Virus record (IMG/VR): IMGVR_UViG_638275431_000001
Span: 19,196-83,195 of that record
Reading direction: 5' to 3' (one strand)
Source: a virus
Lineage: Duplodnaviria > Heunggongvirae > Uroviricota > Caudoviricetes > Straboviridae
DNA length: 64,000 nucleotides
Positions 1 to 64,000 of the stretch are shown here, piece by piece (the first letter of the stretch is position 1; each line of letters opens with the position of its first letter). The translations under genes were made by a program, and so were the position numbers. Below the pieces are notes generated by a model. The model had not been told where the DNA came from. It did no database searches and was given only the letters and a program-made list of their open reading frames with translations.

Positions 1-898
1 ATATCCATAAACTTCAAAACATCGGCTTCTACGACAGGCGGAATTTGCGTTCCTGACGGCCACGCAAAACACGCTTCATTGAATGGATTGCGATCACGAA
101 GAGGAATAACCATTACCTTTTCGCCTTCAACAATCTCTGGAATTGATTGGTCAGTTTTTGCAATCCGGTTATATGCAAGGGCTCCTTTCACATGATATGG
201 AGCTCCTTTAATTGGATATCCTGCCGAATCCGCGTTTTTGGCGATATTATTCGCAGAAGACACTGCGGCAATCTCTTGATAATCGATCGTTTTGAATTCA
301 TTCTTGAATTGAATGAAATAATTTTGCAAAGAAGATTCACCTTCTTGCAGCAACCGACGAATTGACTCTTTTAGCGATTTTTGACAAGCCAAAGGAGTGG
401 ATGATCGTTGAGTTTCCAAACCCATGATTTTAAGATGCGGTTCTGCGTATCGAGTGCCTTCCATGTCGTAGACATTTAGTGCATATCTTTTCTTACCAGT
501 CCAAAACCCGCCAATCCCATCCGAACCAAGTGGAGCTCCAAATATGGCCTCACGATCCATTAACAACAAATGGTGATCATTATTCATATATTTTTCAAGT
601 TCTTTATAGGACTCGTCAATATATGGTTCAAGCCTCTTTTGACCCAAGTTGTCCAAAAAGTCAATCAAGTGATTGGTATCTTTGAATTTTTCAATTCCTA
701 CTTTATTGACAACTGCTTCCATGTTGAGATACACCGAGTCAGTATCAATATAACACACATAATCAACATTAGTTGTTTTGACGAGATTGTTGATATATTC
801 GTTCAGTTTACGCTCAATCCACCGAATAGCCAATTGACCGTAAGTTGTAATAGCTTCAGCATTTCGCAAATCGTAGAATCGGAAGAAGTTGTTACCCA
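1..898 (-). CDS. 43: DNA polymerase gp43B, 3' exon (partial; continues past the window start). Translation GNNFFRFYDLRNAEAITTYGQLAIRWIERKLNEYINN...YIDTDSVYL...KKRYALNVYDMEG...EPHLKIMGLETQ matches T4 gp43 residues ~560 onward
   Basis: Manual translation of the minus strand from 896 downward; the T4 gp43 DTDS motif C region is present. The ORF finder lists no ATG-initiated ORF here because the exon has no start codon and is fed by splicing. Confidence 0.8.
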
Positions 899-1245
899 CA
901 TGTTATTCGCCTAGGGTCGTTAATCCTAGACCGCGGATTATGCTTCACAGCATTAACTCGCAGCTATATGTTGCCATATATGTTTAGACTATATTATATA
1001 CCTTTTCGGTATCCCGGCGCTTCCACTCACTTGAGTGTACTCTACTCGGTTCAACATATGTTGCCTTTCGATAGTCGTTGCACCTTCTTGTTAGCCCTGC
1101 TTTGGAGGCTTTGGTGTTATTACTCGACAAACCATTTCTGGTAACACCTTTTACATCGCGTTCATACTAACAAGCTTGGCTCAGGATTGTCTCATTGAGA
1201 TTTCCCCTGAGTTCACCGGGTTTAACGTGCGCCTGGGTTAGTTTA
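899..1245 (-). mobile_element. ORF-less group I intron inside 43B (~347 nt)
   Basis: No ORF in any frame. P7-like pairing cgACTAtcg...aTATAGTCtaaac resembles the R/S elements of T4 td-type introns. A P1 helix can form between the exon end GUGCGU and an internal guide GGCGCAC, giving a U-G at the 5' splice site. The intron ends in G (...aacatG). The predicted splice restores ...SLYGAL|GNNFFRFYDL in frame. Confidence 0.7.
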
Positions 1246-1414
1246 ACGCACCATAAAGCGAGTTGATCAAAATTTTGCGATTAAGTTGATTTGTGTTGCG
1301 CTTTTGTTCTTCTTTTTCACAAGACACAATTACTTTTTGAAGTTCGTCATTTGACAGAGTATTCAGGTATTCAAGTTCAGCGTCATTAAAATCACGAAAT
1401 AATTCAAGTTCCAT
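1246..1414 (-). CDS. 43: DNA polymerase gp43B 5' exon (MELELFRDFNDAELEYLNTLSNDELQKVIVSCEKEEQKRNTNQLNRKILINSLYGAL, motif A region). An in-frame ATG at 1438 overlaps the HEG 3' end. The ATG at 1414 has RBS AAGGA
   Basis: Aligns to T4 gp43 VERYVKF...ANTNQLNRKILINSLYGALG. A stop codon follows LYGAL(N) at the intron boundary. Confidence 0.75.
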
Positions 1415-1416
1415 TG

Positions 1417-2223
1417 TTAATCCTTCTTTTGCTTGCATTTATCAAAATGCCAACGTTTCATCGCGTGCGAGACACCTTCTTTCAAACAATGTGGGCATTG
1501 TATCATAACCCGTGGCAATTTATTCCAACGTGCTTTTGCTGATGCTGATAGCAATTCCTTTGTTTCGCGCGACAATGTAACACCTAGACGTGACATAATA
1601 AAACTCGTGCTGCTTCGGCCACGCTCAGCTTGCTTAAGTCGCATCTCGGGTGTCCATGCGTCAGATAATGCCTTTTTATGTGTTTCTTTAAATTTAATGC
1701 CTTTCAAAACAGAGTCGTTTTGTTCGTAAAATTGTCGTAATGACATTTTGCGTTTTTCTATCGTTTCTGCTGAATCCTTTGAACCAATCCGAGCGGCCGA
1801 AGCTTTTTTGAAATTTTCTATTGACGATTTGCGACAGCGCTCACTAGATTTGCGCGACTCACTGACTGACTTTGAATGTTTCTTTTTATCATTCGCTGAA
1901 CAATAACGCATCCAATTATTATCACCCTTTGTATCAATGTGAGACCAGCCTCCCTTTCCGCCAATAGCCATGTTATACGTTTCGGGCATATCAACAAAAT
2001 AGGCATCAACGATTTCCGATTCAACGAAATATGCTAACTCTTCGCAATCAAATTCCGCTAAAATTTCTCGATCAAAATTTGAAATACCATATTTCGTGAT
2101 AGCATGTCGTATAGCACGGCCACTGCCCATATACGGATCAGTTTCAATGTTATCAGATTTGTGAACGCCGACATAGTATCGGCCGTTCAGCTTGTTTGTT
2201 ACTTTATAAAGATACCACATCAT
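1417..2223 (-). CDS. Free-standing GIY-YIG homing endonuclease (seg-like), inserted between the 43A and 43B cistrons
   Basis: N-terminal YLYKVTNKLNGRYYVGVH...GSGRAIRHAIT...NMAIGGKGG GIY-YIG module; basic C-terminal DNA-binding region; RBS GAGGAG 5 nt upstream. Confidence 0.8.
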   Translation of the reverse strand: MMWYLYKVTNKLNGRYYVGVHKSDNIETDPYMGSGRAIRHAITKYGISNFDREILAEFDCEELAYFVESEIVDAYFVDMPETYNMAIGGKGGWSHIDTKGDNNWMRYCSANDKKKHSKSVSESRKSSERCRKSSIENFKKASAARIGSKDSAETIEKRKMSLRQFYEQNDSVLKGIKFKETHKKALSDAWTPEMRLKQAERGRSSTSFIMSRLGVTLSRETKELLSASAKARWNKLPRVMIQCPHCLKEGVSHAMKRWHFDKCKQKKD

Positions 2224-2231
2224 TTCTCCTC

Positions 2232-2253
2232 GGGGTTATTTTATCATAACCCC
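2232..2253 (-). promoter_or_regulatory. Intercistronic untranslated hairpin (ggggtta..taacccc) followed by RBS GAGGAG, between 43A and the HEG
   Basis: Perfect 6-7 bp inverted repeat with a 10-nt loop seen in the sequence, placed between the 43A stop and the HEG start. Confidence 0.5.
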
Positions 2254-2264
2254 GTCTTCTGTAA

Positions 2265-3761
2265 TCAATGGTCTGTTTTAATTCCGCGAGAAGCCAGAAT
2301 TTTCTTAATTGCTTCCTGATTTCGAATTGCAGCTAGCATCATCTTTTTCTCGGATTTACGTTGGAGAAATACTTTTTCAGTTTCAGTTGGCAGTACCCCG
2401 GTGACTCCTTTCTTATACATCATACCGTTCGGTGCGCAACTGAATTTATCTGAGGGTTTAGGAGCAACGCCAGATATATAGTCTTCAATCCTTGCAGGAG
2501 AAAACATCCCTGCGATCATCTCAGGACTAATGTTCAACAATCTGAGGATAGATGGATACAAAGATGTTAAGTCAAAGCTCATGCCATATCGATACGCACC
2601 AGGAACAGGTTCTTTTACGTATGCTCCAGGGAAACTTTGCTTTGGACTAGCTTTCATCATTGGAATAACTACATTTTTCTCAACAAGCGAATTGAAAATG
2701 ATAGAATCCCAAACTTTGATAGTTCCTAGTACATCCTCGAAACGAATTTTCGCGTAATAGCAAAGAGACAGAATAAGATCAATAAAGCATCGACGGCCAT
2801 CGATCAACAGAATAATATCCGTATCTCGCACGCAGTAATCGACATATCGCTGGTGATCTGCTGCTCGGAACTTATTAATTGGGCCATCATATTCCAATTT
2901 GTCTGCTTTAACTTCACGGTATCCGACATTGCCCAATTTATAGTCAGGCATAACAGTGAAACTGAACTTTTTGAAAACATCCATATAATCCATTAGTGCA
3001 ACACCATGGATACGATAGATCGTTTTTTCACCGTACATATTTGTAATTGTTTTTGAGCTGATCTTGCCGTATGGGCTTAATTGGTTAGCTGCACTTTCAC
3101 CCAAGATGTTGATAATTCGAGTGATAATGTACGGAATATCGAAACCTTCGCTGTTCCAACCAAACACCAAATCAGGGGTAGATGATTTCCATAGTTGAAT
3201 ATAGTTGAGAAGAAGATCAATTTCAGTGTCGAATGGCATGTAAACGACATTGTCAAGAATATATTTGTCCAAAACAGACTTAGATGGGTCCCAATGGCCT
3301 ACATCTTTAACAAGGTCAAAAATGTAATATGTCTTTTTGCCCTCGTGCAAACGCACATGGGAAATCATATCAATTTCATATTTTGCAAATTTGGGATCAG
3401 GGAATTCTGGAGCTGTTACTTCGATATCGACTACATCAATAATGACATTGTCACGATCAAAATCAATAACTCCGCGATAATTATCGGAGATGTAGGAAAT
3501 GCAATAGTCGTCCATACCCATGGCGTCTTGGCCAATTTCGGCCATTCGTTTCTGCCATTGCTTTGCTTCCCAAATGTTTTCATGCTTCTTCGGTACGCAA
3601 AAACGTCCATAGATGTCTTTGTGCTTTGTCTCTACACCTGGGGCGGCATGATGAAAGAGTGTCGGCTGATAGTTCGTTTTTCGCGATAGTCTTACACCGT
3701 CTTTAACGTAACGCTCAAAAACGGTATTTCCAATAACTTCGATGTTCGTGTAATGCTGCAT
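2265..3761 (-). CDS. 43: DNA polymerase gp43A (N-terminal exonuclease domain plus part of the polymerase domain, 498 aa). It ends where 43B picks up
   Basis: Collinear with T4 gp43 residues 1-~500 (FDIEV, YMPFD, HQRYVDYCVRD, SFPGA, FDLTSLYPSI, KKILASRG). Confidence 0.9.
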   Translation of the reverse strand: MQHYTNIEVIGNTVFERYVKDGVRLSRKTNYQPTLFHHAAPGVETKHKDIYGRFCVPKKHENIWEAKQWQKRMAEIGQDAMGMDDYCISYISDNYRGVIDFDRDNVIIDVVDIEVTAPEFPDPKFAKYEIDMISHVRLHEGKKTYYIFDLVKDVGHWDPSKSVLDKYILDNVVYMPFDTEIDLLLNYIQLWKSSTPDLVFGWNSEGFDIPYIITRIINILGESAANQLSPYGKISSKTITNMYGEKTIYRIHGVALMDYMDVFKKFSFTVMPDYKLGNVGYREVKADKLEYDGPINKFRAADHQRYVDYCVRDTDIILLIDGRRCFIDLILSLCYYAKIRFEDVLGTIKVWDSIIFNSLVEKNVVIPMMKASPKQSFPGAYVKEPVPGAYRYGMSFDLTSLYPSILRLLNISPEMIAGMFSPARIEDYISGVAPKPSDKFSCAPNGMMYKKGVTGVLPTETEKVFLQRKSEKKMMLAAIRNQEAIKKILASRGIKTDH

Positions 3762-3800
3762 AATATATCCTTCTAAATGGCCTCAACAGAGGCCATTTCA

Positions 3801-4157
3801 TTAACCAAATTTATACTTCGCGATAAGCTGCCATTCACACTTTTGCTTGTGGCTAATAACTCTAAAATTATTGTGAGTTGACAATTCAATAGGAGTTAGT
3901 ATTTTACACAAATTCCATGACTGAAGCAACGAAGCAATATTATTTCGTCTAGAAATATCTTCTTCGGAAATTGATACTGGTAGACCATCTAGTTTCAGCA
4001 TTTCCTTGAAATGAACAATGAAATATTTGCCTTGCTTTTGAAGAATATGGCAGCTTTGATAAAGTTTCTTTTCTTTATTAGAAGCAATGCCAATTCGTGT
4101 AAGTGTTTCAGCAATTTTCAGAAAATCATCAGGATGATTGATATCGATTTGGATCAT
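3801..4157 (-). CDS. regA: RegA translational repressor
   Basis: PDDFLKIAETLTRIGIASNKEKKLYQSCHILQK...YFIVHFKEM...NNFRVISHKQK matches T4 RegA. Confidence 0.9.
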   Translation of the reverse strand: MIQIDINHPDDFLKIAETLTRIGIASNKEKKLYQSCHILQKQGKYFIVHFKEMLKLDGLPVSISEEDISRRNNIASLLQSWNLCKILTPIELSTHNNFRVISHKQKCEWQLIAKYKFG

Positions 4158-4166
4158 AAGAAAACC

Positions 4167-4766
4167 TTAGAATTTTTTAGCCAACTTAAGCATCTGCGTT
4201 TGATCTTTTGCTGTTTTCGCAACAGTTTTAACAAATGCTGGAGTTACAATAAATTTGTGATTTTTCAGAAAATCATTCAAAGTGTTTCGCCTTTGCATGA
4301 TTTGCATATACATCTTTGCGGTGTGCAAATCAACGTTATTCGCTGCTTGTATAACGGCAATATAAAGCTTTTCATCGATTGATTCATCTAGTTTAGGCCA
4401 TTTGCCGTAAATTTTGCCTTTTCTTATAGATGACACCAGGTAATTGTATTGTGCTTGGGCCGGCAATGCTGTCAGAAGATTCATGACGTATGCCGAATAT
4501 AGCGTTTCGGCATGCATCGAAAGAGCATTATTGATAAACCATGCCGGGTAATCACTATTTGATACACATTTTTCCGTTTTGTTGTAAGTGATATCATCCA
4601 ACAATGCGAATGCATTGTTTTCGGCAGGTTCTTTGAACATATCAGCTAATGCTGATACGGCATCCCAATCTTTCGATTTCCAAGCAATTTCATGCTCGTT
4701 GAGTTGCTCATCATCACCCATAAGGAAATTCAAATTCATATCGAACTCCTTACAGCCAGTTACCAT
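4167..4766 (-). CDS. 62: Clamp-loader small subunit gp62
   Basis: QLNEHEIAWKSKDWDAV...KMYMQIMQ similarity to T4 gp62. Overlaps the gene 44 stop, consistent with translational coupling. Confidence 0.8.
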   Translation of the reverse strand: MVTGCKEFDMNLNFLMGDDEQLNEHEIAWKSKDWDAVSALADMFKEPAENNAFALLDDITYNKTEKCVSNSDYPAWFINNALSMHAETLYSAYVMNLLTALPAQAQYNYLVSSIRKGKIYGKWPKLDESIDEKLYIAVIQAANNVDLHTAKMYMQIMQRRNTLNDFLKNHKFIVTPAFVKTVAKTAKDQTQMLKLAKKF

Positions 4767-5715
4767 GGAATTCTACGGCAAGCTGAACGAACATATATTG
4801 AACATGAATCTCGATATTTGCAGCTTGACCAAACAGTTGGTTGTTTTCACCGATAATTTCGTACATGCGAATTTTTGCCGGACCATTAACGAGCGGGTAC
4901 AATGCATTGCATAGACGTTCAACAAAACCAGCGTAATCAGTCGTGTATTGACCAGCCATTGCACGAAGCGATTTCAAATCTTTAGCTTTAAGTGCATCAA
5001 TGACTTGTTCGATATCGTTGCGGGTATTGAGAACCAGACTCAGAATACCGCTGTCAATTTTACCTTCGGATGCATAGAAATCCATCTCGTTGACAGTTTT
5101 ACGGAAATCAGGGAAGTTCTTTTTAACCAAAGCGGCAATAACTTTGCGATCTTCAACTTCGATATTTTCAGCATCACAAATTGCTTCGGCACGAACAATC
5201 ATCTGTTTCATCATATTGACTTTATCAGATTGATCGGCTTTACCAAATTGAATAACACGACACCGTGATTGAAGTGCTGGAATAATTCCACCCAAATCAT
5301 TCGCAGTAATGATAAATGTGCAATTTTTGGAATGAGCTTCCATGAATGAGCGAAGATGACGCTGAGAATCTGCAAGACCCGCTCGATCAAATTCATCGAT
5401 GATAATTACTTTTCCACCTGCTGCCATAGTTTTAGAGCTTGCAAATGGAGTCATAACATCGCGAACAAAATCAATTTTTGCGTCTGCGCCGTTAACGAAC
5501 AAAAACTCGGCTTCAACTTCTGATACCAGAGCTTTGGCGACGGTAGTTTTACCTGTGCCTGGGGAAGGAGAATGAAGAATAATGTTGGGGATACGACCAG
5601 ATTTGACGATAGATTTGAAAATCTTTTTGTCATATTCTGGCAAAATGCATTCATCGATTGTTCCTGGACGATATTTGTTTTCAAACATGAATTCGCCGGC
5701 ATTAACTGTCAACAT
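4750..5715 (-). CDS. 44: Clamp-loader ATPase gp44 (AAA+)
   Basis: Walker A SPSPGTGKTTVAKAL, Walker B IIIDEFDR, SRC motif QSRC. Confidence 0.9.
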   Translation of the reverse strand: MLTVNAGEFMFENKYRPGTIDECILPEYDKKIFKSIVKSGRIPNIILHSPSPGTGKTTVAKALVSEVEAEFLFVNGADAKIDFVRDVMTPFASSKTMAAGGKVIIIDEFDRAGLADSQRHLRSFMEAHSKNCTFIITANDLGGIIPALQSRCRVIQFGKADQSDKVNMMKQMIVRAEAICDAENIEVEDRKVIAALVKKNFPDFRKTVNEMDFYASEGKIDSGILSLVLNTRNDIEQVIDALKAKDLKSLRAMAGQYTTDYAGFVERLCNALYPLVNGPAKIRMYEIIGENNQLFGQAANIEIHVQYMFVQLAVEFHGNWL

Positions 5716-5729
5716 ATTAAAATTCCTCT

Positions 5730-5757
5730 CAAAAGAAAGCGGGCTTTTACACCCGCA
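5730..5757 (-). terminator. Intercistronic hairpin (gcgggtgtaaaagcccgc) plus U-run between genes 45 and 44. Likely attenuator or terminator ahead of the gene 44 RBS GAGAGGAA
   Basis: Stem-loop followed by a T-rich run on the minus strand. Confidence 0.4.
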
Positions 5758-5777
5758 TTATATCACACCAGAATTTA

Positions 5778-6449
5778 TTAGAAGTCGTGCTTTGAAGATG
5801 TTTCAAGGACAAATACGTATGCGGTATTAATTCCCTGGAATTGAGCAGCGCCCTTGGAAGAAATATTGATTTTGTAATCGGCAACAACGACACTGACGTT
5901 TTCAAGGTTGATAACGAAACTGAAGTTGTTGGTGCCTTCATATGGACAGACTGTCAAAGAATATCGGGTTCGTGCATTATCACCGTCTTCGACTGCAAAC
6001 GCATCAATAACGATATGATCGTTGCGATTAGTAATCGCGATACGGTCTGCGCCAACTGCCCGAGAGATTTTGAGAATTTCTGTCAAATCTTCGGCTTTCA
6101 GATCAAACTCTACATCAGCCGGAGGCATACGCAGTCGTTGCTTCGGTACCACGATGACCGAAGATTCAGCATCAGGCAGATTTACTTTCGCACGACCATT
6201 TTGGATGACAATTTCCCCGTTTGAGAGATTGATGTCAGAACCTTCACCCAGCTGACCAAGAATTGACAGGAAATTAGGAAGGTCATAGATGTTCAGCTCA
6301 GAATCAATTTCATCTGCGATTGTAGCTTCAGCGTATGCAACACCATTTACCGACTTTGTCATGATGAAATTGCCAGGGGTAAGTCGCAGAGATGGATTGA
6401 TAGCTGCAAAATTCTTCATTACGGACAGTGTTTCTTTTGTAAGTTTCAT
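5778..6449 (-). CDS. 45: Sliding clamp gp45
   Basis: MKLTKETLSVMKNFAAINPSL...FIMTKSVNG..AYAEA...TSSKHDF aligns end-to-end with T4 gp45. Confidence 0.9.
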   Translation of the reverse strand: MKLTKETLSVMKNFAAINPSLRLTPGNFIMTKSVNGVAYAEATIADEIDSELNIYDLPNFLSILGQLGEGSDINLSNGEIVIQNGRAKVNLPDAESSVIVVPKQRLRMPPADVEFDLKAEDLTEILKISRAVGADRIAITNRNDHIVIDAFAVEDGDNARTRYSLTVCPYEGTNNFSFVINLENVSVVVADYKINISSKGAAQFQGINTAYVFVLETSSKHDF

Positions 6450-6502
6450 TTCATATTCCTTTCAGTATTTGAAATATTATAACACAACTACGATATAGCT
6501 TA

Positions 6503-6856
6503 TTAGTAATCTGCCATGACAGTCTGAGCAGCTTGAATAATCAGTTCGTCAGTGTCGTATTGGAATTGTTTGGCCAGTACTTTTTTGTCATTCATTCCTT
6601 TAACATGATATCCGCCATTGACCAGAATGCTTTCTCGACGGCGTACGAGCAAATCGATATACGTGTCTCGAACCATTTTATCAATTTCGGCATATAGTTC
6701 GAACCGAATTTTCTGTTCAAGAGCTTGCAGTTGGTTTGCACGAATATCGCTGATAAATGATACCCAGGCTTTTCGGATTTTAACTGAATTTTCGAACACG
6801 TTATCGCTCATCGGGCGGATATCGGCTGGTACAAAAACAACGGCTTGATTACGCAT
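6503..6856 (-). CDS. rpbA: RpbA-like (RNA polymerase binding protein A); assigned by position between 45 and 45.2
   Basis: Synteny with the T4 45-rpbA-45.2-46 order; size is similar. Confidence 0.45.
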   Translation of the reverse strand: MRNQAVVFVPADIRPMSDNVFENSVKIRKAWVSFISDIRANQLQALEQKIRFELYAEIDKMVRDTYIDLLVRRRESILVNGGYHVKGMNDKKVLAKQFQYDTDELIIQAAQTVMADY

Positions 6857-6916
6857 ACATATTCCTCAGTGTGTTTATAACGAACATTCTAATATAATTT
6901 CTATTCACGCAAATCA

Positions 6917-7102
6917 TTAGTCGAAAATTTCAACTAAACTGTAATAAGCATGACGATTTGATTTCAACTTGCGGATATCTTCTTCGCTGAAGACCTGTTT
7001 TAAGTCATCATCAGTGACAATCAAACTAACATGACTATTTTCATCGGTTAAATTATAACTCCTTATTTCAGGAGCAGTTGTTGGAAGATTATAAAACATC
7101 AA
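6917..7102 (-). CDS. 45.2: gp45.2-like small protein
   Basis: 61 aa; TAPEI...DDDLKQVFSEEDIRKLK resembles T4 45.2; synteny. Confidence 0.5.
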   Translation of the reverse strand: MMFYNLPTTAPEIRSYNLTDENSHVSLIVTDDDLKQVFSEEDIRKLKSNRHAYYSLVEIFD

Positions 7103-8801
7103 AAATTACCTCATTCATTACGCTAGTTCTCCCTAGCTTTGACATTACAATGTGTCTGTCAAATTTCTGAGGATCGTGTTCTCCATGCGAAATGATAAAC
7201 ACGTTGGCTTTCATGTTTTCTATAATTGAAAACACTGAGCGTTGCGCATCATCATCAGAAGGACCGTCAAATACTTCATCCATAAACAGCGCATTAACAT
7301 CTACGCCAGAAACTTCAGATGCTAAATCGCGCCAAGCAAACATGACAGCCATGTCAATACGAGCTTTTTCGCCTTGAGAAAAACTGTTATAACTGAATGT
7401 GCTTCTTCCTGAAGATTTTATTACTTCTTTAAATTCAGAATCAAGAGTAAATCCAAAATCTGCATCCATTATATCAAGATAATGAGAGATGCGATTATTG
7501 AAATACGGAATATAACGGGCCATGATGACAGCTTTAATTCCCGAATCCTTCAAAAGATCAGCTATCAAAGACCTACGATGCTTCTCTTTTTCTAAATCAG
7601 ACTTAGCACTAATTTTTAGACGTAGGTTATTCCCGAGTTGGTCGATTTCCGATGTGTAATCTGTTCTTTCATCCTGCAGACGCTCGATTGCAGCTTTTGC
7701 AGCTTTTGCTTGGTTAACATAAAGAGCAATAGACTGTTTTTCGTTGTTTAACTTATTCTGAAGATCACGGAAATTAACAGTTGCTTCATTGAACTCTATC
7801 ATTTTTTGGTTGAGTTCATTTATACGAATATCGGCTTTATCAAGTTGACCTTGGATCTGCGACATTTTATCACGCAATTTCACTAGCAGTTCAGGATCGT
7901 CAAATTGTTGCATGCATGTTGGACACGTTCCACCATCTTCATGCATATGAGCAATACCGGAAAATTGTTCATGTTGCGCTGCGGCTTTTGCTCTAGCCAT
8001 TGTAAACTTGCCAAGATCGGATGCAGGGGAATCAGGCATCACGAATTCTGTAATTTGCGTTGTGAGCAAATCAATAGCCGACTTGATTTCTTTTGCTTTT
8101 TCGCGAGCGGTGTCATATACTGCCTGGTGGTCGGATATAGCAGCAGCATTGGATGCATTAGAGTTATTCTGGTGATCCTGGTATGTTTTCAGTTGTGAGT
8201 TTATATGGTTTATTTCCATATCAACTGAAGTGATATCCTGGTTTAACTCTTTAATCCTGGTTTTATTGATTTTATCCATTTGAGCTAAGACGGATACTTC
8301 CAGCAAATCTTCCACCAGTTTGCGCCTTTCTGGTGCTTTTAGTTGCATAAATGGCGTATATCCAGCAGTGCCCAAAACAACTATCTGTTTAAAACTGGTA
8401 GAATTCATTCCAATCATTTCTTCGAAATATGACTGAAAATCTTTAACTGATGCTGCAGCATCTATAGCCACACCGTCACAAGTTATCGAAAACTTATTAG
8501 GCTTAATTCCACGTGTAATGTGATAAATCTTTTCTTCGTATTCCAACCAAAGTTCCACTAACAAATTTTTGCCAGTGTTTTCATTCAGCAGTTGGTTTTT
8601 TGTAATATCTCGAAAAGGTTTACCGAATAACGCAAAATAAATTGCCTCCAACATTGTCGATTTTCCGGCACCATTTTTACCAGTACACAACGTTTTAGCA
8701 TACTTGTTAAGCGACATATCGATAGGATCATCGCCCACAGACATGATGTTTTTATAGCGAACTCGAATAAATCCAAGCTGCTTCTTTTTAATTTCAATCA
8801 T
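7089..8801 (-). CDS. 46: Recombination nuclease subunit gp46 (Rad50/SbcC-like ATPase)
   Basis: N-terminal Walker A GKNGAGKST, coiled-coil middle, C-terminal signature/Walker B FMDEVFDG..H. Confidence 0.9.
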   Translation of the reverse strand: MIEIKKKQLGFIRVRYKNIMSVGDDPIDMSLNKYAKTLCTGKNGAGKSTMLEAIYFALFGKPFRDITKNQLLNENTGKNLLVELWLEYEEKIYHITRGIKPNKFSITCDGVAIDAAASVKDFQSYFEEMIGMNSTSFKQIVVLGTAGYTPFMQLKAPERRKLVEDLLEVSVLAQMDKINKTRIKELNQDITSVDMEINHINSQLKTYQDHQNNSNASNAAAISDHQAVYDTAREKAKEIKSAIDLLTTQITEFVMPDSPASDLGKFTMARAKAAAQHEQFSGIAHMHEDGGTCPTCMQQFDDPELLVKLRDKMSQIQGQLDKADIRINELNQKMIEFNEATVNFRDLQNKLNNEKQSIALYVNQAKAAKAAIERLQDERTDYTSEIDQLGNNLRLKISAKSDLEKEKHRRSLIADLLKDSGIKAVIMARYIPYFNNRISHYLDIMDADFGFTLDSEFKEVIKSSGRSTFSYNSFSQGEKARIDMAVMFAWRDLASEVSGVDVNALFMDEVFDGPSDDDAQRSVFSIIENMKANVFIISHGEHDPQKFDRHIVMSKLGRTSVMNEVIFDVL

Positions 8802-9871
8802 GATGCAATAGCCTCAGCATAAAGTTCATTTGCCATAATTACGATTGCTTCTTTATGTTCTGCACCGATACCGGAATTTGCGACACTGTCGGCGAATAAA
8901 CCCATTATCGTCATCGAACTACCAGAAGTATCCATAGATGAAACAGCAAGAGTTTCACCGTCATCGGTTATATCAGATGAAGAATCAACTTCAATTTTGG
9001 CAGATTTGTTGATAGTTCTCAAATCATGAACAATTTTAGACAGAAGAAATTCAACTTTTGTCAAGCCTTCATCAACTTCATTAGCAATCAAACGAACAGA
9101 ACAACCAGAGCACTCTCGAATTTCTTCTATTGTAACACCAGGATAAGTCAGTCGTCTGTGCCATGTTTTGGAATTCGGAATAAATTCAAATTCGCGGGTT
9201 TCTGTGTCAAGAACCCAGAAACCGCGAGGGTCATCTTCATCACCGGCTGTAATCGTATAAGGAGTGCCGATGTAGTGAATATTTTCACCACCTGATTGAG
9301 TATGAAAATGTCCAGAGACAACTTTTTCATACTTTTTCAAAAAATCTCCACTGTATCCCGAACTCGGGATATTTTTGTAGAAATAAAATCCGCTTAGTTC
9401 CCAATGACCAAGACACCATGGGGATTCTGATTTTTTGATAAACTCAAAAATGTCCGATGCATTTTCTTTACACAGCCACGGAATAAGGTCAATGTCTATG
9501 TGTTCGAATTTAACGGTGGTTGGAGAATCGATAACAACATAAACATCGTCTTTGCCTAAAATCTCTGTCACGCTATTAGGGTGAATTTTGTCCTTCAACA
9601 TTAAGTCATGGTTACCCACAATAACATAGCATGTTATCCCTGCTTCTCTAAGCAGTGTCGTTATTTTAGTTCTAACAAACCGCATTGTTCGTTGTGTTAC
9701 AGCTTTGCGAACATCAAAGAAATCTCCCGATTGAAGCCATTGGGTTATCCCATTAGCTTTTGAATAAGCAATGGCTTGCTCGATGGAAGAAAGAATTATA
9801 TTTTCGTGCCATGGGTCATCTTCCTTTACCCCAATATGCAAATCACCTAGAAATAGAGTTTTCATAATCAC
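8798..9871 (-). CDS. 47: Recombination nuclease subunit gp47 (Mre11/SbcD-like phosphoesterase)
   Basis: MKTLFLGDLHIG, GNHD, GHFH metallophosphatase motifs; start overlaps the gene 46 stop (ATGA). Confidence 0.9.
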   Translation of the reverse strand: MIMKTLFLGDLHIGVKEDDPWHENIILSSIEQAIAYSKANGITQWLQSGDFFDVRKAVTQRTMRFVRTKITTLLREAGITCYVIVGNHDLMLKDKIHPNSVTEILGKDDVYVVIDSPTTVKFEHIDIDLIPWLCKENASDIFEFIKKSESPWCLGHWELSGFYFYKNIPSSGYSGDFLKKYEKVVSGHFHTQSGGENIHYIGTPYTITAGDEDDPRGFWVLDTETREFEFIPNSKTWHRRLTYPGVTIEEIRECSGCSVRLIANEVDEGLTKVEFLLSKIVHDLRTINKSAKIEVDSSSDITDDGETLAVSSMDTSGSSMTIMGLFADSVANSGIGAEHKEAIVIMANELYAEAIAS

Positions 9872-9994
9872 CCTTCTTTAAATTTGAACCTTTATAATCA
9901 GTGCCTTATTCGCTTTTCTGAAGATGATCATACGAATGGTGGAAGTTTATCCATTCGGTAAGCCAAATAAGTAACAAACGTACTCAATAGATAC

Positions 9995-10018
9995 AAAAAT
10001 AGGCTCCGTGGAGCCTAT
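9995..10018 (-). terminator. Rho-independent terminator (aggctccgtggagcct plus U-run)
   Basis: Hairpin plus T-run on the minus strand downstream of ORF 10026..10370. Confidence 0.55.
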
Positions 10019-10025
10019 TATATCA

Positions 10026-10370
10026 TTAACTATTCACACTAGCATTAAAGGCTTTAGCCATGTCAACAATTTGTTGACGACTAGTTTCAAACATAGTGGT
10101 CATTGCAGAATGAGGAAGTTGCTTTTGCTTGTAAAGGGTACGAAGTTTACTGATAGCGTATGCATACTGTTCTTTATTATTTGCGAATAAAGCTCGTTCA
10201 GCGTGTTTCTTCAGCCGCTTAATTTCTCTCCCGTGCGTTTTAAGATGCTTTGCGGCTTTTTTCTCAGCTTGTTTTTCAAGCTGTTCTTGTAAATCCACGA
10301 GATTTTGGTCATAAACTTCACTCAGAGCTTCTGCACCAGTGCTAAGGTCAACATCGTAATCAGGCGACAT
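10026..10370 (-). CDS. Hypothetical basic/coiled-coil protein (114 aa)
   Basis: ORF with no recognised motif. Confidence 0.4.
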   Translation of the reverse strand: MSPDYDVDLSTGAEALSEVYDQNLVDLQEQLEKQAEKKAAKHLKTHGREIKRLKKHAERALFANNKEQYAYAISKLRTLYKQKQLPHSAMTTMFETSRQQIVDMAKAFNASVNS

Positions 10371-10647
10371 ATGAAATCTCCATTGTCATTGTGTCTACAT
10401 CAATATGCCAATCGAGTTGGCCAGTTTCTACTTCGAACGGCTGCCATGAAATGTTGGCAGGATTTAAAACTACAGGAATATTATAATCCAATAATTGAAG
10501 TTTTACGAAATACGCTAATAATTCTATTTCTCCGCATGTTGAATCAATGATGGGTAAAAGATTAATCTTCAGGGTCGTCTTCATAGAATGAATCCAAATT
10601 AGGAACATCCTCTTTATCTTTCTTTTTAGATTTAAGGGATGATTCAT
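10360..10647 (-). CDS. Hypothetical small protein; probably begins at an internal ATG near 10584 and overlaps the gene 55 3' end
   Basis: ORF only. Confidence 0.25.
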   Translation of the reverse strand: MNHPLNLKRKIKRMFLIWIHSMKTTLKINLLPIIDSTCGEIELLAYFVKLQLLDYNIPVVLNPANISWQPFEVETGQLDWHIDVDTMTMEISYVA

Positions 10648-11080
10648 AGGCTACTAGTTTGCCATGGATGTCTTGGATGAAATTCTCATCAACCAATCGT
10701 GACATATCATCATCATGTTCGTCATACACGTTTGTCAAAAAATAGCGATATTTGATTGCCATTTCGTGTTTTTCGTACTTGATGCGTCCAATAAAGGCAC
10801 GGTAACAAGCCTGTGTGATATAAGCATGAGGGTTTTTGTAATTATCTTCATCGAAATTTATCAAACCCTTTACAACAGCTTCGACTGCATCAGATATCAT
10901 TCCGTCTTTCCAATTTTGCGTATATCCAGCAAATTTGTAATATCCGGTAAAACCTTTGGCAATCTTCATAATGTCTATACCAATTGCATCTGGCATCTTG
11001 ATGTGATGTCCTGCATCACGCATATCTTGTTTCCATTTGCAAATATTCTGGTATAGAACTTCATTGTCAACATATTTCAT
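10562..11080 (-). CDS. 55: Late-transcription sigma factor gp55
   Basis: FTGYYKFAGYTQNWKDGMISDAVEA..KGLINFDEDNYKNPHAYITQACYRAF matches T4 gp55 closely. Confidence 0.9.
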   Translation of the reverse strand: MKYVDNEVLYQNICKWKQDMRDAGHHIKMPDAIGIDIMKIAKGFTGYYKFAGYTQNWKDGMISDAVEAVVKGLINFDEDNYKNPHAYITQACYRAFIGRIKYEKHEMAIKYRYFLTNVYDEHDDDMSRLVDENFIQDIHGKLVAYESSLKSKKKDKEDVPNLDSFYEDDPED

Positions 11081-11140
11081 AGGGCAATTCCTCCTATGAT
11101 TGATTATATCATACTAATAAGCTTGCTAAACTTATTTAAC

Positions 11141-11240
11141 TTTACTGCCTGCAGGTTTTGGCCCTGCCAAAACTTATCCTTTATGGCTTAATAGATATTA
11201 TAACTAAAAGGATAAAAAGATAAGTTCAAGCAAGCTTGAA
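11141..11240. repeat. Composite repeat, copy A: 14-bp inverted arms (aacttatcctttat / ataaaaagataagtt) around a 27-bp AT-rich core containing atattataa, followed by the palindrome TTCAAGCaaGCTTGAA. The second copy is at 51090..51200 with the core inverted
   Basis: Direct comparison of the two intergenic regions. The flanks are direct repeats; the core of B equals the reverse complement of the core of A over ~53 nt. Confidence 0.7.
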
Positions 11241-11365
11241 CCTGGAGCCAGGATTTCTATAATCAACCAGGTTTAAACAAGGTCATTAGACTAATAACCT
11301 ATCATCAAAAATTCCAGATAACCCCAGGGTGATCCCTGTGTTATCATGCGCATACAACAAAGGCC

Positions 11366-12805
11366 TCATGTAGAGGCCTTCTTTTTGGCTTTTTCACGTG
11401 TTTTGATTATCCAGTCCTGGACAATTTCCTGGTCTTCCGCAGAATTGATATCGAGTATTCGCCCAAGTTTTCTCAGCAGATACTTGTATTTGAACCTTTC
11501 TTTCTCGGTCATTTGGTATAGCGCTTGATACGACTCTCGATTTCTTTTTACCTGTTTGTGATTTTCGACTGAATTACCATCACATATCTCAGCGTGCGGC
11601 AAATATCTCAACATGTATTGAGCTAATTTCATATCAGGAACATACAGATTGATGGGTTTTAGCGAATGTTCATTTCGGATATCACATCTTGCGCAAAGTT
11701 GAAATGCGGGTTCAAGATACTTTGAAACTATGTACGCGTCAACCATTGCACTTTCATCTAAGCCTACCGACTTTGCGAGTTCTTTCAAAATCGGAACTTG
11801 CCAAGGTGCCGGATTATACGAAAACATCACAACCACATTAGTATAATCCGAATAGTTGTTTAGACCATGCGGGTTATAAGGAACTTCCGTCCCCTTTGGC
11901 ATTCTTGGCCGATAAGAGTTTCGAGTGTAAATGAAATCGCCATTTACGATTGTATCGAGAGTATTTTCGATGCGAGTGTAATTCGAAATCCCATCTACTT
12001 CCTTGTCGGCTTTGTAACGAGACCAATCATCATCAAACATTACATGAATTTTTACACGAGCAGTTTTAGGATAAACTCGGAAAGCCAACCGCCCAACTAG
12101 CGGAGACTCTTCAAATTCCCATCCGTTAAAATGCTTCATAATCATGCCAGTAAAAGTCTGCTCGAAATTTGCAGAACAGACAGTTATTGACTTGAATTTT
12201 GCCCAATCATCATTTGACGCATCATTCACGTAATAACATTGCGTCACACCTCCCTCTACCGACAGCCTGACAGGGACACCTGTCAGCAGTGCTTTATACA
12301 ATGGAAAAAGTGTTGAATAAATGTCATCGTTTCCTCTAAAGCCATCTATTGCCATTTTTTGGACCGATTTTCGATGTTCATCACGTAACTCTAGTAGTCC
12401 AGTTTCATCTATTTTGCACAATTCGAGTATATGGCTTTCAACTGATGTTGTGAAAGTAAATCGTTCGAAGCTTGTTAATTCTGGAACCTCATCGATATAA
12501 AGATAAAATCTTTTTACAGCATCAATATCTCGAAGGCCCATTAAAGCCGCGTGCGTTATAAAAATCACATCAAATTCTTCGGATGCTTTGATAACTGCTT
12601 CGTGTACCGACTTTTGGCCTTGGCGGTTATCGGTGTCAACTAACTCGCCTTCTCCGCCCAGGCCGACATAGTATTCGAAAGATTGTTTCGATAATTGTCT
12701 AGATATGCTGGCTATAATTGCCTTTTCATTATTTTCAACAATATGGTTTAGAATAGCTGCAGTTTTTCCTGCAGCTGGTATAGCGGAGAGAGTGTAAAGT
12801 TTCAC
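11366..12805 (-). CDS. P-loop NTPase of unknown family (479 aa); Walker A AIPAAGKT, Walker B LYIDEV
   Basis: Motifs seen; no confident family assignment. Its stop overlaps the start of the next ORF. Confidence 0.5.
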   Translation of the reverse strand: MKLYTLSAIPAAGKTAAILNHIVENNEKAIIASISRQLSKQSFEYYVGLGGEGELVDTDNRQGQKSVHEAVIKASEEFDVIFITHAALMGLRDIDAVKRFYLYIDEVPELTSFERFTFTTSVESHILELCKIDETGLLELRDEHRKSVQKMAIDGFRGNDDIYSTLFPLYKALLTGVPVRLSVEGGVTQCYYVNDASNDDWAKFKSITVCSANFEQTFTGMIMKHFNGWEFEESPLVGRLAFRVYPKTARVKIHVMFDDDWSRYKADKEVDGISNYTRIENTLDTIVNGDFIYTRNSYRPRMPKGTEVPYNPHGLNNYSDYTNVVVMFSYNPAPWQVPILKELAKSVGLDESAMVDAYIVSKYLEPAFQLCARCDIRNEHSLKPINLYVPDMKLAQYMLRYLPHAEICDGNSVENHKQVKRNRESYQALYQMTEKERFKYKYLLRKLGRILDINSAEDQEIVQDWIIKTREKAKKKAST

Positions 12806-13377
12806 AGATCCAAAAATTCCTTAAGCCGCTCAATGTCAAACTGATTGTAAAGATTATAACACTCCACACCATGACGCATTGCAAGCTGCCAAGCAGTATT
12901 TGTTCCTCCAGAAACTCCGTTATCCGTTGGAACCGAATAACACACCAAGAATTCTGAAGGTGTTTTCAGATTATAACCCAGAACTTGATACACATTTCGA
13001 GTATGAAGTGCAAGAGCACCACCAGTCAATTTACCTCCTTTGGCGTAAATTGGGTGGACCGTTTTCATGATTTGCTCGGCGTCCCATTTATTGGCGTCTG
13101 GTAAAATGAGGTCGTGACGAGTGTGTTTTGGTTTGAACCGGCCGTTAAACCGTGCCCATGGAACATAAACATCAAACTCTACCGGGCTGTCGATATCCAA
13201 ACTGTCGGCAACTGCTAGAAAACCTTCTTCAAAAGCAGTATCCGCACCATCAGCACCGCCTGAACGTCCGGTATATCCTCGAACAGCAGCAACAGCTGCA
13301 ATATCCTTCATCAAACGACAAATATGATCGGGAGTCTCACGACTCCCGATTCCAGTGTAATAACCCTTGAAATTCAT
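12802..13377 (-). CDS. DprA/Smf-like (SLOG superfamily) Rossmann-fold protein
   Basis: YTGIGSRETP...RGYTGRSGGADGADTAFEEGFLA resembles the DprA Rossmann signature G.GSR ... SG.A.G.D..AH. Confidence 0.45.
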   Translation of the reverse strand: MNFKGYYTGIGSRETPDHICRLMKDIAAVAAVRGYTGRSGGADGADTAFEEGFLAVADSLDIDSPVEFDVYVPWARFNGRFKPKHTRHDLILPDANKWDAEQIMKTVHPIYAKGGKLTGGALALHTRNVYQVLGYNLKTPSEFLVCYSVPTDNGVSGGTNTAWQLAMRHGVECYNLYNQFDIERLKEFLDL

Positions 13378-13444
13378 TTTTAATTATTCCACATAGATAA
13401 ATTTTTGCTAACAGCTTTCTCGACCTGACGGCTATAAATTCTCA

Positions 13445-13699
13445 TTATACAACTCCAACAACATGTGCACCCGCCGGCACTTTAACGGTATTCAGAATGT
13501 AATGAGCATATCGGTGAACTTCATTGTACAATTCGGGGTCATAGCCGTCAGCATGGAAAATGATATCAGCACCAGAAGTAGTGCGTAAAATATGCATTTC
13601 GCAACCACCCGGAGAAACGCGGTCGATATTTTTCAAATCCATAATATAGCGATCAATCGGACCAGCGTGACGGCTTGAAACAATAATTTTGAATTCCAT
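13445..13699 (-). CDS. Hypothetical protein (84 aa; MEFKIIVSS...). The 169-aa ORF reported by the ORF finder is probably an over-extension
   Basis: RBS AGGAA 8 nt before the internal ATG; the long form overlaps the next gene by 190 nt. Confidence 0.35.
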   Translation of the reverse strand: MEFKIIVSSRHAGPIDRYIMDLKNIDRVSPGGCEMHILRTTSGADIIFHADGYDPELYNEVHRYAHYILNTVKVPAGAHVVGVV

Positions 13700-13763
13700 T
13701 GTGATATTCCTCTTTCGGAAGACAGCGAAAGCCTTCAGATACTTTATTTGGGGGCTAAGAAAA

Positions 13764-14102
13764 TTATCGCTTGCTGCCGTACATTTCTTGGCGGATTTTA
13801 CGAGCTTTTCCTTGATATTTCTTGTACGCGTCTTCGGCGACTTGCTTGTAACCTGCGTGTGTAGGAGTGTGGCCGAGCGGTTGAGTGCCGAATTCATCCG
13901 CGATATATTGCACGATAACGCTGCGAATCGCTCGGCGTCCAATTCCAGTAACACCCGCTTCCATCATAGCATCCCATACTGTGTTTTCAACTTTGTCGAT
14001 CATTTGTTCGGTGATTTCACGACCAAGAATATTATCAGTGGTGAATTCGGCGGCAGCGGTGTGTACGGCGAAGTTACGAACAGCAATGAATGCATTAGAC
14101 AT
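13764..14102 (-). CDS. Hypothetical protein (112 aa)
   Basis: ORF only. Confidence 0.35.
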   Translation of the reverse strand: MSNAFIAVRNFAVHTAAAEFTTDNILGREITEQMIDKVENTVWDAMMEAGVTGIGRRAIRSVIVQYIADEFGTQPLGHTPTHAGYKQVAEDAYKKYQGKARKIRQEMYGSKR

Positions 14103-14185
14103 ATTTGAATTCCTCTCTAAAATTTGATTGCTTGTTTCAACTATATTATCTTATCACCGTAAGAATACCTTGTACACTACTTTTA

Positions 14186-14210
14186 TAAAAAAGGCCTCCG
14201 AAGAGGCCTA
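14186..14210 (-). terminator. Rho-independent terminator (aggcctccgaagaggcct plus U-run) after nrdC
   Basis: Hairpin and T-run seen in the sequence. Confidence 0.6.
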
Positions 14211-14483
14211 TGAATCCAGATAATCCAGGAGAGCTTTGGCACCACCAATGTATATCCCATTAACAAAAACCTTGGGAAGCTCCAGGGAACCTTTGGGTTG
14301 ACCTATACGACGCCTGAGCTCATCGATAACGTCTCGTTTGTACTCAAACCCGAGATCAGTTTTAGCATCCTGCAAAACGGTTTTTATGGAATATTCTATG
14401 CCATCTTCTTCAAGACGATTGACAATAAAGTCGCACGCTGGGCATTTGTGCGATTCTGAAACAATTCCGTATATTTCAATCAT
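14208..14483 (-). CDS. nrdC: Glutaredoxin/thioredoxin NrdC-like (CPAC active site)
   Basis: MIEIYGIVSESHKCPACDF...PKVFVNGIYIGGAKALLDYL glutaredoxin fold signature. Confidence 0.75.
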   Translation of the reverse strand: MIEIYGIVSESHKCPACDFIVNRLEEDGIEYSIKTVLQDAKTDLGFEYKRDVIDELRRRIGQPKGSLELPKVFVNGIYIGGAKALLDYLDS

Positions 14484-14820
14484 GCCATTTCTCCGAATAG
14501 ATACAGCTCCATCGGTCTAACGTCGCTTCCGTTGGTTTGATTCTTGTTATTTCTACATCAGGTCTGTAGCCAACTTTTGCTATCCAGCTATAATTGGCTA
14601 TTCCTACTCCAGTTACGACATTGCCGCCGTCTAGCAGTACTCGATACTCCACTCGATAAGCATCGCCTGGACCATTGTATTTCTGTATTTTTTCCAAAAT
14701 ACTGCCTACATGAGTCCCATCATATTCTTTCCCAAAGAAAAGTTTAGGAGGGCGGTTTATTAACTCTTTAGCTTCTTCAAACATCATATCGGAGACTCCC
14801 AAATAAATTTGCGTTTGCAT
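14476..14820 (-). CDS. Hypothetical protein (114 aa)
   Basis: ORF only. Confidence 0.35.
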   Translation of the reverse strand: MQTQIYLGVSDMMFEEAKELINRPPKLFFGKEYDGTHVGSILEKIQKYNGPGDAYRVEYRVLLDGGNVVTGVGIANYSWIAKVGYRPDVEITRIKPTEATLDRWSCIYSEKWHD

Positions 14821-15155
14821 TTACGGCATCGCAAATCGACTACCTTATGTGTCCACGAAACTAGTTGGATTTGATCGGCATCGCAGCACGGACAACGAAA
14901 ATTTTGTTTTGCGACTTCTTTTCTGCGGTCAAGCATTACGTCATATTCATTCGACGCCAAATAATTTGAAATAGTTTTAGCGATATGATCTTCTGAAATA
15001 AGTTCCGATTTGACTCGGCCAGCTTCTTTTTCTTCTACATATGCATTTCGCAATTCCCGCATTCGGGTGTGTTTTGTCGTACGAACAGACCATTCAGCTT
15101 CGCGAATCTGCTTTTGTGCTTCAATATGCATTTCAATATCCACTACATTCTCCAA
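14784..15155 (-). CDS. Hypothetical zinc-ribbon protein (CPCC...CRKC)
   Basis: Two CxxC pairs at the C-terminus. Confidence 0.35.
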   Translation of the reverse strand: MENVVDIEMHIEAQKQIREAEWSVRTTKHTRMRELRNAYVEEKEAGRVKSELISEDHIAKTISNYLASNEYDVMLDRRKEVAKQNFRCPCCDADQIQLVSWTHKVVDLRCRKCKRKFIWESPI

Positions 15156-15342
15156 TTACAAAAATGCCCAGGGTCATTATAACACCTGGGCATAAACTAT
15201 TAACAGCTTCTATTCGTCTGTTTTAGGATTTTCGGATTCATCCTCTTTTTCCGGTTCTGGTGCCGGGATGTCAGTTCTGACGAACTTTTGTTGGACTATG
15301 TATCCTTCCACGGTATACCTCCTCCTATGTGAAAATCCATAT

Positions 15343-16248
15343 TTATTTACTGTGAATTTTCAGGAGATGCTGGTTTCGTTTGAACAATTCGTCGTATGAG
15401 TCACCTGCTCTGACTTGATCGGCGTAAATTTTCACAACGTCACAATAATTTTCCCATGCAAATTCACGGAACCAGCCAGATGTAATAGAAGTGCATACTT
15501 TCTCAAGGGCCATTTGAAAAGCTTTATAGGGTTGAACTTTTCCTGGGAAAGGAATAAGACAGCGTTCCAAAGCCAAAACACAAGATTCTTCATAGACACC
15601 CATCAACCGAATACGACGAGAGCAATTAAAGAATTTTTCTTTTGACGTCATTACTTCAGCACCATCAACCATGTATGATCGATATGCTGGAATACCATCA
15701 ACCGCCACTGCTTCGTGAATTGTGTCATGATCATAGGTGTAGATGTCGTCTTTAAAAAATGCGCCTTTGCCGACGTTAAGCTTCGGATGGCCATAATTCA
15801 GAGATTCTTGTTCACGCTTTTTGAAAATTTCCACGTGTTCAGGCCCCATGACTATACCGAATTCACGCAATTCGTGAATGTGCATCATGGTTTTGATGAA
15901 ATTGCGAGTGTTCTTTTTGAACCGATGAGCCATTTTCACGGCAAGAAGAATTTCAGGGGTGGCGTATACATCTTTACCAGGCACAACATCCATAAGTTTG
16001 TAAATCATCTCATCAGACGAGCCAGGCTGAACAATATATGCTTCGTGATAACAGCATCGAGATTTACCATCACCAACGACGAAAGCTCGAACATTCGGGC
16101 TTTTTACTGCAATAGTCCGGCCTTGCATTCTGGCTTGATATTCGTTCCATTCTTCTTCGTATGCAATGAAGTCATGGTCCATATTTACTGTAGGAGCAAC
16201 AAACGGAATTAGCCTAGCTTGAAAAGCACGAGAGCCAACAATAATCAT
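15343..16248 (-). CDS. Hypothetical protein (301 aa)
   Basis: ORF only; no radical-SAM CxxxCxxC motif, so it is not NrdG. Confidence 0.4.
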   Translation of the reverse strand: MIIVGSRAFQARLIPFVAPTVNMDHDFIAYEEEWNEYQARMQGRTIAVKSPNVRAFVVGDGKSRCCYHEAYIVQPGSSDEMIYKLMDVVPGKDVYATPEILLAVKMAHRFKKNTRNFIKTMMHIHELREFGIVMGPEHVEIFKKREQESLNYGHPKLNVGKGAFFKDDIYTYDHDTIHEAVAVDGIPAYRSYMVDGAEVMTSKEKFFNCSRRIRLMGVYEESCVLALERCLIPFPGKVQPYKAFQMALEKVCTSITSGWFREFAWENYCDVVKIYADQVRAGDSYDELFKRNQHLLKIHSK

Positions 16249-16287
16249 AACAAAATCCTCAAATTAGGGCTCCGAAGAGCCCTTTGA

Positions 16288-16521
16288 CTAGCAATTACTT
16301 TCCATCCAAACGGAGCCATCCGAGTTGACACCGAATGCTTCAGAACCTTCACCATAACAACTGCTTGACAGCCAGTCACTGAAATCAACTTCGTTACCAT
16401 TGATTTCCATGCCATAATCATGTTCTGTTGCCAGCGCTTCAACTTCAACAAGAAGTTTTTGAAGTTGAACTGCCTTTTCTACCAATTCATTAGAACGAGC
16501 CATTTCTTTTCTCCTTAACAC
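16288..16521 (-). CDS. Hypothetical small acidic protein; C-terminus DWLSSSCYGEG...WMESNC is paralogous to the next ORF
   Basis: Shared C-terminal motif with ORF 16515..16826. Confidence 0.35.
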   Translation of the reverse strand: MLRRKEMARSNELVEKAVQLQKLLVEVEALATEHDYGMEINGNEVDFSDWLSSSCYGEGSEAFGVNSDGSVWMESNC

Positions 16522-16826
16522 ATATCAGAGGAACTGAGCCAGTAGCCATTCTCGGTTCCTTGGCCATACTCTTCAGCGCTGCTTTCTGTCCAAAAGTCGT
16601 GACCTTTAGGATAATAGGTACGGCCATATCCATAATCACCAGTCGAGAAGGAAATGCAGAATCGATCAGCAACAGCTTGAGCGATTGATTCAAATTCCTC
16701 AGACATAGAATTCAGTTTGTGGATTGCTTGTTGAGCTTCGGCTTTATCCATTGGGGTTTCCAGGATGGACTTAATATCCTGGAATTTCTTTTCAAAGGTT
16801 TCAATACTTTGCTTAATATCAGACAT
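16515..16826 (-). CDS. Hypothetical small acidic protein (starts MSDIKQS with RBS GAGG); C-terminus GYWLSSSDMC
   Basis: Paralog of ORF 16288..16521. Confidence 0.35.
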   Translation of the reverse strand: MSDIKQSIETFEKKFQDIKSILETPMDKAEAQQAIHKLNSMSEEFESIAQAVADRFCISFSTGDYGYGRTYYPKGHDFWTESSAEEYGQGTENGYWLSSSDMC

Positions 16827-16906
16827 AATAACCTCATTTGGACTGTTTAGTTTGTGCAGATGTATATTAACACACATCTGCACAAATGTAAACAAGTTTT
16901 TAAAAA

Positions 16907-18733
16907 TTATTTCACATGCTTGACACGCGATGAAACCTCGGCTTGTTTGCCTTTATTGAATCCTCTCGCTAGTGGAGCACCGAGATACCCACAAACTCTT
17001 CGGATAACTGACATCTTTGCTGAGTCGTGGTTACCACAGCTCGGGCAACTAAATCCTTTCGAGGTGCATTTGAATTCACCGTCAAAACCGCATTCATAAC
17101 ATTTATCAACAGGTGTGTTTGTTCCAAAATAGGAAAGATTTTCCATCGCGTAATCCCAAATTTGCTCAAGGGCCTCGAGATTGTTTCGCATATTGGGTAG
17201 TTCGACATAGCTGATATGCCCACCTGATGCAATCCAATGGAATTCTTTTTCGGCATCTATTTTGTCATACGGGTTCAACTCGGCATCAACAGGAATATGG
17301 AAGCTATTCGTATACCAATCCTTGTCCGTAATTCCTTCGATAACGCCATATTTCTTGCGATCCAACTGGCAGAATCTGTCGCACAGCGATTCGGACGGAG
17401 TAGAATAAAGGCTAAAGTTCCATCCGGTGTTGAGTTTTGCTTTTGCGCATGAAAAATCGAGATATTTTGCAATCGAAAGCGCAAAATTGCGCGCTTCTAG
17501 ATCACTGGCTGTCGATTTGCCAGTCATAATCAGAGCAGCTTCATAAAGGCCAATATAACCAATTGAAATCGAAGCTCGTTCTTTCAAATGCGACAAAAAC
17601 TCTTCTTCTGGATTAAGATATAGACCAAAGGCCCCTTCAGTGTAGAGAATTGGGGCGGCTTTTGCCTTAGCACCTTCTAGGTGTTTAATTCGTTCAAGAG
17701 ATGCTTCAACTGACAATTCAAAACGTTCTTGCAGCAGTTTAAAGAATGATTCTTGTGATCCGTTTGCTTCGATAGCAATCCGGGGAATATTGACAGAGAC
17801 AACACCTAAATTGTTTCTGCCATCTAGTTCGCCAGACTTTATACCAGCCAAGAAAGACCGGCAACCCATTGGACTAACAGGAGTCTTACTACCAGTGATG
17901 GATCGGTTGTTTTTCGCACTGATAATGTCAGGGTACATTCGCTTGGCTGAACATTCCAGAGCAAGGTGTTTAATTTCATAGTTTGGATCTCCAGGATTTA
18001 AGTTTATACCGGCTTCCATGAACATAACGAGTTTTGGAAATACTGGTGTGATGCCATTCTTTCCAAGACCCTTGATTCGTACTTTCAAAATAGCTTTTTG
18101 AATTTCTTTTTCGAACCAGTTAGTTCCCATCCCAAATGTAATTGTCACGAACGGGGTTTGGCCATTTGTGGTAAACATCGTGTTGACTTCATATTCGAAA
18201 GCTTGCATACCGTCATAGATTTCTTTAGCAGTCATCTCGTACGCATATTTTTCAATTTTCTCGTTGTCGCTGATGAAACTACAGCCGACAGAAAAATGCT
18301 TATTCCACGACATTATGGCGTATGGCGCAAGGACTTGATCAACGTTGGCAAGAGTAGTCCCGCCGTATTGGTGGGAAGAAACCTGCGCAGTAATTTGAGC
18401 CATAATGGCTGAAGCTACACCAAAGGATTTAGGCTCTTCAATTTGGGCATCACCCATTTTGAAGCCATTTTTGAACATTTCTTTGAGATTAACCAAGCAA
18501 CAATTTGTCATTGGAAGAGTAAAAGCATAATCTAGATCGTGAATATGAATATCTCCACTATCATGTGCTTCGATTAAATGAGATGGCAGAATGCTTTTAG
18601 CGTAATCCTTTGAGGAGATAGATGCCATCATATCTCGCATAGTCGGGATAACGTCAGCGTTTTTATTCGCATTTTCGTGATGCAGGCCAGATTGGCCTTC
18701 TACTAATTGCTTTACAAGTGATCGGGTAGTCAT
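16907..18733 (-). CDS. nrdD: Anaerobic ribonucleoside-triphosphate reductase NrdD
   Basis: C-terminal glycyl-radical motif RVCGYLG; 608 aa, similar in size to T4 NrdD. Confidence 0.9.
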   Translation of the reverse strand: MTTRSLVKQLVEGQSGLHHENANKNADVIPTMRDMMASISSKDYAKSILPSHLIEAHDSGDIHIHDLDYAFTLPMTNCCLVNLKEMFKNGFKMGDAQIEEPKSFGVASAIMAQITAQVSSHQYGGTTLANVDQVLAPYAIMSWNKHFSVGCSFISDNEKIEKYAYEMTAKEIYDGMQAFEYEVNTMFTTNGQTPFVTITFGMGTNWFEKEIQKAILKVRIKGLGKNGITPVFPKLVMFMEAGINLNPGDPNYEIKHLALECSAKRMYPDIISAKNNRSITGSKTPVSPMGCRSFLAGIKSGELDGRNNLGVVSVNIPRIAIEANGSQESFFKLLQERFELSVEASLERIKHLEGAKAKAAPILYTEGAFGLYLNPEEEFLSHLKERASISIGYIGLYEAALIMTGKSTASDLEARNFALSIAKYLDFSCAKAKLNTGWNFSLYSTPSESLCDRFCQLDRKKYGVIEGITDKDWYTNSFHIPVDAELNPYDKIDAEKEFHWIASGGHISYVELPNMRNNLEALEQIWDYAMENLSYFGTNTPVDKCYECGFDGEFKCTSKGFSCPSCGNHDSAKMSVIRRVCGYLGAPLARGFNKGKQAEVSSRVKHVK

Positions 18734-19203
18734 TGAATGGCCTTCTTAAATTGCTTTCTGAATTTTTTGACTAAAACAGCTTTTTGATCTTTTTCATCAA
18801 ATTCAAATCCTCGTTCACGTAGTTCTGCCTTCATTTCACTCAAGTTTTTCCGTGAGAAATTTTTGGTCATGTCGGAAACGTAATTCGGGTGTATTGGATT
18901 TTTTGAATGATCTGAATCTACATATTCTAATAGCGATCTCATCCATTGGATGTAATCAACATCCTTTGCCTTTAATCCTGACCGTATAAACTTGTGTTTC
19001 ATTATGCCTTCAAGTAGATTGCATCTACTGCAAAGTAGACCTCGAATCTTTCCGGCATTCGGGCCTTGCAATACGTGATCGTGATCCAAATGCTGTTTAT
19101 TGTATGGACCGTCAAACTCGTTTCCACACAATTTACAACACTTATTTTGTTCTTCAAACAATTTCTGTTTTAATTCATCAGCAGACTTGGAATTTAAGAG
19201 CAT
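18730..19203 (-). CDS. 49: Endonuclease VII gp49 (Holliday-junction resolvase)
   Basis: QNKCCKLCGNEF...HLDHDHVLQGPNAGKIRGLLCSRCNLLEG...RGFEF matches T4 EndoVII. Confidence 0.9.
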   Translation of the reverse strand: MLLNSKSADELKQKLFEEQNKCCKLCGNEFDGPYNKQHLDHDHVLQGPNAGKIRGLLCSRCNLLEGIMKHKFIRSGLKAKDVDYIQWMRSLLEYVDSDHSKNPIHPNYVSDMTKNFSRKNLSEMKAELRERGFEFDEKDQKAVLVKKFRKQFKKAIQ

Positions 19204-19231
19204 AAAGATTCCTCCATATGCTCTTATTTAA

Positions 19232-19630
19232 TTACAAGGTTACGCTGTACTTCACGTTATCGTTATCGGTATATACGATTTCATAGCTGGCAAGGTTTTT
19301 TGGATATTCACCCTCATGGCGTGGCCGCCATAGTGTTTCAACACCATATTTTTCCCATATTTCTATGCTTTCTTCCTCTTCGCAGAAATAACGATAGTAG
19401 TCGGGAATGTCGGTGAAATCGTCCAGACCACCCTTACCGTTTGGGTATCGATTTTTGCATTTTTCCAGGAAAATGGCAAGACGCTCGATTTCAATAGAAG
19501 CTTCGTTTAAATTAACAGCTGGAAGTTCCCAGTGAATCGTTTTATCATCAAACTTGTCGCTGAAGTTGATGGTAACTTTAAACATATTACGTTCATCTTT
19601 TGCTTTGAATTTTCTAAACTTGAGGGTCAT
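19232..19630 (-). CDS. Hypothetical protein (132 aa)
   Basis: ORF only. Confidence 0.35.
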   Translation of the reverse strand: MTLKFRKFKAKDERNMFKVTINFSDKFDDKTIHWELPAVNLNEASIEIERLAIFLEKCKNRYPNGKGGLDDFTDIPDYYRYFCEEEESIEIWEKYGVETLWRPRHEGEYPKNLASYEIVYTDNDNVKYSVTL

Positions 19631-19860
19631 TTTGCCACCATTATAACTTGTTTGGCGTTGTAGTCTATTGTTGCGTTATATATTTTGCCGTGGTGGGCAA
19701 AATATTTTGAATTTCCAATTTCAACTTCTTCTATATCAGGAAATGCCCAATAGATCGTGTTTTTGATTTGTTCATGATCTGTTGACAAAAGATTAACTCT
19801 GATATTGCCACCGATCACTCTGGTGAATTCTTTGGCATGATTATGTATATGCATACACAT
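19627..19860 (-). CDS. Hypothetical protein (77 aa)
   Basis: ORF only. Confidence 0.3.
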   Translation of the reverse strand: MCMHIHNHAKEFTRVIGGNIRVNLLSTDHEQIKNTIYWAFPDIEEVEIGNSKYFAHHGKIYNATIDYNAKQVIMVAK

Positions 19861-20046
19861 TCACATTGCAGGGATTATGGGTAAAATGGATTGATATTCT
19901 TGAAATGACAAATAAACATATTCAACTTGCGGGACAGAAAAAACTGAACGCAATTGGTTGATTGTTTCATTGTTTAGCGGATATTCGTATTGGTCATTAT
20001 TTTCTAGAGCTTTTTTGAATTCATTTCTTGTCAGTTTGATTTGCAT
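19861..20046 (-). CDS. Hypothetical protein (likely start MQIKLTRNEF)
   Basis: ORF only. Confidence 0.25.
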   Translation of the reverse strand: MQIKLTRNEFKKALENNDQYEYPLNNETINQLRSVFSVPQVEYVYLSFQEYQSILPIIPAM

Positions 20047-20281
20047 TACTTTCCCACTCCGCTTTTGACATAACGATATGACCCCATTCAATAGAAACAA
20101 TAAAGAGTCGTAAACGATTTAACTTATACCCGTTGTACATTTGGCCCCAATATGATGGAAGATGTCCGAATTCTCCATCAATTGAAAAATATTTTACCAG
20201 ATATGAATTTTTCCATTCATAGATTATTTTCTTTTTATACAGCCATTCTTGTTCATACCACTTGATAATTTTATTAAACAT
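20021..20281 (-). CDS. Hypothetical protein (86 aa, W/Y-rich)
   Basis: ORF only. Confidence 0.3.
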   Translation of the reverse strand: MFNKIIKWYEQEWLYKKKIIYEWKNSYLVKYFSIDGEFGHLPSYWGQMYNGYKLNRLRLFIVSIEWGHIVMSKAEWESNANQTDKK

Positions 20282-20326
20282 GATTTCTCCAATGTTAAAT
20301 GCCCTCTTCGGAGGGCATTTAAACGA

Positions 20327-21808
20327 TTACTTAATTGCAGTGCGCTGGCGGATTTCAGCCAGATTGCTCTTGAATTTTTGACCTTTTTCAGCGTCATAAT
20401 AACGGACGAATGCATCTTTCGACATAAGTTCAACAAAACCGTCTTTGATGCTTACACCGGACAGCATTTGCCCACCTTCAATAGTTCCTTCGGTATAATA
20501 GCGGCCGTCATCCATGACTCGCAGTTTGAGCTGGCCTTTCTTGGAAGCTTTCCATTCAGCCCCTTTCGGGCATTTGAATACGTCTTTCCATACACCATTG
20601 ATTTTGATAGCAGACATTTTCATGGCCCACTTGCAAGTGTCGCGGTTAACCATTTGCAGAAGACCGCCACCCATGCCGAACGCAATATTCTCTGCAGCCC
20701 CAACCCACGAGCTTTTCATAACAGTCAGAACACGGCCGATAACTTCGGGACCGTCGATGCCATCACCTTGAATAATGCGGCAATGCTTATTCAGAACCTT
20801 GTAGCCCTTGCTGTTGGTTTCATAACCGAAGATTTCACCCAGAGTTTCCAGAGCAAAACTGATATTGTCGATCATATCACCACTGTCAGGTCGAGCGATC
20901 AGAGTACCACCCTTGGTGATGACTTCGTCCTTATAGCTCTCGATTTCACGGATTGCCTTCTTGAAATCAGTAGAGTCATCCACAATGGAATATGCACCAA
21001 CACCAAAGAGTTTAACCGAGTTGAGGTAGGCGTCTTTTTCACGATCGGCACCCCAAGAGGTTACAGTGGAGTGCTCGCGGGCTGGTACAGAGATGCCTGC
21101 CATTTCGGCGCCAAACAGTTGTTTTGCGAAATACAGCGACTCGAAAGTGTCAGTACCCATAGAGTTGTACAGATGAGCACAACCGCCGATTGCAGCAGAT
21201 TCACCAGAACTAACGCCGCGAGAACCAAAATCATGTAGTCGGGTCATCAGCACAAAGTGGAACTCAGGACTGCCTACTTCCAGGTCAGAAGTTTCAATCA
21301 GATGGTGACGAATAGATTTGATGCATTCGCGGCTCAGCGTGGCAACAGTAGAAGTGTACCAAACAGCTCGCAAAATGATTGGCTCAAACCAGCCTGCCAA
21401 CCAAACGAACGGTGCTTTAACGCGAGCAGTCAGCACGACGTTCTTGACTGGGACAACAGTGCCTTCGGGAACAGCATCAATTTGGATGGGCAGACAGCCA
21501 TGCTGTTCTTGATATTGGCGGACTGCTTCCCAACCTTCGCGGTTGAATACGTCTTGGCCGAAGTGAGCCTTGCTCATGGCATCCATTTCGTCAATATCAT
21601 CTTTGGTGATGATTTCTGCAAACTTGGTCAGCAGATATTCCACACCACCGATAACGATTTCATCGAATTTGCCGCCACGGGCTTCGATGTAGAAAACTGC
21701 TTCTTCGGTACCTTCAGGCATCTGGTTCCAATGGGTGATTTTGTAAGAATCAGTCATTGCGATCAGCGGGATACCTTTCACACCTGTAGGTTGACGAATC
21801 ATATTCAT
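20327..21808 (-). CDS. nadV: Nicotinamide phosphoribosyltransferase (NAMPT, NadV)
   Basis: 493 aa, type II PRTase/NAMPT family (GGGLLQ..., DSGD motifs), as in Vibrio phage KVP40 NadV. Confidence 0.85.
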   Translation of the reverse strand: MNMIRQPTGVKGIPLIAMTDSYKITHWNQMPEGTEEAVFYIEARGGKFDEIVIGGVEYLLTKFAEIITKDDIDEMDAMSKAHFGQDVFNREGWEAVRQYQEQHGCLPIQIDAVPEGTVVPVKNVVLTARVKAPFVWLAGWFEPIILRAVWYTSTVATLSRECIKSIRHHLIETSDLEVGSPEFHFVLMTRLHDFGSRGVSSGESAAIGGCAHLYNSMGTDTFESLYFAKQLFGAEMAGISVPAREHSTVTSWGADREKDAYLNSVKLFGVGAYSIVDDSTDFKKAIREIESYKDEVITKGGTLIARPDSGDMIDNISFALETLGEIFGYETNSKGYKVLNKHCRIIQGDGIDGPEVIGRVLTVMKSSWVGAAENIAFGMGGGLLQMVNRDTCKWAMKMSAIKINGVWKDVFKCPKGAEWKASKKGQLKLRVMDDGRYYTEGTIEGGQMLSGVSIKDGFVELMSKDAFVRYYDAEKGQKFKSNLAEIRQRTAIK

Positions 21809-21810
21809 AA

Positions 21811-22467
21811 TTAAGCCCCAATTGAGTTTTTGATAATTTTCATGTTGTCTTCGACTTCTTTACGTAGTGCTTGCAACTTGGCGATTTCACAGTCGATTTC
21901 TTTCAGCCGCTTAGAGCCAAAGTTGAGTGCACCTCGAATTGTGTGAATAGCTTTTCCGATCGCTTCAGAAAAGAAGATGCTTTCGCAAATTTCTTTCTCG
22001 GTTTCGAGATTAACAGGTTCTGCCGATCGTGCCTCTTCGACATTGTTTGCATCTTCAGCAACAGGCTTGACGTGTTCAATTTCGCTCAAGATGATGCTAA
22101 ATTTAACTATTTGATTTCTGCCATTTTCAGAAATATCAATTTTTACAACGGCCCCGTAATGCCTAAGCAGTTCTAGTCTCGCTGCAAAACAATCTGCTTC
22201 AAACACTGTGTTGAGCCAAATAATTCCTTTAACCGTGACGGCGTTTTCGGCATCAACATTAAAGTAGTTTGGTTTGATTTTGGAGATGCCATTGTGTTTA
22301 CCCAGAGCCGATGTGGGCATCAAATTTGGCAAAATATCATTTACCAGCTTCATGAAGTGGTGATAATTTGCCAGCCGTTCAGTTACAGGCTTATAGGTTT
22401 TAAAGCGATTATTGGAAGTATCCCGACGATTTTCCAAAAAGTTCTTAACTGCCGCATAATAATTCAT
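21811..22467 (-). CDS. Hypothetical protein (218 aa)
   Basis: ORF; start overlaps the stop of the upstream peptide. Confidence 0.4.
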   Translation of the reverse strand: MNYYAAVKNFLENRRDTSNNRFKTYKPVTERLANYHHFMKLVNDILPNLMPTSALGKHNGISKIKPNYFNVDAENAVTVKGIIWLNTVFEADCFAARLELLRHYGAVVKIDISENGRNQIVKFSIILSEIEHVKPVAEDANNVEEARSAEPVNLETEKEICESIFFSEAIGKAIHTIRGALNFGSKRLKEIDCEIAKLQALRKEVEDNMKIIKNSIGA

Positions 22468-22613
22468 TCACAAATTCTCGCAATAATGGTTGAACCGATA
22501 ACTGCCATTGCACATCCGAGAACGGCGTAAGCATTTCCGATATACATCGAATAAAACAATGCAAATGACGCTATGTACCCAATGTTGATTGCAGCAGCTT
22601 TGATGGACATTTA
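22467..22613 (-). CDS. Small hydrophobic peptide (48 aa, MSIKAAAINIGYIASFALFYSMYIGNAYAVLGCAMAVIGSTIIARICE), immediately downstream of a PeSL cassette
   Basis: RBS ACGGAGTAATTTAAATG shared with other PeSL copies; below the ORF-finder size cutoff. Confidence 0.4.
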
Positions 22614-22628
22614 AATTACTCCGTTCGT

Positions 22629-22673
22629 TTATTGATGGGAACATTATAACCAATGTTCCCATCACTGTACACT
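22629..22673 (-). promoter_or_regulatory. PeSL-like cassette: sigma70-type promoter (TGTACA-17-TATAAT) overlapping the hairpin TGATGGGAACA..TGTTCCCATCA
   Basis: Read on the minus strand. The GATGGGA...TCCCATC palindrome and downstream RBS are shared with the copies at 24110, 30558 and 47701. Confidence 0.55.
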
Positions 22674-22683
22674 AGCCTTTCAA

Positions 22684-23355
22684 TCAAATATTGAATTTTT
22701 CCGAAAGATAGTCGCGAACATATTGTCGTTTGTTTTGGAGTTTATCTTGCAATTGCGCAAGTTCTCGAGAAAGAACGTCGATTCGTGACTCAAGTGCCGG
22801 GATTTCTTCTAGCAGTTTATCGACACTGATATTATCTCTCATGATATCAATCTCTTCGGTAGTCGCGTAATGAATGTTTTCAGGCTTAAGATGAGCCGGC
22901 TTTGCACGAAGTTCGGTATTCCGACGGTTCCGATAGCGATTCAACACAGGCAAAAATAAATTCATTCCTCTCGCACGAATTTCAATTTCAAGAAGCCGTG
23001 CGAGCATCAATACGCCCTTGTCATTAGAAAACACCAATTCACCAACTCGCGAGACACCTCTCTCATACACGTATACGGTCATGCCGGCGTTGGCTTTACA
23101 CGGTGGAATATGGTTTTCTCTCATAATTCGGTCAATTTTGTGCCAAAACCATGCCGGAATCCTGGCGGTTTTTTGATACGTATTATTCCATGCTGCCGTT
23201 GTTTCAGCATTGAACATTTTGCAAACAAGATTAAGCCAATCGCGATCGTGTTGTTCAGATTGTAAGGTGTTCAAAAAATTGCGAACATGAGCAATGTCGT
23301 TGTGACGTCGGCGTTGGTGTTTACGTTGAGAACGAAGGGTAGATTTTCCACTCAT
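22684..23355 (-). CDS. Hypothetical protein (223 aa)
   Basis: ORF only. Confidence 0.4.
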   Translation of the reverse strand: MSGKSTLRSQRKHQRRRHNDIAHVRNFLNTLQSEQHDRDWLNLVCKMFNAETTAAWNNTYQKTARIPAWFWHKIDRIMRENHIPPCKANAGMTVYVYERGVSRVGELVFSNDKGVLMLARLLEIEIRARGMNLFLPVLNRYRNRRNTELRAKPAHLKPENIHYATTEEIDIMRDNISVDKLLEEIPALESRIDVLSRELAQLQDKLQNKRQYVRDYLSEKFNI

Positions 23356-23645
23356 GCTTTGTCTTCCTTATCGGTAATAACTACAATAGCCTTGGCGCTT
23401 TCGGAAACATAGTCGTCTACCATAAACACTGTGATTTCGTCGGAAACGTGACATTTCCGGAGAATTTCATAGCAGAGCGAACAATCATTTTCGGAAATAC
23501 CCAGCTTGTCATGCAGAAATATAAATCCGTCTTTCACCAGCCAATATTCTTTAGCGAAAATCTCAAGTTCACCGACTTTATTACCGATGAGCGATTCAAC
23601 TTGGAGTTTGCTTTCCAAGTATACTTTAACGATATTCAGTTCCAT
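23352..23645 (-). CDS. Hypothetical protein (97 aa)
   Basis: ORF only. Confidence 0.35.
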   Translation of the reverse strand: MELNIVKVYLESKLQVESLIGNKVGELEIFAKEYWLVKDGFIFLHDKLGISENDCSLCYEILRKCHVSDEITVFMVDDYVSESAKAIVVITDKEDKA

Positions 23646-23843
23646 TTAATGCCCCAAAACGAACATTTTGTTGATAATATTCAACCCAGTTTGGTCAGTT
23701 AAACCAATACCGCCTTTGACAATCATTGTGTCTCATTGTGTCTTTCATATTATCATTGAAGAAATCATCAAAATGCACAGATACGGAATTGACGATTTCT
23801 GTGGAGTTCTGTGCAACCATTTTTGCCATTTCGGCAGCTTTAA

Positions 23844-24095
23844 TCATTTCATCAGTCCCTTTTTCATAAAGAGGAAAGTTGCGCCAGCGATAATACCAAC
23901 AATGAAGATTTTACGAGCCATATCGATATCGCCAATAAAGCACATTGCAGCTCCTACTCCAACGATTCCTACGGTAATACCGGCGGCAATGGTTTCGAAT
24001 CGGGTAATTTTAACCTCTTTGGTTTCTGTCGCTGACTTAACGACACGGCCAACGAAATCCATGGATTGCAGGTTAGTTGATTTAGTGATTTTCAT
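23844..24095 (-). CDS. Small membrane protein (MKITKSTNLQ...; one TM helix). The ORF-finder start at 24137 lies inside the PeSL hairpin
   Basis: RBS AAGGAG 6 nt before the internal ATG. Confidence 0.4.
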   Translation of the reverse strand: MKITKSTNLQSMDFVGRVVKSATETKEVKITRFETIAAGITVGIVGVGAAMCFIGDIDMARKIFIVGIIAGATFLFMKKGLMK

Positions 24096-24109
24096 GATGT
24101 ACTCCTTAG

Positions 24110-24155
24110 TTGATTTGATGGGACTATAGTAAATCATAGTCCCATCAATGTAAAC
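24110..24155 (-). promoter_or_regulatory. PeSL-like cassette (TTTACA-17-TACTAT promoter plus hairpin GATGGGACTAT..ATAGTCCCATC)
   Basis: One of three near-identical copies (24110, 30558, 47701). Confidence 0.55.
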
Positions 24156-24158
24156 CGT

Positions 24159-24404
24159 TTAGTCTACTTTTTCACAAAACTTTTCAAACTCAAAGGAGGT
24201 AAAAGGAAACCAACCTTCTTTCGAAGAAACAATTTCTTCAAGAGTTTTACCATCGAAAATACTTTTAACTTGACTGTGCTTGTTGATTCTGGCAATAAAA
24301 ATTGTGTTTGCGCTGAAACCTACTGCCCAAATGTGGCGGCTGAACCGAGTAGTATACTCAGTCAGCATTTCCTTACTTTTGAATTTAAAGCGAATCAATT
24401 TCAT
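24159..24404 (-). CDS. Hypothetical protein (81 aa)
   Basis: ORF only. Confidence 0.35.
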   Translation of the reverse strand: MKLIRFKFKSKEMLTEYTTRFSRHIWAVGFSANTIFIARINKHSQVKSIFDGKTLEEIVSSKEGWFPFTSFEFEKFCEKVD

Positions 24405-25378
24405 TATTTGCTCTCCAGATATTCTTTCATTGCTTCAGCGTAAACCTGTTCTACAAACGCTTCCCATGGCCCCATGTCCACTTTATCGGGCATTCCATTA
24501 TTTGATGCCTCTTTAGCGGCTGTATCAACATTTTCAACTATTTCTTCGAGGCGTTCTTTAAAAAAAGAAAAAGACAGTTTGCCAGCTTTAACCAGTTTGA
24601 TTTCTTCGGCATCAGCCAATGGATACTTCAAATCGCCAGTTTTGTAAATTTCAAGCAATTGAAGACCGCCTCGCACTGCATGGCTTAGAGCTTTCCAGTC
24701 GATACCTTCATTTGCTTCGGCTTTGCGAGCTCGATCGCCGTATTCGGCCCAGAGCTTGTCGACTGCCCCGCAGAATTCAGTGATCTTAACACCAGCCATG
24801 TACTTACGACCCATCATGGTGTAATACGACATGGTGTCGGGATTTTCTTCAATGTGAGTCCAGAAGCAGAACTCGTTTTGCGGCAGAGGAACTTTGAGGT
24901 CTCGCAGCCTTGGGTTTTCATGAATCTGAAGAGCATCCATGAACTCTTTTACTTCTCGTAATGCGGCTAAACGAGAACCTTTAACACCGTATTTTGCCGC
25001 TTGCTTCATAACATAACCCATATAGGAAGTCATATTGGTCGTGTAGAAAGCAGACCGGTTTTGATGGATATATTGCCAAACAGACGAGTCGGTGATGATT
25101 TTGTCTTTTGGAGAATGCAACATATCCAATGCATAGGTTTCGCCCTTGGCCGCATCCAGGATGAATTGTTGGAGCGAAAACATTTCGATATCAACATCAT
25201 CCTTGCTGTTCTTGGACTTATCGTTGCCAGTTGTGATGGAATAGCTTCTTTTGGCTCGGCCAAGCAGAATATCTTTGGGGTCGGGGATGAAAATGCCTTT
25301 CATATCCAGGTCAGATTCAGGAGTATTGAGGCCGTAAAGATGAGAGCCGTGAAGGCCCTCAAAAACTACTTTTTGCAT
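24404..25378 (-). CDS. Pol-beta superfamily nucleotidyltransferase of unknown specificity (324 aa)
   Basis: GLHGSHLYGLNTPESDLDMKGIF matches the hG[GS]x(9-13)DhD catalytic signature, similar to the AadA/ANT-like N-terminus; alpha-helical C-terminal domain. Confidence 0.5.
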   Translation of the reverse strand: MQKVVFEGLHGSHLYGLNTPESDLDMKGIFIPDPKDILLGRAKRSYSITTGNDKSKNSKDDVDIEMFSLQQFILDAAKGETYALDMLHSPKDKIITDSSVWQYIHQNRSAFYTTNMTSYMGYVMKQAAKYGVKGSRLAALREVKEFMDALQIHENPRLRDLKVPLPQNEFCFWTHIEENPDTMSYYTMMGRKYMAGVKITEFCGAVDKLWAEYGDRARKAEANEGIDWKALSHAVRGGLQLLEIYKTGDLKYPLADAEEIKLVKAGKLSFSFFKERLEEIVENVDTAAKEASNNGMPDKVDMGPWEAFVEQVYAEAMKEYLESK

Positions 25379-25538
25379 AATTTCTACCTTAAGATAATTT
25401 CATGTCATATGCTTTAAGTTGATCACGATCGTTGTGGTTAACGAAAACTGATCTATGATAATCAGCATCCCAAGCAATTAGAGAACCGTCTTCTGCGATG
25501 AATTTAACCACATATCGTTTATCATGATTGTGATCGTC

Positions 25539-26597
25539 CTAGATACCAGTGAAGCGCGAAATGATTTCAGCATGATCGTCAAACATACGGGCCCGATTTC
25601 TCTTGTATTCATGCATTGGCATCCAAAATGCTGCTTTTGCATCATCGTCAGCACGAACTTCGGGCAAACTACCATCGTCATTAGGTTGAAGTACGATATA
25701 ATAAGCAACAGTCGGTTTGCAGAACTCTGCCGTTCTCTTCGGGTGATCAAATACTTCGTGCGCTTTTATAGACCCAATGATTTTTTGACGATCGACATCA
25801 ATCCGAACTTCTTCATACAATTCGCGAATTGCGCAATCACGGAAGGTCTCATTGGAATTCTTGTGACCGCCTGGAAGAGCAAGAGCGCCTTTGCCTGGAG
25901 CATGTTTGCGACTAATAACCAGAATATGGTTGTTGCAAGTTACTACGGCATCTGCAGTATTACAGTTGAGAGCATCAGCGTATGGATAATCTTTAAACTT
26001 TGCAAGTTCATTGTCCCACATCGCACGTTCTTCCATCAAACGGTCGCGTATTTCGGAGCCTTCAGTATTCCAAAATTTCAAGAGAAACGACCGCACTGAC
26101 GGGTTGATAGGGAAATCATCATGGATAGCACCGGTTCGAAGAAATTCGTCACGCATTGGGGTATTTGAGATGTCTTTTCCGTGATTCTGAACGCCCATGC
26201 ATTGAATATGTTCCCACCCGAAGGTTTTGATCCAATAAGAATCTTCATCCTTATCGTATGCAATCATCGCCACCCGCTCACCCGGTTGCTCTCGCGCAGC
26301 TTCACGAACTTCTGTTTGCCAGCGATCTTCATTATAGCGGTAGTCAGGAACATTGCCGAAAACAATTCTTGCCTGTTCGCTAGGAGTGAGATTGTTACTC
26401 ATCCATTCTTTGAACATTCTGATTCGAATCGGCGTTGGAAGCGGGTTGATCGTGTTTGGATAACAATGGGATGACCCAAAGACAACAGCAACAGTTTCTG
26501 CAGTTTGAAGTGCTTTATAAATCAGAATTTCGTGCCCGCGGTGGAAAAAGCTGGAAAAGCGGCCAATAACAACAGCACGATCATAATCATAAACCAT
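25539..26597 (-). CDS. natV: Bifunctional NMN adenylyltransferase / Nudix hydrolase (NatV-like)
   Basis: N-terminal (H/T)xGH motif GRFSSFFHRGH; C-terminal Nudix box GGHKNSNETFRDCAIRELYEEVRI. Confidence 0.8.
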   Translation of the reverse strand: MVYDYDRAVVIGRFSSFFHRGHEILIYKALQTAETVAVVFGSSHCYPNTINPLPTPIRIRMFKEWMSNNLTPSEQARIVFGNVPDYRYNEDRWQTEVREAAREQPGERVAMIAYDKDEDSYWIKTFGWEHIQCMGVQNHGKDISNTPMRDEFLRTGAIHDDFPINPSVRSFLLKFWNTEGSEIRDRLMEERAMWDNELAKFKDYPYADALNCNTADAVVTCNNHILVISRKHAPGKGALALPGGHKNSNETFRDCAIRELYEEVRIDVDRQKIIGSIKAHEVFDHPKRTAEFCKPTVAYYIVLQPNDDGSLPEVRADDDAKAAFWMPMHEYKRNRARMFDDHAEIISRFTGI

Positions 26598-26598
26598 A

Positions 26599-26832
26599 TC
26601 AATAACCTCGACGAATCAGTGTATTAATTTCTATCTGATTTTGACGCCATTCGATGTTAGCGCATCGAACTAATCCTGCCGTGATAAACAAGTCGACAAA
26701 CCAGCCAAGGCCAAACAGACCGCAAGTAAAAAACCAAATAACTCCGGTGACGTAATTTCTGGTGTAGAAACGGTGAATACCAAAAACACCCAGAAAAAAC
26801 CAAAGAACATACGCTAAAGCTGTAGATTTCAT
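26599..26832 (-). CDS. TM2-domain small membrane protein
   Basis: Two TM helices with GIHRFY...GLFGLGWFVD motif. Confidence 0.5.
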   Translation of the reverse strand: MKSTALAYVLWFFLGVFGIHRFYTRNYVTGVIWFFTCGLFGLGWFVDLFITAGLVRCANIEWRQNQIEINTLIRRGY

Positions 26833-27201
26833 TTATACCAACCGTTCAAGACGTTCAAGGCGATTTTCAAGTTTAGACATGCGTTCCCGCAAGGCTGCGT
26901 TTTCGGCGAGCAATTGATCAACATCATTATTTTCCAATATCTTCTGAGATATCTCATGAGCAACATCTTCAGAGCTTACTTCTTCCAAATATTCTTTTAC
27001 TTCGATGGCGAAGAACACAGGAAAATACTCTGGAAACAAAGTAATGCCGTTGATTTCGAAAAAAATCTCGTCGATAGCATCCTGTGACATAGCTGCGTAA
27101 AATGTCTGATCGCATACACTATTAGCAATAGTTTTATTAGTGTCGCTTACAGCAGCAAATTTATGACGAGCTTCAGCAGATTTAAAACGATATCTTTTCA
27201 T
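26833..27201 (-). CDS. Hypothetical coiled-coil protein (122 aa)
   Basis: RBS GGAGGAA; leucine-rich heptads at the C-terminus. Confidence 0.4.
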   Translation of the reverse strand: MKRYRFKSAEARHKFAAVSDTNKTIANSVCDQTFYAAMSQDAIDEIFFEINGITLFPEYFPVFFAIEVKEYLEEVSSEDVAHEISQKILENNDVDQLLAENAALRERMSKLENRLERLERLV

Positions 27202-27240
27202 AATTCCTCCAAATGGCCCCCTAAAGGGGCCACGATCATG

Positions 27241-27633
27241 TCAGTGATACACTTTGTGCGATTTTTGCGCAGGTTTAACAAGTTCTTGAGTAGCAATTAC
27301 TTCATAACCATACGCTTCGAGCTCAGCACATACCGTAATCCAAGGGCCGCGACTCATTGCGAAGTTGACATCCAGAATAATGGTGCCAAAGCGGTCGAAA
27401 TAGCCAAGATCTTTGAACATTTCGGGAGTTGCAGGTTCCACACAAGTAACGATGTCATAGCGGTTTTTGATAGCAGGATTCTGAATACTAAACATGTTAA
27501 CTCGATGTTCCAGCACAGATGGATGTTCTTTGGAAGAAACGATGAGAACTGGATGATTCATTGCTGCCATGTATGCAGATTTGATTGCTTCAGCGGTTTT
27601 ACCTTCACCAGCAGACTTAAGGATAATTTGCAT
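27241..27633 (-). CDS. Small P-loop-like protein (AGEGKT ... ILDV), 130 aa
   Basis: Walker A/B-like motifs; a possible paralog is at 41800..42255. Confidence 0.35.
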   Translation of the reverse strand: MQIILKSAGEGKTAEAIKSAYMAAMNHPVLIVSSKEHPSVLEHRVNMFSIQNPAIKNRYDIVTCVEPATPEMFKDLGYFDRFGTIILDVNFAMSRGPWITVCAELEAYGYEVIATQELVKPAQKSHKVYH

Positions 27634-27742
27634 ATTTTCTCCAATTAGTTATCGCTTCGCGATCGAGCTTCGCTCGAGTTTCTATTTCTAGTTTTTATTC
27701 TAAACCATTGTACTGGTAATATACACCAAAATGGCTAAAGCG

Positions 27743-28054
27743 TTACACAAACTGCCAGCGTGTGCCGTGTTTGCTTTTGTGAGGTTCTACTTCACTCACC
27801 GAAACGATCATTTCGGCGAAACCCATAACGTCTTCGTTGTTTTCGTTGACGAATTGAGCTCTATGCCGCTCAGAATGAATTGCGATAGTATAGCCCATTT
27901 CTTTATGTTCGTAAACAGTGAATTCACGCTCAAATGAAAGCCCATAGGACCACCCAGGTTTGCGCACAATTTTCCAAATAGGCGGAATCTTGAATTCCGA
28001 TGCTTCCACGCCTATTTGTTTCGACAACTTGTCGATTTCCTGATGTATAGGCAT
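27743..28054 (-). CDS. Hypothetical protein (103 aa)
   Basis: ORF only. Confidence 0.35.
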   Translation of the reverse strand: MPIHQEIDKLSKQIGVEASEFKIPPIWKIVRKPGWSYGLSFEREFTVYEHKEMGYTIAIHSERHRAQFVNENNEDVMGFAEMIVSVSEVEPHKSKHGTRWQFV

Positions 28055-28056
28055 TT

Positions 28057-28263
28057 TTAAATCACAATATAGTTGAGTTCAAGATCTTCATAACCATCAT
28101 CGTAATAACAGTCGTTTGTACGCCATTCTTCGGCAGCGGTATCATCTAAGAGGATTTCAACCACCCCGTCGTTCCAGCGCCAGGTTTCAGACCAGATTTT
28201 GCCGTCATACACCCAGACAACTACAAACTGACCATTTTTGGGCATTTCATTAACGTGTTTCAT
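28057..28263 (-). CDS. Hypothetical protein (68 aa)
   Basis: ORF only. Confidence 0.3.
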   Translation of the reverse strand: MKHVNEMPKNGQFVVVWVYDGKIWSETWRWNDGVVEILLDDTAAEEWRTNDCYYDDGYEDLELNYIVI

Positions 28264-28351
28264 TGGTTGTCTCCGTTGGTTGATTATGATAACATTCTAA
28301 ACTCGTTTAACGTAAGAGTACAACCATTTCGAATTTTATTTTAAATGGATA

Positions 28352-28380
28352 CAAAAATGCCCTGGTGTGAACCAGGGCAT
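28352..28380 (-). terminator. Rho-independent terminator (atgccctggtgtgaaccagggcat plus U-run)
   Basis: Hairpin plus T-run. Confidence 0.6.
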
Positions 28381-28385
28381 TCGAA

Positions 28386-28766
28386 TTAGTGCAATGATAG
28401 TTTATACATTGTCATACGACAAAGCTCTTGGATATCATCTGAGGTGTTTTTGAGAACCGTATTAGGTGCACTGGCAGATACTTTTTCTGCCATCTGGGCA
28501 AGCTCGTTGACAAATGACTCAAAGGTTCCATTATAAATGGACAGTCGCGGTCGATATGTAAATCCTGAACCCATATATGATTCAGCGAAAATATCAATCA
28601 ACCCTGGCATATTGTCATAGAAATATTCGTACGCTATATGCTTTTCGTACGACTTTGTCATAAAGTGCGCAGAATGCGCGTATGTGCTTGACATTAAACA
28701 AGCACCAATAAACTCATCAAAAATGCTTGTTTTCCCGGTTACAACATCACCGAATCTTACTTCCAT
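28386..28766 (-). CDS. Hypothetical protein (126 aa)
   Basis: ORF only. Confidence 0.35.
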   Translation of the reverse strand: MEVRFGDVVTGKTSIFDEFIGACLMSSTYAHSAHFMTKSYEKHIAYEYFYDNMPGLIDIFAESYMGSGFTYRPRLSIYNGTFESFVNELAQMAEKVSASAPNTVLKNTSDDIQELCRMTMYKLSLH

Positions 28767-29148
28767 GACCTTCTCTCTTTGTTATGAATGTCTTTGCTTC
28801 AAGATATCCAGTTTGATAACAACTCGAAGAGCATTTAACGGATTTCCATTTATCGTTCAAATGCTCAAGAAATTCAACCGAATTATCTAGAGATGGCACT
28901 ATTTCGTTGCTATACACTATATTTAAAGCGCCGCGCATGTACTCATCATAAGACCCACTTTCAGGGTCCGCCTCTACAAAGTGCATTGAAGCTAAAACCA
29001 ATGCGATTATTGAAAATGTTTTTAACATACGACAAATGGGCCATTGGCCCCTCCTTGATGGTATTAAACAAAGGCAAAGCCTATTTGATGCCTTTGTCTT
29101 TACCGCACACTGGTTTAACCAATATGACAAGGCATCTAGCCAATCCAT
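28747..29148 (-). CDS. Hypothetical secreted/membrane protein (133 aa; hydrophobic segment)
   Basis: ORF only. Confidence 0.35.
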   Translation of the reverse strand: MDWLDALSYWLNQCAVKTKASNRLCLCLIPSRRGQWPICRMLKTFSIIALVLASMHFVEADPESGSYDEYMRGALNIVYSNEIVPSLDNSVEFLEHLNDKWKSVKCSSSCYQTGYLEAKTFITKREGHGSKIR

Positions 29149-29177
29149 GGCTTTATACTCCTATCATATTTAACGCA

Positions 29178-30404
29178 TTATGGAGGGTTTAAATCATCTG
29201 CAGCTTGCCAATTTTCGACTACGTGTGGAATAAATCGACTGTTATTGCCGGTAATTCGGCTATCATCTTCTCTGATACCCAAACCCACAGCATCGCTACC
29301 TACCATCCATACACCAAGCATTGGGTAGCAACCATCGAAATCTTTCCATTCGATATATTCCTGGACGATACGCGGTTCTTCTGCGTAATTGCCATCGGTG
29401 AATTCACTTTCTCCACCATATTCAAAAATATGAACATTGCAACCTTCGCGAGAAAGAAGAGGCTTTGACACCCATTTCGGATTTTCATAAGTGAACAGAT
29501 TAAATCGGTCAAAATCATCTTCCATATACGCTGGAACCAACCACTCACAGTCAGGATAACGCTCATAAAGAAGAACCAAAAGTGCTTTGTTGGAAAGCAT
29601 CATTTTCCAAGTTGGTTCAATAAACCGAGTGTTGCTTCCACCGATGGCTTTGCCAAAATCGTCTTCATACAACCATTCCCATGGATACAGTTTGAAGCAG
29701 GTGTCGATATGTTGGCCTTCAATGTCATAAAAATTACCATCATCACTGAGCTGAATTTCAGCTATATCAAACATTTTGACATTCAGTCCTGCTTCTGAAG
29801 CGGTTTCAGCCATATATGCGATTGTAGCAAAATCATCAACTTGCGTAGTAGCTACAAAGCTGATTTTATCACCAATTGCGTATAAGGTGCTCATATCACG
29901 CCAGTGATTAACCAACGCTTCATGAATTTCGTTAAATTGAAAAGCTTCTTGATGGAATTTTTCGTGTTGATCATTGAACCAATTCCATTGAGAAATTGCA
30001 GATTCAATGAGAATTGTGGGGGTATCGGCATTATATTCGAGAAGCTTGGGTCCGTTTTCGGTCATGATGAAATCAAACCGCCCATAAAGGCCCCATTCAT
30101 CATCTTCCCAGCTTCGCATGATTTGGTCACGAGACTCATATGGGATATTGAACATGTCGAAAATTTCATTTTGTTTCTTGCTGTCGCGTGTAAACAGCCA
30201 TTCTATTGTCTCAAGACACATTTCATGGATTTCGTTTGCAGCTTTCTCGAGTTGCTCTTGCTCTTTGCGAGTGAAAGAGTAATACTTAGGCTGAACCATC
30301 GCTTCGGTCCAATAAGGACCTTCTTCAGTAGTGGTCCACAAAACACCTTCGGAAGTCAACTGTGGCAACCAATCTTTACGAGCTTCAATAGATACGCGTT
30401 TCAT
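29178..30404 (-). CDS. ATP-grasp enzyme of the glutathionylspermidine-synthase family (GspS/YgiC/YjfC-like)
   Basis: EYNADTPT and WVSKPLLSREGCNVHIF motifs typical of the GSP_synth family; 408 aa. Confidence 0.5.
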   Translation of the reverse strand: MKRVSIEARKDWLPQLTSEGVLWTTTEEGPYWTEAMVQPKYYSFTRKEQEQLEKAANEIHEMCLETIEWLFTRDSKKQNEIFDMFNIPYESRDQIMRSWEDDEWGLYGRFDFIMTENGPKLLEYNADTPTILIESAISQWNWFNDQHEKFHQEAFQFNEIHEALVNHWRDMSTLYAIGDKISFVATTQVDDFATIAYMAETASEAGLNVKMFDIAEIQLSDDGNFYDIEGQHIDTCFKLYPWEWLYEDDFGKAIGGSNTRFIEPTWKMMLSNKALLVLLYERYPDCEWLVPAYMEDDFDRFNLFTYENPKWVSKPLLSREGCNVHIFEYGGESEFTDGNYAEEPRIVQEYIEWKDFDGCYPMLGVWMVGSDAVGLGIREDDSRITGNNSRFIPHVVENWQAADDLNPP

Positions 30405-30557
30405 TCTACTTTCTCCAAAACGGCGTCAATCCAAATTCGGTAAGCTTCCTGGTCAGTTTTGCCGGGAATTTTTCCAATGCGTCTGGGCACAAAATGTAAC
30501 CAATTTCAGTTTCACGCCCTTCCCAGTCAACTGCTGGACCGCGGATATTACTCCTTG

Positions 30558-30603
30558 TTGATTTGATGGGCCTAAGTAAATCATAGTCCCATCATTGTAA
30601 ACT
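30558..30603 (-). promoter_or_regulatory. PeSL-like cassette (copy 3)
   Basis: Near-identical to 24110..24155; followed by AAGGAG and a ~150-nt leader to the GspS-like gene. Confidence 0.5.
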
Positions 30604-30614
30604 GCTTTTTGAAA

Positions 30615-31223
30615 TTAACCACCAGAAGAGCCAAAGCCACCGGATTTTCCGAAACCGCCAGATGACATTCTCACCACTGGTTTAGAAGATGCTGCCGGTT
30701 TGGCAAAACTTCCCTTACCGAAGGAAGTTTTGAAAGTGTTTGCACCAATAGAACCTTTTCCAGGAGGAACGTAGGAACCATTCGCGGTGACGAAGCCATT
30801 TCGCCGATCTTCGGATCGGCTTGGTGCATATACTGGCATCGGGCGAGCATTGCTTGACATCATTTGGCCAACAATCATGCCAACCATAGCTGGAACGAAC
30901 ACATCGCTGAAACTGCCGTCGGAATTCTGAATTTGCGTTTGGGTGCATACAGTGCCAGTGCCAGATTCACATGATGTTTGGTCATCGAATTTTGGTGCAG
31001 CTGAGGTGTGTTCATCCTTTGCTTGCTTAAATGCTAGTTGGCATTGCTCCATCGAACCACCACCCAGTTCTTGACATTGCTCTGCCGAAGTCGCGGTGAC
31101 GGTAGGCGTAGATTCTCCGCCGAGACCATTATAAGAAAATGTATCAGACTGTTGCTCGCCACAACCGGAAAGTGCTGCTGCTACGAATGCCGCCATGATG
31201 CCCATTTTCATTTGCTTTTGCAT
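30615..31223 (-). CDS. Lipoprotein with a Gly-rich C-terminus (lipobox LSGC)
   Basis: Signal peptide plus lipobox; GGFGKSGGFGSSGG tail. Confidence 0.5.
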   Translation of the reverse strand: MQKQMKMGIMAAFVAAALSGCGEQQSDTFSYNGLGGESTPTVTATSAEQCQELGGGSMEQCQLAFKQAKDEHTSAAPKFDDQTSCESGTGTVCTQTQIQNSDGSFSDVFVPAMVGMIVGQMMSSNARPMPVYAPSRSEDRRNGFVTANGSYVPPGKGSIGANTFKTSFGKGSFAKPAASSKPVVRMSSGGFGKSGGFGSSGG

Positions 31224-31224
31224 T

Positions 31225-31452
31225 TTATTCTCCGATTGTCAGTGTTTGTTTATTGATTACTTGATTTTTTCGGCAAACAAGAATTTCTTCGCCATTTGGT
31301 GTAATTGCAGTTGCTAACCCATGAGGGCATGCTGAATCAATCGGATTATAAATTTCATTATCTGAAAAAGCCGGTATTGTTATGGCTAACAGAATAGCAA
31401 TAATCGCCACTAATACCATCAATTCGATTAAAGTAAAACCACGGCTAAGCAT
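31225..31452 (-). CDS. Type IV pilin / pseudopilin-like protein (class III signal peptide)
   Basis: MLSRGFTLIELMVLVAIIAILLAI is a canonical prepilin-peptidase site (G|FTLIE) plus hydrophobic helix; 75 aa. Confidence 0.6.
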   Translation of the reverse strand: MLSRGFTLIELMVLVAIIAILLAITIPAFSDNEIYNPIDSACPHGLATAITPNGEEILVCRKNQVINKQTLTIGE

Positions 31453-31479
31453 AATATTCCATTTAACAAGTTATCTTAT

Positions 31480-31505
31480 CAAAATGGGCTCCCGAAGGAG
31501 CCCGA
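31480..31505 (-). terminator. Rho-independent terminator (gggctcccgaaggagccc plus U-run) after the SPFH gene
   Basis: Hairpin plus T-run. Confidence 0.6.
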
Positions 31506-31511
31506 GTTAAA

Positions 31512-32435
31512 TTACTTGGAGCGCATATCCATCAGCATTTGGCCATCATAACCGGCGCCGACCACGGTCTGCGGCACACCACCTTGGTATTTGTTGGCGC
31601 GAATCATTTCGACTTCCAGCTGGCGCCATTTGATCATTTCAGGAGTAATGGTTTTCTGCAGCAGAGTGTTAGCTTCGGCTTCTTTACCAGCGGCGTACAG
31701 TTTAGCATCAGCGTCACGTTCGTTAGCAACAGCGTTTTGTTCACGAGCTTCACGTGCAGCTTCGGCGGTCTTAACCTGCTGTTGTGCCACTTTTTCGGCT
31801 TTATCCAGATCCGCTTGGGCTTGGTTTACGGCTTCTTCACGAATTTTGGTTTGCTCAACCTGGTCTTGAATCAGCTTCGGCAGAGTAATTTCTTGCAGGA
31901 ATACTTCGGTTACTTCATAACCAAACGGCTTGGAATAGTCATTGACTTCAGTTTTGATCATGTCTTGCAGCATGGATTGAGTGGTCGCATCGCCAAACAG
32001 ATCTTGTGCTTTCTTGATGTTTTTACCAGATTCGCGAACGGTACTCTCGAATTTCTTCGCGACGTACTTGTCAATGGCCTGGCGTTCGGTACCGCCATTG
32101 ATACGAACCATTTGGGCTTTATCACCGTCGAATCGCAGCATCAAAGTGATATCGACAGAAGTTTTCAGTTTATCTTGAGAAGGAACTTGTACGTTTGAGA
32201 ATTCCATCTTCAGATCACGAGTTGAATAGGTATCAACTGATGCCAACGGATTGATGATGTTCAGGCCGGGCTGCATGATATTTGGGCTAACTTTACCAAG
32301 GAAAGTAGTAGTTGCAACAGAGCCATCATCAACGACGGTGAAAACGTTGGCCGCCAGAAGCAGTACGCCGGCTACACCAGCACCAATCAGAGCATGTTTA
32401 CGAGTGATTTTCGGAGTTTTGTTCATAGTACGCAT
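31512..32435 (-). CDS. SPFH/Band 7 (prohibitin/HflC-like) membrane protein
   Basis: N-terminal TM helix, SPFH core, Ala/Glu-rich coiled coil (AQADLDKAEKVAQQQVKTAEAAREAREQNA). Confidence 0.65.
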   Translation of the reverse strand: MRTMNKTPKITRKHALIGAGVAGVLLLAANVFTVVDDGSVATTTFLGKVSPNIMQPGLNIINPLASVDTYSTRDLKMEFSNVQVPSQDKLKTSVDITLMLRFDGDKAQMVRINGGTERQAIDKYVAKKFESTVRESGKNIKKAQDLFGDATTQSMLQDMIKTEVNDYSKPFGYEVTEVFLQEITLPKLIQDQVEQTKIREEAVNQAQADLDKAEKVAQQQVKTAEAAREAREQNAVANERDADAKLYAAGKEAEANTLLQKTITPEMIKWRQLEVEMIRANKYQGGVPQTVVGAGYDGQMLMDMRSK

Positions 32436-32455
32436 TATATTTCCTTTTGATTGAA

Positions 32456-32719
32456 TTAGGGTTTTGCAGTTACGATGATATAGCTTTCATTGCGATGAGA
32501 TTCGCACCGAATCTCATATCCAAGAGCTCTTAGATAGTCGACGATATCTCTGGTGTAAATTCCAGGGAATTTATCGCCTGCGAAGGTGATTGTAAAAACT
32601 CGTTTGGAAATCATTTCGTCGGCAACGAATTTTCCAACAGGAGCTAATTTGCGTTTCAACTCTTCAGTGGCAAAAGCTTGGGCAAGTTGAACTTGGGCAA
32701 AAACATCAGAACTTTTCAT
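32456..32719 (-). CDS. Hypothetical protein (87 aa)
   Basis: ORF only. Confidence 0.35.
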   Translation of the reverse strand: MKSSDVFAQVQLAQAFATEELKRKLAPVGKFVADEMISKRVFTITFAGDKFPGIYTRDIVDYLRALGYEIRCESHRNESYIIVTAKP

Positions 32720-32792
32720 GATATGTTTCTCATTTTGTTTAACTTGAGGCTATTCTATACGAAACAGCCTCATTGTAAACAACTTTTTGAAA

Positions 32793-33365
32793 TTATTTTG
32801 AAGATTTTCCCATGTTCCAATGTTTGCGACAGACGGAAATGTATTGGTCATTGCCGCCTATTGACACCCGCGGGCCCCAAATTTTTTTACCATGCTCGTC
32901 AATTCGCATTGTCATGGTGGCTTTTTTACCACACCAACAATTTTCTTGTGTTCTACCTTTTCTTCTGCTAAAACGAGAAGCTGGAATGAGGCGGGGAACA
33001 AGAAGCAATTCGATCAGACAGCAATCCGTAACACATGACAGGAATTTCCAAACAATCGACAATATAGCAAGGTGTTTTACTTGATCAATTGTCAGAAATT
33101 GTGCTTCATCAACCAGAACACAGTGATTTCCATTGATTTCACTTTCGCGGTCAATAATAGCCTTTAGACTATCGTCGCGACTGATCATATGTGCTTTTGC
33201 AGAAATGCCGATTCTTGACGAGACTGTTGAGCCGTCCCGCGTATCGACTGCCGGTTTAAGAATGATTGAATTCATTCCGCGTTCTTTGTAATTGAATGCC
33301 ACTTGAAGCAAATGTGAAGATTTACCAGAATTCATTGCAGCATAATGAAAGTGAAGACTCGCCAT
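32793..33365 (-). CDS. tk: Thymidine kinase. The central ~42 codons are out of register with T4 Tk; homologous residues appear in the other two frames
   Basis: YAAMNSGKS, VLVDEAQFL and C-terminal CWCGKKATM match T4 Tk. Frame 2 gives YIVDCLEIPVMCYGLLSD and frame 3 gives LFPASFQLLVLAEEKVEHKKIV, which match T4 RIVDTYNVPVMAYGLRTD and LFEGSKELLAIADKLIELKAV. Confidence 0.8.
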   Translation of the reverse strand: MASLHFHYAAMNSGKSSHLLQVAFNYKERGMNSIILKPAVDTRDGSTVSSRIGISAKAHMISRDDSLKAIIDRESEINGNHCVLVDEAQFLTIDQVKHLAILSIVWKFLSCVTDCCLIELLLVPRLIPASRFSRRKGRTQENCWCGKKATMTMRIDEHGKKIWGPRVSIGGNDQYISVCRKHWNMGKSSK

Positions 33366-33832
33366 TAACTCATCCCATTAATTCGTTTGAAGATTTCATA
33401 ATTGGTGTGATAAAGGTCGTCAGTGACCTCTTCGCCAAACCAGGAAACTGGTTCAAAATTCGCCGCATCATACGGAGTTTTAAACTCGACTTCAGCATAC
33501 ATTTCACCAGTCGACAAAATATCCAACTCAACAGTGTGATATGAATACCCCGTTTTAACAAACCAACGTTCCTTGACGACGCATTTTGGATGACCCGCAT
33601 CAGCATGAATTTTGTTGATTTCTTCGTGACTTATATCAGTTTCGATTTCTTCGCGCACAAGGCCTTGTCCAGTTTTCACAGTTTTAACGAAAACTTCAGG
33701 GAGGCCTTTTTCCATCACGCTACGATATCGAGCACCTTCGTGATAAAACTGAGCAATTTGCTGTTTTCGAAATGTCACAGACGGCTGAAATGGGAACACT
33801 GGAACAATCCACTTACGTTCGATTTCAAGCAT
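33365..33832 (-). CDS. CYTH-domain protein (CyaB/thiamine-triphosphatase-like triphosphate tunnel metalloenzyme)
   Basis: N-terminal EIERKW signature plus acidic EEIETD...HEE; 155 aa. Confidence 0.55.
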   Translation of the reverse strand: MLEIERKWIVPVFPFQPSVTFRKQQIAQFYHEGARYRSVMEKGLPEVFVKTVKTGQGLVREEIETDISHEEINKIHADAGHPKCVVKERWFVKTGYSYHTVELDILSTGEMYAEVEFKTPYDAANFEPVSWFGEEVTDDLYHTNYEIFKRINGMS

Positions 33833-34160
33833 TCGGTTTTCTCCGATATTGGATGACTTTTACTTCAACCGGAAATACTTCGTCCAGCAAAATTTCATCG
33901 CCGTCATTTTCGTATGGTGTTTCATCTTGCAGTTCGGTTGCACCTTCAGAATAATCAGTTTCGAAATACCGAGTCGTCTCATCGTCAGGACGAGTTACCG
34001 CCAAAATCTGTCGGTAAACCGTAGACCATCGACGCTCGTCATATACTTCTTTTTCAACGCTTTCAATGACAAAAGGCTCAGTAAAGCCCCAATCACCAAT
34101 TTCAACAGTGATTTTGTCTTCGTATGTCATTTCACGCAAAAGATCGGTTGGAAATTTCAT
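33825..34160 (-). CDS. Hypothetical acidic protein (111 aa)
   Basis: ORF only. Confidence 0.35.
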   Translation of the reverse strand: MKFPTDLLREMTYEDKITVEIGDWGFTEPFVIESVEKEVYDERRWSTVYRQILAVTRPDDETTRYFETDYSEGATELQDETPYENDGDEILLDEVFPVEVKVIQYRRKPNA

Positions 34161-34163
34161 TTT

Positions 34164-34364
34164 TTACTCCACTATAACAGTTTGACCGATAAACAGCTGG
34201 CCATTGTGCTTAATTTCATAGTTGACTTTAACACAATCACCAACTTCGCGATATGAGTGGATAATAACGCCGTCCAGGTCAGGACCAAAAAGATGAATGA
34301 AAGCAGCTTCAAACACTTTTTGCATAACCGGGCCGCACTGTTGCCATTTACCTTTAACTTCCAT
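34164..34364 (-). CDS. Hypothetical protein (66 aa)
   Basis: ORF only. Confidence 0.3.
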   Translation of the reverse strand: MEVKGKWQQCGPVMQKVFEAAFIHLFGPDLDGVIIHSYREVGDCVKVNYEIKHNGQLFIGQTVIVE

Positions 34365-34839
34365 CGAATTCTACCACCGTGATATCGATATTTGGGGTAA
34401 CTTCATTGATGATTGCTTCAATTTTGTCCCAATCGCCTCGGGCAAGACCGGCACCTATTTTAGGAATACACATAGTTGGGCGTAAACCAAAATCAACAGT
34501 CTCTTGACACAGTGTATTAACTTCCGCAAAACAAGCTCTAACGGCGTCGTAAGAAAGCATATCGGCAGGATCCCAAAATGTTGCTTGGGTATACATATTG
34601 AAGGCGACCCCATGCTGATCACCGCAGGCGATTGGAGAACCACTGATTGTACCCAACTTTTTACGGTCACCTTCAGTGGTCAATTGATCAAGCTGCCACA
34701 ACTCAGGAAGGCGATTCCGGACTTCTTTTGCAATTCCAGAACCCATTCGGTTAAAAATGTTACAACCGTGAGCAAACATTTGATATTTGCCGGACAAGAA
34801 AAGGCTAATTGCGTTGCCGTGTACATATTCAACAATCAT
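34354..34839 (-). CDS. Macro-domain protein (ADP-ribose binding/processing)
   Basis: FAHGCNIFNRMGSGIAKEV resembles the macro motif VNAAN..L..GGGV..AI; 161 aa. Confidence 0.5.
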   Translation of the reverse strand: MIVEYVHGNAISLFLSGKYQMFAHGCNIFNRMGSGIAKEVRNRLPELWQLDQLTTEGDRKKLGTISGSPIACGDQHGVAFNMYTQATFWDPADMLSYDAVRACFAEVNTLCQETVDFGLRPTMCIPKIGAGLARGDWDKIEAIINEVTPNIDITVVEFDGS

Positions 34840-35276
34840 AGAGTGAATTCTCCTTTGCCGTAAGGTGTAGTAATTGACATAACTTTGCCCATCGGGTTGA
34901 AATCGGGATTATCTTTACGCCAAATAACGATAGCAGAACCAGTCCGAACGTAGTAAACGTTTTGAACAACCCCGTCGAAGCTAATCATAACTCGCTCAGA
35001 CCTAGACAAAATACTGTTGTCAGATCGTGCAGAGTCAATTATCCAATAATCGCTATTGAAAATAATCCCAAGGCAATCATCATGTTTCTGTGTGTATTGC
35101 ATATCACATGAAACCGACAGAGCAGATTCATACTTGCCATTTTCATCGGTGAATTCTTTGATTACTCCAGATTTTTCAGGAAACCAGAACATTTCGTTCA
35201 TATTCGCTGTTACAGGAGCGGCTGCGCCGCAGCCATAAATTGATAGTGCTAAAATAGCTGCTATTGACTTTTTCAT
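34836..35276 (-). CDS. Lipoprotein (lipobox LSIYGC)
   Basis: Signal peptide plus lipobox. Confidence 0.45.
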   Translation of the reverse strand: MKKSIAAILALSIYGCGAAAPVTANMNEMFWFPEKSGVIKEFTDENGKYESALSVSCDMQYTQKHDDCLGIIFNSDYWIIDSARSDNSILSRSERVMISFDGVVQNVYYVRTGSAIVIWRKDNPDFNPMGKVMSITTPYGKGEFTL

Positions 35277-35494
35277 ATTTCACCCTCGTATGCGAGAACA
35301 TCATTGAAATCATAGCTCTGGAAGCCGACACCACTTGAATGAGTCAAGCTATAAACAGTCATTTCCATTTCAGAATCCCAGAGAATGTCAAAACCAAACG
35401 TATTTCCATTGGTGTAATGGATACGATTGAATTCTGTATCTACGGCGTCCACGTATGGACGCCCAGCAATAACAAAAAGATGATATTGATGCAT
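35273..35494 (-). CDS. Hypothetical protein (73 aa)
   Basis: ORF only. Confidence 0.3.
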   Translation of the reverse strand: MHQYHLFVIAGRPYVDAVDTEFNRIHYTNGNTFGFDILWDSEMEMTVYSLTHSSGVGFQSYDFNDVLAYEGEI

Positions 35495-35500
35495 TTTACC

Positions 35501-35752
35501 TCACAGCCAGTATTCCCGAATGAATCTTTCAGTTTCTATGCGGACTTCAGACGAGTTAAAATCGGTATGAAGCATAATTTGGGAATCGTGGGAATCACGA
35601 GTAATCAAAAACTCGTATCCAATAGATTCTTCTGGCATAGCTACGTTCATATCGTAAAGCGAATCGAAAAATCGGCAACCTTCCAATTTAGCACGATCAA
35701 CTTCAACAGTCACAATAACCGCGATACCGAACTTATTGATGATGAATTCCAT
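35501..35752 (-). CDS. Hypothetical protein (83 aa)
   Basis: ORF only. Confidence 0.3.
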   Translation of the reverse strand: MEFIINKFGIAVIVTVEVDRAKLEGCRFFDSLYDMNVAMPEESIGYEFLITRDSHDSQIMLHTDFNSSEVRIETERFIREYWL

Positions 35753-36282
35753 AACTTACTCCACATTTGATTGGTTTGTTTAACTGAGGTTATAGTATCC
35801 CATAGCCTCAAAAATGTAAACATTTGTTGGTGAATAAAGTCCATTCGCTTAAGCTTTTGATTTTTTGTCAAAACACGATCAGCATATCTCAAACCAGTGT
35901 GGTAATTCCAACCTGCATTGTATGAAGCTAAAGCAATTCGAATGTTACCTTTTCGAACCTTGAGCCAGTACGAGAGTTCATCCATAGCCCATTCGGCAGA
36001 AGAACTTTTACGCTCTAAATCCTTTTTCAGATACCAGTGTCTGAACGGAATTCCTCTATTGTCGAGTTTAGATGTAACCGTTGTGTAAAGATTTTGAAAC
36101 ATCCCATATGCATGATGACCCTTTTTATTTCTGCCAGTGTTTATTCCAGCTGATGATTCTTCCCATGCGATAGCGGCGAATAATGTGCCAAGATACCGAT
36201 CGTTCCAGAAATTCGGATTATTGACATCTCGCAATTCTCCCATCAAGTCATAAGCTTTCCCATAGTTGTAAGCATACGACAA
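35710..36282 (-). CDS. Lytic transglycosylase (SLT domain). The N-terminus is unclear: the ORF-finder start is TTG, and protein-like sequence continues upstream without an ATG
   Basis: AIAWEESSAG...HAYGMFQ SLT catalytic motif; the upstream in-frame peptide IVFATHVYAGPGPVQDF lacks a start; an out-of-frame ATG with RBS GGAGGGG is nearby. Confidence 0.5.
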   Translation of the reverse strand: MSYAYNYGKAYDLMGELRDVNNPNFWNDRYLGTLFAAIAWEESSAGINTGRNKKGHHAYGMFQNLYTTVTSKLDNRGIPFRHWYLKKDLERKSSSAEWAMDELSYWLKVRKGNIRIALASYNAGWNYHTGLRYADRVLTKNQKLKRMDFIHQQMFTFLRLWDTITSVKQTNQMWSKLWNSSSISSVSRLL

Positions 36283-36397
36283 ATTGTACTTTTGAGTGTC
36301 CGTAAAATCCTGTACCGGACCCGGACCGGCATAAACATGTGTGGCAAATACGATCCATGAGAATCATCCAATACCCCTCATAACCCCTCCATTTTAA

Positions 36398-36832
36398 TTA
36401 CTTTTCGTAGTCTACCGTTTGGAAGTTAAACGTCGCCGAATTGACTATTGCCATTCGGCATGTCAAAGAAGAACTGTATTCTGATGATGGCGGAATTTTG
36501 GAAGGAGTAATTCCAATCCAAAGCGATCCATTAGTGATTTCTAAGCGAATTGGCCGATATTCTACACCTTCGACCCGTTTTTCGTCAAGATGTGGAGGAT
36601 ACGGAAGAGACATGTATGCGTCAACTTCATGTATTTTTTCCTTCAAACCTTTGATCAAGCTCAGCGTGTCATCGATATTGATATTGCGAAGCAAAAGGTC
36701 ATCTATGAAATGATAAGTGTATTCCAGATGAAAACGGTGGCCATGACCAGAAGCCAACCGAGCTTCTTCGATTTTTCTGTTGATTTCTTTAAACTCTGCT
36801 TCGAGGATTCTCCGAAGTTTGTAGCGATTCAT
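36398..36832 (-). CDS. Hypothetical protein (144 aa)
   Basis: ORF only. Confidence 0.35.
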   Translation of the reverse strand: MNRYKLRRILEAEFKEINRKIEEARLASGHGHRFHLEYTYHFIDDLLLRNINIDDTLSLIKGLKEKIHEVDAYMSLPYPPHLDEKRVEGVEYRPIRLEITNGSLWIGITPSKIPPSSEYSSSLTCRMAIVNSATFNFQTVDYEK

Positions 36833-36902
36833 GATAATACTCCATATGTTATTGATTCAAACTTATTCTAACATGGATTTTTCACGATGTACACCATAAA
36901 AT

Positions 36903-36926
36903 GAAAATGGGCTCCGAAGAGCCCAT
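36903..36926 (-). terminator. Rho-independent terminator (atgggctccgaagagcccat plus U-run)
   Basis: Hairpin plus T-run. Confidence 0.6.
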
Positions 36927-36928
36927 TG

Positions 36929-37159
36929 TTAAATTCCCATTTTTTGCTTCAATTCCACAACGTTTTTCGGAACTCCCGTAAAACGATCAGTTGTTTCTAC
37001 ATTAATCATTGTAGGCAAACCTCGAATTGCGTATTTTGCTGTTAGAGCTATGCCTTCATCAGAATCGACATCAATATATTTATAGTCAACATTTGGCAAG
37101 CATAGGTTTTTACGAGTTTGCAGTTTTGCACACCAGTCAGCGCCGAAAAGATAAATCAT
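36929..37159 (-). CDS. Thioredoxin-fold small protein (no canonical CxxC)
   Basis: MIYLFGADWCAKL..., Trx-like N-terminus; weak. Confidence 0.3.
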   Translation of the reverse strand: MIYLFGADWCAKLQTRKNLCLPNVDYKYIDVDSDEGIALTAKYAIRGLPTMINVETTDRFTGVPKNVVELKQKMGI

Positions 37160-37310
37160 TTATTTTTCCTGTATAATAAGCTATTGCAGCAATTCCTTCC
37201 AAAACAAAGAAAGAAATCACAGTTGAAAGTAATACGTCAATTATATACCCCAAATCCAAAAAGCGGATTGACATAGACAAAAATTGCGCATAAAATTAGT
37301 AGAGCCACAT

Positions 37311-38090
37311 TTATCCTAACAATGAATTAATATCAGGTCGATAATTCTCAAAATATTTGGGTTTTATTTTGGTATCATATTTTGTTGACAACTCATCTGC
37401 GAGTTTGAATTTATCAACAAATCGCCCATCTATAATAGTTATTACGTCCGATATATTAATTTGTTTTAAGAATTTTATTGCCTTTCTCGCCGCTCTTACA
37501 CCTTCGGCATTTTTGGCCTTGACGTCAGGGCGGCTTTGTGTTTCTTTTTGTATTGCCGACATACGCTCGGAATAACCAGGACGGCTATAAAGTTCAGCAT
37601 GTCGCTCAACTCGTTTTTGTCGTTCTTCCGGTCGATTGCATGCAACTCGCATACGGTTGCTGTGCTTTTTAATTTCATCACTGTCTTTATATCGCTTAAT
37701 CATTTTCTGACGTGATGTTTCACGAAATGCTTCTTTTCTCTCATCGGAAGCATACCGTAAAGCATTTCCACCAAAACCACCGTATGCGATATTAGTACAA
37801 TTCGGGTTATCAACCATACTTGAAATTAACAAAATTTCCGCTTCAATCATCTCTTCTTCGGTTGAATGTTCAAACCATTCAACCGATTTTATGCAAGAAA
37901 CACCGTATTTTGATATGGCATTTCTTAAAATTAGTCCAGACCCACAATAGGGGTCCGATAGAGGATTAATATGCGTACTTTTATGCATACCACAATAAAT
38001 TTTCTCACCTGATGATGTTTCAAATTTTGTCACATATGTTCTATAAAAGGGGCTTTCGCCCCTTGCAGTTAGCCCTGGCATGCTAAACAC
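37311..38090 (-). CDS. Second free-standing GIY-YIG homing endonuclease (seg-like), overlapping the 3' end of nrdA by 22 nt
   Basis: FYRTYVTKFETSSGEKIYCGMH...NIAYGGFGGN; paralog of the HEG at 1417..2223. Confidence 0.7.
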   Translation of the reverse strand: MFSMPGLTARGESPFYRTYVTKFETSSGEKIYCGMHKSTHINPLSDPYCGSGLILRNAISKYGVSCIKSVEWFEHSTEEEMIEAEILLISSMVDNPNCTNIAYGGFGGNALRYASDERKEAFRETSRQKMIKRYKDSDEIKKHSNRMRVACNRPEERQKRVERHAELYSRPGYSERMSAIQKETQSRPDVKAKNAEGVRAARKAIKFLKQINISDVITIIDGRFVDKFKLADELSTKYDTKIKPKYFENYRPDINSLLG

Positions 38091-39781
38091 TCCACCTCAC
38101 CAGTTGAAGCCTTAACACCGCGCTCAGAACGCAAATAATAAAGAGATTTCAGGCGAGGGTCATCCATAAACGCCTTATGAACAGACGCAACGACTGATTC
38201 TTTTTCATCGGCAGCGAAGAACAAATTGATAGATTGCGCTTGGTCAATGTGCCGTTGACGAGCTGAAGCAAGACGTATGATTGCATGCTGGTCAATCTCA
38301 TAAGCTGTTTTGAACACCATTTTCTCATGGTCTGTCAAAATATCCAGATGTTGAACAGAACCATTATGATAGGTGGCAATATTTTCCATGAGGTCTTTGA
38401 TTTCTTTATCGGAAAGACGATCGGACAATACTTTAGCCAATACTGGGTTCGAGCGAACAAAATCGCCAGCATTTGATTGTTGGATGAAACTGTTACATAC
38501 GAGAGGCTCAACACCTTGAGATACACCGCCAGCCAATAGAGCAGAACTCATATTTGGAGCAATAGTGATCAAAGTAGCATTACGCATACCAGTTCCAACA
38601 CACCATTCTGGTTCACCGTGCTCTTCCGCTAATTCCCGAGAAGCAGCTTCTGCATAAACCTTGATTTGCGAATAAATGCTATTGTTCAGAATGTGGGCGG
38701 CGCCGGATTCGAACGCGGTATCATTCATTTGGAGATAGGTATGGAAACCCAAAGTGCCAAGACCGAGCGCACGTGCTTTTTCGGTAAATCTGATAGCTTT
38801 ATGAAGAGTGTCATACGGGAGTTTTTTCGCTTTTTCCAAGAATTCTGAGCATACCGAATCAAGGAAACGAACAGCCCATTTGATATCTTCAGCACTAATT
38901 TCATCCCAACGAGCCAGATTCAATGAGCTCAGAATACAGGTAAAAGTATGCATATCGTCAGATGGCAATGCGATTTCGGTGCACAGCTGGCTTGAACGAA
39001 TACGGATACCTGAATTTTTGATTGCTTGTGGAGCAAGATCGTTAGCAATCCAGTTCTTCCACATATAACCCTTACCAGTGCGGGCGCGCATATAAAGCAG
39101 TTCATTCCAGCGTGCCATATATTCAGGATCGCGAGCCAGAAGCTTTTCGTAATCTTCTTTCTCAAATACCCAACCAACGTGGGCAGAAGCTGGGTTTTTC
39201 AGCACATACCCCTGAAGTTCCCAGAAATCACCATGCGAGAAGTCAACGTAACCGGCCCATTCACCGCGTCGGCCAGCAGCTGCAACCTTTGTTTTGGTGT
39301 TAACGAAGTTGTCAAATACAGGAACGAGTCCGTCTGCTTTGTTGTGGCTGGTCGAGATATCGGATCCACGAGGCCGGATGTCTCCAAGATATGACGCAGT
39401 TCCGAAACCGTTTTTAGCGAGCATTGCGACTTCTGTTTGGCCTTCGTAGAAGTCAAGGACACTGTCCCCTACATAACTTCCTGCACAGGAAACAGGCATT
39501 CCACGATCTGTGCCGGTGTTACAGAAAACTGGGGTAGCCATCGCCAGCTTACCGGACCAGAGAAGGTCGAAATAGCGCTCTTCAGCTTCTGGCCGGATAT
39601 CATGCTTTGCAAGTGTTGAAGCGACTCGCCGGAATGCACCACGAACGGTTTCTCCTTTGTACTGATAATTTTTCAGGAACATTGAATAACCTTGTGTGGT
39701 GAACCAGGTAGGAATTTCGCCAATAGATTGCAGGTGTTTGCGCTCAGCTGACAGGGATTCGAATTTGGAAATTTTAGACAT
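38069..39781 (-). CDS. nrdA: Class I ribonucleotide reductase large subunit (NrdA-like, short form with no ATP cone)
   Basis: VFCNTG (Cys225 equivalent), SSQLCTEIA (N/C/E catalytic triad), LYYLRSE (YY), C-terminal ECLAC pair; 570 aa. Confidence 0.8.
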   Translation of the reverse strand: MSKISKFESLSAERKHLQSIGEIPTWFTTQGYSMFLKNYQYKGETVRGAFRRVASTLAKHDIRPEAEERYFDLLWSGKLAMATPVFCNTGTDRGMPVSCAGSYVGDSVLDFYEGQTEVAMLAKNGFGTASYLGDIRPRGSDISTSHNKADGLVPVFDNFVNTKTKVAAAGRRGEWAGYVDFSHGDFWELQGYVLKNPASAHVGWVFEKEDYEKLLARDPEYMARWNELLYMRARTGKGYMWKNWIANDLAPQAIKNSGIRIRSSQLCTEIALPSDDMHTFTCILSSLNLARWDEISAEDIKWAVRFLDSVCSEFLEKAKKLPYDTLHKAIRFTEKARALGLGTLGFHTYLQMNDTAFESGAAHILNNSIYSQIKVYAEAASRELAEEHGEPEWCVGTGMRNATLITIAPNMSSALLAGGVSQGVEPLVCNSFIQQSNAGDFVRSNPVLAKVLSDRLSDKEIKDLMENIATYHNGSVQHLDILTDHEKMVFKTAYEIDQHAIIRLASARQRHIDQAQSINLFFAADEKESVVASVHKAFMDDPRLKSLYYLRSERGVKASTGEVECLACQG

Positions 39782-39833
39782 TAAAGCACCTTGATGTGAA
39801 AAGATTGCCCTGGTTTACCAGGGCAGAATTATT

Positions 39834-40832
39834 TTACCAGCAATCAGAGAAACCTTCTCGGTTCCAATTGATGTTGTATTCCGAACCTGAGCCAGTGAAG
39901 AAATCATGGAATTTCTTGGCATTAATGGTGCGATAGAACCAATCAGCGATAGGGTTATTTTCGATTTCGAAAATGGGCTCATAACCAAGATTTTCAAGGC
40001 AAAGATTAATTCGAGATTTGACAAAAACTCGTAGCTCGTCAGCAGTTATACCATCGATCGGTTCAGCGAAAACGAGATCGATAATGCCAGACTCGTGATC
40101 AAATACCTGACGTGCCATGTTGATAATGTCATTTTTCAGTTTTGCCCGAACATCTTCGCCGTATTTTTCTTTCATTTCGCGACACAGTGTTTGAAACAAC
40201 ATCGCACCGCCGATCGAGTGATGATGCTCATCGGCAACTGAAAGGTCAACACCGCGACAAATATTTCGCATCAAATCTTTTCCGCATTCTTGGGCTTGGA
40301 AATGCTTGAGGAATGCGAAACTGGAATAAAGAACGGCACCTTCAATAAATGTGAAAGCTGCAAAAGATTTGGCGTCATCGGGGTCATTGACTGATTTACC
40401 AACAAATTGAATACGACGAGATAGTTCCTCACTTTCTTTCCAAGAAGTGTAGAAAGCCTCGTCATCCAGATAAAGAACTTCATTGACTTTGTTATAAAAG
40501 GGTGCATGAGAATTACCTTCAACGGCCGAGAATAGAGTGGCCATGCGGTTGATTTCAGGCCTTCCGAAAGTGTGGGCAATGCGGCCTGACCAATAATCTT
40601 CGCCAACCTTGCGCTCATAAATGGTAAAAAGTTTTAGAACTGTAGTGATTCCGTTCAATTCGCCGGGCGTCAGCTTAGTCCGCAAATCTTGGATATCATT
40701 ATCAACTACAGGCTCGTCCCATGGCCAAAATGCATGCATTTGTTCATCGGCAAGTTTACCAAACTCGGGGTATTTGATAATCCAACCTTCTTGTGATTGG
40801 TACATCGGTAGAGTTTTATATAGATCGTGCAT
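39834..40832 (-). CDS. nrdB: Class I ribonucleotide reductase small subunit (NrdB-like)
   Basis: Di-iron ligand helices (EGNSH..., FIEGAVLYSSFAF, SVADEHHH); C-terminus ...DFF-like tail. Confidence 0.75.
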   Translation of the reverse strand: MHDLYKTLPMYQSQEGWIIKYPEFGKLADEQMHAFWPWDEPVVDNDIQDLRTKLTPGELNGITTVLKLFTIYERKVGEDYWSGRIAHTFGRPEINRMATLFSAVEGNSHAPFYNKVNEVLYLDDEAFYTSWKESEELSRRIQFVGKSVNDPDDAKSFAAFTFIEGAVLYSSFAFLKHFQAQECGKDLMRNICRGVDLSVADEHHHSIGGAMLFQTLCREMKEKYGEDVRAKLKNDIINMARQVFDHESGIIDLVFAEPIDGITADELRVFVKSRINLCLENLGYEPIFEIENNPIADWFYRTINAKKFHDFFTGSGSEYNINWNREGFSDCW

Positions 40833-40841
40833 TAAAATTCC

Positions 40842-41090
40842 TTAAAATGTGGTGGGTTTGGCTACGGCTCGAGTGAGTGCCATAAAACCTTGTTGGAGAT
40901 GATCTTCCGCAATTTGTACCCATCGACCATCAGTGCCTGGTAAATTGCCAATATCTTCAACAAGTTCTTTAATTACTTCAGCTCGCGATTTAATCACGTT
41001 CATTGCCGCAATTTCATCTTTGTCTAAGTCGCGGTAGCCTTTAATCATTTTGTGTTGATTATCCATTAAAGAATTCCTCAGTTTTATCAA
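40842..41090 (-). CDS. Hypothetical protein (82 aa)
   Basis: ORF only. Confidence 0.35.
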   Translation of the reverse strand: MIKLRNSLMDNQHKMIKGYRDLDKDEIAAMNVIKSRAEVIKELVEDIGNLPGTDGRWVQIAEDHLQQGFMALTRAVAKPTTF

Positions 41091-41511
41091 TGCTTGAACT
41101 TATTATACTTTTGCTTCTCTTGGCACCGATATAATAAGCAGTAAATTCGTGTGGTTTTGAAAAGCCTGTTTTTGAATAAAGCGCTGTCCGAATACAGTCA
41201 ATTGACAGCTCAGTCACAAAAATTATAACGGGAGGCCTGTTTAGTAATTCGAAATGCATTTTATCACGACAAAACGATAACGTATCAAGCATCCTGGCTT
41301 TATTTTCACTACGTCCCCGTAATTGGGCTATTTTATCACGATCTGCTACTATCAGTGCTCCGCCCGGGAGTTGATCGTAAGATAATTTATGAACTTGGCA
41401 TGCCGTTGAAATTAGACTTGAAGTTTTTATGATTTTTAGTGGGTCTGAATCGGTCGACCTGTTTTGATGCGATTTCATAATTTCAGACAGCATACATTGC
41501 CTCAAAAACAA
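41059..41511 (-). CDS. Hypothetical protein (150 aa)
   Basis: ORF only. Confidence 0.35.
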   Translation of the reverse strand: MFLRQCMLSEIMKSHQNRSTDSDPLKIIKTSSLISTACQVHKLSYDQLPGGALIVADRDKIAQLRGRSENKARMLDTLSFCRDKMHFELLNRPPVIIFVTELSIDCIRTALYSKTGFSKPHEFTAYYIGAKRSKSIISSSIDKTEEFFNG

Positions 41512-41534
41512 AAATAGCCTCCAAAGAGGCTATT
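41505..41534 (-). terminator. Rho-independent terminator (atagcctccaaagaggctat plus U-run)
   Basis: Hairpin plus T-run. Confidence 0.6.
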
Positions 41535-41543
41535 TGAGAAATT

Positions 41544-41720
41544 ACTCACCATTCAGTTGAATGACATCAGCTTCCAGTTTCACAGTGTCCTTGATCGGGA
41601 AGCGAGTTCCGATCGGCATCATTGCGTCAGCGCTGTTGATTACATGGAAATATGAGCCGATTTGTTGAACAGACAGTTGGCCAAAACCGAAATTTACCAG
41701 ATGAGTTACGTTAGACATTA
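41544..41720 (-). CDS. Small protein (58 aa, MSNVTHLVNFGFGQLSVQQIGSYFHVINSADAMMPIGTRFPIKDTVKLEADVIQLNGE)
   Basis: Manual translation; below the ORF-finder cutoff; terminator directly downstream. Confidence 0.35.
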
Positions 41721-41799
41721 TGTTTTCCCGATTGGATGTTTGTTTTGTTTATGTGAACATACTAACATCCAATCTCAACAGTTAAACATAAAGCAGAAA

Positions 41800-42255
41800 T
41801 CAAGTCATAATCACGAACTCGACACCATGTGTACCTGCCCAGTCGTAGATTTCTTGACGGTGATGCCGAGATGTAAGTGTGTATTCGCTTTCATCAATCA
41901 TCAGGAATTTGACACATGGGCAGTGATTAGTGAGCTCAGACATGGTTGATATTTGGATGTCTCCACGCCAAGGACCTAATACCATATCTTTAACATGTCG
42001 TTTGTTTGCCGGGTTCATTGTGATTAACCGCACACCACCTTGGGCAACCAATTCATTAGCCAGCTGGATCAACCCGGAGGTCTTACCGGTTATTCGACCT
42101 AGGTTGAGATGAATCGTCCGGTGTTCTCGAAGAAAACTTGACTTAGGCTGGTACAGTTCCTGCGAACAACCAGCTGGGAAGTTGTCATAAGCCCTGTTGA
42201 TAGCCTCAACGAAGAAGGTTTTGTAATTAAAAAATCGTTCTTTTACAATAGACAT
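41800..42255 (-). CDS. Small P-loop-like protein (GRITGKTSG ... LMIDE), 151 aa
   Basis: Walker A/B-like motifs. Confidence 0.35.
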   Translation of the reverse strand: MSIVKERFFNYKTFFVEAINRAYDNFPAGCSQELYQPKSSFLREHRTIHLNLGRITGKTSGLIQLANELVAQGGVRLITMNPANKRHVKDMVLGPWRGDIQISTMSELTNHCPCVKFLMIDESEYTLTSRHHRQEIYDWAGTHGVEFVIMT

Positions 42256-42291
42256 ACTTGTCTCCTTAACGGCCTGCAGGCCAGTGGGTAC

Positions 42292-42316
42292 TAAAAAGGC
42301 TCCTTAGAGGAGCCCG
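42292..42316 (-). terminator. Rho-independent terminator (ggctccttagaggagcc plus U-run)
   Basis: Hairpin plus T-run. Confidence 0.55.
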
Positions 42317-42330
42317 TTGTTTAATTTCGC

Positions 42331-42618
42331 TTAATACGACGTTTCAACATATCGTAATATCGATCCCATCGCGATACGTTGCTGTTCCATGAGGAACTTC
42401 TCGTCGACATCAAGTGTTTTGAAAATATCTGATTCATTAATGAACTTCGCCAGTGCCTCCAGGCGCACACCCAATTCACTCAGCTCATCTTGCATTCGTT
42501 GCACATATGACATATCATTAACCCTAGTAAATTGACCTGAGCAATTCCTGGCGTTTGCGCCTGATCTTTTGCTCTTCAGTGAGCTGTTCTTCAGGAACTT
42601 GCTCCTTGGTAACGCCAA
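42331..42618 (-). CDS. Hypothetical protein (start uncertain; possibly MSYVQRMQDELSELG...)
   Basis: ORF; overlaps the alternative-frame ORF 42524..42730. Confidence 0.3.
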   Translation of the reverse strand: MALPRSKFLKNSSLKSKRSGANARNCSGQFTRVNDMSYVQRMQDELSELGVRLEALAKFINESDIFKTLDVDEKFLMEQQRIAMGSILRYVETSY

Positions 42619-42744
42619 TGGTTTTGCGAGGACCGATATTGTTCCATAAGCTGAGAAATTTTACCAGTTCCCGTGGCCGCCGTGTGCGGCCACCCGGGGC
42701 CCTCAGGAGCATGAGATTTTCGGGCATCATGCCATTATTTCTCG

Positions 42745-42814
42745 AAAAAGGGTAGTCCTATGGGATTGGACCGATGGCCAGCGACTTAGAAGGTTGCTGC
42801 TCTATCCTGCTGAG
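42745..42814 (-). pseudogene. tRNA-Arg(UCU)-like sequence with intact D-arm and anticodon loop but a non-canonical T-arm and acceptor 3' strand; probable pseudo-tRNA
   Basis: ggtccct-ta-GCTCagcaggataGAGC-a-gcaaccTTCTAAgtcgc..., then ggtccaatccc where GGTTCGAATCC is expected, and no strand complementary to the acceptor. Confidence 0.35.
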
Positions 42815-42831
42815 CTAAGGGACCATAGTGA

Positions 42832-42855
42832 CTAAAAAGCCGCATTCAAGCGGCT
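42832..42855 (-). terminator. Rho-independent terminator (gccgcattcaagcggc plus U-run) after the NADAR gene
   Basis: Hairpin plus T-run. Confidence 0.55.
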
Positions 42856-42875
42856 CGGAGACGTTCGCGTATCCG

Positions 42876-43298
42876 TTAGAGATTTGAACAAAATTCTTGC
42901 TCGGTCAATACAGTTTCACTCTTTTTGCTTTTTCCCCATTTGAGGGGAGTAAATGAGGAATTATGGGTAGCAAGAATCGCTCTCTGGAAACCAGCGTTCT
43001 TTGACATCTCATCGAATGCACGATTTATCAGTTCGGTATAAGCTTCATGCTGTCGATGTATCGGTTGGCCTTTCCAATAAAGGAGTTGATCTCTCCACCA
43101 ATTCTTTTTCTTTCCCTTGAATTTGGCAGTTTTTCCGACCAATGTACAAACATGCTCTTGCATTTCTGGAGATTTGAACTTCAGCGATTGCAGAAATCCT
43201 TCCATAGATGCGCATCGGATGCCATCTATGAAAAACTCGTGCGGGGCAAAGTTGCTGAGGGCACATGACGGCCATGCCGAACCAGATCCGATTTCCAT
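42876..43298 (-). CDS. NADAR-domain protein (YbiA/DUF1768 family; N-glycosidase acting on ADP-ribose conjugates)
   Basis: LSNFAPHEFFIDGIRCASMEGFLQSLKF ... AILATHNSSF match the DUF1768/NADAR signature (SNF..F...G..F.S.EH.FQA.KF). Confidence 0.6.
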   Translation of the reverse strand: MEIGSGSAWPSCALSNFAPHEFFIDGIRCASMEGFLQSLKFKSPEMQEHVCTLVGKTAKFKGKKKNWWRDQLLYWKGQPIHRQHEAYTELINRAFDEMSKNAGFQRAILATHNSSFTPLKWGKSKKSETVLTEQEFCSNL

Positions 43299-43397
43299 AA
43301 TATATCCCTCAAAAGTGGTGGGTTCTGCTGATATCGAAACAGCATCATCAGGATGACTAGCAACCTACGGTCTTCCCATTAAACGAAGAACCCAAAT

Positions 43398-43473
43398 TGG
43401 TGGCCCTCGCGGGAATCTAACCCGCCTTACCCCAGTTATGAGCTGGACACATTCACAGACTGTGCAGAGGGCC
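43398..43473 (-). tRNA. tRNA (anticodon CAU; Met or Ile2/k2C); T-loop TTAGATT is atypical
   Basis: Manual cloverleaf: acceptor ggccctc/gagggcc, anticodon loop cuCAUaa, encoded CCA. Confidence 0.55.
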
Positions 43474-43680
43474 TAGAGACGAAAAAGCCCGTAACGGTCG
43501 ATTGACAAGTCATGGGGCGTTGTTTTAATTAGGACGCTTGCTAGGGTCTCGAACCCATCACGAATATACGCACGTGTAGACTGCCAGACAACAGGTACTT
43601 AGTAAGCTACTTTAAGGTTCCGGTTCGCGACCCTTTCCCGTATTTTGCTATTTTCCCACGTCTAAGCAAGCGATTGAAGT

Positions 43681-43757
43681 TGGATGCGACGAACGGATTC
43701 GAACCGTTGATTTTCGGGATATGAGCCCGACGAGGACGACCTCTCCTCTACGTCGCA
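43681..43757 (-). tRNA. tRNA-Met(CAU)
   Basis: Acceptor tgcgacg/cgtcgca, D gagg/cctc, anticodon loop cuCAUau, T-loop TTCGAAT, CCA. Confidence 0.65.
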
Positions 43758-43779
43758 TTTGAATCTTGAAAATTTAGAG

Positions 43780-43852
43780 CGGAGCCACCGAGGATCGAAC
43801 TCGGTGCTATCCCGTGACAGGGGATTATTTTAACCGTATAAACTATGGCTCC
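43780..43852 (-). tRNA. tRNA-Asp(GUC)
   Basis: Acceptor ggagcca/tggctcc, anticodon stem atccc/gggat, loop cuGUCac, T-loop TTCGATC. Confidence 0.65.
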
Positions 43853-43929
43853 GCTCTAAACTCTGTTTTGGTATGAGTTAATCATATCACTCATTGGGAA
43901 GTTTGAAACAATGTGCTTCAGGATGCATT

Positions 43930-44017
43930 TGGCGGAGAAGGAGAGATTCGAACTCTCGAAACCTTTCGGTTTACTTCCTTAGCAGGGAAGCGATTTCAGC
44001 CGCTCATCCACTTCTCC
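43930..44017 (-). tRNA. tRNA-Ser(GCU), long variable arm
   Basis: Acceptor ggagaag/cttctcc, anticodon loop cuGCUaa, variable arm aaaccgaaaggttt, CCA. Confidence 0.65.
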
Positions 44018-44024
44018 TAAAATT

Positions 44025-44100
44025 TGGTAGTGGATATTGGGATCGAACCAATGCGCTCTCGATTATCGGTCGAGTGCTCTACCTACTGAGCTAATCCACT
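44025..44100 (-). tRNA. tRNA-Ile(GAU) (position 33 is C, atypical)
   Basis: Acceptor agtggat/atccact, D gctc/gagc, anticodon loop ccGAUaa, CCA. Confidence 0.5.
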
Positions 44101-44102
44101 AT

Positions 44103-44178
44103 TGGCATGACATCAAGGATTCGAACCCTGGCCGCACGGTTTTGGAGACCGGCATGCTACCGCTAACACCAATGTCAT
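44103..44178 (-). tRNA. tRNA-Trp(CCA)
   Basis: Acceptor atgacat/atgtcat, anticodon loop cuCCAaa, T-loop TTCGAAT, CCA. Confidence 0.6.
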
Positions 44179-44333
44179 ATTGAAACGATCTGGGCGCACC
44201 ATTTCCAGACAAAACCTCGTCGGAGGCCAAGGGCCAGCTAGATATGATACAGGCCGACGCCCTCGTCATATCCAGATGGTCTTCCCTTTTACTTAACGAA
44301 CGGGTCCGAAGAAGTCCGTTCCTTTGTATTTAT

Positions 44334-44519
44334 TTAGCGATTGAGTCTTGAGATACAAAAATATGGATAAGTACCGTCAATGGCCACCAAAGCACCGGCA
44401 AAAGCAGAGCCAATCAAATTACCCGCAATTCCGGAAGGGGAGTCTGAATATCGCTTGTAATCGCCCACGAAAGAGCAAATAAAGAAGATAACACGCATAA
44501 CTTGATAAGCAAACAACAT
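44334..44519 (-). CDS. Small membrane protein (61 aa) embedded in the tRNA cluster
   Basis: RBS GAGGAAAA; two hydrophobic segments. Confidence 0.4.
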   Translation of the reverse strand: MLFAYQVMRVIFFICSFVGDYKRYSDSPSGIAGNLIGSAFAGALVAIDGTYPYFCISRLNR

Positions 44520-44542
44520 AATATTTTCCTCATTTAAAAATT

Positions 44543-44618
44543 TGGAGCCAATTGTCAGATTCGAACTGACGACCTACGTATTACAAATACGTTGCACCTA
44601 CCGCTGTGCTAAATTGGC
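44543..44618 (-). tRNA. tRNA-Thr(UGU)
   Basis: Acceptor gccaatt/aattggc, anticodon loop uuUGUaa, T-loop TTCGAAT, CCA. Confidence 0.65.
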
Positions 44619-44878
44619 AATTAACCAATTCTTCAAACACTCTCCCTAACGCTGCAGCTCGGGACTGAGATTTTCTGTTTTTAACGTGGGGATGTCTCGG
44701 CCGCCACATAAACAAGAGTGTTTGAAGAATTGGAGTCAGGGCCTTACGGATGTGACTCAATTCTTCAGCTTGCGCGGTTCTGGATAACCGCATCACTGGG
44801 ATAGTGCCAGGAGAGGATTTTACCGCATTCGACGACTTTACGGACTTGGTTTGCAACCAAGTATCCGCTTACGTAATT

Positions 44879-44957
44879 TGGTCCGTGTGGAAGGGATTCG
44901 AACCTTCGACTTTCTGGCCCCAAACCAGACGACCTAACCTGACTAGCCTACACACGG
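44879..44957 (-). tRNA. tRNA-Pro(UGG); D-arm pairing imperfect
   Basis: Acceptor ccgtgtg/cacacgg, anticodon stem tctgg/ccaga, loop uuUGGgg, CCA. Confidence 0.5.
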
Positions 44958-45201
44958 ATTAAATTTGGCACCCCGTCTATACTTCCTCGTTTCACCGCGC
45001 AAAATGACGGGAGTGACTACTGAAGTTTTGTCCGAGGATTTTACGGGACGTCTCCCGATTTCTCTTGTTAAAGCCGGTCATCTAAGTGCCGGAGACAATA
45101 CGGTTGTCCAACTCACGGGCTCCAGTCACGGCGCAATAATGGACAGTGCATCAACCAGGGGTGCGAAACTGACTAGGAGTCTAGAGCCCTGTGACTTGTG
45201 T

Positions 45202-45277
45202 TGGAGCGAATAATCGGGATCGAACCGATGACATTCTGCTTGGAAGGCAGAAGCTCTACCAACTGAGCTATATTCGC
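45202..45277 (-). tRNA. tRNA-Gly(UCC)
   Basis: Acceptor gcgaata/tattcgc, D gctc/gagc, anticodon loop cuUCCaa, T-loop TTCGATC, CCA. Confidence 0.7.
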
Positions 45278-45301
45278 AAAATAATCTATTTACTGCAAAA
45301 C

Positions 45302-45391
45302 TGGTGGATACTGATGGATTCGAACCATCTTGTTTACCCTGAGGGAACGGATTTACAGTCCGCCGCTGGCCGCGGTCGTAGCCGAGTATCC
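45302..45391 (-). tRNA. tRNA-Tyr(GUA), long variable arm
   Basis: Acceptor ggatact/agtatcc, anticodon loop cuGUAaa, long variable arm, CCA. Confidence 0.6.
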
Positions 45392-45403
45392 ATAAAGTTG
45401 ATT

Positions 45404-45486
45404 TTGGCGGTGATGGTTGGAGTCGAACCAACGTAGAGTTTCCTCGCCGGTTAACAGCCGGCCGCATGGCCGTTATGCTACATCAC
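45404..45486 (-). tRNA. tRNA-Asn(GUU) with an unusually long (13-nt) variable region
   Basis: Acceptor ggtgatg/catcacc, D gcat/atgc, anticodon stem gccgg/ccggc, loop cuGUUaa, CCA. Confidence 0.55.
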
Positions 45487-45566
45487 CCCAAAATCAACTT
45501 GTTTTAATCGATGAGACAATAATATCTCATTTCCAGCAACTCTGAACAATATGCTTCAGAATTAAT

Positions 45567-45649
45567 GGGTGCTGGTAGGATTCGAACCTACGATACGCTT
45601 TCGTATGTCCTGCATTAGGACCGCCTTAAGCCGCTCGGCTCACAGCACC
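45567..45649 (-). tRNA. tRNA-like gene with long variable arm (Leu/Ser class architecture). The anticodon arm folds as a 5-bp stem with only a 5-nt loop (aatgc), so the identity is uncertain and it may be non-functional
   Basis: Acceptor ggtgctg/cagcacc, T-arm gtagg-TTCGAAT-cctac, variable hairpin atacg-aaag-cgtat; no encoded CCA. Confidence 0.4.
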
Positions 45650-45655
45650 TCAATT

Positions 45656-45749
45656 TGGAGGAAGATATCCGATTCGAACGGATGGACCGTATTCCTACGA
45701 TCGCCGGTTTTCAAGACCGGTGCCTTAAACCAACTCGGGCCAATCTTCC
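45656..45749 (-). tRNA. tRNA-Ser(UGA), long variable arm
   Basis: Acceptor ggaagat/atcttcc, anticodon stem ccggt/accgg, loop cuUGAaa, CCA. Confidence 0.65.
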
Positions 45750-45940
45750 AGAATTCTTTTCGAATCTAAACACTTCCTGCGTCACTAAGATGAGAGTTCT
45801 GTCCACTTAAGGCTTGCTCCAGGAAAACCATGGCTTTTCACCATTTATCCCATTCAAGACTGAATGCGTGTTTTGATTCGATAAGTTAATAATATCTTAT
45901 TTCCAAAGCGTGTAAACAATATGCTTTAGAAATTTGAATT

Positions 45941-46025
45941 TGGTGCAAGTAGTGGGACTCGAACCCACAATCCCGAAGGCGGGAGGTTTTAAGCCTCCAG
46001 TGTATACCAATTCCACCATACTTGC
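45941..46025 (-). tRNA. tRNA-Leu(UAA), long variable arm
   Basis: Acceptor gcaagta/tacttgc, anticodon stem ggagg/cctcc, loop cuUAAaa, T-loop TTCGAGT, CCA. Confidence 0.65.
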
Positions 46026-46170
46026 ATAATAACGCCAGGTGCTCGGGTCTATGCTTCCCCGTTTACCGATAGCCCAGTCCATCCGCCGTAACTTAATCGG
46101 TTCAGTATTAAGGATGTAACCGCTTCGCTTCCTTACCAGCATCGCACCGACCTTTTGTTATTTGGCATAT

Positions 46171-46428
46171 CTATTTATGGGTGCCTGGTATGTGAATTAT
46201 TGACCTAGAACCACACCCAGGGCAACCAGGTTGTCTATACGATAATCCTTTCACTTTCTGCCATGAGCAATCCCTGATTGTCCAGGGTTTTCCACAGCCC
46301 CAACAAATGTTTTCGATGTCGCGAAGACGTTCCGAATATCGATCGATATCGCGGTTTTCTTTTTTCATGACTAACCTATTCCATTTTCCTACCAACATAT
46401 GACGGGCGATAACTTCAGAACGTTTCAT
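46171..46428 (-). CDS. Hypothetical Cys-rich protein (85 aa; CWGCG...CPGCG)
   Basis: ORF; two CxxC-like pairs. Confidence 0.35.
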   Translation of the reverse strand: MKRSEVIARHMLVGKWNRLVMKKENRDIDRYSERLRDIENICWGCGKPWTIRDCSWQKVKGLSYRQPGCPGCGSRSIIHIPGTHK

Positions 46429-46434
46429 AATAAA

Positions 46435-46668
46435 TCACGTTTCAGTAACTACGATATCAGCAGTCTCATCAACTTCTTCGCCACGCTTTCGAGAATAATA
46501 CGGGTATCTGAAATCGACCCCATCGCCTTTGATGCCTTCGTCGTGCCATGCTTCCATGAGATGCTGTTCACCTGAATTGCTCATATAAGAAATGAACCAT
46601 TCTTTTAGATGAGCAGGCAATTTTACAACAACAGTTTCCATTTCAAATCTCCTGGGCTCGGCTCTCAA
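46435..46668 (-). CDS. Hypothetical protein (77 aa)
   Basis: ORF only. Confidence 0.3.
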   Translation of the reverse strand: MRAEPRRFEMETVVVKLPAHLKEWFISYMSNSGEQHLMEAWHDEGIKGDGVDFRYPYYSRKRGEEVDETADIVVTET

Positions 46669-46888
46669 GTTCTTTTTCTAAAAGAGTTTTGCAGAAATTC
46701 CAGACAAACGTTTCTTTTCCGTTGTAGATATCTTGATCAAATGGGCACAGACCCCAATGCACAGTTGATTTAAATGGAATATCCAATATATCATCGTCCC
46801 ATGAATCACAATTAGCGGACAACCAATCCTTTAAGGATTGGCATGATTTGAACGTCTTTTCTTTACCAGCCGGGGAGATAGTTTTCAT
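46643..46888 (-). CDS. Hypothetical protein (81 aa)
   Basis: ORF only. Confidence 0.3.
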   Translation of the reverse strand: MKTISPAGKEKTFKSCQSLKDWLSANCDSWDDDILDIPFKSTVHWGLCPFDQDIYNGKETFVWNFCKTLLEKELESRAQEI

Positions 46889-47060
46889 TTTTTATATTCT
46901 CAAATTTCACCAAAGTTCAATCTTTAGCCCAAACAGTGTCACCACTGGGGTGTTACACTTGTAACAAATTTGACACTTGGAATAGGGGTATCTACTGAAA
47001 TATCGATGGCTGCAAGCGGGGGCTATCCCAGCGCCCAAATCAACACCATCATACCACCGA

Positions 47061-47366
47061 TTATTGGGCATATTTTGTTCCATAACGGTAACCGGTCATA
47101 AGACCAACGCGATAACCAACATCGAAAATTCCATAGTTGTAAAATGTGTCAGAATAAGCCAACTGAACCGAAGGTTTATTAATCGAGTTTTTCGACGTAT
47201 ATACTACTGAAAAGTTGTCAATTTCGACCCCTACCGCCGGATGTTTTTCATTCAGTTCATCATTTTCGTAATGTTTTGAAAAACCGCCAATTAACAAATT
47301 GGCTGAATCTGCGATTGCGTAAAAAGATGCAAAAGCAAAAGCCAAAACTAAAACAAGTTTTTTCAT
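47061..47366 (-). CDS. Secreted small protein (signal peptide MKKLVLVLAFAFASFYAIA)
   Basis: Signal peptide; Tyr/Gly-rich C-terminus. Confidence 0.4.
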   Translation of the reverse strand: MKKLVLVLAFAFASFYAIADSANLLIGGFSKHYENDELNEKHPAVGVEIDNFSVVYTSKNSINKPSVQLAYSDTFYNYGIFDVGYRVGLMTGYRYGTKYAQ

Positions 47367-47472
47367 TTTACCTCCTTCGGTATTAGTATTTCAGCACGTG
47401 TTATTGATTCCTCCACGGCCAATTCTGACAATGGGTATTATAGTCAACCCATTGTCAAAATTGTGTTGTTTC

Positions 47473-47685
47473 TCACAGAGTGTATTGATGTTCTGCTGCT
47501 ACTTCACGAGCAATCTTTTCCATATTGCGGAATTGTGCCGTGTCGTGTTTAAAGGTGCAATCAGTGACTTTGCCATCTTTAAACATGATATAGCAATGAA
47601 ATCCTTGAGTTTTATGACCGCGAATCATGTCAACCTTTGTAATACCGTTAACTTTCGCGATATGTTGCGGGTGATAGATTTTCAT
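47473..47685 (-). CDS. Hypothetical protein (70 aa) downstream of a PeSL cassette
   Basis: RBS ACGGAGTAATTTAAATG identical to the other PeSL-associated start. Confidence 0.4.
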   Translation of the reverse strand: MKIYHPQHIAKVNGITKVDMIRGHKTQGFHCYIMFKDGKVTDCTFKHDTAQFRNMEKIAREVAAEHQYTL

Positions 47686-47700
47686 TTAAATTACTCCGTG

Positions 47701-47747
47701 TTGATTTGATGGGACTATCATAAAACATAGTCCCATCAATGTAAACT
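47701..47747 (-). promoter_or_regulatory. PeSL-like cassette (copy 4; TTTACA-17-TATGAT promoter plus hairpin)
   Basis: Near-identical to the 24110 and 30558 copies. Confidence 0.55.
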
Positions 47748-48012
47748 ACTTTTTGTAAATTTTATCGACTACTACTTTGACGTAAATGAATTCAATTAGC
47801 TTCCATAGCAAGAAAAGAACTACGGGTAGCCATGCGGCAGCAATGGTTCCATAAATCTGCACAGACGATAGACTTTTTGCTGGAAACTTCGAGTCGGGCT
47901 TTCCTCGCCGCCATTCGTCAAAGAATGCATAACCATGCAGCAAAACATATACAATCAGTGCAACAGCTGTGTATTGAACGCTAGCTGCAAATAATTCAAA
48001 TAAAAATTGCAT
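47746..48012 (-). CDS. Small membrane protein (88 aa, two TM helices)
   Basis: Hydrophobic segments. Confidence 0.4.
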   Translation of the reverse strand: MQFLFELFAASVQYTAVALIVYVLLHGYAFFDEWRRGKPDSKFPAKSLSSVQIYGTIAAAWLPVVLFLLWKLIEFIYVKVVVDKIYKK

Positions 48013-48503
48013 TAGATAACCTTAATTTTAACAAGATGTAATTCTGGAACAACGTATTCAGACGGATTATACCCGATTTCAATAGTCTCGACCACACGAA
48101 TAAAATCGAAGTCATACTGTTTGGCATAACCGGTGATGTTTTCTTTCATCATTTTGCAGAAATTGTCATGGCTGAATGAATTTGTATAATCGCCATCAAG
48201 GGGGTCATACATATCTGGTGTCAACCCTAGATAGTGTTTGAATTGCAAAGACAAATGCATATTTTCTACAAAAATCTCAAACAAATCAACGGCCATCTCA
48301 GGATTATAGTCTTTGTTGCCATAACCTTTATTCTCGATGCCATGACATGACTCGAAAATCGGTTTGATTTTCTCAAAGAATTCGATATCTTTCATTGGCC
48401 TGCCAGTATGGATGACGTCAGCGTAATCATCGCCGTCATTTTCCCAGGAAGTGATTTTAATGACGTATCCTTCTGGAATTACAGTTCCGGGTGCGAATTT
48501 CAT
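48012..48503 (-). CDS. Hypothetical protein (163 aa)
   Basis: ORF only. Confidence 0.4.
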   Translation of the reverse strand: MKFAPGTVIPEGYVIKITSWENDGDDYADVIHTGRPMKDIEFFEKIKPIFESCHGIENKGYGNKDYNPEMAVDLFEIFVENMHLSLQFKHYLGLTPDMYDPLDGDYTNSFSHDNFCKMMKENITGYAKQYDFDFIRVVETIEIGYNPSEYVVPELHLVKIKVI

Positions 48504-48607
48504 TTTCTATACCTCAAGATCACGTTCAGTAAGACGACCACCATATTCACACCAGACTTTAACCAACTCTGATGTTTTCGTATGTAAAAATGCTTCTTGC
48601 TGATCTG

Positions 48608-48817
48608 TCATTTATTTTTTCCAATTGTATCTGTGTAAACATGAAACGGAACAATGTAGCTGCATAATGCAGTTGTCAATACAAATCCGCATTTTTGGCC
48701 TATTGACCAAACAAAATTCCATCGGAATGTCGATGTTGTATACTTTATAGCGTTAATAGCCAAAACTGTGCATGCCGCTAAATACACGATCGCAAAATAA
48801 AACAAAAAGGTTTCCAT
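48608..48817 (-). CDS. Small membrane protein (69 aa)
   Basis: Hydrophobic. Confidence 0.35.
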   Translation of the reverse strand: METFLFYFAIVYLAACTVLAINAIKYTTSTFRWNFVWSIGQKCGFVLTTALCSYIVPFHVYTDTIGKNK

Positions 48818-48834
48818 AACTTCTCCGTATAGTT

Positions 48835-48861
48835 ACAAAAATGCCCTCCGAAGAGGGCATT
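48835..48861 (-). terminator. Rho-independent terminator (atgccctccgaagagggcat plus U-run)
   Basis: Hairpin plus T-run. Confidence 0.6.
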
Positions 48862-48867
48862 TGAAAA

Positions 48868-49074
48868 TTATTCAGCAGCTTCGACAGCTTCACCCAGAAG
48901 GCGAGGTTCATGAACAACAACATCAACCAGTTCACTACGAACTTCAGCAACTACTACACGTTTTTCGCCTTCACCTTTGACGAGGGCAGTGAAAACAGGG
49001 CCTACTTCAACAGAAACAGCACGGCCGGATACAGTCAGGGTAGAACCAGTGGACAGAATTACTTGCTTTTGCAT
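48868..49074 (-). CDS. Hypothetical protein (68 aa)
   Basis: ORF only. Confidence 0.35.
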   Translation of the reverse strand: MQKQVILSTGSTLTVSGRAVSVEVGPVFTALVKGEGEKRVVVAEVRSELVDVVVHEPRLLGEAVEAAE

Positions 49075-49179
49075 TTTATTTTCCTTAAGTTTGATTAGTT
49101 TTCATTTCTGAACAACGTTTTGTTCATGAATTCATAGTACATCAATTTTCGTAGCTTTGAACATTAACTGTTTTTTGCT

Positions 49180-49617
49180 TTAATCTTGGCGTAATTCTTC
49201 CACATATTCATGTGTTGTTACGATAGGGAAGTCATATGATCCTTCATACTTAAGAGGACCAATGTCTTTTGCAATCGTGATGTGAGGAATGTATTCGTCA
49301 AAATCATGTGCTGACGAGCCAAGGATCTGGCCGTACGCGTGTCGTTTTTGCATGTACGGAGAATCATATGCCAGAACAAGAAAATTCTTTTCTGGAGTTT
49401 CAAAAATTCTCAGATAGCAACTGTCAGCCAAATGTTCAGGCGAATCATCTGGGATAAATGGAACATATACTCTGCTATAAACGATAGTAGAATGAAGTTC
49501 GTCTCGAGGAACAGGATTTGGCAATCTCAGTTCTTCTTGAATACGCTGGATAAAATCCAGCGTTTCATCACTAAATTTACAAGCAACGTATGTTCCTACG
49601 AAGCTGTCTGTAAACAT
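49180..49617 (-). CDS. 57B: 2H phosphoesterase at the position of T4 57B (Acb1, anti-CBASS cyclic-oligonucleotide phosphodiesterase)
   Basis: Two H-x-[TS]-x motifs (HSTIVYS, HITIAK); 145 aa; immediately upstream of 57A and gene 1, as in T4. Confidence 0.6.
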   Translation of the reverse strand: MFTDSFVGTYVACKFSDETLDFIQRIQEELRLPNPVPRDELHSTIVYSRVYVPFIPDDSPEHLADSCYLRIFETPEKNFLVLAYDSPYMQKRHAYGQILGSSAHDFDEYIPHITIAKDIGPLKYEGSYDFPIVTTHEYVEELRQD

Positions 49618-49850
49618 TATTCTTCTACCACTTCGACTTCTTGAGAAGGAACCAGAGCTTCTACTGCTTCTACAATAGAAGAAAGGGTAATACTATCTTC
49701 GCCATCAGCCGGAGTCACACCCACAATTTGGACGATTTTGGTGAGGGCATCTGAAAATTCTTTTGCTTGTTGTTGAGTAGCAACAAGTTGCTCGCTCAGA
49801 TCAAAAACTCGAATTTTCAGGGAAGCGATGGTTTGTTGTTCTGCGTTCAT
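49617..49850 (-). CDS. 57A: gp57A tail-fibre assembly chaperone
   Basis: 77 aa coiled-coil with acidic tail (...SSIVEAVEALVPSQEVEVVEE), similar to T4 gp57A; synteny. Confidence 0.7.
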   Translation of the reverse strand: MNAEQQTIASLKIRVFDLSEQLVATQQQAKEFSDALTKIVQIVGVTPADGEDSITLSSIVEAVEALVPSQEVEVVEE

Positions 49851-50530
49851 TTTATATCCTTAGGGTTTAGTGTTTTTACGAAATTGTTAACGGATTCATG
49901 CAAATCTTCAAGCGTTCCAGTATTATCAATTACATGATCACCAGAACGAATAGGAAGACCTGCTTCGGTGGAATGAGTATCTACTGAATCAGTATGACGA
50001 ATAATATGAGCAACTACTGCTCCCAATTCTCGCATTTCTGACATTTCGTGGTCTTGTCGACAGTCAGTAACAACGACATTTTCGTGATTCAATAGGAAAT
50101 TTTCTAGATATTGCAACCATATACGTTTATTTATTGCGCAACCAATGTCAGTTCCAAATGTTTGCATCAGTCGGCGAATTGACCATGCTTTTTTATTTCC
50201 GAGAACTGCTTCTGAAATAATTCCAGTATGTGCATATGTGTAATCGATTTGTTGGTCATCACACACAAGCATCCATGCAGATCGCATAATTCTAAAAACA
50301 TCTGAATTAGAAATGGGCAAAATATTTTCACGGTCATAACCAAGACCGTTAAAATCATTCATATTAAAATATTGGACAAACATCGGCAATCGATTGTCAT
50401 CTCGGATTGCACGATATAGGAAAGTCTTGATAGGTTCTGCTAAAGCGTACTTATGAAAACCTTCTTTTTCCAATAGATCGCCTACTGTGTCTTTTCCACA
50501 TCTCTTTTTCGCCGATAATGCAATTATCAT
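49847..50530 (-). CDS. 1: dNMP kinase gp1
   Basis: MIIALSAKKRCGKDT ... DCRQDHEM ... TEAGLPIRSGD match T4 gp1. Confidence 0.85.
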   Translation of the reverse strand: MIIALSAKKRCGKDTVGDLLEKEGFHKYALAEPIKTFLYRAIRDDNRLPMFVQYFNMNDFNGLGYDRENILPISNSDVFRIMRSAWMLVCDDQQIDYTYAHTGIISEAVLGNKKAWSIRRLMQTFGTDIGCAINKRIWLQYLENFLLNHENVVVTDCRQDHEMSEMRELGAVVAHIIRHTDSVDTHSTEAGLPIRSGDHVIDNTGTLEDLHESVNNFVKTLNPKDIK

Positions 50531-50532
50531 TG

Positions 50533-51060
50533 TTATACTCTCAAAGGTCGTATTAATTCACCATCTTTTTCAATTTCAAAATATTTGAAGAAAAAGGTAA
50601 TTGTAAATGTCACAGAAACATCGCCATCCTCAGTGTAAGAATACTCTATTTCACCGATTTCAGATGGCCAAGCACCATGATAATTGAATGAGGCAATTAT
50701 ATCACGCTTGGAGTTATTAAGAACATGAAGCGTTATTGCTGGCGGTTGATTAACAGTTCCCCACATAGTAGGAGTTTGCCGAGCATAGTCGTTCAATGAA
50801 AGCATCCATCTGTACATTTCGGTATATGCTTCAAAATCCTCATCAAGCAATACTCGAACGATCAACGGATCAAATTCGGTTGTTGTACTGGGAACGTTTT
50901 GTCTAGCAGTTCCCTGAGAATTTAACGGCATTTCTGTTGGAGGTATACGAAAACCTGGTATTGATGCTGATTGCACGTTCATGAGCATGGTCTTAATACC
51001 AGCAGATGACGGTATATCAAGCGTAAAGTTAGTAATATTCGATTGATTGTTTAAAGCCAT
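50533..51060 (-). CDS. 3: gp3 tail-sheath stabiliser/terminator (assigned by synteny and size)
   Basis: 175 aa, between genes 1 and 2 as in T4. Confidence 0.5.
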   Translation of the reverse strand: MALNNQSNITNFTLDIPSSAGIKTMLMNVQSASIPGFRIPPTEMPLNSQGTARQNVPSTTTEFDPLIVRVLLDEDFEAYTEMYRWMLSLNDYARQTPTMWGTVNQPPAITLHVLNNSKRDIIASFNYHGAWPSEIGEIEYSYTEDGDVSVTFTITFFFKYFEIEKDGELIRPLRV

Positions 51061-51089
51061 TGTAAAACTCCATAAAAATTAAAACCTGT

Positions 51090-51200
51090 TTACAGGGTTT
51101 GAGCTTGCTCAAAACTTATCTTTTTATCCTTTTAGTTATAATATCTATTAAGCCATAAAGGATAAAAATGAATGATTCAAGCAAGCCTTGAATCCTGGCA
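51090..51200. repeat. Composite repeat, copy B (see 11141..11240): same flanks, core inverted
   Basis: Direct comparison. Confidence 0.7.
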
Positions 51201-51286
51201 AGCCAGTAACCTTTATATAACCGGATGCATACAGGGTTTAACCGGAATCACCCTGCTAAACTTGTTACGTCGAGATATATGGTTTA

Positions 51287-52153
51287 TTAATCCATAAAAT
51301 AAAATGGCCCAGACGAAGTCCAGGCCATTACCATTAAGCACGTGGCCCATACCTTTTTGGCAGAGTATCGTTTGCCTTTCGACATAAATTGCTGCAGCGG
51401 CATGTAAATGACATTCACCCAGTCGCTAGGTTTCACTTCTAGCATTGAACCTTTTAAATGAGCTGGTAGGTATGCTTTTATCATGACGTCGGAACCATTC
51501 ATTCCTTTAACATTCGACCAATTTATTTTCAGAGTCGTTTTATTGGAGAGTCGTTCGGTGCTTGCATAATTTTTTAGCAATTCTTCTAAAAAGCTTTGTC
51601 TAGCTTTTGGAGGAATATAATGCAGGTTTAAGCCATACATTAAGGGGCCTGATGAAGATGTGCCTATTCCCAAAAATAAAATTAGCGGGAATCTATCCCA
51701 ATATTCGAGAGTATCTTTGTGCTTTGCATCATATGCAAAAGTGTAAATTCTCCCTGGTTTCGGGTTTGATACCATGTGACCGCGAATTGATTTTTTGACA
51801 GTATCATTGAACCATTTTTGAGATTTATTATTGTTTGCTGCTCCAGTATCAGCTGCTCTAGAACGCAGTTGACTTCTGAAGTCATTTATCATGACCAATG
51901 CTTTCTCGCGTGCATTTAATTTTGCTTTATTTTTTAGACTTTCGACTTCTATGGCAATATCAATTTGCATTGCGAATTTAAGCATAGTCCGTCTAAACGT
52001 GTCATAATTTAGACCCTTTGATTTTGCAAAATCCTTTCCTGATACGCCTTTGGATTTTGCTTCTCTCCATTCTATTCCCAATGTTACCCATTGGTTTCTT
52101 GACTTTTTCTGTGGAGCTTCATTGACATAGTCAAAAATCATTATCCTCTCCAT
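51287..52153 (-). CDS. 2: gp2 DNA end-protector (by synteny and size)
   Basis: 288 aa, between genes 3 and 4. Confidence 0.5.
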   Translation of the reverse strand: MERIMIFDYVNEAPQKKSRNQWVTLGIEWREAKSKGVSGKDFAKSKGLNYDTFRRTMLKFAMQIDIAIEVESLKNKAKLNAREKALVMINDFRSQLRSRAADTGAANNNKSQKWFNDTVKKSIRGHMVSNPKPGRIYTFAYDAKHKDTLEYWDRFPLILFLGIGTSSSGPLMYGLNLHYIPPKARQSFLEELLKNYASTERLSNKTTLKINWSNVKGMNGSDVMIKAYLPAHLKGSMLEVKPSDWVNVIYMPLQQFMSKGKRYSAKKVWATCLMVMAWTSSGPFYFMD

Positions 52154-52623
52154 CCAAAATGAGTTCTAAGCGAATTTTCAGTTATTATCTTGAAATTCCA
52201 ACCTTTTTCCATACAAAGGGCATTAGCAGCTTTCCACTTATCTGTATTCACTTGCCATGTGTACATTTCTGCCATAAATTGCTTTTTAGCTTTCGCAGTA
52301 TTCGTAGACTTCATTTGGGGAGGTCTGCATTCCTTTTCGGGTTTTACTTCGAACAGGAATACTTGACCGTTTGACATTTTGACCCAAAAATCCATGAAAT
52401 ATCTTCGTCTTTTTCCATCAGCATTCGAAAAATATGGGATTATTACTTCTTCAGAATTCCATGCTATAACCGATGGTGACTGGTCGAAAAATTTCATGGC
52501 CCAAGCCTCCCAGCTTGAGCGATACGTTATTTTATCAACATTGCCTTTATATTTCCCAATGTTCTTTGGTCTAAATTTTCCAGAATATGCCATATCATTT
52601 AGCCTTCTTACAGTTGGTGCCAT
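52141..52623 (-). CDS. 4: gp4 head-completion protein
   Basis: 160 aa; YRSSWEAWAMKFFD...; synteny. Confidence 0.6.
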   Translation of the reverse strand: MAPTVRRLNDMAYSGKFRPKNIGKYKGNVDKITYRSSWEAWAMKFFDQSPSVIAWNSEEVIIPYFSNADGKRRRYFMDFWVKMSNGQVFLFEVKPEKECRPPQMKSTNTAKAKKQFMAEMYTWQVNTDKWKAANALCMEKGWNFKIITENSLRTHFGWRG

Positions 52624-53299
52624 GCCACCGATTATGATTTCCTCGGTTGGTCACAATTCCACAATGTTCGCATTCGTATCTTATAGAATTTTTAGCAGAT
52701 TCGCTCATGCGCTTTCTAACTTCGGGTGAGCTCAATATCTTTTTTAGATTTGTTTTTTGCTCATCCGACCTCTTTTGGCCTTTGTTGGCCTTGGATATTT
52801 TATTTTTCCACTCGTCAGTTATTTCGCGATTGGCAAGTTTGCTTTTGTGTTCTTCGCTCAGAGGTTTACCCTTTAGAGCTTTAGATAAATTAGCTCGGTG
52901 TTCGTCAGACCTAGCAGGCGGTTTTTTACCCAACAGGCTTTTAGATATATTAGCGCGAGTTTCATCCGATCTCTTTCTACCAGTATGAAACTTTACCGAT
53001 GTTTCCACAGCTCTTTTTCGAACCCATTCAAACTGCTTATTATTTGCATTAGCACTACCCATCAATATTTTTGCAGCATGCGATATGCTATGATTGTCTG
53101 GGAAAATTTTAACCAACAACTGATGAGCAACAAAGTGTTCAGACGCTGTCAAAAATACCAGATTGTCAGAGTGATTTGACCCGCCAAGACACTTTGGCAC
53201 TATGTGATGCCTTTCAACATAAAACTCTATATCAGATCTTATGTTTCCTCTTTTTCTTCCCTTTAACATCAGATCATCGTAAATTTTTTGATAATTCAT
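52595..53299 (-). CDS. Free-standing HNH homing endonuclease (mobE/I-HmuI-like) with NUMOD3-type repeats
   Basis: ERHHIVPKCLGGSNHSDNLVFLTASEH HNH core; repeated RSDE(T/H/Q)RANLSKxLKGK modules; C-terminal Cys/His cluster. Confidence 0.75.
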   Translation of the reverse strand: MNYQKIYDDLMLKGRKRGNIRSDIEFYVERHHIVPKCLGGSNHSDNLVFLTASEHFVAHQLLVKIFPDNHSISHAAKILMGSANANNKQFEWVRKRAVETSVKFHTGRKRSDETRANISKSLLGKKPPARSDEHRANLSKALKGKPLSEEHKSKLANREITDEWKNKISKANKGQKRSDEQKTNLKKILSSPEVRKRMSESAKNSIRYECEHCGIVTNRGNHNRWHGTNCKKAK

Positions 53300-53302
53300 T
53301 TT

Positions 53303-53809
53303 TTAAATGTCCTTACTTATACCTCTATTTACATAATCACGTAAATTATTTGCCCATACACTCCATTCTCCAACAACCTTTTGTGTATACGTCTTGCTTA
53401 TCACGTATCTAGCTGGTTCACTTGAAGGATTACCTGGCTCAGTTGGCGTAATAACGTCGTATGTTAAAACAACAAGGTATGAATATTCTTTTTCCATTAC
53501 TCTTGGCGCAAGAAAAGAATACAAATCGGCCGTTTGTGGATCAGGCAAATCTTCCCATTTATTTGCAGTTTCTCTTTCGCCAGATTTGAGACGATAAGAA
53601 AGACCTCCGTCGAGAACAAAAACTCCAGTGTATTGCCCGGAAAAAGAGTTGGCCGTCACGGTAATTCCAGCGTTTTGGTCTACTGGATTAACGGAAATAG
53701 AAACCAGGGTTGCCCCTGGTTCAGTTAAGTTTGCGCTAAATGTCTGCGATACTGTTTCATTTTCCCTTTTAACCGGCAAAACGGCTGATGCTGGCAATAT
53801 ATTTGACAT
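53303..53809 (-). CDS. Hypothetical structural-module protein downstream of gene 5 (position of T4 5.1-5.3)
   Basis: ORF; synteny only. Confidence 0.35.
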   Translation of the reverse strand: MSNILPASAVLPVKRENETVSQTFSANLTEPGATLVSISVNPVDQNAGITVTANSFSGQYTGVFVLDGGLSYRLKSGERETANKWEDLPDPQTADLYSFLAPRVMEKEYSYLVVLTYDVITPTEPGNPSSEPARYVISKTYTQKVVGEWSVWANNLRDYVNRGISKDI

Positions 53810-53812
53810 GAA

Positions 53813-55567
53813 TTACCGCAAGTTTATTCTAGAACCATCAATTGAGAATGTTCCTTGTGCAACATCGGATACTTGGGCCGACTGTCTATTCCAATTACCA
53901 GAAACATCATCTGTTCTACTTCCTCCAACTTCAGTAGAAAAATTTCCTCCAATTTTCAGAGTGTAATTTCCATCAATCGTGTTAAAACAGTCACCCATAA
54001 CTTTAATATCGGCATTTCCATCAACATCTGCACTTAGATTTCCTTTTACTAACGCTGATGAATTTCCGGTGACATACTGATTGACATTACCTTCTACTCG
54101 CTCGTCAACATTCCCACGAACGAATTGGGTAGCATTTCCAGATATTGTGCTATTAGAATCACCTTGAACAAAAATATCAGCATCCCCGTCGACAACGATC
54201 TTGAGTTTTCCACCGATATGAACATTCCCATCGTTCTTAACAATGTAGAAATCATCGCCAATAATTTTCGTGACTTTTGTTCCATCAGGATGTATTTCTT
54301 CAAACGTACCCGTTCGATGATATGTTCTTATGCGTTCATGTCCGGGTGTATCATCAAATTCCTGGATGTGACCAGACTCACTTTCATACACTTTGTTATA
54401 TGGATATACGGCCGAGTAAGGTGATTCAGGCTCGGTGAACGAGGGAGCTTGGGCGGTTGATGATACACTCGCCGTTTTGAACATTCTCATCGTCCGCAAT
54501 GATGGCGCAGATCCTTGTGACCCACCGTATGGCACCAAGTTTCCATTTCTTATGACTTCTGACACACGACGAGCTCGTGATGGAGTTTGTCTAGCCCATA
54601 ACGAATCGAGAGCAGCATCAGCCGCGTTATCGTATTGGCCTAGTGCTAAGTATCCGAGCATCATATTAAAATCTGCTACACCACCAACACCCATTTGGAA
54701 CGTCATATTGACAATAGCCATTTTACGAGTATCGTCTAGCATCGAATATACCGGGCCGACCTTGGAATTGCTTGATATGCTAGAATAGACGCTGGAAAGA
54801 TCGCGTTCAAACAGCATAGAGCATTCTTCTTCGGTTATTCTCCCATTAACCTGCCTGCCTACTTGTTGACTGAGCAATTGGTTTATTCTTGTCATATTTC
54901 TAGTTTTTTCGTGAACTATCAAATGACCTATTCCAACAGTTGGATATCCTTCACTGTCCCAATAAACCGATACACGAATACCTTCGTCATAACGTAGCAT
55001 ATCCTCTATTGTTACGTCTGGATCTGGATTTGGGTATATTTCGTCATTGGGTGTTCTATCTGCACCTTGTGCAACATCTCGGTTGAGATTTTGATCTTCT
55101 ACGACAACTGGAACAATTTGGTTTTCTTTTACAATTTGGCCTGGTGAAATTTTTATTTCTTTTCCACCTCTAGCCAAAATATTCACATCTGAACCGACGT
55201 GCCGAGGATATTCTCTTGATGGGTCAGAGAAACCTTTATTGAAATCAGGCATCATTGGATATATACCTGGATATGTCCCGAGAACTAGGCCATTTTGATA
55301 AAATTCATCCAAGAAAATTCCGTATACATGTGTGCCAGTGACAATACCTACTGGAGCCTGGCCTACACCCGAAACTGACGCTGATGTTACAGGCATGCCT
55401 ACTGACATCCACAGCAAATCCTCGGTTGCTAAACCATAGTCGTCTGCTCTAACCTTTTGTTCCGGGTGAATACCGTGGACACGCACTCTCACCCTTCCTA
55501 ACATGTACGGATCCTGACGATCTTCTACGACGCCAGTAAAAAATCTATCAAGTGCCTTTTTTAACAT
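53813..55567 (-). CDS. 5: gp5 baseplate hub with lysozyme domain and C-terminal beta-helix spike
   Basis: EGIRVSVYWDSEGYPTVGIGHLIV T4-lysozyme motif; C-terminal VxGxxxxx octapeptide repeats. Confidence 0.9.
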   Translation of the reverse strand: MLKKALDRFFTGVVEDRQDPYMLGRVRVRVHGIHPEQKVRADDYGLATEDLLWMSVGMPVTSASVSGVGQAPVGIVTGTHVYGIFLDEFYQNGLVLGTYPGIYPMMPDFNKGFSDPSREYPRHVGSDVNILARGGKEIKISPGQIVKENQIVPVVVEDQNLNRDVAQGADRTPNDEIYPNPDPDVTIEDMLRYDEGIRVSVYWDSEGYPTVGIGHLIVHEKTRNMTRINQLLSQQVGRQVNGRITEEECSMLFERDLSSVYSSISSNSKVGPVYSMLDDTRKMAIVNMTFQMGVGGVADFNMMLGYLALGQYDNAADAALDSLWARQTPSRARRVSEVIRNGNLVPYGGSQGSAPSLRTMRMFKTASVSSTAQAPSFTEPESPYSAVYPYNKVYESESGHIQEFDDTPGHERIRTYHRTGTFEEIHPDGTKVTKIIGDDFYIVKNDGNVHIGGKLKIVVDGDADIFVQGDSNSTISGNATQFVRGNVDERVEGNVNQYVTGNSSALVKGNLSADVDGNADIKVMGDCFNTIDGNYTLKIGGNFSTEVGGSRTDDVSGNWNRQSAQVSDVAQGTFSIDGSRINLR

Positions 55568-55575
55568 TATGCACC

Positions 55576-56115
55576 TTAAACCTTTTCCATTTCACGTATC
55601 ATGTCGTTTAGGAACGAGTTGATATCAGCTTCGCTAATTATCAGAATTTTTCGTTTCTGCTCATTGACAGCAGATTGAGCTTCAAGGGAATCAACGGCCC
55701 GAAGTGCTCCAATGTATTGAATATGTGATCTAGATGTATCTCCAGCATCATACCAATGTCTCGGGAAATCTGGGTCTTCTACCAAATTCCAATACTTTTC
55801 ACCGTTGGCATCAACATGATATACGGCCTTATTTTCTGGATATTGTTGCTGCGCGTAATCATATGCAGCATCTTGTGTTGTTATCCATCCGTAAAATGGG
55901 TCATATACATCGTTACGCATTAGCAAAACCCAATATAGCTGTTGATTACCATAAAGCTCATGTGCCAACATTTCAGGTCTTGTTGAACCATTTATCCAAT
56001 ACACTTCAGGCTTGTATTTTACGATAACACGATTAAAATACGCTCTGTAATTCTTAAAAATATCAGTAGTAGATTTACCCTGATAATCTATTGGGTCAAA
56101 AAATGAAAAAATCAT
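55576..56115 (-). CDS. 53: gp53 baseplate wedge
   Basis: MIFSFFDPIDY...GNQQLYWVLLMRNDVYDPFYGWITTQDAAY...EADINSFLNDMIREMEK aligns with T4 gp53. Confidence 0.85.
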   Translation of the reverse strand: MIFSFFDPIDYQGKSTTDIFKNYRAYFNRVIVKYKPEVYWINGSTRPEMLAHELYGNQQLYWVLLMRNDVYDPFYGWITTQDAAYDYAQQQYPENKAVYHVDANGEKYWNLVEDPDFPRHWYDAGDTSRSHIQYIGALRAVDSLEAQSAVNEQKRKILIISEADINSFLNDMIREMEKV

Positions 56116-56189
56116 ATAGTTACACTCCTGTTTATTTTATTTAATGCCTCCCGGGAGCTCTTAAATAGAATCACATAGGAGGGCCTTTT
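56116..56189. promoter_or_regulatory. Divergent intergenic region between gene 53 (minus) and 5.4 (plus) with late-promoter-like TAAATA boxes (cTTAAATAg on plus; cATTAAATAaaa on minus)
   Basis: Resembles the T4 late promoter TATAAATA; weak. Confidence 0.3.
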
Positions 56190-56483
56190 ATGCCTGGATT
56201 GACATACGATATGGCTTGGACGACTGGCCATGACACATATCCTCCTACACAAATACAAGCCACGCAGGGAAAAGTTTTTGTTGACGGTATAAAGGTCGTC
56301 GTTGAAGGCGACAGAATAATACCTCATCGAAACACTGTTGAGCCTTATGATGTTCATGACGGCTACGTTATTCCCACTACGGCGAAGGTTTTTGTTGGTG
56401 GAAAACCCGCAGTATCAATTGGTGATCCAATATCTTGCGGAGACACAATTGCACAATCATCTAGTAAGGTGTTTATACGATGA
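56190..56483 (+). CDS. 5.4: gp5.4 PAAR-repeat spike-tip protein
   Basis: 97 aa; PAAR-like repeats; same size as T4 gp5.4. Confidence 0.75.
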   Translation: MPGLTYDMAWTTGHDTYPPTQIQATQGKVFVDGIKVVVEGDRIIPHRNTVEPYDVHDGYVIPTTAKVFVGGKPAVSIGDPISCGDTIAQSSSKVFIR

Positions 56484-58363
56484 AATTGAAAACAAATATC
56501 CCAGATATTTTTAAAGGCGCTACCTTTGACGAAATCAAGAGCGACTTAATTGACTGGTTAGGTAACCAGGATGAATTTAAAGATTATGACTTTACTGGTT
56601 CAAGATTAAACGTTTTAACCGATTTGCTGGCATATTGCACACTCTATATTCAGCAATTTTCAAACTCAGCATTATTCGAGAGTTTTATCCGAACCGCTGT
56701 ATTAAGAAGTTCAGTTGTTCAACATGCTCAGGACATGGGATATATGCCAGATTCTCGTACTGCTTCTAGTACGACTTTACTGCTCAAAGCGACAAACCCG
56801 TTGAATCCTACCAGCATTCGTATTCCGAGAGGAACTAAATTCGTTGGTACGGTGGAACGTACTGATAACTACCCATTCGTTACTCTTGACGATGTTACAA
56901 TAATTCGTGGTCAGAATAATACTTACGAATCCCTTGTAAACGTGTACCAAGGACGAATAGTTCGAACTGAGTTGAAATTTGATGGAATTAGTCAAATTTT
57001 GATTCGTGACCCCAATATCGACAGATCTAAAGTTCGTGTATGGGTAGATGGTTCGCCATGGGTCGATTGGACTAATAATTCAATGGTTGATATTTCGGGT
57101 GCTTCCAACGTATTTTATATGCGTGAGACCATCGACCAGACCACTGAAATATTCTTTGGCGAAGGTGAAGCTAGCACCGAAATCGCAGGCGGGGCTCTTG
57201 TAGCAAATTACATTGGCGGGCTCAAACCGAATATTGGATCAACAATTGTGATCGAATATTTGAGCACTCGAGGTGAGCCAGCAAATGGGTCAAGAGATTT
57301 CGCATATACTGATACTCTTCAAAATATCGTCATAACTGATCTGATTGAGAATCCGACTGATGACGCCGATTATGTGGGTACTCAGGGCGGCGGTGATCCC
57401 GAAGACATCGAAAGAATCCGCGAACTTGCCCCGGTTATGAGAGAATCTCAGCGCAGATGTGTCACTGCAACCGATTGCGAGTCATTTGTCTCTCACAAGT
57501 TCGGTTCAATTGTTCAAGCCGTTCAGTGCTTCACTGACAGTGAGAAAAGAGGATACGCGTTCATCGCTATTAAGCCAAAGCAAGGGCTTAGATTAACAAC
57601 TGTCCAAAAAGAAGACATTGAAAATTATTTGTCACAATATAATCTCGCGCCTATTACCCCTGCAGTAATAGACCCAAATTATATGTACATCAAGTCAAAA
57701 ATCAAAGTGACATATAACCTTTCAGAATTGTATAACTCTGAAGAATGGCTTCGCGGGCAAATAATTGATTCTATTGACCGCTATTACACTGATGAAGTTG
57801 AAATTTTCAACAAAAACTTCTCTAAATCAAAGATGTTAACTCGTGTAGATTCGTCGGATGATTCTATTATCGGCTCTTCTGCTGAAATATCTCTTGTTAG
57901 GGAAGCAGATAATTTCTTCAAAACTCCAATGGCTGGAATATCTTTCCAGAATGCTATTTCTAAGGGGTCAGTCAATAGTTCTACAATCAACTTCACAAAG
58001 AATAACGTAACGTATGAAGTTAATTACGTTTCTACATCACAAACTGATAAAATTCTGATTGGGCCATTTGCTAATGGCGATATTCCTACATCAGAGTACT
58101 CTGGTAATGATTTCACAAAAACAACAGTGGGTGGAAGAAACAAGTATTACGAGGTCGGAACAGTAGATTACGCTCTCAACGTTATAAACTTTGACCTTGG
58201 TATTTTACCTGTACCAGCAGAATCATTTGCTGGAGCATATATAGAAATAGAAGCATTACCAGTTGATGACACTATCTTTGCGAAAGATGGAACTCTTATC
58301 GTATTTGAGAATGATTTACGTCAACAGTACACTGCTATTACTCTTGAAGCAATTTCACAATAA
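56480..58363 (+). CDS. 6: gp6 baseplate wedge
   Basis: 627 aa; synteny 5.4-6-7-8; T4 gp6-like. Confidence 0.8.
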   Translation: MKLKTNIPDIFKGATFDEIKSDLIDWLGNQDEFKDYDFTGSRLNVLTDLLAYCTLYIQQFSNSALFESFIRTAVLRSSVVQHAQDMGYMPDSRTASSTTLLLKATNPLNPTSIRIPRGTKFVGTVERTDNYPFVTLDDVTIIRGQNNTYESLVNVYQGRIVRTELKFDGISQILIRDPNIDRSKVRVWVDGSPWVDWTNNSMVDISGASNVFYMRETIDQTTEIFFGEGEASTEIAGGALVANYIGGLKPNIGSTIVIEYLSTRGEPANGSRDFAYTDTLQNIVITDLIENPTDDADYVGTQGGGDPEDIERIRELAPVMRESQRRCVTATDCESFVSHKFGSIVQAVQCFTDSEKRGYAFIAIKPKQGLRLTTVQKEDIENYLSQYNLAPITPAVIDPNYMYIKSKIKVTYNLSELYNSEEWLRGQIIDSIDRYYTDEVEIFNKNFSKSKMLTRVDSSDDSIIGSSAEISLVREADNFFKTPMAGISFQNAISKGSVNSSTINFTKNNVTYEVNYVSTSQTDKILIGPFANGDIPTSEYSGNDFTKTTVGGRNKYYEVGTVDYALNVINFDLGILPVPAESFAGAYIEIEALPVDDTIFAKDGTLIVFENDLRQQYTAITLEAISQ

Positions 58364-58389
58364 GGGCCTAACGGCCCTTTGGAGATTTT

Positions 58390-61300
58390 ATGATCATAAA
58401 AGCACCGGCCGTAACGAGCCTTAAAATCAAAATTTTATCGGCGAATCAAGTATATTTGACTTGGGACGATGTAGGTTCAAATTTTTACTATATTGTCGAA
58501 CTTCTTCAGACTAGAGCAGGGTATGGAACCAGTTGGGGTCAATTAGGTGTAACATCGGTCGAAGAATGGTTTGAAGACACATCTATACAAGCAGACACTT
58601 ATTACAAAATGCGAGTTCGCGTTTCTGGAAAAGGATTTGAGATGTCTGATTGGGTAGAAACTGAGGAGTTTCAAACCTTTTCGGAAAATGCCTACTACAT
58701 TTCTGCCATGAAAGAATTCACACCTGCTGCTTCCTTCGTGAGAGAAAAGTTCTCTAAAAACAACGAAAATTACGTCAATTTCAATACTGATGTAATTATG
58801 GCTTCGTTAATGAGCGAAGATTTCGTTTTCAGCAATCAGTTTACTGATGCGACGAATCTTTATGACAAAATAGTTTCAAATGAAAACTATCACGAAATAC
58901 AAGGCTTTATTGAGCCAGTGTGTGTTGACAAAAACAGAACAATGCTAGCTGAAATTGACGATGTGTTGTATCTATTTGAGCGTTTTCAGCCAATGGCCAA
59001 AGTGTCAAATGACAAAGGGCAAAACTGGAAATATTACAAAGCTTTCAATGGACGTGTCGGCAACCCGGTTAGTAGAACAGTAACATATCAATCTAGCACT
59101 ACTACATATCTTCTTGGATATGAAAACATCTATTACGGCCGTCGGGCAAATGACGCCAGATGGTCAGCTGATGACGTCAGATTTAGCTCAGATAGTGTGA
59201 CATTCTCAAAAACCGGCGATGAACTGAATCTTGGCTTTAATGTTGAAATATTCAACTCATACGCTCGGCTTCCTGGTGATATTTTTAGGAAGGGAGAAGC
59301 TATTGCTGCTGATGACGATTGGGTATATGTGGCAGCTAGAAATAAGTTGCGCAGAATCAAAACATCTAATGCGCCAATTGATAATGATCCAGGTAGTCCG
59401 ACATTTGGCGAGAAACTTTTTGACCCAACCGCTTTCAATATAACAACAAACGCACGGGCTGTTACGAAAAAGCTTGATACATTCAATGGCAAGCTTTATG
59501 CTTTGATTACCGGTGTAGTTACTCAAGCCGGTCTTGACCCAACAAAGCCTGAAAATGTTGTTCATGATCCAGTAGCAGGTGTCTATGAATTTGACGGTTC
59601 TTCGTGGAAAAAAGTATTTGGCATAGGTGAAGACCATGCCTGGATATCGCACGACTATAGCAATATGTCGACTAATGGAGAAGAGGTATTTGTTTCTCAA
59701 ATAAACTTCAAATATCCTGGTACTTTGCCTGATACCGATTTGCCAGCTAGATATGACAATGTGTTTGAAGCTGTAAAGTATGAATTAGCACCCGGCTATA
59801 ATTCTGACATTCCAATTCATATGGGTACTTTCCGCATCAATGCAGACGATCCAGTATGGAAACTCGGACCACAACAATACTATAATGAGGCAGCATTCAA
59901 CTGGATGGGCCGCTCCGGTACAAGATGCTGGATAACAAATAATGATCGTGTTCTTGTGGTTTACCCAAAAATCGAATATTCATTCTCTATCGACAACGAA
60001 GGAACAGAAAGTGACAAAAGGGTAAACAGAGAAACTTACAACAAAGGTGTTGTAACACTGCACGCAAATAACGTATACTTTACCGGTTTCAAACAATATG
60101 CCAATGGGGTACTTTTCCATAAAAATACTGGCGAAATAATTGGGTATTATGAATTCCCATACCGGGTAAGAAATACTACATCCGTTTTCTGGAAGCCGGC
60201 CAACGTCATGATGGTAGCTGAGCTCCGCAATCAAGAACGTGAAGTTCCATGGACACCCGCACCATTCGTCGGATTAAAGGATCCTGACCTTCAGCCACTT
60301 GTTACTAAAATGATGCCTGAAAGTTATTTGGACGAAGATACCAATTTTGGTGCATTTGCGAAATATTATCTGCAATTCTTGTCGGACGGAAACGGGACGT
60401 ATTACAACAAATTGCTCAATTTGATAAAAAACAAATACCCTCGCGAGCAATATGCATATGAATATCTTTGGTCAGAAGTTTTAAAAAGAAACATCTATTT
60501 GGATGAAGCTAAGCGAGATTCTGTCGCAAGATTTTTTGAATCTCGGGCCTACGATTTTTATTCCACAAAAGGGGTTGAACAATCATATAAATTCCTTTTT
60601 AAATTGCTTTATAATGAAGATGTTGAAATCGACATCGAGTCAAAGCATGGAATAGAATATGACATCGTAGTTTATTCAACCAACATAAGCCAAGATATTG
60701 TTGGAAGAACCATATATACTCCTACAGGACGTGCAAACGTCACATACGTGGATCGTGAGTACGTTGAAGGCCAATTGAAATGGAGAATAACCATTCACAA
60801 TATGATTGGTAAATTCTTTGAAGGCCAGCAAATAAAATCCGAAACTAGTTCGTTCGTAGGTGAAATATTGGTAGGGGTTAGAGGAAAGGAGCTTATGAGC
60901 GATTCGATTGACTATATCAATCGAGGTAGATCATATTACACCATGACTATAAAGTCAACTCTTCCGGCGTCTAGATATACGCAAGATGTTCTCCGTTTTG
61001 TCCATCCAGTTGGTTTTGGATTTGTTGGAATAACACTTCTCACGATGTTCATCAATTCCGGCTTATCGATGAAACATGTAGAAACTATCATCGATAATTT
61101 GAAAACGTATCGATGGGATGCTGGTTACCCAACTGAGCAATATGATCGCGTAGCCAAATTGGACGTTGACGGGAATATTGAGCATGATTCCATCACTGGA
61201 GAAGCTTTGTACTTAGTTGGTCCAAATGCCGGGGAACCATTTGTTCCTCCTCCTGAATATGACACTGAAGAAGCATCATGGCTAGGAAAACTGCCGTCGG

Positions 61301-61446
61301 AACGAAGATTCAATATGAGCCCGTTATTTGACCAGTCTGCTGTAACGTTCTCACATTTCAGACGTTTGGTAGAAAAAAGGCTAAAAGATGACGCTGGAAA
61401 TCCGCGTGACCAACAAAATCCAACACAGGTAAAAATAGATGAGTAA
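58390..61446 (+). CDS. 7: gp7 baseplate wedge
   Basis: 1018 aa (T4 gp7 is 1032 aa); synteny. Confidence 0.8.
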   Translation: MIIKAPAVTSLKIKILSANQVYLTWDDVGSNFYYIVELLQTRAGYGTSWGQLGVTSVEEWFEDTSIQADTYYKMRVRVSGKGFEMSDWVETEEFQTFSENAYYISAMKEFTPAASFVREKFSKNNENYVNFNTDVIMASLMSEDFVFSNQFTDATNLYDKIVSNENYHEIQGFIEPVCVDKNRTMLAEIDDVLYLFERFQPMAKVSNDKGQNWKYYKAFNGRVGNPVSRTVTYQSSTTTYLLGYENIYYGRRANDARWSADDVRFSSDSVTFSKTGDELNLGFNVEIFNSYARLPGDIFRKGEAIAADDDWVYVAARNKLRRIKTSNAPIDNDPGSPTFGEKLFDPTAFNITTNARAVTKKLDTFNGKLYALITGVVTQAGLDPTKPENVVHDPVAGVYEFDGSSWKKVFGIGEDHAWISHDYSNMSTNGEEVFVSQINFKYPGTLPDTDLPARYDNVFEAVKYELAPGYNSDIPIHMGTFRINADDPVWKLGPQQYYNEAAFNWMGRSGTRCWITNNDRVLVVYPKIEYSFSIDNEGTESDKRVNRETYNKGVVTLHANNVYFTGFKQYANGVLFHKNTGEIIGYYEFPYRVRNTTSVFWKPANVMMVAELRNQEREVPWTPAPFVGLKDPDLQPLVTKMMPESYLDEDTNFGAFAKYYLQFLSDGNGTYYNKLLNLIKNKYPREQYAYEYLWSEVLKRNIYLDEAKRDSVARFFESRAYDFYSTKGVEQSYKFLFKLLYNEDVEIDIESKHGIEYDIVVYSTNISQDIVGRTIYTPTGRANVTYVDREYVEGQLKWRITIHNMIGKFFEGQQIKSETSSFVGEILVGVRGKELMSDSIDYINRGRSYYTMTIKSTLPASRYTQDVLRFVHPVGFGFVGITLLTMFINSGLSMKHVETIIDNLKTYRWDAGYPTEQYDRVAKLDVDGNIEHDSITGEALYLVGPNAGEPFVPPPEYDTEEASWLGKLPSERRFNMSPLFDQSAVTFSHFRRLVEKRLKDDAGNPRDQQNPTQVKIDE

Positions 61447-62425
61447 TTTCTATCGTGCTATTGTTACTAGCAAATTCAGAACAAAGAATCTGCTTAACTT
61501 TTACGACATGGTGGGCGATGAGCCCACCAAAAATACAATATATGCAACATTCGGCCGGGACACTCCTTGGTCAACTAACGAAACTGATGTAGGATTTGCC
61601 CCGCCTTATCCAAACGATTCCATTGATGGTATTGTTGACATGTGGACAAACATGTTAGGAGCAGTAAAAATTGATAAATCTTTGCTTGATGCTATAATCC
61701 CACGAAAAGATTGGGGAGATATCAGATACGATAACCCCAAGACATTTTTCATTGATGACATAGTAGTAGTAAACTCTGCAACATATAACCGTACGGACAG
61801 TTCAGTTGGTTGGATGATTTATCGTTGTGCCGATGTTCCTTCTATTGGGTCATGCTCTATATCAGGGATAGATGACAAGATCGAGTGTATTACGATCGGC
61901 GGAAAATGGACAGCAACTCATGAATCCGTTGAGCCTCCTCGTGGGACTGCTATGGCAATCGACATGGGTGATGGTTATGTGTGGGAATATTTGTACACTA
62001 TTCCGCCCGATGTATCAATAAACAGATGCACAAATGAACATATTGTTGTGCCTTTCCCGGATGAACTTTCGGACGATCCTGCCAGGTGGGGGTATGAAAA
62101 TGCTATTCTATGGTATCCAGATAAGTTAGACCTAATTTACCGGGTTAAAGTAGACACACTCCGATTCAGAGCGTATATGGACTCAATATACTTCCCTGAG
62201 GCATCACTCCCAGGCAACACCGGTTTTCGCCAGATGAGCATAATCATCAACCCATTGGTTAAAAAATCTGCTCCAGCAGACCCAGATGAAAAGGCGATAT
62301 TGGCAGCATATAAACCCAACGAATTGGAAAAAGATTCGGGTGAAATGATATACATGGAAAACAGACAGCTTATCACTCGAGCTCTCGACCAGACAGAAGA
62401 AATCAATATCATTTTCTCATTTTAA
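61439..62425 (+). CDS. 8: gp8 baseplate wedge
   Basis: 328 aa (T4 gp8 is 334 aa); synteny. Confidence 0.75.
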   Translation: MSNFYRAIVTSKFRTKNLLNFYDMVGDEPTKNTIYATFGRDTPWSTNETDVGFAPPYPNDSIDGIVDMWTNMLGAVKIDKSLLDAIIPRKDWGDIRYDNPKTFFIDDIVVVNSATYNRTDSSVGWMIYRCADVPSIGSCSISGIDDKIECITIGGKWTATHESVEPPRGTAMAIDMGDGYVWEYLYTIPPDVSINRCTNEHIVVPFPDELSDDPARWGYENAILWYPDKLDLIYRVKVDTLRFRAYMDSIYFPEASLPGNTGFRQMSIIINPLVKKSAPADPDEKAILAAYKPNELEKDSGEMIYMENRQLITRALDQTEEINIIFSF

Positions 62426-62434
62426 GGAACACAA

Positions 62435-63292
62435 ATGTTACAATCTACTAAAAAGAGAATTGACGTAGGCATTATAGGTAATCCTTCAACCGGTGATATA
62501 CTCTATGACGGGGGTGTCAAACTCAATCAGGTTATTGATGCGCTTTATAACACATTTGGCGATTATAGACTTTATTCGTCAGCTTCTGAAGGAGCTGACT
62601 CTCAAATTATTCACGCCACTGGATATTACCAGAAATTATCCCGGCAGTATTATGCTGGAAATACGCTAGATATTGGTTCTATGCATGATGCAGACACATC
62701 TGGTGGGGCATTGACTATGACCCTGCCGAATGCAAAGCTTGGGGAAGGTTGCATCTTTATAAATAGTAATGGATCAATTTCTCCCTCGAATCCTCTCATA
62801 ATTCGCCCGCAAGCTGGTGAAAGTATTTTGGGAGCATCTGGCTCTCTTACTGTAACATCTCCATATGCAAGAGTTTTTGTCTGGTGTACAAAGAACGAAG
62901 GATCAGAAAGATATTGGGAATACGGAATAACCCCAATGTTTGGAAATTCCCTTATGCCAGTTGAAAAAACCATTTTAGCTACAACTACCGCAACTAATAT
63001 TCGTATTGCTGGTAAAAACGAATATTCTGCGATAAAGTTGATGGTTGCTGCCCGAAATACTGCCGGTACAGTTTTTAAAAATTCAGAATTCCTAATATCG
63101 GTAGATACTGTTACAAATGCAGTTTTAAATACTGAGTATGCTGTTCTTAAGAATACATCTAACGAATTGTATGAAATTCGTTTCTTTATTGGTGTAGGTG
63201 ATAACGTCTACGCTGAAGTAAAATCTCTCAGTGGGCAAATACGCTTTTCAATAAAAGCCATTGACACAATTAATATTGGGGCAACATCATAA
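62435..63292 (+). CDS. 9: gp9 baseplate wedge / long-tail-fibre socket
   Basis: 285 aa (T4 gp9 is 288 aa); synteny. Confidence 0.75.
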   Translation: MLQSTKKRIDVGIIGNPSTGDILYDGGVKLNQVIDALYNTFGDYRLYSSASEGADSQIIHATGYYQKLSRQYYAGNTLDIGSMHDADTSGGALTMTLPNAKLGEGCIFINSNGSISPSNPLIIRPQAGESILGASGSLTVTSPYARVFVWCTKNEGSERYWEYGITPMFGNSLMPVEKTILATTTATNIRIAGKNEYSAIKLMVAARNTAGTVFKNSEFLISVDTVTNAVLNTEYAVLKNTSNELYEIRFFIGVGDNVYAEVKSLSGQIRFSIKAIDTINIGATS

Positions 63293-64000
63293 TGGAAATA
63301 ATCAAAATCGGAAACGTTGTTGATGATGGCCAAGGCGATTATCTCCGCCGTGGTGGGCAAAAGGTCAATAACAACTTTACCGAACTCTATTCACAACTGG
63401 GCGACGGAGATCGCCCATTCGCTGCAGGCGCGTGGAAAAATCATTCGGTAGGAGCTCTTTCTCCATTATTTGGAGATTCATGGGCAATAAACACCTCCGC
63501 TGGTTCTATTACTGTCAATTTGCCTAAAGGATCTGTTTCCGACTACAATAAAGCAATAAAATTGCGAGATGTGTGGGGCACATGGGCAAGCCAAAACGTA
63601 ATTTTGGTTGCTGCTTCGGGAGATACGTTAAAGGGTTCACCAAATCCTCGTAATCTTGACAAAAATTTGATGGACGTTGAGCTTGTATATTGTTCGCCGG
63701 GCAGATGGGAATACGTAGAGAACAAGCGTGTTGATAAAATTACAACATCTGATTTGAGTACTGTTGCCAAAAAAGAAATAGTCGTGGCTGTTGATGGTCA
63801 AACCGATTTTCCTAATGTGTTCGGGACAACAAATTACAATATTGCAAACCTCGAAGTCTATCTACGCGGTAACTTGCTGTATTACGGCGACGCTTTAAAC
63901 GAAAACTCGAACTATGGATCTATCGACCCAGCCAATTCGACATCAGTGCTGCCATTAGATGGTAGAAGTATTCGAATTCGTGATATTGACATCAAAAAGG
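63293..64000 (+). CDS. 10: gp10 baseplate wedge (5' part; continues past the window end)
   Basis: MEIIKIGNVVDDGQGDYLRRGGQKVNNNFTELYSQLGDGDRPFAAGAWK matches the T4 gp10 N-terminus. Confidence 0.85.

Follow-up and report, generated by a model that had tools for sequence, protein, structure and literature searches.

Predicted macrodomain and triphosphate tunnel enzymes encoded upstream of tk in Aeromonas phage 25

The genes for a macrodomain protein, Tk.4, and a CYTH protein, ORF090c, that share one minus-strand row with tk in Aeromonas phage 25 most probably (at roughly 60%) code for two unrelated accessory enzymes, Tk.4 counteracting DarT2 and the CYTH protein acting on triphosphates, which are neighbors without a joint function. 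We propose that the locus is a piece of the T4-like variable early-gene region between regB/vs.1 and tk. The window, i.e., the whole stretch of 64,000 nt analyzed here, corresponds to bases 19196-83195 of the phage 25 genome (NC_008208). An earlier note on this DNA had described the locus correctly, and what it described is mostly known biology.

Organization of the gene string from vs.1 to tk

Four ORFs on the minus strand, tk.4 (34354..34839), ORF092c (34164..34364), ORF091c (33825..34160) and ORF090c (33365..33832), are followed by the thymidine kinase gene tk (32793..33365, minus strand); coordinates and tight packing agree with the single row of a CYTH gene, a Macro gene, two small ORFs and tk that had been reported before. 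The intergenic distances from vs.1 to tk are -43, 6, -4, -4, -11, 3, -8, and -1 nt: the start of tk.4 overlaps the stop of ORF094c by 4 nt, its stop overlaps the start of ORF092c by 11 nt, and the CYTH stop overlaps the tk start by 1 nt. Due to this tight packing and the Shine-Dalgarno-like motif found at every start, co-transcription of the vs.1-tk string is plausible. A candidate internal terminator in ORF091c (34090-34073) was discarded as a chance occurrence, since it comprises just three G-C pairs and shuffled sequences gave more such sites.

ORF094c (34836..35276, minus strand, 146 aa), part of the same packed string, codes for a predicted lipoprotein (phrog_9490, E 1e-89; annotated as putative membrane lipoprotein). 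ORF092c (66 aa) is a conserved phage protein (phrog_1873, E 8e-23) that remained without a match in Pfam, NCBIfam, and PADLOC scans; a comparison with T4 tk.3 and tk.2 gave no similarity, and ORF092c was rejected as a counterpart of either. ORF091c (111 aa) is likewise a conserved phage protein (phrog_6343, E 2e-44), in the alignment of which the motif RW...Y..G.TE.QDE.P.EN is kept, and its homologs in phage CC2 and contig L010 are located two to three genes downstream of the CYTH gene. The gene order regB-vs.1-...-tk.4-...-tk matches that of the T4-type phage ime09, and in phage 25 the lipoprotein gene, ORF092c, ORF091c, and the CYTH gene take the place of vs, tk.3, and tk.2 of T4 itself. The adjacency of tk.4 and the CYTH gene is best explained by insertion of the latter into a variable slot between tk.4 and tk within the conserved T4 order, and does not speak for a functional pair.

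ORF090c, its relatives and their neighborhoods

The earlier note had proposed Pfam searches for CYTH (PF01928) and Macro (PF01661) as a check of both domains. Direct Pfam scans of ORF090c and tk.4 gave neither at E ≤ 1, NCBIfam likewise returned no CYTH and no Macro, and ORF090c was without a PADLOC match. After the direct Pfam, NCBIfam, and PADLOC scans had proved uninformative, family profiles and structure models were used, and these, together with Foldseek, confirmed both folds. ORF090c (155 aa, phrog_6660) begins with M-L-E-I-E-R-K-W and thus carries the EIERKW signature described previously; its homologs from CF8 and pAEv1810 match PF01928 at E 7e-4 to 9e-4, which is below the cut-off. 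A phmmer search of the PDB aligned ORF090c over its full length with NeuTTM (2FBL, E 6e-7), the inorganic triphosphatase of Nitrosomonas europaea, and the family profile reached E 2.5e-32 for this protein. The AF2 model (pLDDT 94.8) shows eight strands and a helix at residues 144-151, i.e., a beta-barrel of eight strands forming the tunnel, and a plug helix at the C-terminus. Foldseek placed NeuTTM (2FBL) first (E 2e-8), with all top matches being triphosphate tunnel metalloenzymes (TTMs); the TM score of about 0.6-0.66 against NeuTTM might be due to the open form of the NeuTTM crystal.

The catalytic residues point in the same direction. The ExExK motif (E3-I-E5-R-K7) is invariant across 68 homologs, and the complete invariant set comprises E3, E5, K7, Y30, K53, R60, E61, E62, K87, R89, E102, D104, E114, and E116. 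This set includes the opposed residues of the tunnel, the basic K53, R60, K87, and R89 on one side and the acidic E61, E62, E102, D104, E114, and E116 with the ExE metal site on the other. Tyr28 and Lys52 form the catalytic dyad of NeuTTM (PMC3440374) and correspond to the invariant Y30 and K53. ORF090c resembles NeuTTM (PDB 2FBL, 3TYP) in length, in having a single CYTH domain and in the presence of ExExK, dyad, and metal site, whereas the identity is about 27%, ORF090c is phage-encoded, and the alignment of the RxR strand is ambiguous. By the criteria that separate TTM classes (PMC8233210), the absence of both the HF motif of class IV adenylyl cyclases (HFxxxxExExK; only two residues precede ExExK in ORF090c) and the Trp of thiamine triphosphatases (WxRxR; G33-A-R35-Y-R37 in ORF090c, in the ambiguously aligned strand) indicates a phosphohydrolase-type TTM. 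Judged by sequence and model, ORF090c is a predicted NeuTTM-type triphosphate tunnel enzyme with a complete catalytic residue set. Enzymes of this type act mainly on inorganic triphosphate, the biological role of which is obscure (PMC3440374). We propose a two-metal mechanism by which ORF090c most likely hydrolyzes a linear triphosphate at its terminal phosphoanhydride; either inorganic triphosphate or a (d)NTP, attacked at its gamma-phosphate, would be the substrate.

Homologs of ORF090c were collected by alignment-based searches, a single-sequence word-index search having given eight proteins. The family comprises 78 phage records, 69 of which are from Aeromonas phages. In a distance tree without support values, the CYTH proteins of Aeromonas phages form one clade that joins Straboviridae with Chaoshanvirus, Ferozepurvirus, and Ludhianavirus, genera classified outside Straboviridae. 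The apparent restriction to Aeromonas is inflated by the dense sampling of Aeromonas T4-like phages. In other phages the CYTH gene is found next to genes for tk, thymidylate synthase, dUTPase, MazG, and DHH phosphoesterase. It lies amid small ORFs of unknown function, with no nucleotide-metabolism gene in view, in CC2, in phage 65, and in several contigs from metagenomes. The recurrent neighbors favor a role in nucleotide or triphosphate pool metabolism over degradation of immune signals, and they place the CYTH gene in the very context of nucleotide housekeeping that the earlier note had set aside. This is in line with a proposal for jumbo phages, where CYTH and MazG triphosphatases would clear unwanted NTPs in a dUTPase-like manner (Iyer et al., 2021, PMC7824862); phage 25, however, is not a jumbo phage. 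We therefore suggest that ORF090c serves the nucleotide or triphosphate pool of the phage, with the reservation that neighborhoods are weak evidence, since T4-like early regions mix nucleotide-metabolism and anti-defense genes.

It is possible, though unlikely, that the CYTH protein is instead a new takeover or counter-defense enzyme specific to the host genus, which would break down a compound carrying a triphosphate that Aeromonas produces when infected; candidate targets are a modified or chain-terminating NTP, alarmones of the pppGpp/pppApp type, or the inorganic triphosphate that dNTP triphosphohydrolase defenses set free. Its occurrence as one clade common to Straboviridae, Chaoshanvirus, Ferozepurvirus, and Ludhianavirus and nearly absent from phages of other hosts would fit such a role, as would its position in an early accessory region close to a known anti-defense gene and the form in phage D3, where CYTH is fused to two further domains, one of them weakly WYL-like. 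However, the neighborhoods favor nucleotide metabolism, the sampling bias exaggerates the host restriction, the clade comes from the unsupported distance tree, and the WYL-like call on D3 is a single Pfam match below the cut-off. The more specific proposition that the gene spread horizontally among unrelated Aeromonas phages and that its product neutralizes a triphosphate compound involved in the immunity or stress physiology of Aeromonas is unlikely. The sharing of one clade across genera is a pattern also typical of host-specific counter-defense genes.

In Ludhianavirus, CYTH is fused to other domains; the N-terminal and C-terminal parts of the D3 fusion had no match in PDB searches. In CC2, phage 65, and contigs L009 and L010, a protein of about 130 aa overlaps the CYTH start. 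A relationship to ORF091c, which would have made the latter a conserved CYTH partner, was rejected at an hhalign probability of 0.1%, and no homolog of the 130-aa protein was found in the 64,000-nt window.

Tk.4 and removal of ADP-ribose from DNA

The 161-aa product of tk.4 is an ortholog of T4 Tk.4 (AdfM) according to both sequence and gene order: it aligns over its full length with a T4-type Tk.4 at 40.7% identity (E 1e-40), and the two are alike in size, in lying downstream of regB/vs.1 and upstream of tk, and in the Gln of the LYTQ/MYTQ motif. The Tk.4 family is present in 2917 phage records, and an A1pp/Macro motif has been noted on tk.4 in the GenBank record since 2006. The domain call stands despite the Pfam miss on the basis of family profiles and the structure model; moreover, many homologs at 40-48% identity carry PF01661. 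In phmmer searches tk.4 matched BT1257 and SCO6735 with E-values between 2e-6 and 1e-5, and its family profile gave BT1257 (1.6e-23), SCO6735 (2.7e-20), DarG (2.7e-14), and TARG1 (5.7e-14). The AF2 model (pLDDT 94.6, pTM 0.90) has the three-layer alpha/beta/alpha macro fold, for which Foldseek returned 2FG1 (BT1257), TARG1, Poa1p, and DarG (E 4e-10 to 6e-9, TM 0.66-0.79).

Among 110 homologs, N27, G35, N81, Q85, P126, I128, G131, L132, and G135 are invariant. The glycine-rich loops that bind the phosphates of ADP-ribose, MGSGIA (32-37) and KIGAGLARG (127-135), vary little or not at all in the same set and align with the equivalent loops of BT1257, SCO6735, DarG, and TARG1. The column of the catalytic Lys (Lys80 in DarG, Lys84 in TARG1) is occupied by the invariant Gln85, so that tk.4 differs from the DarG/TARG1 subtype and agrees with the SCO6735/BT1257 subtype, where it aligns with Gln85 of SCO6735. 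Tk.4 is thus assigned, by sequence and predicted structure, as an ALC1-like macrodomain of the SCO6735/BT1257 type. SCO6735 and BT1257 (PDB 5E3B, 2FG1) are the best PDB matches in sequence and profile searches, at about 25% identity; they are bacterial chromosomal genes whereas tk.4 is a phage gene, and Val25 of SCO6735, for which catalytic importance was proposed, is replaced by Gly25 in tk.4. SCO6735 cuts thymidine-linked ADP-ribose from DNA, and its Gln85 is essential for this activity (PMC9411070). DarG of DarTG2 (PDB 5M3E, 5M3I) shares macrodomain class and fold with tk.4, but has a DarT-binding C-terminal domain and the catalytic Lys80, neither of which is present in tk.4. A DarG antitoxin was considered and rejected: tk.4 consists of the macrodomain only, no darT-like neighbor is annotated, the NCBIfam DarG equivalog scored 11 bits against a cut-off of 250 bits, and the PADLOC match to DarG was weak (E 0.0016).

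T4 is sensitized to DarTG2 by knockout of tk.4, which received the name adfM; the enzymatic action of AdfM on DNA is inferred in the same preprint (bioRxiv 10.1101/2025.11.20.689424). The host genus differs, the phenotype is that of the T4 knockout, and the role in phage 25 is assigned by orthology. Following this, we propose that Tk.4 most likely binds the ADP-ribose on thymidines of single-stranded phage DNA and cleaves its glycosidic linkage, by which the modification set by host DarT2 would be undone and replication could proceed. The reaction would probably proceed as in SCO6735, Gln85 holding the distal ribose in position and no catalytic Lys being involved.

A housekeeping function as phosphatase of ADP-ribose-1''-phosphate or deacetylase of O-acetyl-ADP-ribose, or a role in reversing the marks set by ADP-ribosyltransferases of the phage itself, appears improbable. 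Such a role would be consistent with the 'phosphatase'/A1pp label in GenBank and PHROG, with the presence of the ADPR-1''-phosphatase Poa1p among the fold matches, and with protein-linked ADP-ribose being a further substrate of SCO6735 and TARG1. However, BT1257 and SCO6735, followed by DarG and TARG1, rank above Poa1p, and the sole genetic phenotype of the T4 ortholog is DarTG2 sensitivity. The annotation 'phosphatase' of tk.4 can be replaced by AdfM-like.

Counter-defense genes in the window and the remaining readings

The NadV/NatV, NADAR, and 2H phosphoesterase genes that the earlier note had listed elsewhere in the window were all located by domain matches or annotation, each on the minus strand. 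nadV (20327..21808; PF04095 E 5e-39, PF18127 E 6e-26) codes for the nicotinamide phosphoribosyltransferase that is the first component of NARP2, and the second is the NatV-like NMN adenylyltransferase/Nudix protein encoded at 25539..26597 (Nudix E 4e-18, residues 217-348), the N-terminal NMNAT similarity of which is taken from the record annotation only. Gene 30.3 (42876..43298; PF08010 Phage_30_3, E 6.8e-47) is the NADAR-family ortholog of T4 gp30.3 (AdfN), and the gene annotated as 57B (49180..49617; PF23474 Acb1, E 1e-38) codes for an Acb1-family 2H phosphodiesterase (anti-CBASS). Homologs in T4 or other phages are known to counter defense: Tk.4/AdfM acts against DarTG2, 30.3/AdfN, an anti-DarTG1 NADAR factor, against DarTG1 (PMC11825919), 57B/Acb1 against CBASS, and NadV with the NMNAT-Nudix protein constitutes NARP2 (bioRxiv 10.1101/2024.02.11.579819).

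The earlier note had combined these genes with CYTH and Macro into one distributed toolkit. While the window does hold several known counter-defense families, nothing links CYTH to NAD-, ADPR-, or cyclic-nucleotide-based immunity, and it is very unlikely that CYTH and Macro form a coordinated, co-transcribed pair that degrades NAD, ADPR, or cyclic-nucleotide signals such as those of Thoeris and CBASS, together with NadV/NatV, NADAR, and 2H. Both genes belong to the tightly packed minus-strand row, the T4 ortholog of the Macro protein is a real anti-defense factor, and the other named genes belong to known counter-defense families. However, the TARG1/DarG/SCO6735 class of the macrodomain and the genetics of T4 point to ADP-ribose linked to DNA by DarT2 rather than to soluble ADPR or gcADPR. 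TTMs act on linear triphosphates, no characterized member acting on ADPR or cyclic nucleotides, and PADLOC gave no match for the NeuTTM-type protein encoded here. Moreover, co-localization was counted over 18 CYTH loci (a scan of IMG/VR by one peptide pattern gave eight loci), and Tk.4 was inside the flanks of two of them, both of one lineage; ancestral T4 gene order with insertion of CYTH accounts for this linkage.

It is also very unlikely that the CYTH protein acts as an RNA 5'-triphosphatase, which would remove the gamma-phosphate from primary transcripts and might for example accelerate decay of host mRNA. The TTM superfamily does contain Cet1-type RNA triphosphatases, and the gene of the mRNA endonuclease RegB lies in the same region. 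Characterized WYL domains bind single-stranded nucleic acids, and the D3 homolog has its weak WYL-like domain at the C-terminus; this match, however, is sub-threshold, Cet1-like proteins form a separate Pfam family, and Cet1 itself is far down the Foldseek ranking. That the protein raises cAMP as a CyaB-like adenylyl cyclase of class IV and thereby reprograms the host can practically be dismissed: ORF090c shares the superfamily with CyaB (Aeromonas hydrophila/Yersinia pestis), the annotation of the homolog in phage 65 notes a similarity to bacterial adenylate cyclases, and the host genus encodes CyaB, the founding member being from A. hydrophila (PMC3440374), but with ExExK two residues from the protein start the upstream HF motif is impossible, the family profile that detects NeuTTM found no AC-IV chain at E ≤ 1, and AC-IV structures rank about five E-value orders below NeuTTM in Foldseek. 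ORF090c and its orthologs can be annotated as CYTH/TTM phosphohydrolases and not as adenylyl cyclases.

With the DarT2-directed role, phage 25 would possess both enzymes known to erase ADP-ribosylation from DNA, AdfM and AdfN, as part of the gene stock that T4-like phages have in common, and their presence in an Aeromonas phage would suggest that pressure from DarTG-type defense on this phage group extends far beyond E. coli. To our knowledge, no substrate is known for any triphosphate tunnel enzyme of phages, and a CYTH clade nearly limited to phages of one host genus offers a tractable case for finding one; were the host-specific counter-defense reading true, it would be the first triphosphate tunnel enzyme in counter-defense.

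As a minor observation, the Pfam TK match of tk (E 5e-29) is split into two stretches, and codons of about 100-142 are out of frame in the deposited sequence. Comparison with phages IME13 and avDM4 revealed three 1-nt deletions at window positions of about 33067, 33014, and 32940, and the conserved tk segment IPVMCYGLLSD...LFPAS..LLVLAE was found in other reading frames.

The tk.4-tk gene string in Aeromonas phage 25

Aeromonas phage 25 (NC_008208 / DQ529280), a T4-like member of the genus Tulanevirus, matches window positions 32400-35800 with 100% identity (record coordinate minus 19195 gives window coordinate). The minus-strand string described in the earlier note is present in the ORF listing: tk (32793-33365), the CYTH gene ORF090c (33365-33832; 155 aa, N-terminus MLEIERKW), ORF091c (33825-34160; 111 aa) and ORF092c (34164-34364; 66 aa), which belong to the conserved phage families phrog_6343 and phrog_1873, respectively, and the Macro gene tk.4 (34354-34839; 161 aa), with ORF094c (34836-35276, minus strand), a predicted lipoprotein gene, next to it. 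The intergenic gaps from vs.1 to tk are, in order, -43, 6, -4, -4, -11, 3, -8 and -1 nt, and a purine-rich ribosome-binding motif is found at every start; given this tight spacing and these motifs, it is reasonable to infer that the string from vs.1 to tk is co-transcribed. The first sizeable gap, of 73 nt and with a promoter-like site inside, lies 3' of tk.

Several features of the surrounding genes were observed in passing. The start of vs.1 (35710-36282) is ambiguous, the longest ORF beginning at TTG 36282 (190 aa) and that of the record at ATG 36243 (177 aa), and its final 43 nt are shared with p097, the gene that follows. The tk ORF (32793-33365) is open throughout, yet codons ~100-142 are out of frame: three separate 1-nt deletions relative to phages IME13 and avDM4, near 33067, 33014 and 32940, sum to 3 nt, and the conserved TK core (IPVMCYGLLSD...LFPAS..LLVLAE...) is found in the other two frames, meaning that either the 2006 record contains sequencing errors or the tk gene is inactivated. 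ORF087c (31512-32435), situated immediately downstream of the tk cluster, is annotated as 'lipoprotein' and conserved in 44RR; its product has an SPFH/Band 7 domain (PF01145, E 2e-16).

The earlier note had named failure of domain searches as an argument against itself and, taken literally, this is what the direct scans returned, because neither PF01928 (CYTH) nor PF01661 (Macro) matched at E<=1 in a Pfam scan of both proteins, and an NCBIfam scan of both gave nothing usable. More sensitive tests, i.e., profile searches and AlphaFold2/Foldseek comparisons, nevertheless settle both folds as real, and the observation of a CYTH and a Macro gene was correct. In phmmer searches of the PDB, ORF090c matched NeuTTM, the inorganic triphosphatase of Nitrosomonas (2FBL/3TYP), over its full length (E 6e-7), and a profile of eight family members matched it at E 2.5e-32. 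Searched against 1.84 billion representatives, the same profile recovered 11,247 proteins at E<=1e-3, and PF01928 is present in almost all matches listed from a word-index database search. The AlphaFold2 model of ORF090c (68 sequences; pLDDT 94.8) has eight strands and a C-terminal helix, and Foldseek placed NeuTTM first (E 2e-8), followed by AtTTM3, a Sulfolobus triphosphate tunnel metalloenzyme (TTM), thiamine triphosphatases and class IV cyclases. The tk.4 product matched BT1257 and SCO6735 in the PDB (phmmer, E 2e-6 to 1e-5), its profile (110 sequences) matched BT1257 (1.6e-23), SCO6735 (2.7e-20), Mycobacterium tuberculosis DarG (2.7e-14) and TARG1 (5.7e-14), and its AlphaFold2 model (pLDDT 94.6) had BT1257, TARG1, Poa1p and DarG as structural matches.

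Tk.4 and its probable target, DNA-linked ADP-ribose

In the GenBank record the gene is already named tk.4 and credited with an A1pp motif, which a 2006 comparison of T4-like phages (PMC1524935) also described in tk.4 orthologs. A full-length alignment of phage 25 Tk.4 with its counterpart in the T4-type phage ime09 has 40.7% identity (E 1e-40), and the family occurs in 2917 phage records. Moreover, the gene order around tk.4 is common to both groups: it is regB-vs.1-vs-tk.4-tk.3-tk.2-tk in T4-type phages, and regB-vs.1-...-tk.4-two small ORFs-CYTH-tk in phages 25 and 44RR. Invariant positions of the family alignment are N27, G35, G63, N81, Q85, P126, I128, G131, L132 and G135. The profile alignment places Gln85 in line with the catalytic Lys of DarG and TARG1. 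Gln85 also aligns with Gln85 of SCO6735; the latter residue is essential in SCO6735, an enzyme that neutralises DarT and strips DNA of thymidine-linked ADP-ribose (PMC9411070). In T4, a transposon screen identified tk.4 as the single gene required on a DarTG2 host, and a clean knockout was sensitised to DarTG2, upon which the gene was renamed adfM (bioRxiv 10.1101/2025.11.20.689424). On the T4 genetics, the orthology and the SCO6735-type Gln85, phage 25 Tk.4 is best read as an AdfM ortholog. The alternative that Tk.4 is a DarG antitoxin was ruled out: the protein lacks a DarT-binding domain, and against the NCBIfam DarG equivalog model its score is far too low.

Following this, we propose that two glycine-rich loops of Tk.4 would bind ADP-ribose, that the bond between ribose and thymine in single-stranded phage DNA would be hydrolysed by a Gln-dependent mechanism as proposed for SCO6735, and that replication would thereby be restored in DarT2-bearing hosts. 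The view that the Macro protein serves counter-defence was right in spirit, but its likely target is DNA-linked ADP-ribose, as already published for T4.

ORF090c and the Aeromonas-phage CYTH clade

Across 68 homologs of ORF090c, E3, E5 and K7 (ExExK), Y30, K53, R60, E61, E62, K87, R89, E102, D104, E114 and E116 are invariant, with Y30 and K53 matching the proposed catalytic dyad Tyr28/Lys52 of NeuTTM. Class IV cyclases are recognised by HF four residues ahead of ExExK and thiamine triphosphatases by the Trp in WxRxR (PMC8233210), whereas in ORF090c Met-Leu alone precedes ExExK and the corresponding strand reads G-A-R-Y-R. Since both discriminators are missing and the ExE metal site is present, ORF090c is, as judged by its residues, a TTM of the phosphohydrolase type, nearest to the NeuTTM/CthTTM group, whose characterised members cleave inorganic triphosphate and, with less specificity, NTPs. 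The annotation of the phage 65 homolog as 'similar to bacterial adenylate cyclases' is unsupported for this clade; some other phage homologs already carry the annotation 'CYTH-like phosphatase'. ORF090c probably uses two metals to split the terminal phosphoanhydride bond of PPPi or a (d)NTP, which would control a nucleotide or triphosphate pool.

The gene was detected by tblastn in only 78 phage records, 69 of them Aeromonas phages and two the near-identical Stenotrophomonas phage IME13. In a distance tree (no support values), the Aeromonas-phage proteins group together and are separated from the CYTH proteins of other phages and of bacteria; this single clade takes in sequences from Chaoshanvirus, Ferozepurvirus and Ludhianavirus, genera placed outside the Straboviridae. 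The gene lies between tk.4 and tk in phages 25, IME13, avDM4, 44RR and 60AhydR15PP; its neighbours in CC2 and 65, both T4-like, are small unknown ORFs, and tk and tk.4 are both absent within 4 kb. Local HMM searches of 4-8 kb flanks at 18 CYTH loci found Tk.4 at only two, both of one lineage, which leaves the suggested functional pairing of CYTH and Macro unsupported; TK was found at three and thymidylate synthase at two. In phage CF8 (Chaoshanvirus), CYTH starts 10 nt after thymidylate synthase, with dihydrofolate reductase nearby, and in unrelated viral contigs the adjacent gene encodes a dUTPase (L023), a MazG-nucleotidyltransferase fusion (L024), RecU (L020) or, in both L019 and Bacillus phage Nachito, a DHH/DHHA1 phosphoesterase. 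These neighbourhoods agree with an earlier proposal that NTP pools are managed by the CYTH and MazG enzymes of phages (PMC7824862). On present evidence, CYTH cannot be placed in a counter-defence toolkit, and what remains of interest is the substrate of the Aeromonas-phage clade.

A possible clue to its substrate or regulation is gp097 of Aeromonas phage D3 (L014:3182-4696), a 504-aa fusion with CYTH in the middle (residues 273-428), phrog_30474 at the N-terminus and phrog_3715 at the C-terminus, the latter part with a weak WYL match (PF13280, E 0.0011, under the Pfam cut-off). Additionally, a gene for a ~130-aa protein (phrog_16660) precedes and overlaps CYTH in CC2 (L003:3610-4002), phage 65 (L004:3616-3999) and two metagenomic T4-like contigs (L009:99-494 and L010:81-476); the phage 25 window lacks a homolog of this protein, which may be a conserved CYTH partner in those lineages. 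In Herelleviridae-type phages (Nachito, L011:3842-5321; L019:7980-9456), the CYTH/TTM gene overlaps the DHH/DHHA1 gene directly 3' of a sigma factor gene, which looks like a conserved two-enzyme phosphohydrolase pair.

Counter-defence genes elsewhere in the window

The NadV/NatV, NADAR and 2H phosphoesterase genes that the earlier note had placed elsewhere in the window are all present. nadV, with NAMPT domains, and an NMNAT-Nudix ORF together constitute NARP2 (bioRxiv 10.1101/2024.02.11.579819), gene 30.3 (PF08010, E 7e-47) has as its T4 ortholog the NADAR enzyme AdfN, which counters DarTG1 (PMC11825919), and 57B encodes an Acb1-family 2H enzyme (E 1e-38), so phage 25 carries several known counter-defence genes. 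The proposed distributed toolkit holds to that extent; rather than a newly recognised system, it consists of accessory genes scattered as is usual in T4-like phages.

Two further observations were made elsewhere in the window. ORF050c (12802-13377), annotated as 'DprA-like DNA recombination-mediator protein', overlaps the 479-aa ORF049c (11366-12805), and neither has a Pfam match at E<=0.01. A homing endonuclease ORF separates the two parts, 43A and 43B, of the split DNA polymerase gene 43 (1-3761), as already given in the GenBank record.
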